A stretch of 63,172 nt of DNA, counting the filler, from an uncultured bacterium (GTDB lineage Bacteria > DAOPZR01): assembly GCA_964637655.1 (NCBI GenBank). It is 10 parts of 10 records of this genome, joined end to end, with 100 filler letters (N's around TTAATTAATTAA, not from the genome) between each part and the next. Parts side by side here need not be neighbours in the genome. Positions count along the whole stretch, not along the records: positions 50,927 to 57,010 come from CAZWUZ010000234.1; 9 more parts are not named here. One strand, 5' to 3'. The notes beneath the pieces were generated by a model, which was not told the DNA's origin, searched no databases, and saw nothing but the letters and a program-made list of their open reading frames with translations. Position numbers and translations under genes: made by a program. Shown in pieces: positions 1-63,172 of this stretch; the first letter of the stretch is position 1, and each line of letters opens with the position of its first letter.

Positions 1-142
1 CCGCCCAAGGCGGTCGTGTGGAACCTCTTTTGACAGAAACACATCCGGTAAGCAGGATCAGTCCGCCCTCCGCTTCATTCCTCAACGCAGAATGACTCAC
101 AACTCCTCTTCGGTGCATCCTAACACCATCACCGCCCCGGCG

Positions 143-979
143 TCAAAGCACTCGGTCAGTTCCGCACCCGCCGTCGTATACAGCCGTCGCCTTGAAGAAG
201 GTATAGCAGAAGACGCCGTCCGGACCGGCGGTGCGCTGCAGGTCGCGCAGCCCCGCATCGAAGGTTGCGGCATCGGTCAGACCGGCGGCCAGCGCGGGAG
301 CGCGCACGCCCGCGATCATGGCGGTGAAGGTTTTGCGCGTGAATCCCTCAACCAGCTGCGGCCGGCCGGGATCGGCATAGACCTGACGCGGCGAGACGCG
401 CACCTGCCGGTAGCCCGCCTGCCGCAGCAGCGGAAAGAGTTCGCGTCCGATCAGCGCATTGCCGCCGGCACGGCGCTGCAGTTCAACCTGACAGTTGATC
501 GCCGTGCGCGCCGCCGCACTGTCGGGATGGAAATACGCCGAACCGTGATCCCCCTCGATAACGGTGATCGTCCCGCCGGGCTTGAGCATCCGCGCCAGCG
601 CCTGCAGGACGGCAACCGGGCGGGCGAGATGTTCCAGCACGAAACAGAGAAAGAGATGGTCGAACGATGCGGGCGGAAACGGCAGCGCGAAGATATCCGC
701 GCAGAGCAGATGCACATTCATCAGCCCGGCCGCAGCAACCGCCTGCCGCGCCGCCGCGACAGAGACGGCAGAAATGTCGACCGCGGTGATCAGCGCCCCG
801 GGACTGTGGCGGGCGAGGGTAACCGTCTGCGCCCCGACCCCGCAGCCCGCCTCCAGCACCCGCGGTCCGGGCGCATAGCGCGTATCGCCGTGCAGCAGTT
901 CCAGCAGGGTCGCCGCCTGGTCCTGCAGGCGCGCGTTTTCGTGCCGGTCATAGCCGTGCACATACGTCGTTTCCGTCAT
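143..979 (-). CDS. Class I SAM-dependent methyltransferase
   Basis: Motif I VLEAGCGVG, acidic AVDIS, FPPASFDHL, LKPGG; ATG at 979 chosen (MTETTYVHGY). Confidence 0.9.
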   Translation of the reverse strand: MTETTYVHGYDRHENARLQDQAATLLELLHGDTRYAPGPRVLEAGCGVGAQTVTLARHSPGALITAVDISAVSVAAARQAVAAAGLMNVHLLCADIFALPFPPASFDHLFLCFVLEHLARPVAVLQALARMLKPGGTITVIEGDHGSAYFHPDSAAARTAINCQVELQRRAGGNALIGRELFPLLRQAGYRQVRVSPRQVYADPGRPQLVEGFTRKTFTAMIAGVRAPALAAGLTDAATFDAGLRDLQRTAGPDGVFCYTFFKATAVYDGGCGTDRVL

Positions 980-1298
980 ACGGTTGTCTCCCGGCACCGC
1001 AGGCGCAGCAGGCGATTGCCGCCGCGCTGAAATTCGTACTCCACCGGTTCCAGCGCGGCGGTATATCCGGCCTGTTCGAGCAGCGGCAGCACTGTCGGCA
1101 GATGCCGCGACGGTCGTGCCCCCAGTTCGAGCAGCGGAAAGACGCGCACTTCGCGCGCCACCCGCAGGAGTTCCGTCAGCGCCGCGACGTGAAACCCGGC
1201 CGTCACCCGTGCCGGTCGGCGTCGCTCAATGCAAACATGGCGCAGTATTCGTCGTACGCACGCCCCCACGGCACGATGTCGGCCAGGGAAAAACTCAT
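976..1298 (-). pseudogene. Internally deleted, frameshifted SAM-dependent methyltransferase
   Basis: ATG 1298 gives MSFSLADIVPWGRAYDEYCAMFALSDADRHG* (stop 1203-1205); another frame continues FHVAALTELLRVAREVRVFPLL...YEFQRGGN. These match the two ends of one family; the SAM-binding middle is missing. Confidence 0.75.
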
Positions 1299-1317
1299 CG
1301 CCCCGCGCCCCACTATG

Positions 1318-3261
1318 CTACCGGGCGCGGGCGGACCAGCGGCGCGCAACGATCACCCCGACCCACAGGCAGTAGCAGGTCAGCACCATGATGACGAGGT
1401 CGGCAATGAGCAGCGGCATGCTCTCGGCCGGGTGGTGCAGGTACTCACGGAGCAGCATCAACAAACTGGCGAACGTGGTGACGAGCATGAGCAGGCCGGG
1501 CACGAGCGCAAAGCGCAGCGGCTTGCGCTGGCGGCGCAGCCAGAGTGCGGCCAGCAGCAGGATCAGCGCGGCCAGCAGCTGGTTGGCGGTGGCGAAGATG
1601 CCCCACAGCGCCTTGACCCCGCCGGTCAGCGCAAAGACCAGCATCAGCGCCACGGCCAGCCCGGAATTGAACCAGTAGTGGCGCACCAGGCCGGCAAACG
1701 CGCGGATGGCCGCGCTCATCGCGCCGCGCGGTGCAGACACTTCGTCCGGGGCTGACTCGGCATCAAGCGAGAGCGTCAGACCGCCGGTGGCGGCCGGCAT
1801 GGACACGGCCGCGCCGCGGGCCGGGAGCAGCGCCGGCGCATCCACATAACCGGCAAACATCGTGCGCCACGCCTCCTCGAGCAGGTAGCGGGTCAGGCGC
1901 ACGACGGTGTCGAGCGTGGTGATGATAAAACCCTCGAGCATGATCATCCCCGCCAGCGCCCCGGCGGCAATCGGCAGGCCGAACGCGTTCTTCGCCGCCA
2001 CGCCCACGGCCATGGCAAACCCGAGCACGGGATTCGACGCGCGTTCGAGATGCAGCAGCGCCTTGGGATGCACATAGGCGAAATAGTTTTCCCGGCTGCT
2101 CCCGGCGAGCAGGATGCAGATGACCACCACGGCGAGAAAGACCTCGAGCAGCATCCCCCCGTAGCAGACCGTACGCCCCGCGCTCTCCTTGTTCAACTGT
2201 TTGACCGTCGTCCCCGCCGCGAACATCCCGTGGAACCCGCTCACCGCGCCGCAGGCGATGGTTATCATCAGTGTCGGCCAGAGCCAGCCGAGCGCGGTTG
2301 TTCCCCCGTCGATATTGACCGCCTGCAGTCCGTCCGCCACGCTGCTGCCGCCGTGCCAGCCGCCGGCCAGCAGGATGAGCAGCATCAGCCCCAGCCCGAG
2401 ATAGAGAATGTGCACGTTGATAAAATCGCGGCTCTGCAGAAAGACCCAGACCGGCACCCCGGCGGCAACGAGCACATAGATGCTCAGCAGGTAGCGCCAC
2501 AGGTCGCCGCCGCTGCAGGCGAAACCACCGACCTGCACATGGTCGGCAAACGCCACCGGATGATAGATGCCGATGACAATGCTCGCGGCACAGATGCCCA
2601 GCGCCAGCAGCGAACAGATCCAGACCGGCACCCCCTTTTTGATGTACATCCAGCCAAGCAGCGGCGCCATGATGGTAATGACGATAACGCTGGTCGAGGC
2701 GATGCCGCCAATGACCACCTGCGGCCCCTGCGGCGTGGCCACGACACGAAAGAGCGTCTGGTCAGCCGACAGGTCGAGATGCTCTACCGGGAGGCGGCTG
2801 GTCAGCGCCTGCGCGGAGAGGTTGAGAAACGTCGCGCAGACGAGCACCGACATCATCACCAGCAGGAAGGTGAGTACGAGAAAGACGCGGCGTCCCATGA
2901 AGCGGCGGGCGATGGTGGCGATCGACACACCCCGCTCGCGCAATGACATGTGGATGGCAAGGTAATCGTGCACGCTGCCGATGAGGAGGCCCGCCCCGAG
3001 CACCCCGAGGCGCGCCGGTACCCAGCCATAGACGATGGCGATAACCGGCCCGACAATCGGTCCGGCCCCGGCAATGGAGGAAAAATGGTGGGCGAAAACG
3101 ACGGGGGTCGGGGTCGGCACGAAATCGCTGCCGTCGCTGCGCATCACTGCCGGCGTGGCGCGTGTATCGTTCTCACCCAGCAAACGGGCAAGGTGACGCC
3201 CGTGCAGGCGGTAGGCGAGCACGAGCAGCAGCAGGGTCCCGAGCATGATCAGCAACGGCAT
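1318..3261 (-). CDS. cstA: Carbon starvation protein A (CstA) family transporter
   Basis: HHFSSIAGAGPIVGP, ITIACGAVSGFH, YGGMLLE, LWGIFATANQLLA motifs; many TM segments; GGAGG RBS before ATG 3261. Confidence 0.92.
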   Translation of the reverse strand: MPLLIMLGTLLLLVLAYRLHGRHLARLLGENDTRATPAVMRSDGSDFVPTPTPVVFAHHFSSIAGAGPIVGPVIAIVYGWVPARLGVLGAGLLIGSVHDYLAIHMSLRERGVSIATIARRFMGRRVFLVLTFLLVMMSVLVCATFLNLSAQALTSRLPVEHLDLSADQTLFRVVATPQGPQVVIGGIASTSVIVITIMAPLLGWMYIKKGVPVWICSLLALGICAASIVIGIYHPVAFADHVQVGGFACSGGDLWRYLLSIYVLVAAGVPVWVFLQSRDFINVHILYLGLGLMLLILLAGGWHGGSSVADGLQAVNIDGGTTALGWLWPTLMITIACGAVSGFHGMFAAGTTVKQLNKESAGRTVCYGGMLLEVFLAVVVICILLAGSSRENYFAYVHPKALLHLERASNPVLGFAMAVGVAAKNAFGLPIAAGALAGMIMLEGFIITTLDTVVRLTRYLLEEAWRTMFAGYVDAPALLPARGAAVSMPAATGGLTLSLDAESAPDEVSAPRGAMSAAIRAFAGLVRHYWFNSGLAVALMLVFALTGGVKALWGIFATANQLLAALILLLAALWLRRQRKPLRFALVPGLLMLVTTFASLLMLLREYLHHPAESMPLLIADLVIMVLTCYCLWVGVIVARRWSARAR

Positions 3262-3430
3262 GAGCCACCTCCCGTACGTCGTGGAGCCGGCAGACGGCAA
3301 GGCGTTCCGGACGCGGCGCAAACTGCAGGAATGCGGCAGCGTAGCACCACCGCGCCACGGCGTCAAGTGCCGTTGCTGGCGGCCGGCGGCTGTTGCTTTT
3401 CAACTGCGTGCGCCGGTGCCGGCAATTGTC

Positions 3431-4741
3431 CTACGCCGGCAAGGCCCGCACCACTTTGCGTGCCCAGCAGCCGGCAAGCAGGGGATCAATCAGGTTGGCG
3501 GCCAGGTATACCATCATCACCATGGCGAAAGTGGGCACGATGATTCCTGCCTGCACCAGCAGAAAGAACGGCAGGATGATGCCGAAGTTGGTAATAATCC
3601 CGAGGTAGAAGACATACCGTGTCTGGCCGGTCCCGTAAAAGATGCTGCGGAGCACATTCCCGACACCAAACCCGACAAAACCGAAGATCAGCACGGAAAA
3701 GGACGCGACTGACCAGTCGACAATTGCCGGGTTCGGGTTCAGGAATAACGAAACGGGGCGCCACCAGAAGGTTCCGGTGGCAACTACGGTGAACGAATAT
3801 CCCATCACCAGCAGCAGCGAGATTTTCATGCTGCCTGTCAGTTCGCCGTACCGTTTCGCGCCGGCGTAATTCCCGACGAGAATGCTGGTTCCCTGCGTGA
3901 TGGCAAAGAACGGCATGAGCAGTATCCAGAAGATCCACGTGGCGATACCGAAACCGCCGTATTCATCCGCCCCGATGCCGTTCAGCATCATCAGGATCCA
4001 TGCCACCCCGATCATCCGGATCGCCGTTTCCAGGCCGCTCCACCCCCCGATCCGCCAGAGCGGGACAACCTCCCGGCGCCAGGCCGCCGCGCGCAGGGTC
4101 GGACCATCGATTTGCAGGAGCGAAAACAGATAGACGGCGGCAATCACCATGAGCACGATTTGGGTGACGAAATACGCGAGCACCACGCCCGGGAGACCCA
4201 GGTGCAGGGAGAGCGGCGTGGTGGAGATCAGGAACAGGTCGAGGAGAATATTCAGCCCGATCGACAGCGCCACCAGCAGGAACGCCTCCCGCCCTTTGTG
4301 CAGGGACTTGATCGCGATGAGGAGCATATAGGCCGCCATATCGCAGGGGATGGTCAGCGCGCGCAGCACGAGGTATGTCCGGGTCGGGTGCACGAGCGCG
4401 TCGGGTGTCCCGATAATGCCGGGCAGCCTCTCAGCGAAACAGACAATGAGTGCCGTCAGCATGAGCGCGAGCGCGACCTGCATGATCAATCCGGCTTTGA
4501 TGATGGCAATGACTTTTTCGCGGTGCTGATGGTGCCGGGCAATAAGCGCCAGGGCCCCGAGCGGAATCGTGGCCATGAGCACCTCGATGGCCAGTTCGAT
4601 GAATTCATTCTGCTCGGTGATGGCAAACGCCTCCGCGCTGATGCGCCCGATCCAGAACAAATTGAACAGCGTGTAGAGCTGGGGGACGAGATTGGCGAGG
4701 ACGAGGAACCCCATGAACCGCCAGGGGTAATCGCGGGTCAT
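3431..4741 (-). CDS. MATE family efflux transporter / flippase
   Basis: About 12 TM segments, NILLDLFLI and LGLPGV, SILVGNYAGAK, two-fold internal repeat. Confidence 0.8.
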   Translation of the reverse strand: MTRDYPWRFMGFLVLANLVPQLYTLFNLFWIGRISAEAFAITEQNEFIELAIEVLMATIPLGALALIARHHQHREKVIAIIKAGLIMQVALALMLTALIVCFAERLPGIIGTPDALVHPTRTYLVLRALTIPCDMAAYMLLIAIKSLHKGREAFLLVALSIGLNILLDLFLISTTPLSLHLGLPGVVLAYFVTQIVLMVIAAVYLFSLLQIDGPTLRAAAWRREVVPLWRIGGWSGLETAIRMIGVAWILMMLNGIGADEYGGFGIATWIFWILLMPFFAITQGTSILVGNYAGAKRYGELTGSMKISLLLVMGYSFTVVATGTFWWRPVSLFLNPNPAIVDWSVASFSVLIFGFVGFGVGNVLRSIFYGTGQTRYVFYLGIITNFGIILPFFLLVQAGIIVPTFAMVMMVYLAANLIDPLLAGCWARKVVRALPA

Positions 4742-4871
4742 GCGTGCCGGCTGATGGCAACTGCGGGCGTACTCCGTCCCGTTTTCACCGTCAGGTGCGG
4801 CTTGCCGCCGGAGCGTTCCCCCGCGACCGTATCCTCCACCCTGACGCCATGCATGACGCGCGCTGCCGCGC

Positions 4872-6053
4872 CTACAGGATGACCGGGGACCGGAAAAACA
4901 TCGACGTATCCACGTCCGAATCGTAGCGTTCGAACTTCTGTTCCTTCTCCCGCCAGAACGCCGCGAAATCGCGCTCCGGGTAGTACCCGAGGCAGGTGGT
5001 AAACCGCCGCATGAATGCCGCACAGTGCTCGGGATGCCCGTCGCGCCGGGCGATGAACGCGCGCGTCAGATAGGCCAGTGTCGAGAACGTGCTGGCGACG
5101 ATGGCAATGCCCGAACGGTGGTAGTACTCCTTGAGCAGATGCTGCAGCAGGTGCTGCGTGGTCAGGTAATTGATGCGCTGCCCCGCCTGTTTCTCCTCGC
5201 GCTGAAAGCCCACGGGCAGGGAGAAGAGTTCGGTCTGCCCGCGGTAGGCGACCTCGAGCAGCATCGGCTCGTACGGCTCACGGAAGGCGGCGGGATTCTC
5301 GTCGAGTTTCCGGTAGCGCGGGATTTTGCACCGGCACCGCATCATCTCGCCGGCAAAATCGTCGATGATTTCCAGGTGCAGTTTCTCACCCGCCTCGTCG
5401 TAGCGCGACCCGGCGAGCATGAGCAGCGAGGTGCGGCGGTTTTCCCAGAACATCTCCAGGCCGCAGAGCGCGTAGCCGAGCGCCTCGGCGATATGGTGGC
5501 AGAGGTAGTTGGTGTTCATCACCTCGTAAAAGAGGCGGAGTTTGCCGCTGTCCTGCGCCGCCTCGTGCAGCAGCACGCCGCGCACCTGCTCGAGAAACTG
5601 GTCGCGCTGGCACAGGTCACCCTTGCTGCCGCAGAAGCGGCGGCTGAGGTAGAGATCGGTGATCTGCAGGGGCGTCTCGCGCAGCGTGTAGGGCGCATGG
5701 CGCCGGCGCGGTTTCACCTGCACGGTCAGCAGGATGGGCGTCTGGTAGCGCACCCGCTCTGCCGCGAAGACCCCGGGCCCGAAGCTGTTGATCTGGCACG
5801 AGAGGAGCTGGAAGACATCGTGGTCGAGCCGGTTGACCATGACGAACCCGACCCGCCCGTAAATCGTTTCGGTCGCCTCCGGCGCGGGGATGGCGAGAAA
5901 CGCATCCGTAAACGTCTCGAATTCCTCTTCGCTGATCGCCCGCCCGTACCTCCCGTCGAGCAGTGTCCCGGCAGCCGCGCGGAACGCCGCGAACTGCCCG
6001 GACATAATCACCTGCCCCGAAGCCAGCACCTGCTCTGTATCCGTACGTTTCAC
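4872..6053 (-). CDS. Hypothetical cytoplasmic protein (~393 aa)
   Basis: Long ORF with high-GC3 codon usage; GGAG RBS before GTG 6053; TTGACG-17-TAGGAT promoter upstream; no family recognised. Confidence 0.7.
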   Translation of the reverse strand: MKRTDTEQVLASGQVIMSGQFAAFRAAAGTLLDGRYGRAISEEEFETFTDAFLAIPAPEATETIYGRVGFVMVNRLDHDVFQLLSCQINSFGPGVFAAERVRYQTPILLTVQVKPRRRHAPYTLRETPLQITDLYLSRRFCGSKGDLCQRDQFLEQVRGVLLHEAAQDSGKLRLFYEVMNTNYLCHHIAEALGYALCGLEMFWENRRTSLLMLAGSRYDEAGEKLHLEIIDDFAGEMMRCRCKIPRYRKLDENPAAFREPYEPMLLEVAYRGQTELFSLPVGFQREEKQAGQRINYLTTQHLLQHLLKEYYHRSGIAIVASTFSTLAYLTRAFIARRDGHPEHCAAFMRRFTTCLGYYPERDFAAFWREKEQKFERYDSDVDTSMFFRSPVIL

Positions 6054-6112
6054 TGTGCATTCTCCATGTCCGCAGCCGCAATGCGGCATCCTAACACTAC
6101 TGCCGCAGCCCG

Positions 6113-6353
6113 TCAAAGCGGGAGCATGGATTCCGCCGCCGGCACTGCCCGGGGAATCGTCACCGCAATGGTTGTCCCCTGCCCCGGTGCGCTGGTCGCG
6201 CTGATGGTCCCGTGATGCGCTTTGACAATCTCGCGGCAGAGGGCCAGCCCGATGCCCGTGCCGCCATACGTGCGGGTGAATGAGGCCTGCAGCTGGTAGA
6301 AGCGCTCGAAAATCTTTTCCAGTTTATCGGCGGGAATGCCGATGCCGGTATCA
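6113..6353 (-). CDS. Sensor histidine kinase, HATPase_c C-terminus (partial)
   Basis: DTGIGIP..KIFERFYQ..GGTGIGLALCREIVKAHHG..GQGTT; cut by contig end. Confidence 0.9.
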
Positions 6354-6453
6354 NNNNNNNNNNNNNNNNNNNNNNNNNNNNNNNNNNNNNNNNNNNNTTA
6401 ATTAATTAANNNNNNNNNNNNNNNNNNNNNNNNNNNNNNNNNNNNNNNNNNNN
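6354..6453. other. Artificial contig linker; same at 12804-12903, 19234-19333, 25621-25720, 31964-32063, 38283-38382, 44581-44680, 50827-50926, 57011-57110
   Basis: Identical 100-bp N/TTAATTAATTAA/N blocks with stops in all six frames; genes are cut at many of them. Confidence 0.99.
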
Positions 6454-7825
6454 AGCGCACCAGAAAACCCGTTGCTTCGTCGCCCGCGAATTTTTGCTTG
6501 CCCGCCGCGGCGGCAAAAATTCCCGTCAACCATTCGTAGGTCGGCTGGTTATACCAAGCCGCCATCAACACCGGCGGCAGGGACTCGAGGCCGGGTTCAC
6601 CAGACGTAAGCATCAGGCAGCGAATCATCTCGCCACCGGCAGGCGTGAGTGGAATCTTGCAGGCAAACTGAACGATCCGTGCCAGATTGGCGGGGTTCTT
6701 CTCCATCAGGTAGAGCAGTTTGACCGAATCGTAATCCTGCCGGGTCAGCAATTCCAGTTTGACCGCCGCCCATACCAGTTCGAACCGTCCGGGATTGGCA
6801 AAGGCAGCGACGCGACAGCGCTCCCGCAACGCTTCCATATTCGCCGCTGCCGGTACGGCAAAATCAGCGTTTCGTTCATCAAGATGAAGGCCGGCCATTT
6901 CCTGGTTGATTTCCTCTTCGATGCCGGGCGGGCTGGCCGGAATGAGTTCGGGATACAGGCGTGCTTGCGGACCCAATCCGCTGCGTATCTTCTCCTGCAT
7001 TATCCCCAGTTGTCCCTCCGGCAGGGCGGCCAGCAATTCCAATATCAGGCAGGGCCGCTCCTGCAACGACTGTTCCCACCGCATCCGCGACAGATTCCGC
7101 GTCCCGTCGGGTTCCGCTACGGTCTGCGACCACTCCGGCCGGGAGCGCATTTCGCGAAAATAAATAAACCGCAAAAGCGGGTTGGACGAATTCCCGGCGT
7201 CTTCCACCCGTTCCTCGCCCCCGGCATCCCAGGCGCCAAAGATTCGATGGGGACGGAAATCAATCGAATCCTCGAGAAAACCACGCCAGGAAAGATTCCC
7301 GGGTTGCGCTTGCAGATATTGCTGCGCCTGGCGCCGGCCCTCATCTTCAAGTTCCCTGATCCGTCTCTCGGCAATCGCAGCCGGAGTCGCTTCGCCGGAT
7401 GCTTCTGGCGGGCTGACCGCGTCGGGAACGGGGAAATTGCCATCGGTCAGCAGGCGCGCGGTGCGGCTGACCACGCTGTCCGGGTCGTCCAGCCAATGGA
7501 CGATCAGCTGCTTTTCTTCCGCCGTCAGGGAGAAATCGCATGCCGGCGACGTCCTGGCCGCAAAAACCCCGGCTTGGCAATATAAAATCATCCAGCGCGG
7601 ATCATCCGCCGCCAGCATCTGCTGTTTCAGCCGGTTCACCGTGTCCTGGTTGAGAGAAATATCCGGCGGATTTTGCTCGTAGGCAAATGTGCGTTGAGGA
7701 TAGAATATCCGGTTCAACCACACCCCCCCCGAACGGGCGAAAAATATCGCCACCAGCAGGAGCAGTGCCGGAAACATCACGATGCCGGCCGGATGTCTGA
7801 TCCCCGCAATCCTGATATTCAGCAC
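6454..7825 (-). CDS. Hypothetical membrane-anchored, probably helical protein (3' partial)
   Basis: Long ORF running into the gap; N-terminal hydrophobic stretch IVMFPALLLLVAIFF. Confidence 0.65.
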
Positions 7826-7950
7826 AACCGGTCGCGCCGCCCGCGGGAGTTTTTTCGTTTCGCCATGGCCTGTCCCATTCCATTCATCAGTTGACGGTAT
7901 TGTATCATCACGGCCGGAATCAGTCGACCGCCGGCATCGGTTGGCACGGT

Positions 7951-10443
7951 CTATTCCGGCCGGAAACTGGTGGCGGTTTGCGTTGGCACGCCCGCGGTGT
8001 CAGTGCCGCCGACGATAAACACCTCATTGCCCAAGGTCACCGCCGACAGTTGCGCCCGCGGCGCGGGCATCCGCGAAATCACAGTCCACTGGTTCTGGTC
8101 CGGCTCATACCTTTCCACCGTGTCCAGCAGTTTTTCCGATTCTCCCCAGCCGCCAAACACGTATATCCTGCCATTGAACACCACCGCTCCCTGGGTGAAT
8201 CCGCCGCGGCGCTGTTGCAGGGGCGCCATCATTTCCCAGCGATCAGCCTGCGGATCGTAGCGTTCGACTGAATCAAGATAGCCCGTCCCGGAATTCTTTC
8301 CGCCAATGACGTAGATTTTTCCGTTCAAGGATACCGCAGCGGCCTCATGCCGCGGAATCAATAGCGGTGCAGCGATCCGCCACGTCCCGCTGCTCAGGGT
8401 ATATGCCTCAACCAGGCCCGGGGTCGGGTTCGCCTGCCCGGCGCAGGTGCCGCCGATTACATAGATATCATCGTTCACCGCGGCCACCGTGAAATTTTCG
8501 CGCTCGCGCGTCAGGCGCGTAAGTTTGCGGCTTCTTTCCGGCCGGTGCGCCACTTCACCTGACAGGCCTGGCACATATTCAATAATGTCATTCTGCCGGT
8601 TTCCCTGGGCATTGCTGCCACCGACAAAATACAGTTTCCCGTCAACCACCACCGGCAGGGCGCCGACCCGACAATCATTCCCCTCCAGAAGCAGATCGGA
8701 ATCAACCTGCCAGCGTCGGGTGCCGGGATCGTACCATTCGATATCCGCCAACAGCGAGCGGGCATCATCACGCGCGCCCCTGTTTCCTCCCCATTGGTAT
8801 GAAAGGCAATAACCGCCGAATACCAGCAGTTTGCCTTCCAGCACTGCCGCCGCCACGCCCGCCCGGGGCCAATGCAATATTTTTCTGCGCGTCCAGCGCG
8901 CATCATTCGCCGGCAATTCCACCTGTCGGTTGGTTGGTTGCGACGCCACCGGGACGCGCGCCACCGGGGCCGGGGCGGGGCGCAGCAGGTAATAGAGGCC
9001 AAACACCGCCAGCAGGACCGGAGCGGCCAGTTTGAGCACCGCCAGCAGACGTTTTCCCATCCGCCGGCCGCCCACCGGCAACACGCCCAGCACGGACGTT
9101 TCCATCTTCGCCCGCCGCTGGCGCGCCAGCAGCAGGTCCGCGTTGTGCCGCATCTCCACGCTCAGCACCTCCCGCGACTTGAACTCCTGCTGCGCCAGTT
9201 TCACCACCTGCTCCGACTCGCCCGCCTCATTATCCAACTGTTCCGCCCGGTCTTTTGCCTCCAGCTTGGCAGCGAGATGCCGGCGCATCTGGCCTTCGTC
9301 ATTCGCTGTGTGCGCCTCTTCCGCCGCTTTTTCCCATTCCCGCATACTCGCCCGCGCTTCGTCCGCCCGCGCACGCACCCGGTTTTGCAGCAGCGTCGCC
9401 TCCTCCAGCCGCCGCCGTGCTTTTCCTGTCTCCTGCTCCGCCGCGGCGATTTCGTCGCGTATCCGCAGCGCGATCAGCTCCGTCCGGCCAAACGCCTCCA
9501 GCCACTGGTAACGATACCAGCTCGTCAGCCGCGTCCACGCCCGCTTCCAGCCCGGCACCCGGTGACGCCCGAGATCATGGTCGATCGGTTCATATACCGC
9601 TGCAAACTCCAGCGGAATATCCTCGCCTCGTTCCCATCTTTCGATATCCGCGAAAACCGCCTGGCAATCCGCGTAGCGGTTCGCCGGCGCACACGCCAGC
9701 AGGCGCGCCAGCATCCCGTCCGCCTGCGGCGGCAAACCCGCGACCAGTTTCGACGCCAGCGGATAGGTCCCGCACTTGTGCGCCTTGAGCAGTGCCAGCG
9801 GGGTCGCCCCCGCGAACGGGAAGCAGCCCGTCAGCATCCGGTACAGCACCACGCCCGCCGCGTACAGGTCGGATTGCCGGGACGCGCTGCCGCCCTGCCC
9901 CAGCTCGGGCGCCAGATATTCCAGCGTGCCCAATATCTCACTCGACCGGGTGAGCGTCACCTCACCCTCCACGATCCGCGCCAGGCCGAAATCCGCCAGT
10001 TTCACCGTATCCGTCGCCGTTTCAATCAGAATATTGCCCGGTTTGAGGTCGCGATGGATGATCCTCTGCTCATGCGCCATGCCCAAACTGGCGAGAATCT
10101 GTTTGAAATAGCACAGCGTTTTATCAATCGGCAAAGGCCGTTGCAGAAGATCGCGCAGCGCGCATCCGGGCACATATTCCATCGCCAGGTAGTAATATCC
10201 GGCCACCGCCCCCACATCGTAAATCGCCACAATATTCGGGTGGCGCAGCCGCGCCACCGCGCGCGCTTCGCGCTCGAAGCGCGCCACCGCGACCGGCTGC
10301 TCCGCCAGTTGCGGCCACAGAACTTTCAGCGCCACCTCACGGTCGAGGCGGGTGTCGCGGGCGCGATACACCTTGCCCATCGCCCCGCTGCCGAGTTCCG
10401 CTAACAACTCGTAATGTCCGATCCGGTTTTTGTTTCCACTCAC
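7951..10443 (-). CDS. Hanks-type Ser/Thr kinase - PspA/IM30-like coiled coil - TM - Kelch propeller
   Basis: GSGAMGKVY, VALK, HRDLKPGN, DFGLAR, APE; coiled coil ~9091-9549; TM LAAPVLLAVFGLYYLL; Kelch repeats IYVIGG...VERYDP...W. Confidence 0.92.
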   Translation of the reverse strand: MSGNKNRIGHYELLAELGSGAMGKVYRARDTRLDREVALKVLWPQLAEQPVAVARFEREARAVARLRHPNIVAIYDVGAVAGYYYLAMEYVPGCALRDLLQRPLPIDKTLCYFKQILASLGMAHEQRIIHRDLKPGNILIETATDTVKLADFGLARIVEGEVTLTRSSEILGTLEYLAPELGQGGSASRQSDLYAAGVVLYRMLTGCFPFAGATPLALLKAHKCGTYPLASKLVAGLPPQADGMLARLLACAPANRYADCQAVFADIERWERGEDIPLEFAAVYEPIDHDLGRHRVPGWKRAWTRLTSWYRYQWLEAFGRTELIALRIRDEIAAAEQETGKARRRLEEATLLQNRVRARADEARASMREWEKAAEEAHTANDEGQMRRHLAAKLEAKDRAEQLDNEAGESEQVVKLAQQEFKSREVLSVEMRHNADLLLARQRRAKMETSVLGVLPVGGRRMGKRLLAVLKLAAPVLLAVFGLYYLLRPAPAPVARVPVASQPTNRQVELPANDARWTRRKILHWPRAGVAAAVLEGKLLVFGGYCLSYQWGGNRGARDDARSLLADIEWYDPGTRRWQVDSDLLLEGNDCRVGALPVVVDGKLYFVGGSNAQGNRQNDIIEYVPGLSGEVAHRPERSRKLTRLTRERENFTVAAVNDDIYVIGGTCAGQANPTPGLVEAYTLSSGTWRIAAPLLIPRHEAAAVSLNGKIYVIGGKNSGTGYLDSVERYDPQADRWEMMAPLQQRRGGFTQGAVVFNGRIYVFGGWGESEKLLDTVERYEPDQNQWTVISRMPAPRAQLSAVTLGNEVFIVGGTDTAGVPTQTATSFRPE

Positions 10444-12803
10444 AGGCTTCTTACCCTTTCAAGCACGCTGCCCAAGAGACCGGCTTGGTATGCACTATTC
10501 CGCTCCTGAACGAGCGGTATTTCATTGGAACCATCAATCAGACTGATAAAGTTGCCCGCTTCTGCTGAACAATCATACTTGCCTGCTGGCGTAACCACAG
10601 CCCAATTGTTCTGCGGCAAAAATATCACTGTGGCTATCAGTCGTCCGGACAGCAAGTCCCAAATACAAATCGTACCATCTTCGCTGGCAGAAAAAAGATA
10701 ATCCCCGGTTTCACTCATCGCAAGCGAATTTATCCTGCCCGTATGACCGCGCAGTGTTCTTGTTACATTCAATTTGTCGGGATCCCATATTTTTATCACT
10801 CCGTCGTTACTTCCCGTAACGACAATCCAGCGATGCCCGATAAATTCGACAGCGGTAATCATGTCGTCATGCTCGGTGAAAACGCCTGTTTGTTTGGTGC
10901 CATTATTGAGAACAAGGTATACATAAGCACGAATTATTTTACCATCTGCGGTTCTTGGCGAGTCATTTCCCGCCGCAATTACCAGGCGTCGGCTTGTACT
11001 TTGAAATGCTGATATTCCGGTATATGGGGCATTGACCAATACCAACTGGTCATTGATAAATGCGCTTGTGTCCCGAGTCGTATCGCCAATGGCGATAAGG
11101 CGACCCATCATGTCGATGTGCGTTGTAATAATGATGTTGCCACGCGGGTCATGGAAACTAGCCAGTAGCTTGTCAGAATTATATTCAAACACGTTGGTAA
11201 TGTTGTTTGTCGACCGGGTGACCATACCACTACCATGTGCGGCACCAAAACTTCGATGAAGCGAACCAAAGGAAAACGCCACTATATCGCCTTCGTTCCT
11301 GTAAAACGACCGTTGCCGAATATCTTCTTGTGTATGATTTCGATTGTTAGCATCATCATACGCCACAGCCCAGACAGGTCGAATTCTATCTGGAGTATTC
11401 TTATTAAAGTCATGAAACAGACTTTCCATATTACTAAATAGACCCAAACCCCTGAGCGTGCCATCGGCTAACCCGGCCATTAGAAGTCGATCTCTGCCAA
11501 TGGCAATCGCCTTGACGACTGTGAATGTGCCCGTGAAATTCCGTTGTATTTCATGGCGGGGAGATGATGAAGTTCGTGTAGTTACTGATACCGCCGGTCT
11601 TTCCGGAAGTGGATACCTGTGCTCCGCCCACCACCATCCACCCACAACAACCGCCCCCAGCGGCCCAAACAATACTAAAGTTGCCATCATCCGCTCTGCC
11701 AACCGCCGTTTATTTGCCGGCAAGAGACCCAAAACCGACATTTCTATCTTGAGACGCCGGCGACGCGCCATGAGCAAGTCCGCATTATACCGCAATTCCT
11801 GGCTAGTGGCCGCCTGTTCCTCGAACTGGCGGCGCGCTAAATCCACAACTTTTTCCGACTCAGCCGCCTCCTTCTCCAAGTCTTCTGCCCGTTCCTTTTC
11901 CTCCGATTTCACCACCAGGCACTCGCGCACCTTTTGTTCGTCATTTGCTTCATGCGCCTTCTCCACATCTGTTTCGCATTCTCGCAGTGCCACCCGACAC
12001 GCATCTGCTTTCGCTCGCACCCGGTTCCGCAGTACGGTCGCCTCTTCCAGCCGGCGTCGTGCTGTTCCCAGGTTCTGTTCCGCCGCTGTCACCTCGTTCC
12101 GCAACCGGATTGCGGTCAATTCAGTTCGGTCGAATACTTCCAGCCACTGGTATCGGACCCGGGACGTTACCAAAGACCACGTTCGTTTCCATTGCGGAAT
12201 CCGATGTCGCTCAAGTTGGTGATCAATCGGCTCGTATGGCGTCGCTAACTCCTGCGAAATCGACTTTCCCCTTTCCCAACGTTCGATATCCGCGAGAACT
12301 GACTGACAGTCCGCATACCGGTTCGCGGGCTCACACGCCAGCAATCGCGCCAACACCGCATCCGCCTGCTGCGGCAGTTTCGGTACAATCGTCGTCGCCA
12401 GTGGATAGGTTCCGCACTCATGCGCTTCCAGTATTGCCGCTGAAGTCGCGCCCGCAAAGGGTAGTCGTCCTGTCAGTAAGCGGAACAGGACCACCCCTGC
12501 CGCGTATAGGTCGGATTGCCGGGAAGCACTCTCGCCCCGTGTCAGTTCTGGTGCCATGTACTCAATCGTGCCGAGCATTTCGCCTGATTGCGTAACCGAG
12601 TTTTCTTCTTCGATGATCCGCGCCAAGCCGAAATCAGCCAGTTTTACCGTATCAGTCGCTGACTCGATCAGGATATTCCCCGGTTTTAGATCACGATGGA
12701 TAACACCCAACTCGTGTGCTGCACCCAATCCGGCCAGAATCTGCTTGAAATAACGCAGGGCTTTATCGATCGGCAAAGGCTGTTTTAGCCGTTCCCGCAG
12801 CGA
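10440..12803 (-). CDS. Hanks-type Ser/Thr kinase - PspA/IM30-like coiled coil - TM - WD40 propeller (5' partial)
   Basis: HRDLKPGN, DFGLAR, APE; closely paralogous to the downstream kinase; WD40 motifs TGSNDGVIKIWD, GHTGRINSL, SASEDGTICIWD; stop overlaps the next GTG. Confidence 0.9.
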   Translation of the reverse strand, partial: SLRERLKQPLPIDKALRYFKQILAGLGAAHELGVIHRDLKPGNILIESATDTVKLADFGLARIIEEENSVTQSGEMLGTIEYMAPELTRGESASRQSDLYAAGVVLFRLLTGRLPFAGATSAAILEAHECGTYPLATTIVPKLPQQADAVLARLLACEPANRYADCQSVLADIERWERGKSISQELATPYEPIDHQLERHRIPQWKRTWSLVTSRVRYQWLEVFDRTELTAIRLRNEVTAAEQNLGTARRRLEEATVLRNRVRAKADACRVALRECETDVEKAHEANDEQKVRECLVVKSEEKERAEDLEKEAAESEKVVDLARRQFEEQAATSQELRYNADLLMARRRRLKIEMSVLGLLPANKRRLAERMMATLVLFGPLGAVVVGGWWWAEHRYPLPERPAVSVTTRTSSSPRHEIQRNFTGTFTVVKAIAIGRDRLLMAGLADGTLRGLGLFSNMESLFHDFNKNTPDRIRPVWAVAYDDANNRNHTQEDIRQRSFYRNEGDIVAFSFGSLHRSFGAAHGSGMVTRSTNNITNVFEYNSDKLLASFHDPRGNIIITTHIDMMGRLIAIGDTTRDTSAFINDQLVLVNAPYTGISAFQSTSRRLVIAAGNDSPRTADGKIIRAYVYLVLNNGTKQTGVFTEHDDMITAVEFIGHRWIVVTGSNDGVIKIWDPDKLNVTRTLRGHTGRINSLAMSETGDYLFSASEDGTICIWDLLSGRLIATVIFLPQNNWAVVTPAGKYDCSAEAGNFISLIDGSNEIPLVQERNSAYQAGLLGSVLERVRSL

Positions 12804-12928
12804 NNNNNNNNNNNNNNNNNNNNNNNNNNNNNNNNNNNNNNNNNNNNTTAATTAATTAANNNNNNNNNNNNNNNNNNNNNNNNNNNNNNNNNNNNNNNNN
12901 NNNTACCGTCACCGTCCGCAGCATCGCC

Positions 12929-13261
12929 CTACCCCCGTTTGCGCGGGTCGTGCCATTCCGCATACGCCTTGCGGAAGGCCTCGTCCCAGTTCGTCCCGTC
13001 GTAATGTTTCTGGATCAGGTCTTCGAGTGAACCTGCCGTCCCCCAGCGTTCCTGCCGGGGCAGGCGCGCCAGCAGCAGGTAGAGGAACACAAGGTCGGCG
13101 ATGACGATGGTGACAATGGCCACCAGCATGACCGTCGACTGCTCGACACTCAGGTGTTCGCGCGCGCACTGCGCCGCCAGCGCGGCGATGACATTGAAAC
13201 TGAGCATGATGCAGAGGATGAGCACCACCCGCAGCACAGGATGCGCGTTCTTCTTCTCCAT
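12929..13261 (-). CDS. Small two-TM membrane protein
   Basis: GGAG RBS, MEKKNAHPVLRVVLIL..., two hydrophobic helices. Confidence 0.65.
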   Translation of the reverse strand: MEKKNAHPVLRVVLILCIMLSFNVIAALAAQCAREHLSVEQSTVMLVAIVTIVIADLVFLYLLLARLPRQERWGTAGSLEDLIQKHYDGTNWDEAFRKAYAEWHDPRKRG

Positions 13262-13262
13262 G

Positions 13263-13748
13263 TCACTCCTCCAGCCGGACGATTTCCGCGCGCGGCGGCC
13301 CGTCACCGAGGTGCAGCCACGCAAAGGAATGGTACGGGGCATAACGGTTGTCGGTCGGGCTCCCCGGATTGAGGAAGAGCACGCCGTGTTCCTCGCACAC
13401 CTCAGGATGATGCGAATGGCCGTAGATGATCACCTGCGCCTGCGGGAACTGCGCCTGCACGCGCGCGGCGATGCCGTCAGGCGCGCCCGACCCGTGGGCG
13501 ATGCCGACACGCACCCCCGCCAGCGTCAGCAGTTTGGTGCGCGGGAACTGCGCGCTGATGGCGGCGCCGTCCATGTTGCCCGCCACCGCTTCGACAAGGG
13601 TGATGGCGCGCAGCGCGTCAATCACTTCCGTGCAGACCAGGTCGCCGGCATGGATGACCAGGTCGGCTTCTTTCGCCGCCGCCAGCACTGCCGCGGGGAG
13701 CGCTTCCCCGCGCTCGAGATGCGTGTCGGAAAGAACGAGAATTTTCAT
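13263..13748 (-). CDS. Metallophosphoesterase, YfcE/MJ0936 family
   Basis: SDTH, HAGD, GNMD, HG, GHSH, NPGS motifs. Confidence 0.93.
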   Translation of the reverse strand: MKILVLSDTHLERGEALPAAVLAAAKEADLVIHAGDLVCTEVIDALRAITLVEAVAGNMDGAAISAQFPRTKLLTLAGVRVGIAHGSGAPDGIAARVQAQFPQAQVIIYGHSHHPEVCEEHGVLFLNPGSPTDNRYAPYHSFAWLHLGDGPPRAEIVRLEE

Positions 13749-14434
13749 CGACGCAGCGACCAGTCCTCGCGCAGGCCGGGATTCTCGATACAGTTCTGCG
13801 CCCGCCAGGACGTGCCGTCAACCACGCCGGCCAGATAGCCGACGGGCGCGCAGCGGCGCTGGATATCCGCCAGCGACAGCAGCACGCCAACCACCAACGC
13901 GGCAACGGCGACCCGATACACATACCGGTGCGGCTCGCCGCCGATACGCTTGCGTATCGCCCACAGCGGCAGCGCCAGCAGCGCGAGGAAGAGCACCGTC
14001 AGCAACAGCTGTGCCGCAGAAACCACGGCAAAACTGCCCGGAAACCAGACAAGCAGCGCCAGCAGGAAACCGGTACGCCCAAGGCGCTGACGCAACAATT
14101 CAGCAACGCAGGCCCAAAGAAGAAACAGCATCACCACCCCACCCGCGGGTTCGGGCGTAAGAGAGACAGGCAGCATTGCCAGTGCCGCCGCCAGCAGAAT
14201 GGGCAGCAGCAGCAGATGCTCAACCTGAAATCCGCGGCGCGGGTCAGCGTGCCGCCACAACGGCCAGGAGACCAGCAGCATCAGTGCGACCGTCAGCAGG
14301 CCGCGCCATACCGGAACCTCCGGACGCAGCGGCAGCGGGTGGGTCAGCAGGTAAGCACCCAGCACCAGCGCCGCCCACAGCAGGAAGAGCAGCGGCGCGA
14401 ACTCAGGACGCGGCCGACGCAGCGTCGTCGTCAT
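13745..14434 (-). CDS. Hypothetical multi-pass membrane protein
   Basis: 6-7 hydrophobic segments; stop overlaps the next ATG. Confidence 0.65.
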   Translation of the reverse strand: MTTTLRRPRPEFAPLLFLLWAALVLGAYLLTHPLPLRPEVPVWRGLLTVALMLLVSWPLWRHADPRRGFQVEHLLLLPILLAAALAMLPVSLTPEPAGGVVMLFLLWACVAELLRQRLGRTGFLLALLVWFPGSFAVVSAAQLLLTVLFLALLALPLWAIRKRIGGEPHRYVYRVAVAALVVGVLLSLADIQRRCAPVGYLAGVVDGTSWRAQNCIENPGLREDWSLRR

Positions 14435-15548
14435 CCTTCCCGCCGAACAGCGAGATGCCGATGATACCGAGCAGGGCGATAGCGAAGAGGGCAATCCCGA
14501 GACGCTCGCTCCAGCGTTTGAGGGAGGCATACTCTTCGACTTCCGGCTGCAGGCGCACGAGCGTCAGCGCCGACTCGGGACGCAGAAAGCGCGGATCGGA
14601 GGCAAAATCATTCTCCACCGCAACGTACACCGCGGCGAACTGTTCCGCGGTCACCGCCTCCGTCCCGCAGTGGACAGAGAAATCCCCGCCGATCGCCGCC
14701 GCCTGCGCCAGGCCCATCGCGGAAAGCGGTTCGCTGCTGACGAACGGCAGACCGGTCTGCACGTCGTGCAGCACCCATTTGCCCGGTGCCAGTTCGGGAA
14801 TATAGCACTCGACGAGCCAGCGGTCGGCATCCTGCGCGTCGCGGGCGAGCACCAGCCGCGCCGGCAGGTGGTTTTTCCACGCCGTGGCGACCACCGCCGC
14901 AGCCACCTGCTGCGGGGCGGGCGCGGCGTCACCGGACGGCAGCAGGATAAACGGGGTGAAGGAGGAGACCGGCCGGACCTTCGCCGCCGCCGCCAGGTCA
15001 CGCACCGCAGCGATCAGCCGGGTGGCATACGTGCCGCTCCCCTCGGTATCGCCGCGCGGCACCACGGGCAGGCCGGCCAGCGCCGGCGCCGACGGTTGTT
15101 CCCACTGCCAGGCGATGACCCGGCCGAGCGTGGCAAAGGTGGCGCGCTGCGCGGGCGCCAGGATATCACCACCGCGTTTTTCCACGGTAAAGGTCTCCGC
15201 CCGCACCCAGGCCGCCAGCGGCCCGCTCACCGCCAGGGCAAATTCATTGCGCCCTTCGCGCAGCGGTTCGCGCCACGTCAGCGAGGTCAACGGGCGCAGG
15301 CGCCCGTCACGCCCGCCGCGCAATTCATGCCCGGGCGGCAGCGTGCTTTCCGCCGTCAGTTCAATTTCGTTTTCACTGATGATGCGGTAGCCGAGCGCCA
15401 CCTGGGTCAGCAACGGATTGACATCGAAATACCCGAGCGCGGGATCCGCATCGTTGTTGTCCAGCGTCAGCAGGCGCAGCGGCAGTTCCGCCAGTACCGG
15501 TGCCGCGCCCAGCAGCAGGCAGGCAATTACCAGCATCGTCTTGAGCAT
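14403..15548 (-). CDS. Exported protein with C-terminal TM anchor and degenerate transglutaminase-like segment
   Basis: Signal peptide MLKTMLVIACLLLGAAPVLA; LPARLV...WLVECYIP...KWVLHD resembles the transglutaminase core; C-terminal TM. Confidence 0.6.
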   Translation of the reverse strand: MLKTMLVIACLLLGAAPVLAELPLRLLTLDNNDADPALGYFDVNPLLTQVALGYRIISENEIELTAESTLPPGHELRGGRDGRLRPLTSLTWREPLREGRNEFALAVSGPLAAWVRAETFTVEKRGGDILAPAQRATFATLGRVIAWQWEQPSAPALAGLPVVPRGDTEGSGTYATRLIAAVRDLAAAAKVRPVSSFTPFILLPSGDAAPAPQQVAAAVVATAWKNHLPARLVLARDAQDADRWLVECYIPELAPGKWVLHDVQTGLPFVSSEPLSAMGLAQAAAIGGDFSVHCGTEAVTAEQFAAVYVAVENDFASDPRFLRPESALTLVRLQPEVEEYASLKRWSERLGIALFAIALLGIIGISLFGGKDDDDAASAAS

Positions 15549-15558
15549 CGTTTTTCTC

Positions 15559-15864
15559 CTATTTTTCACCAGCCGCAAGATCATCAAACTGCAGACCGAC
15601 CTTGCGTACCAGCGGTTCAAGTTCCTTCACCCAGCAGACGCGAGCCACCATCCGGGGCAGTTTTCCCGCCTTGACCTCGACGGTCTGCCCGTTCTGGAGT
15701 GCCGGTTTCCCGGTGAAGATCAGGGCACACCCGGAAAACGACTCGTCGATAACCAGCGTCCAGCAGGTTTTCCGTTCCCCGTTCTCGGTATACGTCAGTT
15801 CCGCCGGCGTTCCCTCTTCCGCCGGAAAACGGAAATGGCTGCGCCGTTGTTTTGCCCCGGTCAT
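15559..15864 (-). CDS. Stand-alone PilZ domain protein (c-di-GMP receptor)
   Basis: QRRSHFR (RxxxR), DESFSG (DxSxxG), ARVCW and VGLQF. Confidence 0.85.
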   Translation of the reverse strand: MTGAKQRRSHFRFPAEEGTPAELTYTENGERKTCWTLVIDESFSGCALIFTGKPALQNGQTVEVKAGKLPRMVARVCWVKELEPLVRKVGLQFDDLAAGEK

Positions 15865-15934
15865 ACCTGCCTCCCGGCACCATACTCAGGTGCACGCGAG
15901 CGAGTATACCTTATTCCCCGACCGGCGAAAAGCG

Positions 15935-15963
15935 TTGACAGGCGCATACCGCGCGGGTATCAT
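15935..15963 (+). promoter_or_regulatory. Sigma-70 promoter, probably giving a leaderless mRNA
   Basis: TTGACA-17-TATCAT; ATG 15971 lies 7 nt after the -10 with no RBS. Confidence 0.65.
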
Positions 15964-15970
15964 GCCTGCC

Positions 15971-16771
15971 ATGACCGCGCCGCTGCTCGAACTCGACCGG
16001 GTCAGTTATGCCTTTCCGGGACGGATGCTGCTCCGGCGCATCACCTGGCACATCGCCCCCGGTGAACGCTGGGCAGTGCTCGGCCCCAACGGGGCGGGCA
16101 AAACGACGCTGCTGCAGCTGGCGCTCGGCCTGCTCTGGCCCAACCGCGGCGGTCGCATCCGGCGTCACGGCGAGACGCATACCGACCTGCGCGAATTCCA
16201 CTGTCGCGTCGGGTTTGTCTCGACCGGACTGCTCGCCCAGGTGCCCGGTGACGAACCGGTACTGCGCACGATTATCTCCGGCAAATTTGCGCAGTTCGGC
16301 CTCTGGGAACGCCCGTGGAACCCGCCACGCCGCACGGACTATGCCTCTGCCCGGGCGCTGCTGCGGACCTGCGGTCTGACCCGCTTTGCCCACCGTGAAT
16401 TCGGCACCCTGTCACAGGGTGAACAGCAGAGTGTGCTGATTGCCCGGGCGCTGATGGCAACCCCGGTGCTGCTGGTGCTCGATGAACCGTGTGCGGGACT
16501 CGACCCCGGGGCGCGCGCCAACGTACTCGCCACGCTCGCCCGGCTCTGCCGCCGCGCGCCGCAGCTGGCGATGGTCTACGTGACCCACCACATCGAGGAG
16601 ATCATCCCGGCCTTCTCCCGTACCCTCATTCTCGCTGACGGCCGGGCGGAAACCGGCAGCACGCGCGCGCTGCTGACCGCGGCGCGCCTCTCGCGCCTCT
16701 ACCGCGTGCCCTGCCGCGTGCGACGCTGGCAGGGGCGCCATCACCTCATCGTCCGGGACCGCGTCCGGTGA
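15971..16771 (+). CDS. ABC ATP-binding protein (YlmA/ModF-like)
   Basis: GPNGAGKTT, LSQGE, LLVLDEP, VTHH. Confidence 0.9.
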   Translation: MTAPLLELDRVSYAFPGRMLLRRITWHIAPGERWAVLGPNGAGKTTLLQLALGLLWPNRGGRIRRHGETHTDLREFHCRVGFVSTGLLAQVPGDEPVLRTIISGKFAQFGLWERPWNPPRRTDYASARALLRTCGLTRFAHREFGTLSQGEQQSVLIARALMATPVLLVLDEPCAGLDPGARANVLATLARLCRRAPQLAMVYVTHHIEEIIPAFSRTLILADGRAETGSTRALLTAARLSRLYRVPCRVRRWQGRHHLIVRDRVR

Positions 16772-18210
16772 ACCGCGACCGCCGCTGGCAGGACGAAGTC
16801 ATTTACATGATCCTCGTGGACCGTTTCTGCCGCGCGGAGGGCGCCACCCCCGCACCGCAGCCGCCGTGGCACGGCGGCAATCTCGCCGGCATCCGCAGCA
16901 AGCTCGATTACCTGCAGGACCTCGGGATCAGCGCGCTCTGGCTGTCGCCCGTCTACCGCAACCAGCAGGACGGCTGCCACGGCTACTGGCCCGTCGATTT
17001 TTACGCGGTGGACGAACGCTTCGGCACGCTGGCCGAACTGCGCGACCTCATCGACGAGTGCCACCGGCGCGGGTTGCGCGTGCTGCTCGACATGGTGCTC
17101 AACCACGCCGGCTATGACCACCCGATGGCGCGCGACGTGCGCTACCGCAGCTGGTTCCACCGCGGCGGCGACATCCGCTGGTTCGACCAGCGCAGCATCG
17201 AGCGCGGCGCGCTGCACGGCCTGCCCGATTTCGCGCAGGAAAAGCCCGAGGTGGCGCAGTACCTCATCGACAACTGCCGCTGGTGGCAGCAACAGACGGG
17301 GTGTGACGGGTTCCGCCTCGACGCGGTCAAGCATGTCCCTGCCGCTTTCTGGAAACAGTTCAGCGCGGCCATGCATGCGCAGGCGGGCCCGGATTTTCTG
17401 CTGCTGGGCGAGGTCTACCGCGGTGTGCCGGCGTATATCGCCCGCTACCAGCGCGAGGACGGCATCGACAGCGTCTTTGATGTCCCCTTCGCCGACACCG
17501 TGCGCAGCACGCTGAGCCACGGCAGCGAGACCCCGGCCCCGCCGCTCTGGCGGCGGTTGTGGCAGTTGCGGCACGAGTACCGCACCATGCTGCTGAACGA
17601 GATTCTGCGACGCCTGAAGGCGGGGCATCCCGGCAACCTGCGCGCGCTGTCCGCGCTGCACGCCGCCGACGGCGCCTACCGCGACCCGCACCTGCTGGCC
17701 ACGCTTATCGACAACCACGACCTGTCGCGGTTCGCCAGCGAGGCGAACCGCCCGGAGCGGCTGCGTCTGGCGCTGACGCTGCTGCTGACCTGGCGCGGCC
17801 TGCCGGTACTCACCTACGGCACGGAAACCGGGATGCGCGGCCGCACCGACGACGGCAGCAACCGCACGCCAATGGTGTTCGGCGCCGGGCCGGAACTGAC
17901 CGCGTACGTCCGCACGCTCATCCGCCTGCGGCGGGCGACACCGGCACTGACGCGCGGCACCCAGACGGAGGTGCATGCTGACCGTTCGGTCTATGTCTTT
18001 GTCCGTGATGACGGCAGGGAGCGGATCCTGGTGGCGCTCAACAACGCGCCGCGCGCCCAGGTGCGCTCGTTGCGCCTCCCCGCCTGGCAGGGCTACGACG
18101 GGGAATGGCAGCCACTGCTCCCCGGCGCCTCCCCCTGCACGGCGACAGCCGGCAAACTGAAACTTTCGTTGCCGGCACGCAGCGCACTGGTGTGGCGCGC
18201 GCCCGGTTGA
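16768..18210 (+). CDS. Alpha-amylase family glycoside hydrolase (GH13)
   Basis: HGYWP, DMVLNH, catalytic GFRLDAVKH, GEVY, DNHD. Confidence 0.93.
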   Translation: MNRDRRWQDEVIYMILVDRFCRAEGATPAPQPPWHGGNLAGIRSKLDYLQDLGISALWLSPVYRNQQDGCHGYWPVDFYAVDERFGTLAELRDLIDECHRRGLRVLLDMVLNHAGYDHPMARDVRYRSWFHRGGDIRWFDQRSIERGALHGLPDFAQEKPEVAQYLIDNCRWWQQQTGCDGFRLDAVKHVPAAFWKQFSAAMHAQAGPDFLLLGEVYRGVPAYIARYQREDGIDSVFDVPFADTVRSTLSHGSETPAPPLWRRLWQLRHEYRTMLLNEILRRLKAGHPGNLRALSALHAADGAYRDPHLLATLIDNHDLSRFASEANRPERLRLALTLLLTWRGLPVLTYGTETGMRGRTDDGSNRTPMVFGAGPELTAYVRTLIRLRRATPALTRGTQTEVHADRSVYVFVRDDGRERILVALNNAPRAQVRSLRLPAWQGYDGEWQPLLPGASPCTATAGKLKLSLPARSALVWRAPG

Positions 18211-18214
18211 ACTG

Positions 18215-19233
18215 TCAGCGGCGGCGCAGCCAGGCGGCAACAGCGGCCGGCGTGCGGGCCGCAGGGTAGCCCGCCCCGCCCAGTTCCTCCGCCAGCGCAA
18301 ACCAGCCGGGCGCGCTGGCGCCGGCAGACGCCAGTGCCGTCGCCAGCGCGGCGCCCTCCCCGTCCGCCGGCAGCGTGGTAAAGGTCCCGTCACGCACCAC
18401 CGTCACGCTGTCGGCCAGCGGCCAGAGTTCCGCCAGCTGATGGGTCACCGCCAGCACCGCGCCCCCGGCGGCGATAAACCGCTGCAGCATGCCGGCCAGG
18501 CGCTCCGCCTGGATACCGTCAAGGCCGCTCAGCGGCTCGTCGCAGAGCAGGATTTCCGGTTCGAGCAGCAGCAGCGAGGCAATAGCCACCTGCCGCTGTT
18601 CACCCTGGCTGAGCGTGAAGGGGCTGCGCGGCAGCCAGGCCGGGTCGAGATACTTTTCCCGCCGCACCCAGTCGAACACGCGCTGCTGTGCGTCCGCGCG
18701 CGGCACGCCGCGCCAGAGCAGGCCCGCGGCCAGTTCGTCGAACACCGTCGCGGCAAAGAGCTGACGCTCGGGGAACTGGAAGAGCAGACCGACCCGGCGA
18801 CGCAGTTCCAGCCACGTGGCGTTGTCGCGTCTGACGAGTGAGACACCGCGGTAGCGGTAGGCCCCGCACTGCGGGGCAAGAAAACCGCAGAGCAGCATGA
18901 GCAGCGTCGTCTTGCCGCACCCGGCGGCCCCGGCCAGCAGCATCAGGCCGGGGCGCACGACCAGCGACGCGTCGCGCAGCACCTCGCGCCGCTCGCGCCC
19001 GCGACCGTAGGTGAAACTGATCTGCTCCAGTTCGAGCAGCGGCTCCGTCGCCGCCGGCGGCCGCGTGGTCACCGGCGGCGTCCGGAGACCGCCGCCGCCC
19101 GCCGCCGCCCGCAGCGCGCCGGCCGGGTCTTCCCCGTCGGCAGAGGTCCGCCCGCGCAGCGCGAGCAGCAGCGCCTGCGCCGCCGGCAGGGCCGCGCCCA
19201 GCTGTTGCCGTGTCGCCCCGTCACGCCACAGCT
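18215..19233 (-). CDS. ECF transporter ATPase, probably the second half of a fused double ATPase (5' partial)
   Basis: GAAGCGKTT, LFQFPERQLF, SPFTLSQGE, DEP; the frame stays open from 19072 to the contig edge. Confidence 0.82.
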
Positions 19234-19333
19234 NNNNNNNNNNNNNNNNNNNNNNNNNNNNNNNNNNNNNNNNNNNNTTAATTAATTAANNNNNNNNNNN
19301 NNNNNNNNNNNNNNNNNNNNNNNNNNNNNNNNN

Positions 19334-19554
19334 AACTGCGAGGCGACGACGTTCTTGAGCACCTTGTGCTCCCAGACGCCGATGCCCGTCTCTTCCACCG
19401 CCATTTTTGCCAGTTTCACGCGGGCGTTGAAGCCCGCCTCGGCTACCGCCTTGACGATGGCGTCCACCTGCTGCTGGTCATACTGGCTGAAAATGCCCGC
19501 GGCCGCTTTGGCGCGGTCCATCACCTGTGCTACGCGTTCGCTGGGGGTGCTCAT
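19334..19554 (-). CDS. Acylating aldehyde dehydrogenase / AdhE N-terminus (partial)
   Basis: YDQQQVDAIVKAVA..LAKMAVEETGIGVWEHKVLKN. Confidence 0.85.
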
Positions 19555-19652
19555 CGTGGCCTCCGTGACGGTCGAATGGGCTGTATTGTAGCAGCAGGAA
19601 AGCGGCGGCGCAAGTCGGGGCGGTATGGTATAGTTGCCGCGGAGGGAACATC

Positions 19653-20984
19653 ATGGCGGAATGTGTCTCCCGTCTCGCGGACGGGATCCTGACGGTTACG
19701 GTGAGCGGGCGGCTCGACGCGGTCGGCGCGAACGCGCTGCAGGCGGCGCTGGACAGCGACGGTAAAAATGCGGCGGCGGTCATCATCGACCTGACCGCGG
19801 TCACCTACCTCAGTTCCGCCGCGCTGCGTGTCTTTACCCGACGGGCGCGCGAACTGGCGGTGCAGGACGGGGTGCTCGCGGTGGCGGGCGCCACGGAGTA
19901 CTGCCGGCAGGTCATTGCCATGGGGGGACTTGACCGCATCCTTGCGCTCTGCACGACGGCGGGTGAGGCGCAGCAGCGGGTGCGGCAGTCCGTCCGTTCC
20001 GCGCAGCCGCTTGCCGGCTGGGACGCGCTCGAAATCCGGCGTGTGGCGCAGGGTGAATTCCGTTTCATGCCGGGTGGCGGCGGCCCGGGCGCGGCGGAAG
20101 TGCTTGGTGATGTGCGCCACGTCCTGCACGCGACGGTCGGCCCGCAGGACATCTCCTCGCGGCGGTTTACCGGCACCGAGTATTCCATCGGCCTTGGCGC
20201 TTTGGGCGACCGCTTCGACGACTACTACCTGCTGCTCGGCGAGATGATGACGATCGGCGGGACCATGGTCTGGCTTCCCACTGACGGCAACGATACGCCC
20301 GACTACCTGATCCCGCAGCGCGATACCGGCGGGGTGACGATCCGCACGGGCTTCAACGTCGCGCTGGCGGGCGGGTTCGACGAACTGGCGATGTTCCGCA
20401 GCGCGCAGCCGGGCGGTACGCCGGTCGGCGACCTCTACCGTGCGCTCTTCGCGCTGGCGCGGGAGCGGCGTCGCGATTTCCGCGGTGCGCTCGGGCTCGC
20501 CGCGCGCGCGGAACTCGGCGCGGTGTACGGGTCGGGAGTAAAAAAGGCGCCGGTGGCGGCCAACACGCCAGCCGATGGCAAAATGATCATCGCGGCGGAA
20601 CACAGCGCCGAGTGGTTCGATTTCGATGCGCAGCCGCGCTACACCGGCGTGACCGGTCTCATCTGCGGTATCGGGGTCGACCTGACTGCCGACCTGTCGC
20701 AGTACGACGCCCGGCAGTTCGACGCGGTTTTCTACCGTAATCCGGCCAACACCGCGGGGCAGGACCAGTTGCTGCATAACCATGCGACGCTGTTCGCGCC
20801 GCTCCCCATGCCGGAACGCGCTGCCGACCTCGAGCGCGAAGTGCGGCGTGTGGTCGCGGACGGTGAGTTTACCGATATGCGGCACCTGCTCGACAATTCC
20901 ACCGTGACGAGTGCGCTGCTCGGGCTGAGTTATGTGCAGGAGTTCCGCCGCGACCCGGCGGGGAATCCGCATGCCGCGGTCTGA
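19653..20984 (+). CDS. STAS domain fused to an uncharacterised ~330-aa domain
   Basis: SGRLDA, IIDLTAVTYLSSAALR STAS motifs; GGAGG RBS. Confidence 0.8.
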   Translation: MAECVSRLADGILTVTVSGRLDAVGANALQAALDSDGKNAAAVIIDLTAVTYLSSAALRVFTRRARELAVQDGVLAVAGATEYCRQVIAMGGLDRILALCTTAGEAQQRVRQSVRSAQPLAGWDALEIRRVAQGEFRFMPGGGGPGAAEVLGDVRHVLHATVGPQDISSRRFTGTEYSIGLGALGDRFDDYYLLLGEMMTIGGTMVWLPTDGNDTPDYLIPQRDTGGVTIRTGFNVALAGGFDELAMFRSAQPGGTPVGDLYRALFALARERRRDFRGALGLAARAELGAVYGSGVKKAPVAANTPADGKMIIAAEHSAEWFDFDAQPRYTGVTGLICGIGVDLTADLSQYDARQFDAVFYRNPANTAGQDQLLHNHATLFAPLPMPERAADLEREVRRVVADGEFTDMRHLLDNSTVTSALLGLSYVQEFRRDPAGNPHAAV

Positions 20985-21798
20985 CGGGGCGGCGGTGACC
21001 TGCCGCCTGTTCCTCGTCGACCTGCGGCTGCCGGAAACAGCGGCGTATGCGGCGCTGCTGTCGGCGGACGAGCGCGCCCGCGCGGCGGCCTATCGTCTGC
21101 CGGGGCACGCGGCGCGTTTTACCGTGATGCGCGGCACGCTGCGCCTGTTGCTGGCGGCGGCGCAGAACTGCGCCCCGGGCGCGGTGCGCATCGACGCGGC
21201 GGTGCAGGGAAAACCGTACACACCGGCCGGGCCGCAGTTCAGCGTCAGTTATCGCGACGGTATCGGGGTCATCGCGCTGTGCGACCGCACTGTCGGCGTG
21301 GATATCGAACTGGCGGCGAATGCGGGGCATATCGCCACCGCGGCGGCAGTGGCGTTCTCCGCGGCGGAACGTGATGTTATCGGCGGACGTGCCGCGCGGG
21401 CACGGCGCGACGCCTGGCTGCAGGGATGGACGCGCAAGGAAGCGCTGGTCAAGGCGTGGGGGACAGGTCTGGGTATGCAGAGCGCCGATGTGCCGGTGGC
21501 GCTGGGCGCGCGCGAGGCGGTTTGCGAGCGTTTCGGGAAACGCTGGGTGACGCGCGACTATGCGCCGGCCGGCGCACCGTGGCGCATCGCGGTGGCGGTG
21601 GAACTGCCCGCGGGGGGCGTGCTGCGGGTGACGCGAACGCCGGCGCCTGCCGCTGCCAGCGCCGCGGTGAAGAACGCTCACGCCGCGAGGAAAGGGCCGG
21701 CGGCGGCGGCTACCGCTTCCAGCGCAACTGGAACTCCAGTTCCTCGCTGTCGCCGCTCCGTTCGTGCTCCACGGAAATCTCCGCGCCGGCGGGGATGA
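20971..21798 (+). CDS. Sfp-type 4'-phosphopantetheinyl transferase
   Basis: LSADERARA, GKP, FSVSY, VGVDIE, WTRKEALVKA.G.GL. Confidence 0.88.
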   Translation: MPRSDGAAVTCRLFLVDLRLPETAAYAALLSADERARAAAYRLPGHAARFTVMRGTLRLLLAAAQNCAPGAVRIDAAVQGKPYTPAGPQFSVSYRDGIGVIALCDRTVGVDIELAANAGHIATAAAVAFSAAERDVIGGRAARARRDAWLQGWTRKEALVKAWGTGLGMQSADVPVALGAREAVCERFGKRWVTRDYAPAGAPWRIAVAVELPAGGVLRVTRTPAPAAASAAVKNAHAARKGPAAAATASSATGTPVPRCRRSVRAPRKSPRRRG

Positions 21799-21925
21799 CG
21801 AGGCGCTCGCCGGCGACCTGCAGGCGGAACGGTTTCCCCGCCGCCAGCGCGGCGCACAGGCGCTGCAGTTTCGCGGCGTACTGCTTCGCCGGGTAGGTTT
21901 TTGTCACATCGCGTTTGCGGGCCAT
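21710..21925 (-). CDS. Amphi-Trp domain protein
   Basis: PFRLQVAGERLVIP..SVEHER..EELEFQLRW; GGAGG RBS; overlaps the PPTase 3' tail convergently. Confidence 0.85.
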   Translation of the reverse strand: MARKRDVTKTYPAKQYAAKLQRLCAALAAGKPFRLQVAGERLVIPAGAEISVEHERSGDSEELEFQLRWKR

Positions 21926-21998
21926 GAGCCACCTCCGTGCGCCGATTGTAGCATGGCGCCGGGTTTGGGTACAGACGGAAACATGCACTCTCATCCAA

Positions 21999-22068
21999 CC
22001 TTCCCCCTCGCAGAGGGGGAAGGCAATCTCCCTCCCCCTCCCGGGGAGGGAGAGGGCAGGGTGAGGGT
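21999..22068. repeat. REP-like palindromic element (CCCTCTCCC/GGGAGAGGG family); relatives at ~50927-50990 and ~56457-56571
   Basis: CCTTCCCCCTC-GCA-GAGGGGGAAGG hairpin plus GGAGAGGGCAGGGTGAGGG, shared with two other contigs. Confidence 0.7.
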
Positions 22069-22095
22069 GGCGAACTCGTTATCAGGAGGAAAAGC

Positions 22096-22596
22096 GTGAC
22101 GCAGCAAATGACCGCGGCCCAGCAGGCGGAATACCTGCACCTCTGCTACTCGCGCGTCGACGGGCTCTGGTTCCTCAAGGTCGAGGAGCAGCTCGGCTTC
22201 GACGCGGCGCTCGAACTCGACGTCGCGGTCTGGCAGGTGCTGCCGAAACTGCAGGCACGCGCGCTCAAACGCCTGCTCGGTCTGAACGACGGGAGGGAGG
22301 CGTTGCGCCTCGCGCTGCAGGAGAAACTGACGCTCGACGGGTTTGCCTTTACCCTGGCGGATACTGCCGACGGGCTCTGTCTCACGGTGCAGGCCTGCCC
22401 GTGGCTGGCATTGCTGCAGAAATCGGGTCGTGAACACGTCGCCGACCGCATCGGCAATGCCATCTGCACGACGGAATATGGCGTTTTTGCGCGCGAGTTC
22501 GGGCTGCGCCTGCAGGAAAACAGCGCGCGCCTCTGCGGCGGCGGCGATGCCTGCACGTTCATCTTTGCGCCCGCGGAAAGGACCACCGACGCATGA
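22096..22596 (+). CDS. DUF6125-like protein (V4R-related, Cys-containing)
   Basis: VDGLWFLKVEEQLGFDAALELD.AVW, CPW, C...C..C; AGGAGG RBS. Confidence 0.75.
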   Translation: MTQQMTAAQQAEYLHLCYSRVDGLWFLKVEEQLGFDAALELDVAVWQVLPKLQARALKRLLGLNDGREALRLALQEKLTLDGFAFTLADTADGLCLTVQACPWLALLQKSGREHVADRIGNAICTTEYGVFAREFGLRLQENSARLCGGGDACTFIFAPAERTTDA

Positions 22597-23819
22597 AAGA
22601 CCAGCCCGCCCCGAAAGGGCTGCACCTGCATATCGGCATCTTCGGCCGGCGCAATGCCGGCAAGTCATCGCTGCTCAACGCGCTCACCCGCCAGCAGGTG
22701 GCCATCGTCTCCCCCGTGGCGGGAACGACCACCGATCCCGTCGAGAAACCGATGGAGATGCTGCCGCTCGGCCCGGTCATCTTTATCGACACCGCCGGGG
22801 TGGATGACGAGGGGGCACTCGGCGCGCAGCGTATTGCCAAGACACGTCTTATCCTCGACCGCACCGATATCGGTATCATCGTCGCCGCCGCGGGACTATG
22901 GGGTGAGTACGAAGAGCAACTCCTCGCGGAACTGCAGCGGCGCGGTACACCGGTGGTCGTGGCGGCTAACCAGCGCGACCGCGGGATGCTGCCGGAAGAA
23001 ACGCGTGCACGCCTGCAGGCGGCGAATGTTGCCGTGGTGCCTACCAGTGCCGACCGCGGCGACAATATCGATGCGTTGCGCGCGGCGCTGCATGCCGTCG
23101 CTCCGGCGGCCGCCGGGCCGCCGCTGCTGGGCGATCTCGTGCCGCGCGGCGAGGTGGCGGTGCTCGTCGTTCCCATCGACCTCGAGGCGCCCGCCGGGCG
23201 CATCATCCTGCCGCAGGTGCAGGCGATCCGCGATCTGCTCGACCACGACTGCTGGTGCGTGGTGGTCAAGGAGCATCAACTCGCGGACGCGCTGGCGCGA
23301 TTCAACCGGCCGCCCGCACTCGTGGTCACTGATTCACAGGCCTTTGCCCAGGTGGCGGCGGTGGTGCCAACGAGCGTGCCGCTCACCTCGTTCTCCATCC
23401 TCATGGCGCGTCTCAAGGGTGACCTGACGGAATTCGCGCGCGGCGCGCGGGCGCTCGACACGCTGCGCGCGGGCGACCGCGTCATCATCGCCGAGGCCTG
23501 CACGCATCATCCCATCGGCGAGGATATCGGGCGGGTCAAACTGCCCGCCTGGTTGCGGCAGCATGTTGCCGGCGACCTCGACATCAGCACGGTGGCCGGG
23601 CGTGATTTTCCCGCCGAACTTACCGGGGTGAAAGTGGTCATCAACTGCGGGGCCTGCATGTGGAACCGCCGCGAAATGCTGACACGGATGCGGGTCTGTC
23701 GCGCCGCCGGCGTGCCCGTCACCAACTACGGGATTGCCATCGCCCGCGTGCTGGGCATTATCGACCGCGCGCTGGCGCCCTTCCCGGCCGCGCTGGCGGC
23801 CTACCGGGGTGAGGCGTGA
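22593..23819 (+). CDS. hydF: [FeFe]-hydrogenase H-cluster maturation GTPase HydF
   Basis: GRRNAGKSS, GTTTDPV, DTAG, GRIILPQVQ, VTDSQ, EACTHH, NCGACM. Confidence 0.96.
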   Translation: MKDQPAPKGLHLHIGIFGRRNAGKSSLLNALTRQQVAIVSPVAGTTTDPVEKPMEMLPLGPVIFIDTAGVDDEGALGAQRIAKTRLILDRTDIGIIVAAAGLWGEYEEQLLAELQRRGTPVVVAANQRDRGMLPEETRARLQAANVAVVPTSADRGDNIDALRAALHAVAPAAAGPPLLGDLVPRGEVAVLVVPIDLEAPAGRIILPQVQAIRDLLDHDCWCVVVKEHQLADALARFNRPPALVVTDSQAFAQVAAVVPTSVPLTSFSILMARLKGDLTEFARGARALDTLRAGDRVIIAEACTHHPIGEDIGRVKLPAWLRQHVAGDLDISTVAGRDFPAELTGVKVVINCGACMWNRREMLTRMRVCRAAGVPVTNYGIAIARVLGIIDRALAPFPAALAAYRGEA

Positions 23820-24130
23820 GCGCCGGCCCCGACCGCGCCGGCTGCCTCATTGCCCTCGGCATCAGTTTCCTGCTCTTCGTTCTGCCGCTGCCGCTCATGC
23901 TGTTGTTTGACGGGTCGCTCTTCCCTGCCGCCTACCCGTTCTTCGGAGTATTGTTCTTCACGCTGATGCTGACCCGCGCCTGGCGCGAGGGTATCATTGT
24001 CGGGCGCTGGAACCGCACCTTCACCCGCACCGGTGAGCCCGCGTCGTTCTGGCTGGGCGTGGCGATGATCGCTGTCGCCTGGCTCGGCTGCTACGTGATG
24101 TACCTCGGCCTGATGTTCACCTGGCCGTAG
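23816..24130 (+). CDS. Small three-TM membrane protein
   Basis: GTG overlapping the hydF stop; hydrophobic segments. Confidence 0.65.
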   Translation: MSAGPDRAGCLIALGISFLLFVLPLPLMLLFDGSLFPAAYPFFGVLFFTLMLTRAWREGIIVGRWNRTFTRTGEPASFWLGVAMIAVAWLGCYVMYLGLMFTWP

Positions 24131-24204
24131 CCGTTGTCGGGCATGATCTGACGTGTTTCCTGAACGTAGTACCAGAGGGGGCAGGGAAGAAGGAAACCTG
24201 ACTG

Positions 24205-24399
24205 CTACTTGATTTCAGGGGCGGGAATCTGCAGATCCCGGCAGATCGCTTTAGCGGTGAAGGTGTTGATTTCCCGGTGACGCGGAACCGTGGTTGATAC
24301 GTTCGCCACGGGATTGCAGTACAGCGTATGTTTTGCTCCTTCACGCTCGAGTGTACAGCCGTGTTGTTACAGGTGACGCAGCAACTCGTGACGTTTCAT
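24205..24399 (-). pseudogene. hicA: HicA family mRNA interferase toxin with premature stop
   Basis: MKRHELLRHL*QHGCTLEREGAKHTLY..TTVPRHREI..AKAICRDLQIP; TAA at 24367-24369. Confidence 0.85.
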
Positions 24400-24614
24400 G
24401 CAGCTACATGCACTACAGCGGAAATAACCTTTCGCCCGCGCGTGACTGCACGACAGCGTCTCCGGTTGGCTTCCAGGATGAGCTCGATGGCTTCGGAAAT
24501 ATTCCGTCGTGCCTCGGCCAAAGTCCGTCCCTGTGAATGTGCACCGGGAATATCCGGCACAAAGGCTGCATACCACCTGCCGCACCTGATGAATTTCACC
24601 TGGTATTCTTTCAT
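24396..24614 (-). CDS. hicB: Short HicB family antitoxin (no DNA-binding domain)
   Basis: WYAAFVPDIPGAHSQGRTLAEARRNISEAIELIL; ATGA overlap with hicA. Confidence 0.9.
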   Translation of the reverse strand: MKEYQVKFIRCGRWYAAFVPDIPGAHSQGRTLAEARRNISEAIELILEANRRRCRAVTRGRKVISAVVHVAA

Positions 24615-24792
24615 CGCTGCCTCCCGACTGGTGTGTTCTTCATGTACGGTTGCTGCAGGGGGCGATTTTATCAGCAATCCTGCTCGTCGTCAAACACGGT
24701 ATGCGCGACCTGCCGACCTGCGGTTGACGGGAGTTCCCCGACGGTGTATAAACCGTGCAGGGGCGGGGAAAACCGCCCTTCGGAGATGACGC

Positions 24793-25620
24793 ATGAGCGA
24801 TGCTGCCGCCCAGCCGGAAAAACCGTCGCATTTCGTTCGCGACCTGATCGACGCCGACCTCGTGTCGGGGAAGCACACCTCCGTGGTGACGCGCTTCCCC
24901 CCCGAGCCGAACGGCTACCTGCATATCGGGCATGCCAAGTCGATCTGTCTCAATTTCGGACTGGCGCGCGACTTTCGCGGCCGCTGCCACCTGCGTTTCG
25001 ACGATACCAATCCGGCAAAAGAAGAACAGGAGTACATCGAAGCGATTGAGCAGGATGTCCGCTGGCTCGGCTTCGACTGGGGCGAGCATCTCTACTACGC
25101 TTCCAACTACTTTGGCAAACTCTACGACTGGGCGGAGGAGCTTATCCGCCGCGGCAAAGCGTATGTCTGCGACCTGAACGCCGACGAGATCCGCCGGCAT
25201 CGCGGCACGCTCAGGGAGCCGGGTACCCCGAGCCCGTACCGCGAGCGCACGCCCGACGAAAACCTCGACCTCTTCCGCCGCATGCGCGCGGGCGAGTTTC
25301 CTGACGGTTCGCGCGTGCTGCGCGCGAAGATCGACATGGCATCACCCAATCTCAACATGCGCGATCCGGTGCTCTACCGCATCGTGCGCGCGCACCATCC
25401 GCGCGTGGGTGACGCCTGGTGCATCTACCCGATGTACGATTACGCGCACCCGCTCTCTGACTACGCGGAAAAGATCACCCACTCCATCTGCACGCTCGAA
25501 TTCGAGGACCAGCGCCCGTTCTACGACTGGCTGCTCGAACGGCTGGCCGAGGGCGGACTGCTGCAGCGCCCGCTGCCGCGGCAGATCGAGTTCTCACGCC
25601 TCAACCTGCCCTACGTCGTC
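24793..25620 (+). CDS. glnS: Glutaminyl-tRNA synthetase (3' partial)
   Basis: [47 protein letters not shown]. Confidence 0.97.
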
Positions 25621-25720
25621 NNNNNNNNNNNNNNNNNNNNNNNNNNNNNNNNNNNNNNNNNNNNTTAATTAATTAANNNNNNNNNNNNNNNNNNNNNNNN
25701 NNNNNNNNNNNNNNNNNNNN

Positions 25721-26577
25721 TCGATGCCCCTGGCGAAGGCGCGCAGCGCGTCGCGGTCAGCCGGCAGCAGGTCCTGCTCCGCCTCGAGCAGCAGCCGTCC
25801 GATGTCCGCCAGTGCCGCCACCGCCTCTGTCCACGTCGGGGCGAGCTGCCCGCCATGCTGGTTGCGGTAGGTGAGGCCGTAGTCGGCGCGCACGCTGTCG
25901 TCGAGCAGCAGCTTCAGGCGCGTGTTTTTCTGATCCGCCTGCTCGAGCAGGTTCTTCTTCAGCGGGTTGCTGAGCAGCCCCTGCAGCGTGTCGCGCACCT
26001 TCGCGTACGTCGCGCCGCTGAACACCTCGTCGAGGCGCGCCTGCACCGCGGCATCGCCCGCCGCGCGCAGATGCAGCGTTTCGGTGGTGAACCAGAGCGC
26101 GAACGCCATCATGCCGATTTCGCAGAATCCGCGCTTGTCGAGCACCGCCAGCGCCTTGGTCTGCAGTTCGTTGACCCGCTCCTTCTCCTCCGGGCTCAGC
26201 GCCGCGCGGCAGGCGAAGGCCGTCGGCAGGAAGGCGCGCACCCCGTCCGCGAGCATCTTCCGCACGGTGATCTCGTAGGGGTTGGTGATGCGCTGCAGCC
26301 GCAGGCGCGGCGGGAGCGCGTCGATGGGGAAATCGGGAAGATAGATATCGCAGCCGCGATGCACCAGCAGGTGCGACAGCCCCTGCTGGTAATTGACGAA
26401 ATCGAACTCGTAATCCTCGCCATAGACCGCGGGGCTGCCCTTCGCCTGCGCCACGCTCGCTTCTGCCCAGGCGCCGTAAAAGACGTTGGACGAGATGGTG
26501 TCGAGGTCGCCCCCGGCATTCTTGCCGATGCCGTCGCGTTCCCCCTTGCCGTGGATAATGAAGATTTTCTTGCGCAT
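25721..26577 (-). CDS. Hypothetical protein (3' partial)
   Basis: Strong GC3 bias; starts MRKKIFIIHG; no family recognised. Confidence 0.7.
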
Positions 26578-26662
26578 GGCCGTCCCCCGGAACCCTGTGG
26601 TGAGCAGATTCCACGATTATCGCTTGTGCGGGTGGAAAGTGCAACTGCGCCGGACGGCAGTC

Positions 26663-28729
26663 CTACTGCGTGAAGGCGGTGCTGGTCATGTTGAAGCGGT
26701 TGGCGTCGGCGTTGCGGTAGAGCCCGAGCTTGCGCTGCGGGTAGTCGGCCAGATTGAAGAGCAGCCAGACCTCGCGGTCGCCGTTGCTGCGGTCGGCAAG
26801 AATCAGCTGCGCCTCCCAGCAGTGCAGCCGCCGCGTCAGGGTGATGCTCGTCTCCTTGAAACGCGTCGCCTGCACGTTCCACACCGTCCCCGCCGACAAC
26901 TGCCAGTAGCGCGTCGGGTCGGGTTCATGCCCCCATTTCCAGGCCATGCCCGCCCCGAGATCGGTGGTGTTCGGCGCTCCCCGCCCGTCAATATGATAGG
27001 CATTGCCGTAGAAGCGCAGGTCGTCATGCACCCGCCAGACGTTCTCGTTCAGCACACGGCTGACCCGGTTCGTCGACCAGTCGTAAAACGCTTCCAGTGA
27101 CACATCGAGGTCGCTGCGCGGGAACCAGAAGGTGCCGAACCGCAGCGGCTGCCAGCGTTCACGCCAGCGGTAAGCGTCCGTCTCGCCGCGGCAGTCGAAG
27201 CCGGCGGTCAGCTGCCAGCGCAGCGTCGGCGCAGGATAGGCGTAGATGCCCGCCTGCAGCTGCGAGCGTTCCTGCCCCGAAAACGGCATGCTGTCGTCGT
27301 TGTTCAGCCGCAGGCGGAAATCGTGCCACAGCCGCAGCGTGTAGGTGTTCGAGAGCAGGTAGTTGATATCGCCGCCCGCCACGAGGCGCGCGGTGCTGCG
27401 GTCCTTCTTGTCCGCCGCGTCGCGCCGGTTTTCCCACTGCTCGTTCAGGCCCGCGTTGAGTGTCAGCGTCGTGCGCGGCGTGACAGTGAAACTGCGCAGC
27501 GCGCGCAGTTCGCCCGTCGCACCGAGCTGCTCGTAGTCGGCCGCCGCGGTGCGCGAGCGCACTAGGTCGGCGTCGAACTGGTAGTACCACTGCTGCCACG
27601 GCAGCGCGTGCGTATTCCAGTGGAAGCGCAGGCGCGGGAGTTCCTCCGCGGTCATGCGGAAACGCGCCTCGCTGTCACTCCACGCGTAGTTCTTCTCCCC
27701 CGACAGGCGCAGGGTGTAGTCGTCGCGCGTCTGGGTGAATGAACTGTAGGCATCGAGGGTGCGCTCGACGCGGTTGGTCAGTCCCTCGTTGTAGTCGTTG
27801 TTGAAATCGTTCTGCTTGAGATAGTTGGTATAGTAGAGCAGGCGCCGCTCGCCGGCGAAATCCTGCCGCCCGTCAAGGTAGAGTTTCCAGTTGTCGTTGC
27901 GCGGCAGGTCGGGATTGTAGTACTTTCCCGTCTGCGCGTTCTGAAAGATGCTCTTCTCCGCGATGTGGTAGAAGTACAGGTAATGCTTGCCCCCGGCCGG
28001 CGTCCAGTCGAGGTCGAGTCCCAATCCCAGCCCGCGCCGCTGGTACCAGTCGGCATAGAGCGTCCCGTCGACGTTGTCAATGTACCCGTAGTAGTCATAG
28101 CCGAGTTTGAGGAAAGTGCCTTCGCGCTTGTTGTATCCCGGGCGCACATGCCAGCGCGCGTAGGGGTCGCGCAGCAGGCGCGTGTAGAAGGGCCAGTAGA
28201 AGACGGGAACCGGGCCCGCCCAGAACACGAGGTTGTAGACACACAGACGGGTGCTCGGGTAAAGGTCAGCCGAGGTGCTGGTGATATGGAAATGCGGGTC
28301 CGCTTCATCGCAGGTGGTCATGCTCACCCGCCGCGCATGTGTGGTCCGCTCCGCCCGCTCAACCCGCGCTGCGTTGAACCGCCACGGCAGGTAGGTCAGG
28401 CGCGCCGTATCGATGGTGCCGCGCTGCCGCCGGGTGTCGTACACCAGCCGGTCGCCATACGTCACCATGCCGGTATCCGCCATCACCACGTTGCCGTCCG
28501 CGGTGAGCATCCCCGCCACCAGGTCGTAATAGACGCGGTCGGCATCCAGCTGGAAATACTGGTAGGTCAGGTGCGGGCGTCCGGTCGCCTCCAGCCCCTG
28601 CTCATGCAGGTAGGTGAGACGGTCGGCATTATCGATGGTCATGCGCCCGTCGTCCGCCGCGGCACACACCGCCGGCAGCAGCACACAGAGCAGCACGCTC
28701 AGGAGACACCCGCGGCAGAGGATACCCAT
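26663..28729 (-). CDS. lptD: LptD-like outer-membrane LPS assembly protein
   Basis: Signal peptide; OstA-like ADR repeats; TTCD..PHF; PVFYWPF; beta-strand C-terminal region with RRLHCW. Confidence 0.8.
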   Translation of the reverse strand: MGILCRGCLLSVLLCVLLPAVCAAADDGRMTIDNADRLTYLHEQGLEATGRPHLTYQYFQLDADRVYYDLVAGMLTADGNVVMADTGMVTYGDRLVYDTRRQRGTIDTARLTYLPWRFNAARVERAERTTHARRVSMTTCDEADPHFHITSTSADLYPSTRLCVYNLVFWAGPVPVFYWPFYTRLLRDPYARWHVRPGYNKREGTFLKLGYDYYGYIDNVDGTLYADWYQRRGLGLGLDLDWTPAGGKHYLYFYHIAEKSIFQNAQTGKYYNPDLPRNDNWKLYLDGRQDFAGERRLLYYTNYLKQNDFNNDYNEGLTNRVERTLDAYSSFTQTRDDYTLRLSGEKNYAWSDSEARFRMTAEELPRLRFHWNTHALPWQQWYYQFDADLVRSRTAAADYEQLGATGELRALRSFTVTPRTTLTLNAGLNEQWENRRDAADKKDRSTARLVAGGDINYLLSNTYTLRLWHDFRLRLNNDDSMPFSGQERSQLQAGIYAYPAPTLRWQLTAGFDCRGETDAYRWRERWQPLRFGTFWFPRSDLDVSLEAFYDWSTNRVSRVLNENVWRVHDDLRFYGNAYHIDGRGAPNTTDLGAGMAWKWGHEPDPTRYWQLSAGTVWNVQATRFKETSITLTRRLHCWEAQLILADRSNGDREVWLLFNLADYPQRKLGLYRNADANRFNMTSTAFTQ

Positions 28730-28802
28730 ACACCCGCCTTATCGGCAGGGGACCCAATACAGTTGACGCGTAGTTATGTGCGGATACAAAAACCCGGCCG
28801 CG

Positions 28803-31019
28803 TCAGGGTACGGTCAGGCGGACGCTGCCGACCGCCTCGTTGCCGGCGCGGTCGCGCACGCGCACGCTCACCGTGTGTGCGCCGGAAGACAGGCCGCTGA
28901 CCGTCCACGCCAGCTGCTCCGTGTGGTCGTCGAAGATTCCGTCCGCGGCATCGAGCATCTGCCACGGCCCGTTGTCGACGTTATAGGCCGCCGCGGACAC
29001 GAAACTGGCTGCGTCACGCGCGGTCGCCCGCAGGTTGGCGAATCCGCGCCCCCCGTCCTGCCCGGTCACCGTCACCTCGGGGAGCGTGTGGTCGACGAGG
29101 ATAGGCCCGGTGCTACGCTCGGCGCTCAGTCCGTTCCCCGGCGCATTGGCCGCGGCATCGGAGGCCACCACCTTGAGGTAGTACCAGCCGTCGGCGAAAT
29201 CGATGGTGCGCCAGACGCAGCGGGTCATCGGCAGGTCGGGCCGCTCGCGGTTGACCTGCCGCCACGCGTCATCATCCGCCGCCTGCACGTACAGGTTGTA
29301 CTGCAGCGCATCACCGTCAGGATCAGCCGCCTGCCAGAGCACCATGCGCTCGGGGAGCGCCTCGCGCGCGTCCGCTGTCGCGCGGCGGTTTCCCGCCTCG
29401 CCTTCGCCCTCCTCGTCCTCACCCGCCTCGTCGCCGTTGACCTTCAGGTCGAGCACCAGCGGGCGCTGGTTGACCGGCTGGTAGGCGATGGTGGCGACGC
29501 GCAGCACGGGCGGACGCTGCGCCCGCCCCAGCGCCAGCCGCACCTGCAGTTCGAGGTAGCGGCCCGCCGGCGAACTGACGGCGCTCCCCCCCTCCTGCCA
29601 CGCGCTCCACGCGCTCCAGAGCGTGTCGGGCTCGTCGCTCATCCCCGCGCGCGTGCGGTACTGCACCGTCCCGCCGCCCGGCCGGTCCGCGGTCAGGTGC
29701 ACCTTCCCCCAGCGGGCGGGAAACTGCGCGTCGAACACCTTCGCGGTGAAGATGCCGTCGATGGCGGGCTGCGGCGCAGCGCGATAGACCTGCGCGCCGT
29801 TCCCCGTCGCCAGCCAGATGTCGCCGGCGGCCCCCGCGGCCAGTGCCGTCACCTGCGTCGCGGGGAAATCAAAGAGCTGCGTCTCGACCTCGTCCGCGGC
29901 AACCCGGAACACTTTGCCCTCTTTCCCGGTGCCGACCCAGACGCTGCGGTCGGCCAGCACGAGAAAATCATGGATGGTCTCCTTGTCGCTGACATAGACG
30001 AGGTACGGGTTTCCTGACGGCTCGATGCGGTAGACCGCCGCGCAGCCGCCGAGCAGTTCACCGAGCATGCCGGCCGGCGGACCGCCGCGCCCGCCGTTGC
30101 CGTTACGCCGCCGCGGCTGCGGCGGTTCCTCGTCCTCGCCGCCGCGCCGCTCCTGCATCGCCAGTGCGGGGAGCGGCAGTTCGCCGTCCGCCGCGTCACT
30201 CTCCGACGCGCTGCTGCGCCGCGCCTGTTCCGCCGCCATGGCGCGCGCCATCGCCGCCGCCGCCTGACCCGAGCGGCTGCCCGCCGGGTTGACCCCGGCA
30301 TAGACCAGTCCGTCCGGGCCAAGGCGCAGCGCCACCACTTCCGCCTGCCACAGGTCGGCATGCACGCGCGCCTGCCCGCCGGGCGCCACCGCGTAGATGA
30401 GACCGTCCGCCGCGCTTCCGGCATAGGCCGTTCCGTCAGTGCCCAGCGCCAGCGACAGCAGGTGGCCGGCCCCCGCATCGAGCAGCCGGGTCACCTGCCC
30501 GCGACCGTCGATTTTCCAGATGCTCGCCGGCATGCCGCAGGCGGCATAGAGCGTGCCGTCACTGCCGCACTGCAGCGCCCAGATATACGCCACCGGCAGT
30601 TTCGCCCATGCGGCCGCGCGGCCGTCCTGCACGCGCGTGATCTCGCCGCCGGGAAAACTTCCCGCGTAGAGCCGCCCCGCTGCGTCCACCGCCAGCGCGT
30701 AGCAGCCGTTCTTCGGGCGCAGCACTTCCTCGACAGCGGTGCCGCGCACGCGCAGCACGCGCGGCTCCTCGCCGGCGCTCAGGTAGAGCGCGTCGCCGCC
30801 GGGGGCAGCCACCGCGCGCCAGACGAAATCGGCGTGCAGGTCGGGCCCGTCGCTCAGCGCCGGGGCCAGTTCGACCCGTCCGAGCACGTTCACCGCGGTC
30901 CGTTCCTGTTTCCCCGCGCTGAAATCCTCGAACGTGGTCAGCGTCCACAGGTTGGTGGTCACCGCCGCCGCGGGCAGCACGCCCAGCAGCACCGTCAGTC
31001 CGATCAGCAGTATCTTCAT
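28803..31019 (-). CDS. Secreted beta-propeller protein with C-terminal Ig/Fn3-like domains
   Basis: Signal peptide; repeated AL...DG.LYAG blades; WSAWS; DPDGD; VRDRAGN. Confidence 0.75.
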   Translation of the reverse strand: MKILLIGLTVLLGVLPAAAVTTNLWTLTTFEDFSAGKQERTAVNVLGRVELAPALSDGPDLHADFVWRAVAAPGGDALYLSAGEEPRVLRVRGTAVEEVLRPKNGCYALAVDAAGRLYAGSFPGGEITRVQDGRAAAWAKLPVAYIWALQCGSDGTLYAACGMPASIWKIDGRGQVTRLLDAGAGHLLSLALGTDGTAYAGSAADGLIYAVAPGGQARVHADLWQAEVVALRLGPDGLVYAGVNPAGSRSGQAAAAMARAMAAEQARRSSASESDAADGELPLPALAMQERRGGEDEEPPQPRRRNGNGGRGGPPAGMLGELLGGCAAVYRIEPSGNPYLVYVSDKETIHDFLVLADRSVWVGTGKEGKVFRVAADEVETQLFDFPATQVTALAAGAAGDIWLATGNGAQVYRAAPQPAIDGIFTAKVFDAQFPARWGKVHLTADRPGGGTVQYRTRAGMSDEPDTLWSAWSAWQEGGSAVSSPAGRYLELQVRLALGRAQRPPVLRVATIAYQPVNQRPLVLDLKVNGDEAGEDEEGEGEAGNRRATADAREALPERMVLWQAADPDGDALQYNLYVQAADDDAWRQVNRERPDLPMTRCVWRTIDFADGWYYLKVVASDAAANAPGNGLSAERSTGPILVDHTLPEVTVTGQDGGRGFANLRATARDAASFVSAAAYNVDNGPWQMLDAADGIFDDHTEQLAWTVSGLSSGAHTVSVRVRDRAGNEAVGSVRLTVP

Positions 31020-31531
31020 GCTCCCGCCTCCCCGTCACCGCGTTCGCGCCGCCAGACCGCGCTGCGCTCCTTCTTGACTGCTGCTCCCGCCGCCGCCGGC
31101 ACGCCGACCACGGCGATGGCAATCAGTCGCTGCCCCGCCGGCGCCTGCGCCCACTGCAGCACCGCCGGCGCGTAGTCCTTGCCGTGTCCCGCCACCCAGC
31201 AGCCGCCATAGCCGAGCGCATGCGCCGCGTTGAGCAGATTGGTCACCGCCGCGCTGCCGTCCTCAACCGCGTACTTCGCGTCGCCGGCCGCAGTGACCAG
31301 CACTGCCAGTCCCGCCTGCGGCAGAAAGGGGGCATTCTTCGGGCAGAGCGCCGCCAATTCGCGCAGCCGCGCCGGGTCAGTCACCGTGATGAACAGCCAG
31401 GGCTGCAGGTTGTTGGCCGTCGGGGCAAAGCGCGCCGCGTCGATGAGCGACGCGACATGTTCCGCACGCACCGGCGCGCCGGTAAACTGCCGCACACTGC
31501 GGCGGGTGGTCAGGCAGGTCAGCGCATCCAT
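31016..31531 (-). CDS. Nitroreductase family protein
   Basis: RRSVRQF, APTANNLQPW.F, AAHALGYGGCWV. Confidence 0.92.
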   Translation of the reverse strand: MDALTCLTTRRSVRQFTGAPVRAEHVASLIDAARFAPTANNLQPWLFITVTDPARLRELAALCPKNAPFLPQAGLAVLVTAAGDAKYAVEDGSAAVTNLLNAAHALGYGGCWVAGHGKDYAPAVLQWAQAPAGQRLIAIAVVGVPAAAGAAVKKERSAVWRRERGDGEAGA

Positions 31532-31572
31532 GGTCCCTCCCGGTCGCACCCGTGACCGGGCACGCTGCGCCG

Positions 31573-31601
31573 ATAGTAGCAGCAGGCCGCAGGAGTGTCA
31601 A
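31573..31601 (-). promoter_or_regulatory. Sigma-70 promoter upstream of the nitroreductase gene
   Basis: TTGACA-17-TACTAT. Confidence 0.7.
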
Positions 31602-31903
31602 ACCGGCGGCATGGGCACCGTAATCCGTTCTGCCCGTCATGCCATGCGTCAGGCACAGGCAGATCTTCCCGATACGCCCGCTGTTCGTACAGTAATCCCG
31701 AGTACGTCGGTAGCCACTCCACGGTTGCTCCCCCCCTTAGTGTAACAACACTGTGTAGCAGCCTCAATAGTCGTACTTATCAGGGTTGCTGCGGGTTTCC
31801 CGGCGATTTCACCTCCCCTCTCCCGCCATTCCACACCAGCACAACACATGTTCCGGCAGTTCGTTGTGATTACGGAAGTTTTTGTAATATTTTCACCACC
31901 CCA

Positions 31904-31932
31904 TTGACTTTTCTGATTTTTCGCTGTACAAT
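31904..31932 (+). promoter_or_regulatory. Sigma-70 promoter firing off the contig end
   Basis: TTGACT-17-TACAAT in AT-rich DNA. Confidence 0.6.
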
Positions 31933-32063
31933 TGGCGTTACACGGATCCGTAGAATAACAAGTNNNNNNNNNNNNNNNNNNNNNNNNNNNNNNNNNNNNN
32001 NNNNNNNTTAATTAATTAANNNNNNNNNNNNNNNNNNNNNNNNNNNNNNNNNNNNNNNNNNNN

Positions 32064-32502
32064 GGCCACGCACCTCTACGACCTGCTCATCGAGTACATC
32101 AATCGCGACCTGAGCACGCGCCCCGGACCGCGTGTCATCGTCCTCTTCTCCGACGGGCTCGACGAGGGGATCATCCGCCGGCGCGGCAGCGTCAACAACC
32201 GGGCCGCGGTCGTCGAGGCCGCGCGCCGTCATGCCGTGCGCATCGCCGCCGTCGAACTCGGGCCGACCTGCCCGGAAGCACGGCTGGCGCTGCAGGAACT
32301 GGCCGCCCAGACCGATGGCACGCACCTGGTCTACGACCCGTACGCGGGGGGCAGCCAGTTCGCCCCGGCCTGGCGCCTGCTCGGCGTCGAAGCGCGCAGC
32401 GGCTCCTACCGCATCAGGTACCGCAGCGAAGAGGGGGCCGCCGGCCCGGTTGACGTGCAGAGCACCGGCGGCCGCGCCACCGATATCCTGCCGCTGCACT
32501 GA
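32064..32502 (+). CDS. vWA domain protein, C-terminal part (5' partial)
   Basis: THLYD..., RVIVLFSDGLD, LQELAAQTDG. Confidence 0.75.
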
Positions 32503-32514
32503 ACGAAACGACAT

Positions 32515-32551
32515 AACGCCTGCGGGGGGCATCCCGCAGGCGTTTTTCTTT
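32515..32551 (+). terminator. Intrinsic terminator
   Basis: AACGCCTGCGGG/CCCGCAGGCGTT stem followed by a T tract. Confidence 0.85.
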
Positions 32552-32587
32552 CCCCTCCCCCTCTTCCGGCAGTTCTCCGCGCCGTCG

Positions 32588-32803
32588 CTCTCCGTGTACT
32601 CCGTGTGCCCCGTGGTTGCATGAGTTGCTCTCGTCATTTGTACGACAACAGATCATAGCGACTGCATTCACCACTGAGCACACAGAGCACACGGAACGCC
32701 TGCGGTTGGCCGGTGACTGGCCGTCGTCCGCAGGACCGGGGTATGGTCCTGAGTATTTTCCCTGGGCAAAGCCGTTCTCTGCGGGCTCTGTGTGCTGCGG
32801 TGA
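32588..32803. repeat. Cluster of ACCACAGAG/CACAGAG-type short palindromic repeats
   Basis: CTCTCCGTGTACTCCGTGTGCCCCGTGGTT, CACCACTGAGCACACAGAGCACACGG, CTCTGCGGGCTCTGTGTGCTGCGGTG in alternating orientation. Confidence 0.6.
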
Positions 32804-32824
32804 GGCAGTTCCCCCGCCGGAATT

Positions 32825-34048
32825 TCAGTCGAAATGCGACGTGCCGATAAGGCCGCACCGCTCGCGGATGCCGAACCCGTCAGCGATAAGCTGTGACGCG
32901 GGCCGGATGTGCAGCGCGCCATAGCGCCGGTTGAGCCGCGCCGCGGTCTCGCCCAGCGCGTCCGCGCGTGCCGCCGCAGGGAGCAGGTGCCCCGGGCCGC
33001 GCCCGCGCTGCAGGTTGCTGACACTCACCCCGACCGCGCGCACCGCCTGCGGCGGCGGCAGATGGCGCTGCAGGATGCCCGCCGCGCGGCGGTAGATGCC
33101 CAGCCCGGTCCAGACCGCCTGCCGCGCCGTGCACTGCTGCCCCAGTCCGGTGAAATCACCGAAGCGCAGCCAGAGTGACACCGTCGTCCCGCTCACCCCG
33201 TATTTCTGCATGCGTGCCGCCACCATCTCGCAGAGCATGCGCAGAAACGCGCTGATGACCGCCGGGTCGGCGGTATCCGCCGGCAGCGTGTGCGAGTGCC
33301 CCACCGACTTGATCTCGCGCTCATGGTCGAAACGCCGCACCGGGTCGTCATCCTCGCCACGGCCCATCGCTTTGAGCCGGCGCCCGATAACGCCGAAGCG
33401 GTCCGTCAGCAGTCCCGCGTCGGCATTCCCGAGGTCAGCCGCCGTGCGGATGCTCAGGCGCGCCAGTTCCGCCGCGGTCTTCTTCCCCACGCCCCACAAC
33501 TCGCCGACCGGCAGTCGCGCGAAAAGCGCGGGAATATCCTCCGGTCTGATGCGGTGCAACCCGTCGGGCTTGTGCGTGTCGCTGGCCAGTTTGGCGAGGA
33601 GTTTGTTCGGGGCCAGCCCGGCGCTGCAGGTCAGCCCGAGTTCTGCGCGGATGGCGGCTTTGGCCGTGCGCGCCACTGCTTCCGGATCGGCATGGCCCGT
33701 CAGGTCGACGAAGCACTCGTCAATGGAATAGACCTCGACCAGGTCGGTATGCCGCAGCAGGATGGCATGCAGTTGTCGCGCGGTGTCGACGTACTTGTCG
33801 GGATTGCCGACCACAATGCGCACCTGCGGGCAGCGCCGCCGCGCTTCGGGGACCGTGCAGCCGGTTTTGATGCCGAACTTCCGCGCCTCGTAGGAGGCGG
33901 TGGTCACGATGGTGCGCGCGTAATCGCTCTCCGCTGACGCCTCGCCGCAGACGACCACGGGCCTGCCGCGCAGCGCCGGGTCGCACGCCTGCTCCACCGC
34001 CGCGAAGTAGGCGTCCATATCAAGGTGCAGGACGACGCGTCCACTCAT
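32825..34048 (-). CDS. dinB: DNA polymerase IV (Y family)
   Basis: HLDMDAYFA, ASYEARKFG, SIDE, NKLLAKLAS, LWGVGKKT. Confidence 0.95.
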   Translation of the reverse strand: MSGRVVLHLDMDAYFAAVEQACDPALRGRPVVVCGEASAESDYARTIVTTASYEARKFGIKTGCTVPEARRRCPQVRIVVGNPDKYVDTARQLHAILLRHTDLVEVYSIDECFVDLTGHADPEAVARTAKAAIRAELGLTCSAGLAPNKLLAKLASDTHKPDGLHRIRPEDIPALFARLPVGELWGVGKKTAAELARLSIRTAADLGNADAGLLTDRFGVIGRRLKAMGRGEDDDPVRRFDHEREIKSVGHSHTLPADTADPAVISAFLRMLCEMVAARMQKYGVSGTTVSLWLRFGDFTGLGQQCTARQAVWTGLGIYRRAAGILQRHLPPPQAVRAVGVSVSNLQRGRGPGHLLPAAARADALGETAARLNRRYGALHIRPASQLIADGFGIRERCGLIGTSHFD

Positions 34049-34293
34049 GACGACGGGATGGCTTTCTCCAACCGCCACTGCAGCGTCTGCCGGTTGAAAC
34101 TCAATTCGTAGAGGTTGCCCCCCGCGCTGACCGCGAAATGGGCGAGCAGCGCCTCACCCATGCGGCTCTGCCAGCGGTAGGTCACTGTCGTGATATCGTA
34201 GCGCCGCTGCTGCCAGTCGAACCAGCGCGGCTGCACCGCCGCCCCGCTGAAAACCGCTCCCACCCTGACCGTCTCGCCGATATCCGTCGCCAT
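34045..34293 (-). CDS. Small beta-rich protein coupled to dinB (DUF6504-like)
   Basis: PRWFDWQQRRY..VTYRW..HFAVS..YELSF..WRL; ATGA overlap with dinB. Confidence 0.75.
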   Translation of the reverse strand: MATDIGETVRVGAVFSGAAVQPRWFDWQQRRYDITTVTYRWQSRMGEALLAHFAVSAGGNLYELSFNRQTLQWRLEKAIPSS

Positions 34294-34433
34294 CGTCCGC
34301 TCCGTCCTGCCATGCTTCCCATCCCCTCCCCCGTGGACTCCTGAAAATGCGTTATCACGGCAGGCAGGTTTTCCGGGTTTTGCTCCCACCCGGCCGCCCC
34401 TTCCCGCGTTTTCTCCGCCCCGCCCTGTCACAG

Positions 34434-34459
34434 AAAACGGGGACTGTCCCCATTTATTT
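34434..34459. repeat. GGGGACTGTCCCC palindromic REP; second copy at 56774-56796
   Basis: Near-identical AAA(T/C)GGGGACTGTCCCCATTTATTT on two contigs, each at a gene 3' end. Confidence 0.75.
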
Positions 34460-35056
34460 TCTGCCGTCGGGGCGGCAGCAGCGCGCCACCCCCGCCAGCA
34501 CCCCGAGAATATGCGCCTCACGCGTGATCAGCGGCGGGTAGGCGGGATGTTCCGCCACCAGGTGGATGCCGTCCGCCCGCAGGAAATAGCGCTTGAGCAC
34601 CGCCTCGTCGTCGAGGCGCGCCGCGACGATGTCACCGTTGCGCGCGGTCACCTGCGCGCGGATGAAGACAATGTCGCCGTCGTTGATCCCCGCTCCTGTC
34701 ATGCTCTCCCCCTTCACCCGCAGCGCGAATAGGTCGCTGCCGGTCGGGAGGAGGTCGGCGGGCGTAAAGCGCCCTTCGAGGTTTTCCGTCGCTGTGGCGG
34801 GAAGGCCCGCGCTGATGCGGCTCACCAGCGGGACGCCGAGCAGCCCGGGACGCAGAAAGATGCCGCGTGCGGTTCCCTGCCGCAGCGTCACCAGGCCCCG
34901 GTCGGCAAGCTTGCGCAGGTGGTAACGCACCGTCCAGGTCGAGGCCAGGCGGGCGCGCTGCGCCAGTTCGCGCAGCGTCGGGGGGAGCGTCTCCTCCTGC
35001 CACCAGTCGCGCAGAGCCATAAGTACCTTCTCTTCCGCTTTCCGGTCCCTGACCAT
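34454..35056 (-). CDS. lexA: SOS repressor LexA
   Basis: wHTH PPTLRELA..TVRYHLRKLADRG; Ala-Gly cleavage site ISAG; catalytic GESM and LKR; next to dinB. Confidence 0.93.
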   Translation of the reverse strand: MVRDRKAEEKVLMALRDWWQEETLPPTLRELAQRARLASTWTVRYHLRKLADRGLVTLRQGTARGIFLRPGLLGVPLVSRISAGLPATATENLEGRFTPADLLPTGSDLFALRVKGESMTGAGINDGDIVFIRAQVTARNGDIVAARLDDEAVLKRYFLRADGIHLVAEHPAYPPLITREAHILGVLAGVARCCRPDGRK

Positions 35057-35143
35057 TATCGCCGTGTTGCTCCCCGTCAATAACGGACGGCATTCCGCGC
35101 GGCGCGGAGGGTTGCGCCACTGCGGAATCCCGTTCCACCGCCC

Positions 35144-35171
35144 ATTATAGCACAAATGTGCTACTTGTCAA
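35144..35171 (-). promoter_or_regulatory. lexA promoter containing palindromic operator TAGCAC-N4-GTGCTA (35148-35163)
   Basis: TTGACA-16-TATAAT; the palindrome fills the spacer and overlaps the -10. Confidence 0.75.
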
Positions 35172-35305
35172 GCTAAAAAATGGGGACGGAGCTCAAGTTA
35201 TTAAGTTATGTCACAATTGTTTGGCAATACAGCTGATTGTAATGCCTGAGCTGTCACACCGCTGCCGTCTTATTGTCCGGGAGTGTCAAATTATCGACGT
35301 TTTTT

Positions 35306-35326
35306 TGTGGATAACTCTGTGGATAA
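35306..35326. promoter_or_regulatory. Two perfect tandem DnaA boxes (TGTGGATAA)
   Basis: 35306-35314 and 35318-35326 match TTATCCACA on the minus strand; AT-rich flanks. Confidence 0.7.
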
Positions 35327-35373
35327 CATGTGTCAATGTGTCAGTATGGCCCCATGCATGGCCCCATACAAAA

Positions 35374-35449
35374 TGGCACCCTCTACGGGATTTGAACCCG
35401 TGCTGCCGGGATGAAAACCCGGTGTCCTGGACCACTAGACGAAGAGGGT
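35374..35449 (-). tRNA. tRNA-Glu(TTC)
   Basis: Cloverleaf: ACCCTCT/AGAGGGT acceptor stem, CCGGG-TT TTC AT-CCCGG anticodon arm, GGTTCAAATCC, encoded CCA. Confidence 0.96.
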
Positions 35450-35460
35450 ACACAAAAAAC

Positions 35461-35535
35461 TGGTGAGGGCGGTGGGGCTTGAACCCACGACCTACGGCTT
35501 AAAAAGCCGTTGCTCTACCACTGAGCTACGCCCCC
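35461..35535 (-). tRNA. tRNA-Lys(TTT)
   Basis: GGGGGCG/CGCCCTC acceptor stem, ACGGC-TT TTT AA-GCCGT anticodon arm, GGTTCAAGCC, encoded CCA. Confidence 0.96.
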
Positions 35536-35550
35536 GCCGCACACCGCACG

Positions 35551-35580
35551 CTTATACCACGTTGCGACGGGAACTGTCAA
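35551..35580 (-). promoter_or_regulatory. tRNA operon promoter
   Basis: TTGACA-18-TATAAG with extended -10 TG, 15 nt before tRNA-Lys. Confidence 0.75.
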
Positions 35581-35768
35581 GCCGCCGCCGCGCCAAACCA
35601 CCGACACCGGACACGCAGCCCGGCAGCCGGAAGACAGCAGCAACCTGAATATGGCATCAGGGCACAGGCACGGACGAGGAGCACGGACGAAGCGCACGAC
35701 CGCGCAAGGTTGCAGTTCACCACATGCAGAGGCCGCCAGTCGCAAGGTGCAGCCCGAATCGAACCGTG

Positions 35769-37421
35769 CTATTCCGCCGACGGGAGCAGCAGCAGGAAGA
35801 CGGTCTTTCCCGGTTCGCTCTCCTCGAGCAGCAGCGAGCCGCCCAGGTCGTCGGCGGTCTTGGCACAGATGGTCAGCCCGAGCCCGTAGTGCTTGTCCCC
35901 CTTCGTCGTGTAGAAGGGATCGAAAATGCGCCCCCGGATGTCGGCGGGAATGCCGCTCCCCGTGTCGGCAAAACGGACCGCCACCCATTTTTCCTTCGCG
36001 TCGGGCTGCGGCTGCACGGCAAGGTGGATGCGGATGGTTCCCCCGTCGGGCATGGCGGCCAGCGCATTCTCCGTCAGGTTGCCGAACATCTGTTCGAGGC
36101 GCGCGCTGTCAGCCCGCGCGGAAACCGCATCCCCTTCGACCAGCCACTGCACGCGACGGTCGCGCAGTTCGGCGAAACGTTCCATGCGCACGCGCCCGAG
36201 CAGGGAAAGCAGGTTGACCGGCTCGATGGCGTACGCCGTGCTCTGGCTCAGTTCCTGGATGCGGGTGAGCGCCTGCTCGGCGCGGCGCAGCGCCCCGGTG
36301 AGCATGGTCAGCTCCCCGTACTGCACCTTGCTCTTCTGCTGCCGCTCGTTGATCACCTCGGCATAGCGCAGCGCGCTCTGCACCGGGTTGCGCACCCCGA
36401 AGGCGATGCTCGCCGACATCCTGCCGATGAGCGACATGCGCTGGCTGCGTTCGAGCTGGCGTTCCATTTCGACCAGCCCGGTAACATCGACGAAGATGAG
36501 CACCCCGCCCAGCGTCATGCCGTCGCGCAGCAGCGGGGCCGCCTGCACGTCGATATGGAACTCGTTCTCCCCCGCGCGATGGACGACGCGGCTGTGACAG
36601 GTGAGTTCCGTGTCGACGGCGCGCTGCAGCAGGTCGGCGAATTTCTCCGGCAGGGTGGCGGCAAACGACTGCCCCGGCGCGGCGGCGATACCCAGGCGCT
36701 GCAGCAGCAGCGTCCCGCGCTCGTTGATGCGCGTTATTTTCTCATCCACCCCGACGGCAATCAGCCCGGCGGGCATGGTGGCGACCAGCGTTTCAATATC
36801 GACGCGGGCGCGGTTGAGCTCCGCGCGCGTGGCGTCAATGACGCTGCGCATCGCCATGGTGAGAAACGCAACCAGGTAGAAGAAAAAGATTTTGATGGTG
36901 ACCCCGAGGTAGAGAAAATCGACGCGGCTGAGCAGCTGGTGGCGCCCGATGAGGTCGCCGAAATAGCCGCCCCCCGTCAGCTCGGGAAAATAGAAACTGT
37001 AGACCAGCGTGGCGGAATAGAGCACCGCCGCAACGGTGGCCAGCAGCAGCGCCCCCTGCCCCGGCAGACAGAGCCCGGCCGTCACGATGATGACGGGGTA
37101 GAGCACGGTAAAGGCGCTGTCGACCACCGCGTACGCCTCGACCAGGCCCGTGGTGGCAACGAGGTCGAGGGTGAACTGCACGATAAGCACGTTGCGGATG
37201 ATTGACGGCGACGGATAGCGGAGCGCAAACGCGGCGAGCAGGTTGCCCGCGTAGATGGCGCCGACGAGCGTGACGAGCGGCTGAAAGAACTGCCACTCCT
37301 GCGCGTAGAAGCCGGTGAAGAGCAGGGCGCAGAGGATGAGCGGCAATATCCAGTGCAGTTTCAGCGAGAGGCGGAACTTTTCGAGGAGTTCGCGTTCCTC
37401 GAACTGCGCGAGTTCGCTCAT
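35769..37421 (-). CDS. PilS-like membrane sensor (TM-PAS-HisKA-HATPase) lacking the phosphoacceptor His
   Basis: About 6 TMs, PAS, H-box SIAFGVRNP (normally AHEIRNP), intact N, G1, F and G2 boxes. Confidence 0.85.
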   Translation of the reverse strand: MSELAQFEERELLEKFRLSLKLHWILPLILCALLFTGFYAQEWQFFQPLVTLVGAIYAGNLLAAFALRYPSPSIIRNVLIVQFTLDLVATTGLVEAYAVVDSAFTVLYPVIIVTAGLCLPGQGALLLATVAAVLYSATLVYSFYFPELTGGGYFGDLIGRHQLLSRVDFLYLGVTIKIFFFYLVAFLTMAMRSVIDATRAELNRARVDIETLVATMPAGLIAVGVDEKITRINERGTLLLQRLGIAAAPGQSFAATLPEKFADLLQRAVDTELTCHSRVVHRAGENEFHIDVQAAPLLRDGMTLGGVLIFVDVTGLVEMERQLERSQRMSLIGRMSASIAFGVRNPVQSALRYAEVINERQQKSKVQYGELTMLTGALRRAEQALTRIQELSQSTAYAIEPVNLLSLLGRVRMERFAELRDRRVQWLVEGDAVSARADSARLEQMFGNLTENALAAMPDGGTIRIHLAVQPQPDAKEKWVAVRFADTGSGIPADIRGRIFDPFYTTKGDKHYGLGLTICAKTADDLGGSLLLEESEPGKTVFLLLLPSAE

Positions 37422-38282
37422 GGGGTTTCTCCTCCCGGTACGGGCCCGGCGCCGGCGTACCACGCATCCGGTGCAGCCGCGTTATCGCCATGCGGCGGGA
37501 CGTGCGGTTCGACGGTGTCGCCACCCGCGCTGATGCCGCAGGCGGCATAGGCGGCGGCATTGGCCGCGGCGGTTTGTGCCTGGCTGGGCATCCCGAACAC
37601 GTGCCCGAGCAGTGTCGGGAACAACCTGACCAGCGCAACCGCCTCCTGCTCCCCGGCCGGCGCCGTCCATGCATCGGGCGTGCGCGTGTCGCCCGCCACG
37701 GCGCGGAAGCACATGGCGCCGAGCCATTCCAGCACGGTACCGCGCGGCACCTGCAGGTCCGGGGCCGGTACCGCCGCCGCCGGCAGCATGCGGGCATCGG
37801 TCTCCATCGCGTCGTATGCCACGGCGCCCGACACCAGCGGCAGGACGGTCAGTTGCCCGGCGCTGCGCAGCTGCGTACCGTCGCCGGCCGCGGTCACGGC
37901 GAGCCGCCCCGCGCCCGACAGGCGGCAGATACCTTCACGCGTGGTAACGCGCCATTCGCCCGCCGGCGCTGTCGTGCGCACCTCGGCGTCTCCCGCCAGC
38001 AGCAGCAGCCGGTACTGCGGACTGCCGTCATACCAGCGTTCGAGCAGGGCGGCACTGTTGCGCCCGAGGCGCAGTTGCGCGGCACTGCTTTCGATGAACG
38101 GCATCGGGCTTTCGCCCAGCGCCAGCGTCACTTCGCCGTCGCTGCCGGTGACCAGGCCGCAGACATCAGCCAGCGCCTGGCGCGGGTAGGGCTGCTCCGC
38201 GCGCCCGGTGACCCCGTTATGCAGCCAGACGTCACGCGTGCGGCGCACGAGGCGCGCGGGAATGCTCTCGCGATGTCCGGCA
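37418..38282 (-). CDS. FecR-like domain protein (5' partial)
   Basis: LVTGSDGEVTL...LRLGRNS...LLAGDAEVR..VTTREG pattern of FecR beta domains. Confidence 0.5.
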
Positions 38283-38382
38283 NNNNNNNNNNNNNNNNNN
38301 NNNNNNNNNNNNNNNNNNNNNNNNNNTTAATTAATTAANNNNNNNNNNNNNNNNNNNNNNNNNNNNNNNNNNNNNNNNNNNN

Positions 38383-39694
38383 CAAAACCTCTATCACCCT
38401 CGGCCTCTGCCGGGCACTGGCGCGCGCGGGCGTGACGGTACAGTCGTTCAAGGCGGGGCCTGACTACCTCGACCCGACCTGGCTGTCACGCGCGGCAGCA
38501 GCGCAATGCTGCAATCTCGACACCTGGATGAGCGGCATCCCCTACGTGCGCGCGCTCTGCGCGCGGCTGGCGCCGGCGCGCGGAGTGACCCTCATCGAAG
38601 GGGTGATGGGGATGTACGACGGTGCTGATGCGGCGAGCGACGCGGGGAGCACGGCGGAACTGGCGCGCGTGCTAAACGCACCCGTCATCCTCGTCGTCGA
38701 TGCGCGCGGCGCGGCCCGCAGCGTGGCGGCGACGGTGCGCGGCTTCCGCGATTTCGGTGATGCGAACATCGTCGGGGTCATCGCCAACCGCTGCGGTTCG
38801 GAGAAACATGTGCAGATGCTGCAACAGGCGCTGGCGTCGGCGAATCTGCCGCCGCTGGTCGGGGCGATACCCGACGGGGCATGGGGCGAACTGCCGTCGC
38901 GCCATCTCGGGCTGCTGCGCGCTGACGAGCGGGTGAGCGAACAAACCATCACGGCGCTGGCGGATGCCTGCGCACAGCACATCGACCTGAAGGCACTGCG
39001 CTACCTCGCGCGGCAGGCAGCGCAGCTGCCGGTACCGTCGCGCGAAACAAAGCGGAAAACACGCTGCCGCATCGCGGTGGCCTATGATGCGGCCTTCCAT
39101 TTCTACTACGCGGACAATCTTGCCCTGCTGGCGCGGCGCGGTGCGGAACTGGTCTACTTTTCGCCGCTGCGCGATAGGGCGCTGCCGCGCGACTGTGGCG
39201 CGGTCATCATCGGCGGCGGGTATCCCGAGGCGCACGCGGTGCAGTTGTCGCGCAACCGGGCGCTCATCCGCGCCCTGCGGGCGTTTGCCGCACGCGGCGG
39301 GGTCATCTACGGCGAATGCGGTGGCATGATGTATCTCGGTGAGGCGCTCATCGACGCGGCGGGAAAAAAGCATGCGATGGCGGGCGTCATCCCGGTGACG
39401 ACGCGCATGCGCCCGCGGCTGCAGGCACTCGGCTACGTGCAGGCGACGACATTGCAGCCGACACTCTTCGGGCCGGCAGGGACGGAATTGCGCGGTCATG
39501 AATTCAGGTACTCGGAAGTCGCTGCCGAGCGCGGCGACTGGGAACCCGCCTTCGCGGTGAGTGACGCGCGCGGAGAACAGGAGACGGTTGCCGGCTACGT
39601 TCGCGGCAGCGTGACCGCCAGCTACCTGCACCTGCATTTTGCCGCACATCCGGACCTCGCCGACCGTATTATCGCGGCTGCGAAAAAGCGCTGA
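38383..39694 (+). CDS. cbiA: Cobyrinate a,c-diamide synthase (5' partial)
   Basis: KT, FKAGPDYLDP, IEGVMG.YDG, AFHFYY, GGGYPE, GECGGMMYL, GHEFRYS, ASYLHLHF. Confidence 0.95.
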
Positions 39695-40731
39695 TGCTCG
39701 ATATACGCACGTTGCTGGCGGCCAACGCCGTCCTGCTGGCGGTCTTTTCCGTCATCTACCTGATCCTGCCGCGGCAGCTGAATGTGCGCGGCGTCATCAC
39801 CGAATTGCGGCGTCTCGTGCTCTTCCTGCTGGCCGGCATGGTGCTGCTGGCGCTGGCGGCGCCGGCGTATTGCGCGGCGGGGAGCAGCGCCGCGGCGTAC
39901 CTGCGCACGGGGCAGGGGGCGCGCCCGATGGGACTGGGCGGGGCCTATGTCGCCCTCGCGGAGGGGAGCCACGGGATGTACTGGAATCCCGGAGGGCTGG
40001 GTGTCGCGCGGCAGGCGGATGCGCTCTTCATGTACAACAGCAGTTTTGCGGACATCAACAACCAGTTCATCGCCTTTGCCTATCCCCTGCAGCAGGGGAC
40101 CATCGGCGGGGCGGTGACGTATGTCGATTACGGCAACATGGACCGGTACATGCTGACGGGGGCGACGACCTACAGCGCGCAGGGGAGTTTCGGCGCCAGC
40201 GATATGGCCATCGCGGTCGGCTACGGCAACCGGCTGCAGAACAGCGTTGGGGTCGGCATCTCGCTGAAGTACCTGCGCAGCAGCATCGAGAGCGAGGACG
40301 CCAGCGCGTTCGCCTGTGACCTCGGCCTGCTCTATCAGGAGGAGAACAGCCCGTGGCGCGTGGGGCTGGCGCTGACCAACCTCGGGACGAAAATGAAGTA
40401 CATCAGCAAAAAGGACAACCTGCCGCTCGATATCCGCGGCGGCTTCGCCTATACGCTGGCGGGGATGATCCCGGGAGCGCTGACGCTGGCATGCGACGTG
40501 CATAAGCCGGTGGACAACGATGCCGGGGTGAATGTCGGCCTCGAGTATGCCCCGGTGCAGCAGTTCGCGCTGCGGGTGGGCTACGACTCGCTGCAGGATG
40601 CGGGGAACGGGCTGACCGCGGGCGCTGGCTTCGCGGTGGAGCAGTTTGCGCTGGATTATGCGTGGGTTGACGGCGGCAAGCTCGACGACGCGCACCGGGT
40701 ATCGGTGAATTTCAAGTTCGGCGGGCAGTAG
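39694..40731 (+). CDS. PorV/PorQ-like (UPF0164) outer-membrane beta-barrel protein
   Basis: GARPMGLGGAYVALA...YWNPGGL, DLGLLY, NLG, ALRVGY, LDYA, HRVSVNFKF. Confidence 0.85.
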   Translation: MLDIRTLLAANAVLLAVFSVIYLILPRQLNVRGVITELRRLVLFLLAGMVLLALAAPAYCAAGSSAAAYLRTGQGARPMGLGGAYVALAEGSHGMYWNPGGLGVARQADALFMYNSSFADINNQFIAFAYPLQQGTIGGAVTYVDYGNMDRYMLTGATTYSAQGSFGASDMAIAVGYGNRLQNSVGVGISLKYLRSSIESEDASAFACDLGLLYQEENSPWRVGLALTNLGTKMKYISKKDNLPLDIRGGFAYTLAGMIPGALTLACDVHKPVDNDAGVNVGLEYAPVQQFALRVGYDSLQDAGNGLTAGAGFAVEQFALDYAWVDGGKLDDAHRVSVNFKFGGQ

Positions 40732-40951
40732 TCACAGACGCATCTTTGCGGTTGATTCAGTGTGTTTGGCGATATTCTTTGACGCTGCTGTGTGGGCGGA
40801 TAATTGTTGTAGTAAAAGCTGAGGAAGTTTAGCCTGCAAGTTGCTATAATTGGCGGCGGCCATCCGGATTATATAAAATCACTTGATTCCCATGAAATTG
40901 CTGCCCGGTTGTGGTATAATGCCTGGTAAGATGGAGTAATGGAGGTGGGCT

Positions 40952-41191
40952 ATGGGAAGAAGTACGGTGCAATGGACGGTAAGTTTACCGCCGTCGTTGT
41001 CCAAAAAGGCGCTCGCGGCGGCAAAAAACGAAGATCGGACAAAATCTGAATTTGTGCGCGAATCCATCCGGCAGTATCTGGAGCGACGGGCGCTGGAGGG
41101 TGTGCGCAACCGTTTGAGTCGGCGGTTCGCGGCAATGGGTATCCGGACGGAAGCAGACGTTGAACGGATGATTGATGAAGGCCGTCAGTAA
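40952..41191 (+). CDS. CopG/RHH antitoxin
   Basis: TVSLPPSL..AKNEDRTKSEFVRESIRQYL; GGAGG RBS. Confidence 0.88.
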   Translation: MGRSTVQWTVSLPPSLSKKALAAAKNEDRTKSEFVRESIRQYLERRALEGVRNRLSRRFAAMGIRTEADVERMIDEGRQ

Positions 41192-41603
41192 TAAACCGGT
41201 TGTTGTTTTCGACACGAATGTCCTGGTTTCCATGCTGGGTTTTCGCGGTCGCTTGATGGATGCGCTCCTGGCCCTGGTTGATGCGGGGATGGTGCAACCG
41301 TGCATATCCGAATTCATTATTGGTGAATTGGTGCGGAACCTGGCGGGTAAAGCGAAAATGTCCGAGGAAGATATTCATACTTCTGTCGGCTACCTTCGCG
41401 CCCGCTTCCGTTTGTTTGAATCTTCCGAACGGGTGACGAAAGTTGTAAATTGTGAAGCGGACAATCGCATACTTGAATGCGCGCTCGCGGCCGACGCTGA
41501 ATTTCTGGTTACCGGCAACTTCAAACATTTGCGGCCGATTGGCGATTATTGCGGAATCCGTATCGTGACCCCGCGAGAATTTATGGATATTTTCACCGCT
41601 TGA
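41175..41603 (+). CDS. PIN domain toxin (PIN_3 type)
   Basis: VVFDTNVLVS, E, DNRILECAL..AEFLVTGN, IVTPREF. Confidence 0.92.
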   Translation: MKAVSNKPVVVFDTNVLVSMLGFRGRLMDALLALVDAGMVQPCISEFIIGELVRNLAGKAKMSEEDIHTSVGYLRARFRLFESSERVTKVVNCEADNRILECALAADAEFLVTGNFKHLRPIGDYCGIRIVTPREFMDIFTA

Positions 41604-41811
41604 GTGTCGGTGTGGTGTATGCGGCAGAGGCGGTGCGGATCAGGTTGCGCTGCGGGTGGGCTACGACTCGCTGCAGGATGCTGGGAACGGGCTGACCGCG
41701 GGCGCGGGCTTCGGCGTCGAGCAGTTCCGCGTCGATTATGCCTAGGTCGACGGCGGGCACCTCGACGACGCCCACCGGGTATCCCTGAACTTCAAGTTCG
41801 GCGGCCAGTAA
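41601..41811 (+). pseudogene. Displaced copy of the porV-like 3' end with internal stop
   Basis: ALRVGYDSLQDAGNGLTAGAGFGVEQFRVDYA*VDGGHLDDAHRVSLNFKFGGQ*; DNA nearly identical to ~40567-40731. Confidence 0.9.
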
Positions 41812-41831
41812 CAAACATAAAAAACGCGTAC

Positions 41832-41861
41832 TTGACGGCAAAGAATATGGTGCAGTATAAT
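41832..41861 (+). promoter_or_regulatory. Promoter of the second TA pair
   Basis: TTGACG-18-TATAAT. Confidence 0.7.
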
Positions 41862-41919
41862 AACGGCGTGTTTTTGCTGTGACTAAGTGGCGAATTACCT
41901 CGGGTAGGGGAGGGCGAAT

Positions 41920-42147
41920 ATGCAGAGCACCATTGTCACACGGGGACAGACCGCAATACCAGCGCAAATTATGCGTCGGTATGGCATTAAGACACGGATG
42001 CGTCTTGAATGGATTGATGACGGCACAACGATTACTGTGAAACCTTGCGAACCTGAACCGCTAAAGGCATTGCGCGGCCGGTTCCGTGGAAGCAAACTGA
42101 TGCGCGCACTGCGTGTGTCCCGGGCCGGGGAACGGGCGCGTGGTTGA
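41920..42147 (+). CDS. AbrB/MazE-type antitoxin
   Basis: TIVTRGQTAIPAQIMRRYGIK...LEW..DGTTITVKP. Confidence 0.9.
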   Translation: MQSTIVTRGQTAIPAQIMRRYGIKTRMRLEWIDDGTTITVKPCEPEPLKALRGRFRGSKLMRALRVSRAGERARG

Positions 42148-42565
42148 GCGTTACCTGCTTGACACCTCGGCGTTGGTTGCTTTGTTGCTTGATGAACCTG
42201 GCGCGTCGACGGTGCAGGATTTGCTCAGAGCGGCGGGAAAAGCGGAAGCGTCGGTCAGTAGCGCTTCGGCTACCGTAACCGTCCTGTGCTATTTGCTGTG
42301 GCAGAGAGAGGGGGAAAGCGCGGCGAAGGCCGTAATGATTGATGTGCGCGCGCTTCCCGTGAAGGTTATTGACACCCACGAGCGCCTGGCATTGAGGGCG
42401 GCACGGTTGAAAGCGTTGTACCGGGTGTCATTTGCCGATGCGGTTATTGCGGCGACGGCGATGGAATGTGATGCAATACTTGTGCATAAAGACCCCGAAT
42501 ACTCTGAACTGATAAATGAGGTGCGGCAATTGGTTCTGCCGTTGAAAAAATCGTCTAAAAAATGA
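42140..42565 (+). CDS. vapC: VapC-type PIN toxin
   Basis: YLLDTSALVA, SFADAVIAATA, LVHKDPEY. Confidence 0.9.
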   Translation: MVERYLLDTSALVALLLDEPGASTVQDLLRAAGKAEASVSSASATVTVLCYLLWQREGESAAKAVMIDVRALPVKVIDTHERLALRAARLKALYRVSFADAVIAATAMECDAILVHKDPEYSELINEVRQLVLPLKKSSKK

Positions 42566-42610
42566 ATCTTTAACGCTCCATCCGGCGGTGGCGCGTAGAC
42601 GTTCAGTAAA

Positions 42611-42883
42611 ATGGGATTTATCCCCGGCGCGCTGCTGCTGGCCTGCGACGTGCACAAGCCGGTGGACAACGATGCCGGGGTGAATGTCGGCCTCGAGTAT
42701 GCCCCGGTGCAGCAGTTCGCGCTGCGCGTGGGCTACGACTCGCTGCAGGATGCGGGGAACGGGCTGACCGCGGGCGCGGGTTTCGGCGTCGAGCAGTTTC
42801 GCGTCGATTATGCTTGGGTCGACGGCGGGCACCTCGACGACGCGCACCGGGTATCCCTCAACTTCAGGTTCGGCGCGGAATAG
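42611..42883 (+). pseudogene. Second displaced copy of the porV-like 3' end (last ~87 codons, open frame)
   Basis: IPGAL.LACDVHKPVDNDAGVNVGLEYAPVQQFALRVGYDSLQDAGNGLTAGAGF almost identical to 40468-40731; ends FRFGAE*. Confidence 0.9.
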
Positions 42884-43282
42884 CTACTTCTTGCGGTAGG
42901 GCGGTTTGAGGTTATTGAACATCGGGTAGTGGCGTGTATTGAGGGTGATCAGTTCGGCTCCGGCAGATTGAGCGGTAGCTGCGATGATGCAGTCAGCCAG
43001 ACCGACACCATGCGATTTGGCAAAGTCACGCTGCCAGAGCCCGCCCGTTCTGGCAATTTCGGCAGTGAGGGGGAGGAGGCGGAACGAGGCGAGAAAATCA
43101 TCGAGTATCGCCAGTTCGGCGTCATCCCTGATGCCGGCGTAGAGTTCTGCAGCGACCATTGCCGGCAGCAGGATGGATTCCTGATGCCGGGTGATGAAAT
43201 CGACCGCTGCTCGGCGCCCGCGCAGAAAATCAATCAGGACATCGGTATCGACCAGCAGCTGGCGCTGCACCGCATCAGCCAC
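42884..43282 (-). CDS. vapC: VapC-type PIN toxin
   Basis: LLVDTDVLIDFLRG, AELYAG, LADCIIAATA, TLNTRHYP. Confidence 0.93.
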   Translation of the reverse strand: MADAVQRQLLVDTDVLIDFLRGRRAAVDFITRHQESILLPAMVAAELYAGIRDDAELAILDDFLASFRLLPLTAEIARTGGLWQRDFAKSHGVGLADCIIAATAQSAGAELITLNTRHYPMFNNLKPPYRKK

Positions 43283-43508
43283 GGTGCCACGAGGCGCGCA
43301 ACGAACGTGCCGAGGGAAGATCAGTACGCTTCTTCCACATACCGGCGGCCCGGGCTAATGCCTGGCGGCGGCAGACGGCAGCTGATTGAGACAAAAAACG
43401 GTCGAGGGCCTCACGTATCAGGTCGCTGTATTTTCTGCCACTGGCAAGTGACAGGGCTGCCAGACCGTCCCGTTCACGCCGGGTGAGATAAATCTGCGTT
43501 CGCACCAT
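43275..43508 (-). CDS. CopG/RHH antitoxin
   Basis: MVRTQIYLT..SDLIREALDRFL; GGAGG RBS; upstream TTGACA-17-TACTGT with GATGTA/TACATC inverted repeat. Confidence 0.9.
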   Translation of the reverse strand: MVRTQIYLTRRERDGLAALSLASGRKYSDLIREALDRFLSQSAAVCRRQALARAAGMWKKRTDLPSARSLRASWHRG

Positions 43509-43621
43509 AGCCACCCTCCAACGATGTATACACCACAGTACTACATCACTATACTGCTGTCAAGGGCGGAAGTGTCCGTGACCGGCATGCGCCCGGGGCA
43601 CATACTGCCGCTGTCGGTGTG

Positions 43622-44341
43622 TTATCGCTGCTGAAACACGAATGCGTGGTTGGTGGGGCCGTGGCCATGCCCGAGGGGCAGGGCGTGGCGTATCGCCTCC
43701 GTGACAAAGCGCTTGGCGGTGCTGACCGCTTCACGCGGATGCTGTCCCTGTCCGAGCGCAGTGGCGCAGGCGGCGGCGAAGGTGCAGCCGGTGCCGTGCG
43801 TGTTCTTCGTCGCCAGGCGCGGGGCGGGGAGTTCGCTGTAGGCGCTGCCGTCGTAAAAGACGTCGATGGCATCGCCCTGTTCCAGATGTCCCCCCTTGAT
43901 GACGACGGTTTGCGCGCCCAGGGCATGAATGGCCGCGGCGGCGCGATGCATCGCCGCCAGGTCGGGAATGGCGAAAGCGCAGAGCACTTCCGCTTCGGGG
44001 ATGTTCGGGGTGACGATGGTCGCGAGCGGCAGCAGGCGACTGAAGAGCGCGGCCTGCGCACCGTCATAGAAGATCGGGGCGCCACCCATGGCGCGCAGCA
44101 CCGGATCGACGACGAGCGCCGGGCGCCCGGAGCCGTGCAGCAAATCCGCCACCGCCTCGATGACGTCACTGCTGCCGAGCATCCCGGTCTTGACCGCGTC
44201 GGCGCCGATATCGCTCATCACCGCGTCGAACTGCGCGCGGATGAAGTCGACCGGCACGGCATGCACGCCATGCACCCCGAGGGTGTTCTGCGAAGTCAAC
44301 GCGGTGATGAAAATAATGCCGAACCCGCCCAGCGCGGTGAT
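43622..44341 (-). CDS. thiD: Hydroxymethylpyrimidine/phosphomethylpyrimidine kinase, N-terminus replaced by foreign sequence
   Basis: ITALTSQNT, VKTGML, VVDPV, TPNIPEA, KGGH, THGTGCT, GHGPTNH; the IAGSD.GGAGIQAD start is absent. Confidence 0.88.
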   Translation of the reverse strand: MTALGGFGIIFITALTSQNTLGVHGVHAVPVDFIRAQFDAVMSDIGADAVKTGMLGSSDVIEAVADLLHGSGRPALVVDPVLRAMGGAPIFYDGAQAALFSRLLPLATIVTPNIPEAEVLCAFAIPDLAAMHRAAAAIHALGAQTVVIKGGHLEQGDAIDVFYDGSAYSELPAPRLATKNTHGTGCTFAAACATALGQGQHPREAVSTAKRFVTEAIRHALPLGHGHGPTNHAFVFQQR

Positions 44342-44389
44342 GAAGATCTGGATTCTGTTCCAAACCAGGTCGATCGTAACATCTCTCAT
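44342..44389 (-). other. Phage holin-like N-terminus fused in frame to thiD
   Basis: GGAGG RBS then MRDVTIDLVWNRIQIFITALGG, like N-termini of Firmicutes phage holins. Confidence 0.55.
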
Positions 44390-44392
44390 GTC

Positions 44393-44580
44393 TCAAATAA
44401 CCTCCGTATACTTCTCGCTGATCCATAAGACCTCGCCGCCTAACAGGATCGGGACCCAGCCGAGCGTGTTCGCTTGCGTCAGCAGCAAGCCTTTTTTGAC
44501 CGCCTTCACAATGTCGAAATTGGTGTCAGGCCCGGTCCGTATATTTACCGAATCCCCGGTGACGCGAATGGCCTTGGTCG
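44393..44580 (-). CDS. SH3b domain C-terminus, endolysin-like (5' partial)
   Basis: IRVTGDSVNIRTGPDTNFDIVKAVKKG..GWVPI..LWISEKYT; lower GC than the host. Confidence 0.75.
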
Positions 44581-44680
44581 NNNNNNNNNNNNNNNNNNNN
44601 NNNNNNNNNNNNNNNNNNNNNNNNTTAATTAATTAANNNNNNNNNNNNNNNNNNNNNNNNNNNNNNNNNNNNNNNNNNNN

Positions 44681-45788
44681 TGACGTTGCGCAGTTCGCGG
44701 ACGTTCCCCGGCCAGGCATAGTCAAGGAGCAGCTGCCGCGTCGCCGGGGCCAGCGCCGGCACCGCGCGATGATACTGCCGTGCCAGCTGGCGCAGGAAAT
44801 GGTCGCAGAGCAGCGGGATATCGTCGCGGCGCTCGCGCAGGGGGGGGAGGCGCAGCTGCACGACGTTGAGCCGGTAATAGAGATCCTCGCGGAAACGCCC
44901 GTCGCGCACCGCGGTTTCGAGGTCGCGGTTGGTCGCCGCCAGCAGGCGGATGTTGACCCGCACCGGCTGCGTGCCGCCGACCCGGTAGAAGGTCTGGTCC
45001 TCGAGCACGCGCAGCAGTTTCGCCTGCAGGTCCGCGGGGAGGTCGCCGATCTCGTCGAGGAAGAGCGTGCCGCCGTTGGCCAGTTCGAGGAAGCCCTGCC
45101 GCTCCTTGACCGCGCCGGTGAACGCCCCCTTCTCGTGCCCGAACAGTTCGCTCTCCAGCAGCGTCGGGGAGATGGCGGCGCAGTTGACCGGGAGGAACAT
45201 CCGCTCCTGCCGCGCCGAGGCGCCGTGCAGCGCCCGCGCCACGACCTCCTTGCCGGTCCCGCTCTCGCCGGTGATCAGCACCGTGGTCTCCGTCACCGCC
45301 AGCTGCCGCACCATCTGCCGCACCTGCTCGAGGGCGGGCGACTGCCCGACCAGCCCGGCGATGTCGTCGCGCGCACCCAGTTCCGCGCGCAGGCGGCGGT
45401 TGTCACGGCTCAGCGCGCGCTTGTCGAGCGCCCGCTGCGCCAGCAGGCGCACCTGCTGCAGGTTGAGCGGCTTGGTCAGGAAACTGTAGGCGCCCGCGCT
45501 CATCGCCGCCACCGCCCGCTCGACGCTGCCGTAGCCGGTGACCACGATCACTTCCGCGTCGGGCCACAGCTGATGCGCGCGGCGCAGCACCTCGATGCCG
45601 TCCAGCAGCGGGAGCACCAGGTCGGTGAAGACCAGCGCGTACTCGCCCCGGTCGAGAGCGCGCATCGCCGCCTCACCGCTCTCCGCCGTCTCCACCGTCA
45701 CCGGCAGCGCGCGCAGCGCCTCCGCCAGCGCGTTGCGGTTCGCCGCGTCGTCGTCGACGACCAGCACCAGCGGGCGCTCCGTGCTCAC
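44681..45788 (-). CDS. Sigma-54-dependent response regulator, NtrC/AtoC family (3' partial)
   Basis: REC (VVDDD, TDLVLP, LTKP), [32 protein letters not shown]. Confidence 0.95.
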
Positions 45789-46483
45789 GCCGCGCCCCCC
45801 GCCGGCAGCAGGATGGTGAAGTCCGTGCCCTGCCCGGGAATGCTCGCGAACGAGATCAGCCCGCCGTGCGCCTCGAGGTAGCGGCGGGCCAGCGCGAGGC
45901 CCAGTCCGCTCCCCCCGGTGCGCGTCGAGAAGTACGCCTGGAAGATGCGCGGAGCGATGTCGTCGGGGATCCCCTTCCCCGTGTCGATCAGGTCGATGCG
46001 CACCTGCTCCTCCTGCCGCTGCGCGCGCACGATCAGGTCGCCCCCCTGCGGCATCGCCTGCAGGGCGTTGAGCAGCAGGTTGAGCAGCGCCTGCCGCAAC
46101 AGCCCCGCATCCGCGTCGAGTACGGGCAGGTCGGGCGCATAGCTGCGCATGATACGCACCTGCTGCTGCTCCGCCTGCGCCGCAATCAGGTCGAGCGCGC
46201 CGTCGAGCAGCGCGTCCACCCGCACCGGGGCGCGCTGCAGTTCCGGGCCGCGCGTGAAATTCAGGAATTCCTGCAGGATGCGGTCGAGACGCCGCACCTC
46301 GTCACGCATCAGTTCCGTGCGCCGCTTCAGGCGCTGCGTGTGTTCGTCCTCCGCCTGCGCGACCTCCTCCAGCATCAGCTGCAGGTGCAGGTCCATCGCG
46401 TTCAATGGATTGCGCACCTCGTGCGCCAGGCCGCCGGCCAGCGTCGCCAGATAATTGCAGTCGTTCTGCTCAGGCCCGTTCAC
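45785..46483 (-). CDS. Cytoplasmic histidine kinase with no sensor domain
   Basis: AHEVRNPL, NLLLNA, DTGKGI, GSGLGL; start at 46483 or 46522. Confidence 0.9.
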   Translation of the reverse strand: MNGPEQNDCNYLATLAGGLAHEVRNPLNAMDLHLQLMLEEVAQAEDEHTQRLKRRTELMRDEVRRLDRILQEFLNFTRGPELQRAPVRVDALLDGALDLIAAQAEQQQVRIMRSYAPDLPVLDADAGLLRQALLNLLLNALQAMPQGGDLIVRAQRQEEQVRIDLIDTGKGIPDDIAPRIFQAYFSTRTGGSGLGLALARRYLEAHGGLISFASIPGQGTDFTILLPAGGAA

Positions 46484-46594
46484 GCGCTGCTCCCGTAAAA
46501 CCTTCGACACTCCCCGCACCACTGCCGTACCGCCATGCCGCGGGGTGGGTCGCCAGATAGTTGCAATCCTGCGCCGCTTCGCGCATGCTGCCCG

Positions 46595-46906
46595 TCACCG
46601 CGCCAGCGCCTGCGTTTCCGCAATAACCGGGGTCGCCCCGCGGTTTTCAATGATACGAATGGGGCCGTCCACCGCGTACGCGATGTCGATATCGCCGTCC
46701 CCGTCAAAATCATAGTAGAGGGTATACAACTCGATCTGATGCTCCGCGTAAAAGCGCGCCAGTTCCTGCTGCGGCACACCCGCCTGCGGAATGGCCTGCG
46801 CCGGGCCCGCCAGCGGCCAGTCCACCTTCGCCACCAGCCCGAGCGCCGTCACCAGCATCGCCCCCGTGATGATCATCACCCAGTGTGCCCTGCGTTCCGC
46901 CGCCAT
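46595..46906 (-). CDS. Small exported protein with a single FG-GAP/Ca-binding DxDGDGDxD motif
   Basis: Hydrophobic N-terminus; YDFDGDGDIDI..IENRG; GGAG RBS. Confidence 0.6.
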   Translation of the reverse strand: MAAERRAHWVMIITGAMLVTALGLVAKVDWPLAGPAQAIPQAGVPQQELARFYAEHQIELYTLYYDFDGDGDIDIAYAVDGPIRIIENRGATPVIAETQALAR

Positions 46907-47025
46907 CGCCCTCTCCTTCCTCCCGCACCCGACACCGCATGCGTAGGGGAACTCCACATCATGTATCGGCAGTATGGCGTGCCGTCTTGACAGCAGACAT
47001 GCGTCATAACGGCAGTTATTTTTCT

Positions 47026-47268
47026 GGTGCCAGGCACGATGAAGCGGAGCCTGGCACAAAATCCGGTGCCAGGCACGATGAAACGGAGCCTGGCACAAAA
47101 TCCGGTGCCAGGCACTCAACTAATGGAATTGCGAAAATGATTATACCGATATAATTGAACTTACATTATCTTACCTGTTTTTATGATTTAACTATATTGT
47201 GGTCATTTTGATACTTCCGTAATTCCGTTAGTTGTGTGCGAAGCACCGTTTAACCGTGCCTGGCACCA
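47026..47268. repeat. 39-bp tandem palindromic repeats (GGTGCCAGGCAC) plus an inverted-repeat-bounded AT-rich element
   Basis: Units start at 47026, 47065, 47104; inverted copy near 47256-47267; inner imperfect IR at 47117-47137 and 47214-47234. Confidence 0.8.
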
Positions 47269-47305
47269 GATTATGTGACTGGTACCATGAATAATCGGGG
47301 GCGGG

Positions 47306-48154
47306 TTATTCGGAGGGGGTGCGGAAGCGGGCGGCAATGCCATCGGGGCGCAGGCAGTCCTGCAACAGCGGCCAGGGCACGGTCACCTCGATGGCGCCGG
47401 CCGCGTAGCAGGCGATAGCATACGGATTGTAGTGGCAGGAAAAGCCGGCATCGCTGAGGGCGAAGTTGTCGGTAACCGGGATGGTGGCGACGTCGAGGGT
47501 TTGCGTCAGCGGCTGCGTGTCGGCGAGGCCGTTGGCGCGGCGGTAGCTGTCGCTGAGCAGACGCGACAGCGTCGCCTCCGACCCGGGCAGGAACAGGTCG
47601 TGCAAGCCGATAGTGTCGCCCGTCGCCTCGTCAAAGACCGTGTAGCCGGTGCCATAGATCCCGTGCGCGCCGCCGGTATAGGTGTAATAGGAGAGGCCGA
47701 CGGTCAGCGTCCCGCGGCAGCGCGCGGTTTCCTGCTGCACCTGCTCGTAATGCCAGCGCCGGATATGCGACGGCAGTTCCGCGTCGAGTTCCGCCGTCGC
47801 CACGCGGTATTCCGCGATGATGCGCTCGCGCATATCGGCCAGGGCGGCCGGCGCGTCATCGGCAAACGGGCGCGTGTCTTCGCCATCGCCCCAGACCGGG
47901 ACGCGGAAGAAACCGTCGCGCAGCGCCGCCCGCAGCCGCGTCATCACCACGCCGCCGCCGACCGGTTCGAGATGTGTCAGTGCCACCTGCACAAACGGAC
48001 TCGTATCGTCATCCGCAAAAGCGGGCCAGGCCGCGGTGTCGCTGTACACGCGAAACAACGCCGAGGCGGTGACCGGTGCCGGGACAACTGGCTCCCGCGC
48101 CGCCGTGCAGGCAGCGAGCAGCGGCAGCAGGCAGAGCAGCAGACGCAGGGTCAC
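47306..48154 (-). CDS. DUF3298/DUF4163 (RsiV/PdaC-like) lipoprotein
   Basis: Lipobox LAAC; YTYTGGAHG, LHDLF, NF, YNPYAIACYAAG. Confidence 0.88.
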   Translation of the reverse strand: MTLRLLLCLLPLLAACTAAREPVVPAPVTASALFRVYSDTAAWPAFADDDTSPFVQVALTHLEPVGGGVVMTRLRAALRDGFFRVPVWGDGEDTRPFADDAPAALADMRERIIAEYRVATAELDAELPSHIRRWHYEQVQQETARCRGTLTVGLSYYTYTGGAHGIYGTGYTVFDEATGDTIGLHDLFLPGSEATLSRLLSDSYRRANGLADTQPLTQTLDVATIPVTDNFALSDAGFSCHYNPYAIACYAAGAIEVTVPWPLLQDCLRPDGIAARFRTPSE

Positions 48155-48597
48155 GTCAGCGGCCCGCTGTCAGAGGTGCTGTCAGGGCGCCCGTAGCGCG
48201 GGCGGTCGCTATGGTCGCGGTCGAGGTCGGCCAGCTGGATATCGAGCGCGGCGGCCGACAGGTGGATTTCCCAGATGGAAATGCCGAGCGACCCGAGCAG
48301 GAAGAGCAGTGACAGCGCGAAGAACGCCATCGCCATCCCGGTCTCCCCGAAAAAGAGCAGCAGCATGCAGAGCACGCAGAGAAAGAAACTGGAGACGCTG
48401 AGGAGCTGCATGTCCTTGATCAGTTTGATGCGGCGCTGCAGGAAGGAAATCTGCAGGCGCACCGCGGGGTGCGGATGGGCGCAGTAGTCATGGTAGAGAT
48501 GGCGCACGAGTCCCGCGAGCGTGTTGAAGCGGTTGGTATAGGCGAGCAACAGCAGCGTGATGGCGGGAAAGAGCAGGGCAGGCGTCGTCATGTTCAT
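48151..48597 (-). CDS. DUF2721 membrane protein
   Basis: TTPALLFPAITLLLLAYTNRF..RRIKLIK.MQ..EIHLS..AL. Confidence 0.88.
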   Translation of the reverse strand: MNMTTPALLFPAITLLLLAYTNRFNTLAGLVRHLYHDYCAHPHPAVRLQISFLQRRIKLIKDMQLLSVSSFFLCVLCMLLLFFGETGMAMAFFALSLLFLLGSLGISIWEIHLSAAALDIQLADLDRDHSDRPRYGRPDSTSDSGPLT

Positions 48598-48726
48598 GTC
48601 CGGTCTCCGGCGTGCCGCAGCACGGGCGCATCCTACCACCACCGCCCGCGCGCGTCAACAATCCGGACACTTGCAGCAGCCGGACGATTGTTATACAATC
48701 GCGCCACTATCACTCAGGAGGCAGTC

Positions 48727-49944
48727 ATGGCCGAGATCAGGGCGTTCCGCGGTTTCCGTCCGTCCACCGCACAGGCAGGGCAGGTGGCGTCGCCACCGTA
48801 CGACGTGCTCAATTCGCAGGAGGCGCGCGTCATGGCGCAGGGGAACCCCCTCTCCTTCCTGCATATCTGCAAGCCGGAGATCGACCTCCCCGCGGACGTG
48901 GACGAACACAGCGAGGCGGTCTACCAGCAGGGGCGGACAAACCTGCAGCAGTTCGTCGCGCAGGGCATCCTGCAGCAGGACGCGGCCCCGGCGCTCTACA
49001 TCTACAGCCAGCGCATGGGGAGCCACTACCAGACGGGGATCGTCGCGCTCGCCTCGGCGCAGGAGTATGTCGACGACAAGATCAAGAAGCACGAGCATAC
49101 GCGACCCGACAAGGTCGAGGACCGCACGAAGCTGATCGCCACCATGGGCGCGCATGCCGAGCCGGTCTTCCTCACCTACCGCCACCGCGCCGCCATCGAT
49201 GCGCTGGTCAAAACCATCCAGCAGCGCCCGCCGGTGGCCGACTTCACCGCGGACGACGGCTTCGGGCACACGGTCTGGACGGTCACCGACCCGCAGGAGA
49301 TCGCCGCGCTCACCGGCGAAATGAAACAGGTCGACCTCATGTATATCGCTGACGGGCATCACCGCAGCGCCTCGGCGGTCGAGAACCACGCGTGGGACAA
49401 GACCGACGCGACCGCCTTCTTCCTCGCGGTCATCTTCCCCGACAACCAGCTCGCCATCATGGACTACAACCGCGCGGTGAAGGACCTCAACGGGCTGGAC
49501 AAAGCCGGGTTTCTGAAACAGCTGGAAGGGAAGTTCACGGTGAAACCGTGGTCGAAGCAGAAGCCGCCGTCGCGCCACACCGTGGCGATGTACCTCGACA
49601 AGGCGTGGCACCTGCTGACGGTGAAGCCGGAGTGCATCGACGAACAGGACCCGCAGAAGCGGCTCGACGTGTCGCTGCTGCAGGAGCACCTGCTCGCCCC
49701 GGTGCTGGGCATCGCCAACCCGCGCACGGATAAGCGCATCGATTTCATCGGCGGCCTGCGCGGGCTGGGGGAGCTGGAGCGCATCGTCGACGACGGCAGC
49801 CACGCGGTGGCGTTCGCCATGTTCCCGGTGAGCATCAGCGACCTGCTCGCCATCGCCGACGCGGGCGAGGTCATGCCCCCGAAGTCGACGTGGTTCGAGC
49901 CCAAGCTGCGCAGCGGGCTCATCGTCAACATTTTCAAGCCGTAG
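48727..49944 (+). CDS. DUF1015 family protein
   Basis: SPPYDV, IKKHEHT, YIADGHHR, MPPKSTWFEPKLRSGL; AGGAGG RBS. Confidence 0.93.
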   Translation: MAEIRAFRGFRPSTAQAGQVASPPYDVLNSQEARVMAQGNPLSFLHICKPEIDLPADVDEHSEAVYQQGRTNLQQFVAQGILQQDAAPALYIYSQRMGSHYQTGIVALASAQEYVDDKIKKHEHTRPDKVEDRTKLIATMGAHAEPVFLTYRHRAAIDALVKTIQQRPPVADFTADDGFGHTVWTVTDPQEIAALTGEMKQVDLMYIADGHHRSASAVENHAWDKTDATAFFLAVIFPDNQLAIMDYNRAVKDLNGLDKAGFLKQLEGKFTVKPWSKQKPPSRHTVAMYLDKAWHLLTVKPECIDEQDPQKRLDVSLLQEHLLAPVLGIANPRTDKRIDFIGGLRGLGELERIVDDGSHAVAFAMFPVSISDLLAIADAGEVMPPKSTWFEPKLRSGLIVNIFKP

Positions 49945-49988
49945 GCGGCGCTCCCCGCCCCACGCCACCGGCTGGCGGGCGGTTCCCG

Positions 49989-50405
49989 TCAGCCGGTTTC
50001 CTTTTGCCGGTACTGTTTCAGGAATTCCGCCGGGCTGCTGACCCGCACGCCGCGGCAGGCGGCATCCGGGAAGTGCCGCAGGTTGCCCGTGACCAGGCAG
50101 TCGGCGGCGCCGCGCAAAGCCACCTGCAGGAATTTTTCATCATCCTGATGCGGCAGACGGACGGCACACACACCGGCCGGGATCAGCCGCCCGTGAAACT
50201 CAAGTTGCAGCAGTACCGCCTCGCGCAGCGCATCCGGGATGGCGAATTTTGGTCGGGCCAGCACTGCGCGATACTCGATGCTGATCGCCGCGTCATACAG
50301 CACGCTGATGCGACCGGCCATTACCTCGTCGAGGATGGCGGCCGGTGTCCCCCTGGCTGCAAGCAGACCAGACACCAGCACGTTGGTGTCAAGGACGATG
50401 TTCAC
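49989..50405 (-). CDS. PIN domain toxin (PIN_3 type)
   Basis: IVLDTNVLVSGLL, DDEKFL, LVTGNLRHFP, SPAEF. Confidence 0.92.
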   Translation of the reverse strand: MNIVLDTNVLVSGLLAARGTPAAILDEVMAGRISVLYDAAISIEYRAVLARPKFAIPDALREAVLLQLEFHGRLIPAGVCAVRLPHQDDEKFLQVALRGAADCLVTGNLRHFPDAACRGVRVSSPAEFLKQYRQKETG

Positions 50406-50707
50406 GCGCGCTTGCCGGTCGGCCGCTTCCGCGTCTTGCGTGCCGCCGCGATTTCGCGTTCGATCTGCACCGGGGTCAGCGCCGCGCGACCGTTGTCTGC
50501 GCTGCGCCGCCTGATGGTTGCCACCGCCTGCTCCGCCCGCACGCGGCGGCGCAGCGTCAGTTCATCGAGCAGGGTCGTCTCATCCGCCGCGGTGAGCAGC
50601 GCCACCGGGCGGCCATTGCTGGTCACCGCCAGTTCGCCTTCCGCCCGCAGCGACCGCCAGACCGCTCCGGGCCGGCTGCGCAAATCACGTACCGTCACAT
50701 AGCGCAT
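50402..50707 (-). CDS. Phd/YefM family antitoxin
   Basis: MRYVTVRDLR..VTSNGRPVALL; GGAGG RBS. Confidence 0.9.
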   Translation of the reverse strand: MRYVTVRDLRSRPGAVWRSLRAEGELAVTSNGRPVALLTAADETTLLDELTLRRRVRAEQAVATIRRRSADNGRAALTPVQIEREIAAARKTRKRPTGKRA

Positions 50708-51008
50708 GGTGCACCTCCGTCACTCATACGTGTATCATTATGTCATCATATTGTCAACATGAGTACGGAGAATCCGCACCGGGTGGTCCACGTTCCGCGC
50801 CGCAGCCGGGCGGACGGCAGCGCCGGNNNNNNNNNNNNNNNNNNNNNNNNNNNNNNNNNNNNNNNNNNNNTTAATTAATTAANNNNNNNNNNNNNNNNNN
50901 NNNNNNNNNNNNNNNNNNNNNNNNNNGGGCGAGGGAGAGAATGCCCTCCCTCTCCCTCTGGGAGAGGGCAGGGGTGAGGGGGCTTTTCCCCTCCGTATAA
51001 TCAAAATA

Positions 51009-53894
51009 TCAGCGCGGGCGGGGGAGGCGCTGCAGCAGGTGCAGCAGCGCGTCGCAATCGAACGGCTTGTCGAGCGAGCCGAGCACCGTGCAGGCATGCG
51101 CAACCACGGGCACCTCGTCAGGGTAGCCGGACATCAGGATGGCCGGCAGGCCGGGACGGACTTCGCCGAGACGCTGCAGCAGTTCGTAGCCGTTCATCCG
51201 CGGCATCACGACATCGGTGATAACTGCCGTGAACGATGCCGGCGCGACGCGGAACACTTCCAGCGCACGCTGCGGGTCGCGTTCCGCCTGCACACTGCAC
51301 CCCGCCTGCTCCAGCAATCGCGCGAGGGGCTGCAGCATGTCCGCGTCATCATCCACCAGCAGCAGATGCGCTGCTCTGCGCGCCGGTGCTGCCGGCGCGC
51401 TTTCTGCGGGTGCGGCATCAGCGCGCGGCAGGTAGATGCTGAATTCCGTCCCCTTCCCCGTTGCGCTGTTCACGTCGATGTGGCCGCCCATATCACGCAC
51501 CGTCGCCGCCGCGGTGCTCAACCCGAGCCCCGTTCCCTGCGTCGGTCCCTTGGTGGTGTAGAACGGCTCGAAGACGCGCGGCAGGTCAGCGGCGTCGATG
51601 CCGCTGCCCGTATCGCGCACGCGCAGGCAACAGCAGGTGCCGGCATGCCGCAGATACGGCGGTGCCGTTGCCGGAAGTGGCGCTCTGCGTTCGAGCGTGA
51701 TTTCCAGTGTCCCGCCGTCAGGCATGGCGTCGCGCGCATTGAGACAGAGATTGAGCAGCAGCTGCTGCACTTCCGCACCTGCCCCTTCGACCATCACCGG
51801 CGACGACGGCAACGCGAACCGCGCCGTGATATTCTTCGGGAAGGTGCTGCTGATCAGGCCGCGCAACGCGGTCACTTCCGCCACGAGATCGAGCCGCTGC
51901 AACCGCAGGTTGGCGCCGCGCGCGAATTTCAGCATGGTCGATGACAGGTCGGCCCCGCGGCGGATCAGGGTGCGGATGCCGGCGGTATAGGTTGCCCACT
52001 CGTGCGCGTCGCGCGGTGTCTCATCGAGCAGCGTCAGGTAGTTGAGCAGGCCGCCGAACAGGTTATTGTAATTGTGCGCGAGCCCGGCCGCGAGCTGCCC
52101 GATGGCCGCGGTGCGCTCCTGCCGCACCATCGCCGCGTGTCGCTGCCGGTCGCGCGTGATGTCGATGATGATGCCGCGATAGGCAGCCACATTGCCGTCC
52201 GTGCCGAATACCGGCTGCCCGTGCGCCAGCAGCCAGCGGGGCGTGCCGTCGCGGGTATTGACCCGCAACTCGTACTCGATATCCGCGCCGCGCGCAATTG
52301 CATCGCGTTCCATGCTGATAATGCGGTCGCGGTCATCGGGATGCACCGCCGAGAGCCAGGCCGCCAGCGAGGCAGGGGTGTCGCGCGGCAGGTCGAGCAG
52401 TTCCCACACCTCGTCCGACCAGGTGGTGCGGTTGTCGTCAATCGTCACCTGCCAGAAGCCCGCATGCGCCGCGCGCAGCGCCTCGTGCACCTGCCGGTCG
52501 CGTTCCTGCAGACGCTGCCGCTGTTCCTCGCGCGTCGTCACGTCGATGCCGACACAGATGATGCCGGTGGTCTTGCCGTCCGTATCGCGCAGCGTCCGGT
52601 CATGCCACTCGATCAATCGCTCCGCACCGTTGCGGATGCGGATGGCATTGACATTGCCCCGCGTGCTGTCGCCAGCCGTCGCGCTACGTAATACTGCGGC
52701 AATGCGTGTCTGTTCAGCCGGCGGGATGAAGGTGGCCAGCCAGTCGCGCCCGACCGCCTCCTGCGGCGCATACCCGGTCAGTTCGCAAAAGTACGGGTTG
52801 ACGCTGACCACCTTCCCTGCCGGGTCGAGTTGCATGATGATAACCGGTGCCGCCTGCAGCACGGTATCGGCAAAGGAGCGCGACTGACGCGCCTCCTCCT
52901 GCAGCTGCGCCTTCTCCGTGACATCGATAATGATGCCGTGGATGCCGTCCGTCTCACTACGCAGACGTGAAGCGAGGGTGCGCTGTTCGCCATCGGGGCG
53001 CACGATGCGGTACTGCACTTCCGCCTGTCCGCGCTGCCGCGCGCGCTGATACGCGGCAGCAAAGGTCTCGCGGTCGTCAGGATGAACCATGGCCTGTACC
53101 GCGGCAAAGGTCGGCACGAAGTCATCAGTGACCCCGAAGATGGCGCGGCAGTTGTCCGACCAGACCGCCGTCCCCGTCACGTCCAGCCGGGTGAAATGCC
53201 CGAGACGGGCGAGTTGTTCCGCTTCGGCGTGGTTATCGGTCAGGTGCCGCAGTTTCGCCAGCAGTTTTTCGCGCACCCGGGCGTCCGTGCTGAGCGCCTC
53301 TTCCGAGGCGCGCACCTGCTGGAGCATCGCCTGCAGCTCCTGCTGCGTCGCCTGCAGTGAGGCCGTGCGCGCGCTGACAAGGTGCTCCAGTTGCTCACGG
53401 TCACCCGCCGCGACAAAGAGCGGCGCGAGATGCCGGGCGATGAGCGTGCACTGACGCAGCACATTGGCCAGATTTCCGTGGTCGGGAATACCCAGCAGGA
53501 GCAGCACTCCAGTCGTTTCCGCGTGCGTGGCCAGCGGCACCGCCATGGCATCGGTATAGCCCGCCTCGCGCAGGAGCAGTGCGGCCGGCGTGGTCGAAGC
53601 GGCGGCAATGACCTGCTCCGTGCCGCTGGCACTGACACTGCGGCAGAGTTCGTGCAACGTCGTATCAGACAAACCTGCCCGGTGGCGCTCCGGCACCAGC
53701 GCCATCGTCGTGAACGCGCCAGTCGCAGCGTTGCGCAGGCAGCAGGTGACGGTGCGATAACCGGTCAGTTCCCGCAGCCGCACTGCCAGTGCCTGCGCCA
53801 TTTCCGCCTGCGTCGCGCAGTGCAGTACGGCATCGATGATATCGAGCGTGGCGACCGCGAGGGCAGGGTCCTCGTGCATGCGCAGTTCAGCCAT
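51009..53894 (-). CDS. Cytoplasmic hybrid sensor kinase (GAF-like, 3 PAS, HisKA, HATPase, REC)
   Basis: PAS motifs VHPDDR, DVTE; H-box AHNYNN; NLCLNARDAM, DTGSGI, GTGLGL; REC LVDDD, TDVVMP, KP. Confidence 0.92.
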   Translation of the reverse strand: MAELRMHEDPALAVATLDIIDAVLHCATQAEMAQALAVRLRELTGYRTVTCCLRNAATGAFTTMALVPERHRAGLSDTTLHELCRSVSASGTEQVIAAASTTPAALLLREAGYTDAMAVPLATHAETTGVLLLLGIPDHGNLANVLRQCTLIARHLAPLFVAAGDREQLEHLVSARTASLQATQQELQAMLQQVRASEEALSTDARVREKLLAKLRHLTDNHAEAEQLARLGHFTRLDVTGTAVWSDNCRAIFGVTDDFVPTFAAVQAMVHPDDRETFAAAYQRARQRGQAEVQYRIVRPDGEQRTLASRLRSETDGIHGIIIDVTEKAQLQEEARQSRSFADTVLQAAPVIIMQLDPAGKVVSVNPYFCELTGYAPQEAVGRDWLATFIPPAEQTRIAAVLRSATAGDSTRGNVNAIRIRNGAERLIEWHDRTLRDTDGKTTGIICVGIDVTTREEQRQRLQERDRQVHEALRAAHAGFWQVTIDDNRTTWSDEVWELLDLPRDTPASLAAWLSAVHPDDRDRIISMERDAIARGADIEYELRVNTRDGTPRWLLAHGQPVFGTDGNVAAYRGIIIDITRDRQRHAAMVRQERTAAIGQLAAGLAHNYNNLFGGLLNYLTLLDETPRDAHEWATYTAGIRTLIRRGADLSSTMLKFARGANLRLQRLDLVAEVTALRGLISSTFPKNITARFALPSSPVMVEGAGAEVQQLLLNLCLNARDAMPDGGTLEITLERRAPLPATAPPYLRHAGTCCCLRVRDTGSGIDAADLPRVFEPFYTTKGPTQGTGLGLSTAAATVRDMGGHIDVNSATGKGTEFSIYLPRADAAPAESAPAAPARRAAHLLLVDDDADMLQPLARLLEQAGCSVQAERDPQRALEVFRVAPASFTAVITDVVMPRMNGYELLQRLGEVRPGLPAILMSGYPDEVPVVAHACTVLGSLDKPFDCDALLHLLQRLPRPR

Positions 53895-54447
53895 GCAGCG
53901 CTCCGTCAACCGCCGTGCGCAACTGTTTCAGCCCGGTGACACGCACCTGCCAGGGCAGCCCGCAGAAATCGCTGAATTCCTGCAGTGCCGCTTCGGGTAC
54001 CGGCACCAGTCCGGTATCGAGATAGAGCAGGTAGCGGTGATGCTCGCGCATGAAGTCGCGCGCCGTGCTGCCGTCAAGTCCGAGTTCCTGCGCGAAGACC
54101 TCGCGCCAGCGCCGCGCCCATTCAGGCATCAGGAAAAAAGCGCCATCGCGGCGCAGGGTGCGGTAGGTTTCCGTGCCGAGCAGTATCTCGCAGCAGTTGA
54201 TGCCCGTGGTGCGACGCACCCGCCCGCGCTCCCCGCAGTCAGGCATGCGCGGATGGCAGTCACCATAGAGCAGGACGACCGCGCGGTCGCCCGCTGTTGC
54301 CAGCGCGGCATCGAGTTGCACCCGCAGTTCCGCCGGCCGGATATGCAGCGTGGATTCAAGGAAGTGCCGGTCGCAGGCGAGGTCGGGGAGCGCCGCCAGT
54401 TCCGCGCGGAAGATGGAACAGGCAATGCAGAGCGGGCGTTCAGCCAT
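53887..54447 (-). CDS. DUF1638 domain protein
   Basis: CIACSIFRAEL, LHIRP, LLYGDCH, NCCEILLG, YLDTG. Confidence 0.82.
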   Translation of the reverse strand: MAERPLCIACSIFRAELAALPDLACDRHFLESTLHIRPAELRVQLDAALATAGDRAVVLLYGDCHPRMPDCGERGRVRRTTGINCCEILLGTETYRTLRRDGAFFLMPEWARRWREVFAQELGLDGSTARDFMREHHRYLLYLDTGLVPVPEAALQEFSDFCGLPWQVRVTGLKQLRTAVDGALHG

Positions 54448-55441
54448 CGGCGAACACGCCGGCAAGCGCATGCAGGTTTCCGGGCGCCGTCGCGTACGGC
54501 ACATCCGGGCCGGTGGTGGTGAAGATGAAGCGGGTGTCGGTCAGTTCAGTGCAGCGCGCGCGCGCGGACATGGCGATTTCCGACGGGGCCCGGTCAGCCA
54601 GTGACGGGCCGTCGATGCCGCTGAGCAGCGGGCGCTCCGGTCCCACCGCGGCGCGGCAGGCCGCGAGCGGGTCGCGCGCATCGACCGCGAACGCCGCCGC
54701 GGGGAGCGGGGCGAGCAGGTCGAGGAAGGGATGCATAGGGCCGCCGGCATGATGGATGATGACCGGGCCCTTGACCTGGCTGAGCGCCTGCTGCAGCACC
54801 GGCACCACGTGCTGCTCGACCAGCGTGCGCGGCAGCACCGCGGGCGAAGTGAATATGCTCGGAAGAATGACGCAGGCTGCTCCGTCAGCAAGCAGGGCGT
54901 TCGCCCAGCGCACGAAATGCGCTGACGTCATCGCCAGCACGTCGCGCCGCAACGGCACCTCACAGAGGAATATCTCCAGCCAGCGTTCGAGCCCGAAGAG
55001 CATTACCGGCAGGGCAAACGGGTCGAGCGCCAGTGCCGCCACCGGCAGCGTCGTGCCGTTATCCGCCACGGTGCGGCGCAACGACTCGCGCAGGTAGAGC
55101 AGTGACGGGTGGATGTCGATATCGGGCAGGTGGCAAGCGGTAAATTCCTCTCCCGCCAGCGCGGGGCGGTCGAGGTTGGGTGGCTGGTTGGCAAAGGTAT
55201 GGGCGGTGGCGCCGAACGCTTCTCCTTCCTTCACCAGCGCAAACGGCATGAAGAGGATGTCAGGATGGAAGGTGTCGCGCACCGCCCGCTGCCCTGCCGC
55301 GTAGGCGCCCGGGTCGTGATAGTAGCGTTCCAGCGGGCAGTCCGTAAGGCGGGCGCCATACAGCGAGAGGACCGCGGTCCACGGGGTGCGGTCGGGCCTT
55401 GCCCCGCTCAGCGCCGCCATGACGCGCTCGGCGCTGTTCAT
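54440..55441 (-). CDS. URO-D/MtaA(CmuA) family protein
   Basis: MNSAERV.AAL.G..PDR.P, EGEAFGA, PF; Zn-site region reads IIHHAGG and TTTGPD. Confidence 0.85.
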   Translation of the reverse strand: MNSAERVMAALSGARPDRTPWTAVLSLYGARLTDCPLERYYHDPGAYAAGQRAVRDTFHPDILFMPFALVKEGEAFGATAHTFANQPPNLDRPALAGEEFTACHLPDIDIHPSLLYLRESLRRTVADNGTTLPVAALALDPFALPVMLFGLERWLEIFLCEVPLRRDVLAMTSAHFVRWANALLADGAACVILPSIFTSPAVLPRTLVEQHVVPVLQQALSQVKGPVIIHHAGGPMHPFLDLLAPLPAAAFAVDARDPLAACRAAVGPERPLLSGIDGPSLADRAPSEIAMSARARCTELTDTRFIFTTTGPDVPYATAPGNLHALAGVFADG

Positions 55442-56094
55442 GAGGCCGACTCCCAGAGGCGCGCGAAGAGCGCGGGGGCTTCGAGCGCGTTGGGCGCCGT
55501 CCCGTCACCGCCCAGTTCGTTGACCAGTTCCGGGCGCAGGTTGAAGACCGCGCCGCCCACCGCAAGTTTCAGGTGCGCCCGCAGGCCGCGCCGCTCGATC
55601 TGCGCGCGCACGGCGCGGATATTGCGCGCGGTGGTGAGCATCATCGCCGAAACGCCCACCACCTTCGCCCCGCTCTGCTCCGCCGCGTCGAGCAACCGGT
55701 CGGCGGTGACGTCGGTGCCAAGATCGATGACTTCCCAGCCGTCGAGTTTGAGGAAGGTCCCGACCATGCGCCGCCCGAGGGGATGGAAATCATCCTCGGC
55801 ATTGGCAATGACCACCGGGCCGGGGCGTTTGCCTGCCGGTGCCTGCGCCCGCTGCTCTGCCACCCGTTCGAGAAAGTCCTCGACCACCTTGCCGGCGATA
55901 TACCCTTGCGCCAGCGAGATGCTCTCCTTCGCCCAGGCCTCACCGATGGCGCGCAACGTCGGTTCCAGCAATTCGCTAATGACCTGTTCCGGAGTACGCT
56001 GCGGTGCGAACTGTTCGAGCACGGCATTGGCCGCCCCGCGGTCGCCCCGCATGATGGCGGCAAGCAACTGGTCAGGAGGGTTCTGCTGCGGCAT
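55438..56094 (-). CDS. Corrinoid (B12-binding) protein, MtaC/MtbC type
   Basis: Cap domain LEPTLRAIGEAW, base-off motif DFHPLG (DxHxxG), DLGTDV, GVSAMM, VGGA. Confidence 0.92.
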   Translation of the reverse strand: MPQQNPPDQLLAAIMRGDRGAANAVLEQFAPQRTPEQVISELLEPTLRAIGEAWAKESISLAQGYIAGKVVEDFLERVAEQRAQAPAGKRPGPVVIANAEDDFHPLGRRMVGTFLKLDGWEVIDLGTDVTADRLLDAAEQSGAKVVGVSAMMLTTARNIRAVRAQIERRGLRAHLKLAVGGAVFNLRPELVNELGGDGTAPNALEAPALFARLWESAS

Positions 56095-56204
56095 AGGGCA
56101 CCTCACCGTATGTTGTTGCCTGACATTTCAGTATAGCATACTCTTCGTTTCTGTTCAGGCTGCGCAGGCATGTTGGAGCGCTGCTCAGCCACCTTGCCCC
56201 CTGA

Positions 56205-56345
56205 TATCCTGCTACGCGACCGCGGTTGCGGCATAGGTCACCGCAATCGTCAGCGGGAGCGCCGTCCGTCTCCCGGGTCGCCTGTATCCTGGTGCGCGAC
56301 TGCGGTTGCAGCAAAGGGCACCGCAATCGTCAGCGGGAGCGCCGT
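56205..56345. repeat. Two ~61-bp direct repeats with internal hairpins, period 80 bp
   Basis: TATCCTG..GCGAC.GCGGTTGC..CACCGCAATCGTCAGCGGGAGCGCCGT at 56205-56265 and 56285-56345. Confidence 0.85.
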
Positions 56346-56798
56346 AAAACCTGCCGGCGGCGTGAGACGCCGTCGGCAGGGAAACGCGCGACCCCGCGGG
56401 AGGCGGGACAACCATCACGCATTTTTTACATTCGTCGCAACTATTCACCCAATCAGTCCCCTCTCCTTTGGGAGAGGGCGACGCGCAGCGTCGGGTGAGG
56501 GGATACGTCCGCCGTGTCCGCCCTCGCCGCTCCGCGTCTTCCTCTCCCGCTATGAACAGCGGGCGAGGGGACAGACGGGCTGAATAGTTACCATTCGTCT
56601 TTGAAAAAGCGGCCCGATGCCGAAGCACCGGGCCGCTGCCATGCTGGACGCCATCAATGATGACGTACAAGCCAACGTTGCTGTTTTTGCCTTCCCACAA
56701 TTGCCGGTTTATGTGTTACTGTTTCCCACTGACGCATCTGAATCAGTCGTTTTCCGCCGTTTCCCTATCACCGTAAATGGGGACTGTCCCCATTTATT

Positions 56799-57010
56799 TC
56801 AGAACTCCTTCAGCGTTTTGTCGTCGTCGAAGGGGATGGCCTGCGCTCCTGCCGATGCCGCCGGTTTCGCCACCACTTTCGGTGCCGCCGCCACGGCCCT
56901 CGCCGCCGGCTTCGCCTTCTTCGCCGCTGGCTTCTGCCCGCTGATGACAAATGAACCGGCCAGCGCGTTGACTTCCACCGCCTGCCCGCTCAATTCTTCG
57001 GCTGCGCTCG
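56799..57010 (-). CDS. Methyl-accepting chemotaxis protein C-terminus (partial)
   Basis: SAAEELSGQA methylation helix, Ala/Lys/Pro linker, IPFDDDKTLKEF tail. Confidence 0.85.
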
Positions 57011-57110
57011 NNNNNNNNNNNNNNNNNNNNNNNNNNNNNNNNNNNNNNNNNNNNTTAATTAATTAANNNNNNNNNNNNNNNNNNNNNNNNNNNNNNNNNN
57101 NNNNNNNNNN

Positions 57111-57382
57111 GGGCCTACAGCGACCATGCCCATAACGTGCTGGTCAATATCGCCACCGAGACGGGCCTGGCCGGGCTGGCGGCGTTCCTGCTGTTCCTCG
57201 GGGCAACGCTGCGCGCGTCGCTGCGCCAGCCGCTGCCGTGGTGTTTCCTGACGCAGGGGGTGGTGCTGGTGCTCATTGTTGCGGGGTTGGCGACCACCAC
57301 CTTCCATACCGAGGGGGGGATGCTCTTCGCCCTGCTGGTGGGAACCGCCCTGGGTGCGTCACGCGTGCCGCCGGCCGCATGA
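57111..57382 (+). CDS. O-antigen ligase/polymerase family C-terminus (partial)
   Basis: HAHNVLVNIATETGLAGL followed by TMs. Confidence 0.8.
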
Positions 57383-58698
57383 AGCCGCTGCGTATCTTTG
57401 CTGTTTCTCTTGGCTGCCCGAAGAACGAGGCGGACCTGGAAATCGCCCTCGACCGCCTGACCGCGGCCGGCCACACAGTGGCTGCATCAGTGCGCTATGC
57501 CGATGCCATCATCGTCAATACCTGCGCGTTCACCGACGAGGCGCGCGCGGAGAGCAGTGCCGCGCTGGCAGACTGTGCCGCCGCGGCGAAACGCGGGGCG
57601 CTGGTGGTCGCGCTTGGCTGCCTGGCGCAGCGCGAACGTGAACAGTTGTACGCGCGCTATCCGTTTCTCGTCGCTGTCGCCGGGCCGGGTGAGGCGGCGC
57701 ATCTGCCGGCCATCATCGCGCGCGCGCGCGGCGGGGCGCGCCCCGTGCGCTGCGGCGGTATGACGACCGCGCCGCTGGCTTCCGCGCGCGTCAAACTCAC
57801 CCCCTCCCACTATGCCTGGCTGCGCATCGCCGAGGGGTGTGACAACCGCTGTCACTACTGCGTCATCCCCTCGCTGCGTGGACCGTTCCGCAGCCGTTCG
57901 GTCGCCGCCATTGCGCGTGAGGCGAAACAGCGCCTGCGCGCGGGGGCGAAGGAACTCATCCTCGTGGCGCAGGACACCACCCGCTATGGCAGCGACCTGC
58001 GCCCGCGCACGTCGCTGGCTGCCCTGCTGCGAATACTGGCCGGACTGGACGGGGAGTGCTGGCTGCGCGTGCTCTATGCGCATCCCGCGCAGGTGACAGA
58101 CGACTTCCTGCGCGCGCTGGCGGAACTGGCCCCGGTGGTCAAGTACCTCGATATCCCGCTGCAGCATGCGCATCCTGCCGTGCTCAAGGCGATGGGGCGT
58201 CCCGTCATTGACCACCGCGCGCTGGTCGCGCGTTTGCGTGACGCAGTCCCCGGCATCGCCCTGCGCACGACGCTGATGACCGGCTATCCCGGCGAAGGTG
58301 AAGAGGAATTCGCGGCGCTGCAGGAGTTCGTGCGCGATATGCGCTTCGACCGTCTCGGGCTTTTCTGTTTCCAGCCGCAGGCAGACACCCCGGCTTTCAA
58401 TCTGCGCGGCCATCTCGACCCCGAAATCAAGGAACAGCGCCGCCAGACGCTCTGGCAACTGCAGGAGGAAATCAGTGCCGCGCGCAATGCCGCGCTCGTC
58501 GGCACCGACGTGACGGTGCTTATCGACCGCGTAGAGGGGCATGGCGGCACCGGACGCACTGCTGCTGATGCGCCGGGCATCGACCAGACCGTGCAGGTGC
58601 GCGGCAAAGTGCGCCGCGGCACCTTCGCGCGCGTGCGCCTCACCGGCAGCCATGCCTTCTCACTGACCGGGAAATGCCTGCCGGAGAAAAAACGGTGA
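57379..58698 (+). CDS. rimO: Ribosomal protein S12 methylthiotransferase RimO
   Basis: SLGCPKN.D, NTCAF, GCL, IAEGCDNRCHYCVIP, AQDTTRYG, YLDIPLQH, TRAM domain with APGID. Confidence 0.9.
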   Translation: MKPLRIFAVSLGCPKNEADLEIALDRLTAAGHTVAASVRYADAIIVNTCAFTDEARAESSAALADCAAAAKRGALVVALGCLAQREREQLYARYPFLVAVAGPGEAAHLPAIIARARGGARPVRCGGMTTAPLASARVKLTPSHYAWLRIAEGCDNRCHYCVIPSLRGPFRSRSVAAIAREAKQRLRAGAKELILVAQDTTRYGSDLRPRTSLAALLRILAGLDGECWLRVLYAHPAQVTDDFLRALAELAPVVKYLDIPLQHAHPAVLKAMGRPVIDHRALVARLRDAVPGIALRTTLMTGYPGEGEEEFAALQEFVRDMRFDRLGLFCFQPQADTPAFNLRGHLDPEIKEQRRQTLWQLQEEISAARNAALVGTDVTVLIDRVEGHGGTGRTAADAPGIDQTVQVRGKVRRGTFARVRLTGSHAFSLTGKCLPEKKR

Positions 58699-59834
58699 AG
58701 GTGCTCTTTGCGGTGCATGAATTCCCGCCGCTGGGCGGTGGGGCCGGGGTCTGGATACGCACGCTCGCTGATGCGGTGGTTGCCGGCGGCGGCAGGGCGA
58801 AGGTGCTCACCCTTGGGCAGCCGGGCGTGGCGTATGCTGCGCTCCCCTATCCTGTCGAGGCGGTGCATAGCGGGCGGGCCTCAACGGCGTACGGTGATGC
58901 GTTCTCGCTGCTGCGCTATGCGCACAAACTGCGCGGTGTATTGCAACGTGAAACAGCGACTGGCGACTGGGACTGCGTCTATGCGCATTTTACGGTGCCC
59001 GCCGGCTGGGCTGCCGTCACGGCAGGATTGAACGTGCCGGTTATTGTCGACATTTCGGGTGCCGACATCTACGACCCTGAACGTTTCGCCCTTATCCGCC
59101 CGCTGCTCAATATGCTCAACCGGCAGGTGGTAAAAAAAGCAAGATTAGTCATTGCCCCGAGCAAGGACATGGCACAGCGTTGCCGGGCGCTGACGGGCGT
59201 CATGCCCGAAGTGGTCTATCGCGCGGTGGATACTGAGCGCTTCCATCCAGGGGCAGCCAACCCGCAACTGCTGCGCCATCTCGGTGTGCCTGAGGGGGCA
59301 AAGACCATTCTCACTGTCGGGCGTCTCGTCCCGCGCAAGAATCTTGCCTTCGCCATCGCGGTGACGGCGGAACTGGTCAAGCGCGGCGAACCGGTCTATC
59401 ACGTTATTGCCGGCGAGGGCCCCGAACGCCCCCGCCTCGAACGCCTCGTCGCCGCCTGCGGCCTGCAGGGAAGGGTCGTCTTCGCCGGGCGTGTCCCCGA
59501 TGCCGACCTCCCCGGTCTCGTCGCCGCCGCCAACCTCTTCCTGCTCACCTCGCACTACGAGGCGCTCGGCATCGTCCTGCTCGAGGCGCTCGCCGCCGGC
59601 ACCCCTGTCCTCGCCCCCGCCATCGGCGGCATAACCGAGATACTGGCTGGTGATGATGGCGCGATGATGCTGCAGCAACTTTCCGCAGCACCATCACGAT
59701 GGGCGGAACAAGTGACGAAACTGCTGGCAGTGGATATGCACACATGTCAGCAACGGGCGTCGCAATTTGGCGTTGCCGGGCAGGTGCATGGGTGGCGCAA
59801 CCGGATCTCGCTAACCTGCCGCATTCCGGAATAA
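58695..59834 (+). CDS. GT4 family glycosyltransferase
   Basis: EFPPLGGGA, VGRLVPRKN, EALGIVLLEALAAGTPV (EX7E). Confidence 0.93.
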   Translation: MKVLFAVHEFPPLGGGAGVWIRTLADAVVAGGGRAKVLTLGQPGVAYAALPYPVEAVHSGRASTAYGDAFSLLRYAHKLRGVLQRETATGDWDCVYAHFTVPAGWAAVTAGLNVPVIVDISGADIYDPERFALIRPLLNMLNRQVVKKARLVIAPSKDMAQRCRALTGVMPEVVYRAVDTERFHPGAANPQLLRHLGVPEGAKTILTVGRLVPRKNLAFAIAVTAELVKRGEPVYHVIAGEGPERPRLERLVAACGLQGRVVFAGRVPDADLPGLVAAANLFLLTSHYEALGIVLLEALAAGTPVLAPAIGGITEILAGDDGAMMLQQLSAAPSRWAEQVTKLLAVDMHTCQQRASQFGVAGQVHGWRNRISLTCRIPE

Positions 59835-59889
59835 CAACAGTTGAGGAATGAGGTTGTGCTACCGGCAACAAGCATGCTATAAGCAGCGT

Positions 59890-62313
59890 ATGCGCAAAAG
59901 GGAGATGCAGGCACGGCTTACGGCATTCGTGCAGAGGGAAGGATTGACGTGTCTGGCCCTCGCGGTCATCCTCTTGTCTGCTTTTTCTGTGCGCACTATG
60001 CCGTTTGTCGACGGGATATTCGCCGGTGACACGGTAATTTTCTGCGATACCGACCCCTATTACCACATGCGTCGTGTTGAACACCTGTTGACCCACGACT
60101 TTCAGCTTATTGAATTCGATTACTATCTCAACTATCCCGAGGGTGGAGTCAGTTTCTGGCCGCCCGGGTTCGAAATGTTGCTGGCACTGTGTATCCGGGT
60201 TTTTTCGGGGGGAGCGACAGAGCGCGCGGTGATTGAACCGATTGTCTGCTGGCTGCCCCCGCTGCTGGGGGCGTTGACGGCGATTCCCGTCTGGGCTGCC
60301 GCCCGACGGTTATTCGGCCCGGTGGCTGGTGTTGTGGCGGCACTGATAGTCGCATTTATCCCGGGGCACATTGTCTATTCCCAGGTGGGTAAGGTCGACC
60401 AGCACGTGGCGGAAGGATTTACCGCAATGCTGCTGTACGCGTGGTTTTTCCGCCTGATGGCGACGCAGCATGATAACCACCGGCGCTGGATGATGCCGCT
60501 GGCGGGGGGCTTCTTTGTCTGGCTGGCGTATGTTATGTGGTCCGGGGCAACGCTGTACCTGGTGCCGCTGTTTGCAGCGGCAGGGATTCTGCTGCTGCTT
60601 GTGCCGTCAACACGGTTTGCCGTGTATGTCAGGGAAAGTACATTGTTTTCGCTTTCAGCATTCATGTGGATGCTGTATCCCTGTCTGACCTCGTGGTGGG
60701 GACGTCAATGGCTGTTTGCCCACGATGCGCTGTCCCTGCTGCAACTGGTGTTTCTCGGGATCGCGACCCTCTTTTTCTCCGGCTTGTGGCTGCTCAGTGG
60801 TTCGTGGCGTGGATTGCAACCGGCACAACTGGCGGCCATGCCCGTGCGGATGCGTTCGCTGGCGGTATATATGGCCGGTTTTCTGATGCTGGCCGGCATG
60901 GTCGTTGCGTCGGCGCCTGATGCTTCGCGGGCGCTGCAGGAGGGAATGCGGCTGCTGTTGAAAAAGGGGGACGCCTCATATCATATCTGGCTGACGACGA
61001 TTGCAGAGTATTCCCCGCTGTGGGTGGTTGATAACGGGAGGGTGGTCTGGGGACAGATTGTCGGCAACCTTACCCGGTGGGTTTATGCCGTGCCGGTCAT
61101 GCTGGTGGTGCTGGGCTGGCGTGTCTGGCGCTTGCCCGATGCGGTGGTGCGCATGTCGTCCCTGACACTTGCCGTCCTGACCGTGTTCCTTGGCCTGATC
61201 AACATGCAGCAGTCGCGCTACTCGTATGTATTCGGTGGCATGGTGGCGGTGTGCGCCGCCGGGTTGCTGGCACTGCTGTACCGTTGGCTGGCACAACACG
61301 AGGATTTCATTCGTGTACAACTCCCCGAAGCGCTGCGCTGCCAGCTCGTCCGCCTGAAGGAATGCTTGCCATTCACGCGCTGGCCCCGCATGACCACGGC
61401 GTTGTGCATGGCGGTGCTGTCGGGTATGTGGCTGCTGCATGAATGCCGCCTGGTGACGGAATCGATGTTCTTTATCGGCGGGAGGTCAATCCTCTCTCCG
61501 GCGGAATATGAACTGCTGGTGTGGTTGCGCCACAATACGCCAACGCCGGGAAATTTTGCCCGGCCGCAGGACAAACCGGCGTATGGCATCATGAACATCT
61601 GGGACTGGGGACATTTCATTGAGTACGTGGCGCAGCGTCCGGCCGCGGTCAATCCCTATGGCATGGGGATAGACAAGATGGTGGCGTTCTACCTCTGCCC
61701 GGCGGAAACGCAGGCGAATGCGCAGATGGAGGCACTGCAGTGCCGATATGTGCTTACTTCCGATCCGTTGATGATGGTTGATTCGCTGCGCAAATTGAGC
61801 ATGCAGTATCCCGGGGAAACCTACCGCCTCCTCGGCTGGGAGCCGGGCCGTATCCGCATACCGAAAGAGGAATTTCTGCAGACGATGGGGGTGAAACTGC
61901 ATCTGCATGACGGGGCGAAACCGGTAATTCCCGATCTCGACGTGGAAGGGCTCGAACATTACCGGCTGGTGTATGAAACCCCGGAAATGTCGGAAATCAC
62001 CTACTCGGGCGGCCCGGTGCAGGTGGCAAAACAGAAAGTGTTTGAATATGTGCGCGGCGCCCGCTTGCGCGGCAGGGGAAAACCGCACGAACTGGTGGCG
62101 GTATTCCTCAAGCGCACGAGTAATATCGGCAGGGAATTTCTGTATCAAAACCTGTTTGTTGCCGATGCTGAGGGAAATTTCGAACTGGTTCTGCCGTACA
62201 GCACGGCCGCTGATGAGGAACCGTATCTTGTGCGCTATGGCGCGCAGGAACGGGAAGAACGATTGGTTGTCCCCGAGGAGGCGGTGGCCAATGGCCTTAT
62301 GGTCACGTTGTAG
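59890..62313 (+). CDS. STT3/AglB-type oligosaccharyltransferase
   Basis: DTDPYYH.R, DQH, TIAE (TIxE), IWDWGH (WWDxG variant), about 13 TMs. Confidence 0.88.
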   Translation: MRKREMQARLTAFVQREGLTCLALAVILLSAFSVRTMPFVDGIFAGDTVIFCDTDPYYHMRRVEHLLTHDFQLIEFDYYLNYPEGGVSFWPPGFEMLLALCIRVFSGGATERAVIEPIVCWLPPLLGALTAIPVWAAARRLFGPVAGVVAALIVAFIPGHIVYSQVGKVDQHVAEGFTAMLLYAWFFRLMATQHDNHRRWMMPLAGGFFVWLAYVMWSGATLYLVPLFAAAGILLLLVPSTRFAVYVRESTLFSLSAFMWMLYPCLTSWWGRQWLFAHDALSLLQLVFLGIATLFFSGLWLLSGSWRGLQPAQLAAMPVRMRSLAVYMAGFLMLAGMVVASAPDASRALQEGMRLLLKKGDASYHIWLTTIAEYSPLWVVDNGRVVWGQIVGNLTRWVYAVPVMLVVLGWRVWRLPDAVVRMSSLTLAVLTVFLGLINMQQSRYSYVFGGMVAVCAAGLLALLYRWLAQHEDFIRVQLPEALRCQLVRLKECLPFTRWPRMTTALCMAVLSGMWLLHECRLVTESMFFIGGRSILSPAEYELLVWLRHNTPTPGNFARPQDKPAYGIMNIWDWGHFIEYVAQRPAAVNPYGMGIDKMVAFYLCPAETQANAQMEALQCRYVLTSDPLMMVDSLRKLSMQYPGETYRLLGWEPGRIRIPKEEFLQTMGVKLHLHDGAKPVIPDLDVEGLEHYRLVYETPEMSEITYSGGPVQVAKQKVFEYVRGARLRGRGKPHELVAVFLKRTSNIGREFLYQNLFVADAEGNFELVLPYSTAADEEPYLVRYGAQEREERLVVPEEAVANGLMVTL

Positions 62314-63172
62314 GCCGCTGTTGGTCGTCGGGCTGCTGCTGCTCTATGGCTGGCGCGCCTACGTGGCGGCCGGTTCGATGTCGCTGACCTTTGACGAAAT
62401 AATCTATCCGGCTGCCGGCCTGCACTGCTGGCAGACCGGCGAATTCCTTCTCAATTATGAAAACCCGCCGCTGGCCAAACTATGGGTGGCACTACCCGCC
62501 CTGCTCTCCGGGTTGCGCGCGCCGGCAATGGAGCAGATCTCCCGGCAGAACCTGTCGTATCAGTACACATACGGAATGAACTTTCTGCATGCGCTGGGTG
62601 CCGGCAAACGGCAGACGATACTGCATGCGCGCCTGATGACCGTTGTTGCCGGGCTGGCGCTCTGCCTGGTGGTATGGTTTGCCGCACGGGCGTGGTCCGG
62701 GCCTGACGCCGGATGTATTGTCCTGCTGCTGGTGTCGTTGTGCCCTACCCTCATCGCCTACGGTTCAGTGGCGACGACGGAATTGATGTTGACCTTCTGG
62801 TACACGCTCTGTGTTATCGCGGCGGTGCATGCCTGTGAAGGCGGCAGGCGCGGCTGGTTTGTGCTGTGCGGAGTGGCACTTGGAGGGGCACTGCTGAGCA
62901 AAAACTCGGCATTGAGTTTGCTGCCGGTGCTGGCGGTGTTTGTGGCGATAGCATGGGGGCGTGGTAAAACGGTTCCCTTACGTTTGCTGATGCTGGCCGG
63001 TGTGATTGCGCTGTTTGTTCTGCTTGCCGGGTATCGCTTTGGTGCGCTTGATGTTTACTTTGACGGTCTGACCATAAACATGTCGCTTATGTTTTCCGTC
63101 AACCGGGTGGGGCAATATACCTTTCTGGCAGGTAACATGTCGGCCGAGGGATGGTGGTACTTCTTCTTTGCC
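62291..63172 (+). CDS. GT-C (ArnT/PMT-like) glycosyltransferase (3' partial)
   Basis: MALWSRC..SLTFDE..AAG..NYENPPLAK..AR..LLSKNSA; GGAGG RBS; absent from the ORF track because it has no stop in the window. Confidence 0.82.
   Translation, partial: MALWSRCRPLLVVGLLLLYGWRAYVAAGSMSLTFDEIIYPAAGLHCWQTGEFLLNYENPPLAKLWVALPALLSGLRAPAMEQISRQNLSYQYTYGMNFLHALGAGKRQTILHARLMTVVAGLALCLVVWFAARAWSGPDAGCIVLLLVSLCPTLIAYGSVATTELMLTFWYTLCVIAAVHACEGGRRGWFVLCGVALGGALLSKNSALSLLPVLAVFVAIAWGRGKTVPLRLLMLAGVIALFVLLAGYRFGALDVYFDGLTINMSLMFSVNRVGQYTFLAGNMSAEGWWYFFFA

Follow-up and report, generated by a model that had tools for sequence, protein, structure and literature searches.

The four-gene locus and its products

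The window, the whole stretch of 63,172 nucleotides that was analysed, strings together ten contigs from a fragmented assembly, with 100 Ns between neighbours, and one of these contigs bears four genes on its minus strand (Table 1) together with 0.9 kb of upstream sequence, nothing more. All four products show strong Pfam family matches. The corrinoid and URO-D genes overlap by 4 nt (ATGA), and the URO-D/DUF1638 and DUF1638/kinase junctions both overlap as ATGGCTGA, which presupposes starts at ATG 54447 and ATG 53894, with which the homologue alignments agree. The four overlapping genes proposed earlier, for a B12-binding protein, an MtaA/URO-D-like protein, a DUF1638 product and a soluble hybrid kinase, are borne out by the Pfam matches and junctions, the earlier observation of a four-gene B12/kinase cassette is confirmed, and the genes appear to be translationally coupled. 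A sigma-70-like match upstream of the first gene is the sole one on the contig, against 0.8 ± 0.8 in shuffled sequences, and it is its position that makes it a candidate promoter.

Table 1. Features of the locus (window coordinates)
Feature	Position	Strand	Remarks
Contig of the four minus-strand genes	50927-57010	-	contig CAZWUZ010000234.1, 6,084 bases
Sigma-70-like promoter match TGAACA-16-TATACT with TG	56130-56157	-	24 nt upstream of GTG 56106
Corrinoid protein, 222 aa	55438-56106	-	from GTG 56106; alternative start ATG 56094
URO-D/MtaA-fold methyltransferase-like protein, 333 aa	54440-55441	-	Pfam PF01208
DUF1638 protein, 186 aa	53887-54447	-	from ATG 54447; longest ORF (205 aa) starts 54504
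Hybrid histidine kinase gene	51009-53909	-	assumed start ATG 53894; stop codon 51009-51011, 83 nt from contig end
Module-specific divergent GAF and linker helix, ~195 aa, kinase N-terminus	53310-53894	-	
Three PAS domains	52140-53192	-	PAS_3 in 3 stretches, 2.7e-39; also PAS, PAS_9, PAS_4
Kinase core, H-box GLAHNYNN and HATPase_c	51420-52076	-	His codon at about 52074-52076
C-terminal receiver domain	51033-51362	-	Response_reg 2.5e-16

The corrinoid protein matches B12-binding (1.5e-24) and B12-binding_2 (6.1e-10) and consists of a four-helix cap followed by a Rossmann B12-binding domain. Its DxHxxG motif is intact, as had been noted, and reads DFHPLG at residues 106-111, accompanied by S153 and G184-G185; among 58 family members D106 and G111 are invariant and H108 is kept in 56. 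The cap domain, Rossmann domain and DxHxxG of three-component methyltransferase systems are therefore all present, with a score of 94.6 bits, under the cut-off of 215, for the "methyltransferase cognate corrinoid protein" model TIGR02370.

Methylcobalamin is light-sensitive, which would fit a corrinoid protein that signals light-driven loss of its upper methyl group, or else cobalamin occupancy, with the URO-D protein re-methylating it in the dark. B12-binding domains serve as photoreceptors in CarH and the photocobilins, for which a light signature of GxxW, EH, GxxH and GxxxP has been published (PMC11796333). The GxxW element is present in the corrinoid family, with 56 of the 58 members having G55 and 50 having W58, but EH is absent from all 58, which bear G/A-Y/F at that position. 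Moreover, the protein scores best against models of methyltransferase-cognate corrinoid proteins, the conserved enzyme and DUF1638 would be superfluous for a plain B12 sensor, no cobalamin riboswitch was found on the contig, and many hosts are, judging from record titles, anaerobes of groundwater, sediments and reactors. Although the cassette resembles CarH and the photocobilins in having a B12-binding domain proposed for signalling, its B12 protein is a separate polypeptide accompanied by an enzyme, and a two-component kinase takes the place of the DNA-binding or cyclase domain fused to those photoreceptors. A sensor of light or of B12 availability is distinctly unlikely.

The DUF1638 protein matches PF07796 over profile positions 1-160 of 161 (2.4e-29, 102.7 bits, cut-off 27). 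C29, H54, C83 and C104 are conserved (numbering of the 205-aa ORF), and the predicted fold comprises two alpha/beta lobes. It belongs to a lower-scoring subfamily, at 103 bits compared with 150-167 bits for canonical DUF1638 proteins. In the kinase, HATPase_c (1.5e-23) and the receiver motif ITDVVMP with the acceptor Asp are those of a hybrid two-component kinase, while HisKA of Pfam finds no match and CckA-like NCBIfam models match partially. With a highest 19-residue Kyte-Doolittle mean of 1.43, the kinase is soluble, as had been expected.

The N-terminal domain of the kinase is divergent: Pfam GAF gives 17.1 bits, under the cut-off of 22.4, and matches 20 of 39 family members at E ≤ 1. The structural model (pLDDT 92.9) nevertheless predicts a clear GAF fold, with 342 Foldseek matches at E ≤ 0.001, of which the best 50 are GAF-containing proteins, and a match at E 1.7e-7 with a probability of 1.00. 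P68, P120, G129, R41 and R70 are conserved in this domain. We also considered whether the other three proteins make, modify or load a tetrapyrrole-type cofactor bound by the GAF domain. The best PDB sequence matches of the GAF profile are bilin-binding GAFs (Cph2 at E 0.0057, bacteriophytochromes and cyanobacteriochromes), Foldseek ranks a phytochrome first for the GAF domain and the cobalt chelatase CbiK first for the DUF1638 protein (1qgo, E 1.7e-3, probability 0.97, a weak match), and tetrapyrrole substrates are the evolutionary origin of the URO-D fold. However, these matches are all weak or reflect how many PDB entries are phytochromes, equally high scores go to PtsP and cAMP-binding GAFs, and the DUF1638 match to 2xvx (Z 6.4) is among VIA-align 2 Z-scores, all ≤7.7, that fall inside the stated background range of the tool. 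No conserved Cys or His was found in the GAF domain family, and a role in cofactor maturation is very improbable.

The URO-D-fold protein, its lost zinc site and its missing partners

The second protein matches PF01208 over residues 3-327 (1.2e-34), the URO-D TIM-barrel fold, and its best solved relative is MtaA (4ay7), which the profile of the 34-member family finds at E 1.3e-23 over residues 17-346. It is the only PF01208 match in its genome, which might suggest that it is the uroporphyrinogen decarboxylase (HemE) of the organism. Yet the family profile finds true decarboxylases at 1.8e-8 or worse, the hhalign alignment with E. coli HemE spans columns 76-339 only, the N-terminal "RQAGRYLPEY..." segment is missing from the family in a MAFFT alignment, and the gene always sits between those of the corrinoid and DUF1638 proteins. 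A decarboxylase is almost certainly not what this gene encodes.

In MtaA-type enzymes, a zinc site of the form H-x-C...C activates the thiol acceptor. The zinc residues are H246, C248 and C325 in the chain numbering of 4ay7, with the same spacing as H237/C239/C316 of MtaA. Both cysteines had been predicted to be lost, and the profile alignment to 4ay7 agrees: "LHICG" of MtaA stands against "IHHAG" (A232) and "PGCGI" against "TGPDV" (P312), with the histidine kept as H230 and no zinc ligands at shifted positions. The first cysteine is retained in 5 of the 34 family members (P0044, P0055, P0075, P0076 and P0079) and the second in none. The protein also falls far below the curated cut-offs for MtaA_Meth (44.9 vs 400), MtbA (32.5 vs 600), mtaA_cmuA (42 vs 235.4) and PRK06252 (61.9 vs 244).

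The original prediction took the lost cysteines as a sign against a catabolic role, and this argument is weak. The URO-D-fold methyltransferase CdmB is zinc-free yet active, and zinc-free MT1s of this kind methylate a separate corrinoid protein (PMC13222342), so the loss of the cysteines does not show that catalysis is lost. The family profile finds CdmB (9rui) at 2.1e-6. Moreover, the mean column identity is 52% among the 34 sequences from many phyla, with H230 nearly invariant and D61, R263 and D313 invariant, and this strong conservation argues for a working active site. The URO-D-fold protein is thus probably catalytically active.

It had further been noted that no substrate-specific methyltransferase lies on the contig. 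This is true, but it carries no weight as an argument because the contig holds only the four genes and 0.9 kb besides; searches of the whole genome, which is 90.55% complete in 485 contigs so that absent genes may be unassembled, are the real test. URO-D (PF01208) and DUF1638 are each encoded once in the genome, the cap domain is confined to the cassette corrinoid protein and MetH, and Pterin_bind to FolP and MetH. In this 90.55% of the genome, searches found no MttB, MtaB or MtrH, and no match to the RamA-type activase (PF14574). The second of the two methyltransferases of a three-component system was therefore not found in this genome, which falls short of proving it absent. RamA-like genes are present in four of the five other cassette genomes, unlinked to the cassette.

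Like the MtaC/MtaA (MT2) pairs of methanogens, the cassette encodes a corrinoid protein with cap and DxHxxG beside a URO-D-fold partner; unlike them, that partner is without the zinc cysteines, no MT1 (MtaB, MttB) or RamA was found in the genome, and DUF1638 and a GAF kinase invariably come after the pair. With CdmB of the chloromethane system CdmBCA and the O-demethylase MT1s of acetogens, the URO-D-fold protein shares the fold and, with its zinc cysteines lost, presumably the absence of zinc. Those systems, however, pass the methyl group to tetrahydrofolate through a second methyltransferase, have an activating enzyme and feed carbon metabolism, whereas neither a second methyltransferase nor an activase was found in the cassette genome, and the partner is a kinase.

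Conservation, gene fusions and co-variation

A total of 57 loci from more than 10 bacterial phyla were compared; they were drawn with a peptide pattern from the URO-D subfamily of the cassette, and the counts hold for that subfamily only. The corrinoid gene is upstream of the URO-D gene in 55 of 55 assessable loci, and DUF1638 is downstream in 54 of 55, the exception being a truncated second copy in L071. In all 53 loci with enough downstream DNA, a kinase gene that begins with the same GAF type comes right after DUF1638 (50 of these match in full at E < 1e-10, one runs off its contig, and N runs mask part of the other two). The trio of this subfamily is never without a signalling gene at assessable loci, which upholds its predicted link to kinases. 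Among 51 downstream proteins scanned with Pfam, 46 bear HATPase_c; of the other five, three are truncated at contig ends, one is split so that its kinase core lies in the following ORF, and one consists of GAF-PAS only. The DHp domains of these kinases are HisKA, HisKA_2/HWE (in 8) or without Pfam match, and a constant input with exchangeable kinase cores is what one would expect of a sensory module. A response regulator with a DNA-binding domain is not part of the conserved unit.

Gene fusions are also evident. In-frame fusions of DUF1638, GAF and kinase occur in several lineages (L030, L059, L075, the minus-strand copy of L071, G246:C84, P0109, P0111, P0112, P0206, P0208, P0239 and P0245), and there are fusions of URO-D with DUF1638 (P0019, P0087, P0093-95 and P0097) and of URO-D with the B12 protein (P0067). 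In a library of 1.84 billion proteins, 389 representative clusters match the cassette GAF at E ≤ 1e-30. Of the 150 best representatives, 139 have the domain beginning within residues 1-31 and 6 have it beginning at residues 203-236, and DUF1638 is in front in all five of these late-starting cases that were scanned. Across 43 loci, the GAF domains diverge in step with DUF1638 (Spearman 0.64 between pairwise distances), the corrinoid protein (0.53) and URO-D (0.49), but not with the kinase core to which they are joined (0.02); these values are descriptive, as the loci are related and poor alignment across kinase-core classes itself lowers their correlation. Among 401 Desulfobacterota genomes there are six strong matches to the cassette GAF (112-242 bits), and all six adjoin a DUF1638 gene.

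These patterns bear on whether the genes form an ordinary metabolic corrinoid methyltransferase operon, either half a pathway or a cofactor repair resembling that of split methionine synthases, in which the kinase would be a co-transcribed regulator that responds to something else through its PAS and GAF domains and acts on this operon or on others. Most other URO-D or DUF1638 subfamilies are without such a kinase. The 30 best canonical DUF1638 loci of Desulfobacterota have a B12 gene in 15, a URO-D gene in 5 and the cassette GAF type in none, regulators are often encoded next to their targets, and the kinase bears three PAS domains. In Phaeobacter, genetic evidence links DUF1638 to corrinoid methyl transfer, and the split methionine synthase requires it (PMC5764234). 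The DUF1638 proteins PGA1_c13340 of Phaeobacter inhibens, which belongs with a RamA-like protein to the split methionine synthase, and SPO2162 of Ruegeria pomeroyi are encoded beside a corrinoid protein and needed for corrinoid methyl transfer (PMC5764234, PMC12478193). The cassette DUF1638 likewise is encoded beside a corrinoid protein; unlike these two, it is of the lower-scoring type, adjoins or is fused to a GAF kinase, and has no RamA partner found in its genome. Against a metabolic operon stand the fusions of DUF1638 to the kinase, the restriction of the cassette GAF to the vicinity of the trio (6/6), its co-variation with the trio but not with the kinase core behind it, the failure to find a second methyltransferase, an acceptor-side enzyme or RamA in the genome, and a conserved unit that lacks a DNA-binding response regulator. 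Such an operon is an unlikely explanation.

A putative route from B12 chemistry to a kinase

We consider it probable (roughly 60%) that the four genes form one sensory unit that reports the chemical state of protein-bound B12 to the kinase. The original prediction that the trio serves as a kinase input rather than in catabolism is supported by the conserved order, the fusions, the co-variation, the exclusivity of the GAF type and the missing partners. The corrinoid protein would carry cobalamin in the base-off/His-on form, and the URO-D-fold protein would act as a zinc-independent methyltransferase that methylates or demethylates the cobalt with a small-molecule partner. DUF1638, with its conserved site of three cysteines and one histidine, may act on the corrinoid protein as an accessory, servicing it or reading it out, and relay its state to the dedicated GAF domain at the kinase N-terminus, presumably by contact with that domain. 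Autophosphorylation of the kinase, and phosphorelay through its own receiver domain, would then change. The output would thereby report methyl-Co(III) versus Co(I)/Co(II), and the B12 state could in turn reflect how much methyl donor is supplied, or else oxygen or a very low redox potential; which way information flows and what the signal is are both part of this proposal. Against it, a single methyltransferase without RamA leaves the start and closure of the Co(I)/methyl-Co(III) cycle unaccounted for, and the real signal could enter through the three PAS domains of the kinase.

We found no published description of a cassette of this kind in the literature, and it looks like an undescribed route from B12 chemistry to a cellular signal. 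Pairs of H-NOX or NosP with a kinase offer a parallel, since a separate cofactor-binding sensor in the kinase operon is thought to gate a soluble kinase. Unlike these pairs, the cassette would devote three proteins to sensing, an enzyme and a B12 carrier among them, and its kinase bears a dedicated GAF receiver.

Gene content and synteny of the cassette

The cassette comprises four genes on the minus strand: the trio (a corrinoid, or B12-carrying, protein, a protein of the URO-D/MtaA fold and a DUF1638 protein) and a hybrid kinase. Their junctions read, in order, ATGA, ATGGCTGA and ATGGCTGA, so the genes overlap, and the four are probably translated as a unit. The corrinoid protein has an intact DxHxxG motif (DFHPLG), together with S153 and G184-G185, and the kinase carries no hydrophobic stretch of membrane-spanning length; both the intact motif and the soluble kinase had been claimed in the original prediction. 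The N-terminal part of the kinase (about 230 residues) has no Pfam match.

Coordinates of the cassette genes and of other features in the window
Feature	Position	Strand	Description
Corrinoid protein	55438-56106	minus	B12-binding_2 cap and B12-binding domain; best NCBIfam model "methyltransferase cognate corrinoid protein", score under cut-off
URO-D-family protein	54440-55441	minus	PF01208, 1.2e-34; MtaA, MtbA and CmuA models match far under cut-offs
DUF1638 protein	53887-54504	minus	102.7 bits
Hybrid kinase	51009-53909	minus	966 residues; three PAS, HATPase_c and receiver domain
Cassette contig (C234)	50927-57010		6,084 bases; borders 50826/50927 and 57010/57111
Tandem repeat	56205-56345		Two copies with an 80-nt period and 90% identity; unit length 61 nt or more
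Inverted-repeat element	56439-56589		About 110-150 nt, 28-nt arms
PIN-domain region (contig C232)	41172-43282		Genes at 41172-41603, 42113-42565 and 42884-43282
CobB/CobQ-type amidotransferase	38432-39694		Adjoins the PIN-domain genes
Oligosaccharyltransferase region (contig C235)	59848-63172		STT3/AglB type, 821 aa, AglB core and L1 domains

Related loci were drawn by scanning one genome per species with a URO-D subfamily pattern taken from a 14-sequence alignment, and all ORFs at these loci were searched with profiles built from the window proteins and their first matches. The scan returned 57 loci, labelled as Desulfobacterota, Myxococcota, Planctomycetota, Chloroflexota, Spirochaetota, Verrucomicrobiota, Acidobacteriota, Synergistota, Zixibacteria, Sumerlaeota, "Vulcanimicrobiota", Accumulibacter and others. 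A corrinoid gene lies directly upstream of the URO-D gene in all 55 assessable loci (the other two start inside the URO-D gene), and DUF1638 immediately follows the URO-D gene in 54 of 55 (two further contigs stop before this point), with one exception, a truncated second copy at locus L071. The association with a kinase, from which the trio had been read as a kinase input, was found throughout: the gene after DUF1638 opens with a homolog of the kinase N-terminal domain in 53 of 53 assessable loci (four contigs end too early). Fifty of these matches are full-length at E < 1e-10, one is cut by a contig end, and the remaining two (L030 and L061) are seeming exceptions that are partly hidden by a masked 100-N run.

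At L071 (5414-13187) two cassettes stand back to back; on the plus strand, the URO-D gene is cut down to the first 170 profile positions and DUF1638 is missing, with the GAF kinase intact. A second large hybrid kinase matching the cassette GAF-type profile lies downstream of the cassette, at a distance of about 3-4 kb and on the minus strand, at loci L019, L022, L024 and L025, and also at L033 (7900-11151), so the GAF type has near-cassette paralogs in some lineages.

The GAF domain and the downstream kinases

Pfam searches of 51 downstream proteins found HATPase_c in 46. Of the five proteins without it, three run into contig ends, one is split so that its kinase core falls in the following ORF, and one has GAF and PAS only. 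This last gene (L038, 2858-4126, from a MAG labelled Methanospirillum) encodes 423 aa after DUF1638 with no kinase domain recognised, and could be explained by misbinning or by truncation of the output. Across the 51 proteins the phospho-acceptor domains vary, being mostly HisKA, HisKA_2/HWE in eight, and unrecognised in a few including the CckA-like core of the window's kinase; PAS and additional GAF domains likewise vary in number, a receiver domain is present in about half, and the constant part is the N-terminal domain. Other outputs (GGDEF, EAL, MCP, sigma-54 activator) were found neither in these 51 proteins nor in 64 scanned from the 150 best GAF-type representatives; of the 64, 45 carry kinase domains (of the HisKA, HisKA_2 or HisKA_3 type), and in the other 19 the scan recognised PAS, GAF or DUF1638 at most.

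The constant N-terminal domain is a divergent GAF domain, touched by Pfam GAF models at E <= 1 in 20 of 39 members (best 3.4e-6). Its AlphaFold model (pLDDT 92.9) gave 342 PDB matches in Foldseek at E <= 0.001 (best 1.7e-7), the top matches listed being GAF-containing proteins. Because phytochrome, PtsP and cAMP-binding GAF domains score alike, the fold does not point to any one ligand class. The conserved positions of the domain are P68, P120, G129, R41 and R70, and none is a cysteine or a histidine.

Several lines of evidence tie this GAF domain to the trio. DUF1638 and the GAF domain occur as one polypeptide, with the kinase, at L030, L059 and L075, in the minus-strand copy at L071, on a contig of a further genome (G246:C84) and in several database proteins. 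In the 43 loci where every part is present, the GAF domain's pairwise distances track those of DUF1638 (Spearman 0.64), of the corrinoid protein (0.53) and of the URO-D protein (0.49), and show no correlation with those of the kinase core in its own protein (0.02); these correlations are descriptive, as the loci are related and kinase cores of different classes align poorly. The source phylum has only two species-level genomes in the collection, the second of which lacks DUF1638, and the survey was therefore made in the phylum to which the cultured Desulfopila aestuarii DSM 18488, whose genome holds locus L047, belongs. Among 401 Desulfobacterota genomes, DUF1638 is present in 101 and strong GAF-type matches number just six, in five genomes; all six sit just downstream of a DUF1638 gene, one such gene being degenerate. 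Within 1.5 kb of the 30 best-scoring canonical DUF1638 loci of Desulfobacterota, we found a corrinoid gene at 15, a URO-D gene at five and this GAF type at none, counts that are lower bounds, the profiles being derived from the cassette family. Moreover, an exhaustive profile search of 1.84 billion representatives returned 389 proteins with this GAF at E <= 1e-30. In 139 of the 150 best of the 389, the domain begins no later than residue 31, and in six it begins at residues 203-236; DUF1638 precedes it in all five of those six that were scanned.

The URO-D and DUF1638 proteins and a possible signalling route

The single URO-D protein matches the solved MtaA (4ay7) weakly (E 0.0043); with a profile built from 34 family members the match reaches 1.3e-23 and spans nearly the full length. 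The alignment of this profile places MtaA LHICG over IHHAG and PGCGI over TGPDV, so that both zinc cysteines are gone and the histidine is retained, which bears out the loss claimed in the original prediction. The ligand positions in 4ay7 are 246, 248 and 325 in chain numbering, with the same spacing as H237, C239 and C316, which we take to be the zinc ligands of MtaA. The first cysteine is retained in 5 of the 34 family sequences (as HHC) and the second in none, and D313, the residue following the second cysteine position, is invariant among them. Such a loss rules out an MtaA-type thiol-activating enzyme. Catalysis may still occur, since CdmB, a chloromethane methyltransferase of the same fold, is zinc-free: the available part of its description reports a crystal structure without zinc and no effect of EDTA or added zinc (PMC13222342). 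CdmB matches the URO-D family profile at 2.1e-6. That family comprises 107 cluster representatives at E <= 1e-10, with 33-58% identity, including DUF1638 fusions and one fusion to a B12-binding domain.

Identity as a uroporphyrinogen decarboxylase was rejected, because true decarboxylases match the family profile at 1.8e-8 or worse and the N-terminal RQAGRY segment seen in E. coli HemE has no counterpart in the family. MAFFT aligned D61 to the Asp of HemE SDIL; as a mark of a decarboxylase-like tetrapyrrole site this residue was dropped, since MtaA carries Glu there and it is thus non-discriminating.

In the DUF1638 subfamily C29, H54, C83 and C104 are conserved together with S51, N103, Y114, W129, Y161 and T164, a pattern consistent with a metal or cluster site. 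The predicted structure (pLDDT 93.1) has two alpha/beta lobes. Its best Foldseek match is the cobalt chelatase CbiK (1qgo), weak at E 1.7e-3, and VIA-align 2 gave Z <= 7.7, within the tool's stated background, to LacI/periplasmic-binding-protein lobes, receiver domains and CbiK (2xvx); the DUF1638 profile found no match among PDB sequences (best E 0.061). As these fold matches are only weak, the function of DUF1638 cannot be read from its fold. The split methionine synthase of Phaeobacter inhibens needs DUF1638 and a RamA-like protein, and the available part of that report proposes no function for DUF1638 (PMC5764234). The protein is also described, in the accessible portion of another study, as more abundant in Ruegeria on methylated osmolytes (PMC12478193).

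The source assembly holds one URO-D gene and one DUF1638 gene. In the same genome the B12 cap domain is confined to the cassette and MetH, and Pterin_bind to FolP and MetH; no RamA-type activase, MttB, MtaB or MtrH was found in this assembly (90.55% complete). There are 45 matches to the B12-binding domain, most of them in long ORFs resembling B12-radical-SAM enzymes, and a CobB/CobQ-type gene elsewhere in the window indicates that cobalamin is in use. RamA-like genes are present, distant from the cassette, in four of five other cassette genomes.

These data fit a self-contained sensory unit, which would be the most likely role of the cassette as judged from sequence. The URO-D-fold enzyme would set the cobalt methylation state on the corrinoid protein via a small-molecule partner, DUF1638 would service or read the corrinoid protein, and the corrinoid state would be passed to the dedicated GAF domain, which would in turn gate the kinase. 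The signal could be a methyl donor, a very low redox potential or oxygen, or another cue. Light sensing by a CarH-type B12 domain is unlikely because the EH element, part of the signature GxxW, EH, GxxH and GxxxP given in the available part of a published account (PMC11796333), is absent from 58 of 58 family members.

Within the sensory-unit reading, the GAF domain could itself be a corrinoid- or tetrapyrrole-handling sensor, on which DUF1638 would dock, presenting or exchanging a cofactor whose methylation is set by the corrinoid protein and the URO-D enzyme. We regard this as a long shot; the features invoked for it are the two lobes, the faint chelatase likeness and the 3-Cys/1-His site of DUF1638. 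Complex prediction for DUF1638 residues 20-205 with GAF residues 1-175, both supplied as alignments, scored 0.01 and 0.00, where the mark is 0.32, a result that weighs on neither side as to binding. If true, an enzymatically written B12 mark would serve as a two-component signal, and this would be the first B12-tied GAF domain and the first sensor with its ligand state set by a dedicated methyltransferase. To our knowledge, corrinoid methyltransferase systems are known solely as metabolic machines, and B12-based signalling solely as light sensing or riboswitch control. A widespread cassette whose trio feeds the kinase GAF would be a third use of B12, by which two-component systems of anaerobes would read the supply of one-carbon units or a very low redox potential. 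The cassette would also offer an initial clue to the function of DUF1638, a protein that corrinoid methyl transfer requires genetically. In the open literature (subscription journals lie outside this coverage) we found no published description of the cassette. The sole mention found, in the part of the paper available, is a suggestion in passing that GSU2386 and GSU2387 may work with CO dehydrogenase; both proteins were undetected in the proteome of that study (PMC7894505).

Source assembly and other features of the window

The assembly has 485 contigs and 3.99 Mb. The window, 63,172 bases in all, consists of ten of these contigs (C226-C235, each about 6.1-6.35 kb) spliced with 100-N runs, for example at 6354-6453 and 12804-12903, so apparent neighbors across the joints are unlinked in the genome. 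The cassette contig holds the four cassette genes and about 0.9 kb upstream and nothing else, and genes past either of its ends are not neighbors of the cassette. An Rfam search of this contig found no riboswitch, with sub-threshold matches only.

The inverted-repeat element upstream of the operon overlaps one of these, a match to "whalefall-1" (26.4 bits vs 37). It is dispersed in the genome, with 58 HSPs by blastn on many contigs, several of them at contig ends, and resembles a MITE/REP-like element at which the assembly breaks. The tandem repeat, just upstream of a promoter-like site of the operon, has only weak matches elsewhere in the genome, and may be a regulator-binding region. The three PIN-domain genes lying close together next to the CobB/CobQ-type gene are probably toxin-antitoxin loci. 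The oligosaccharyltransferase gene is preceded by genes for a GT4 enzyme and a MiaB-like radical-SAM protein and followed by one for a PMT_2 glycosyltransferase, an arrangement suggestive of protein N-glycosylation in a bacterial MAG.
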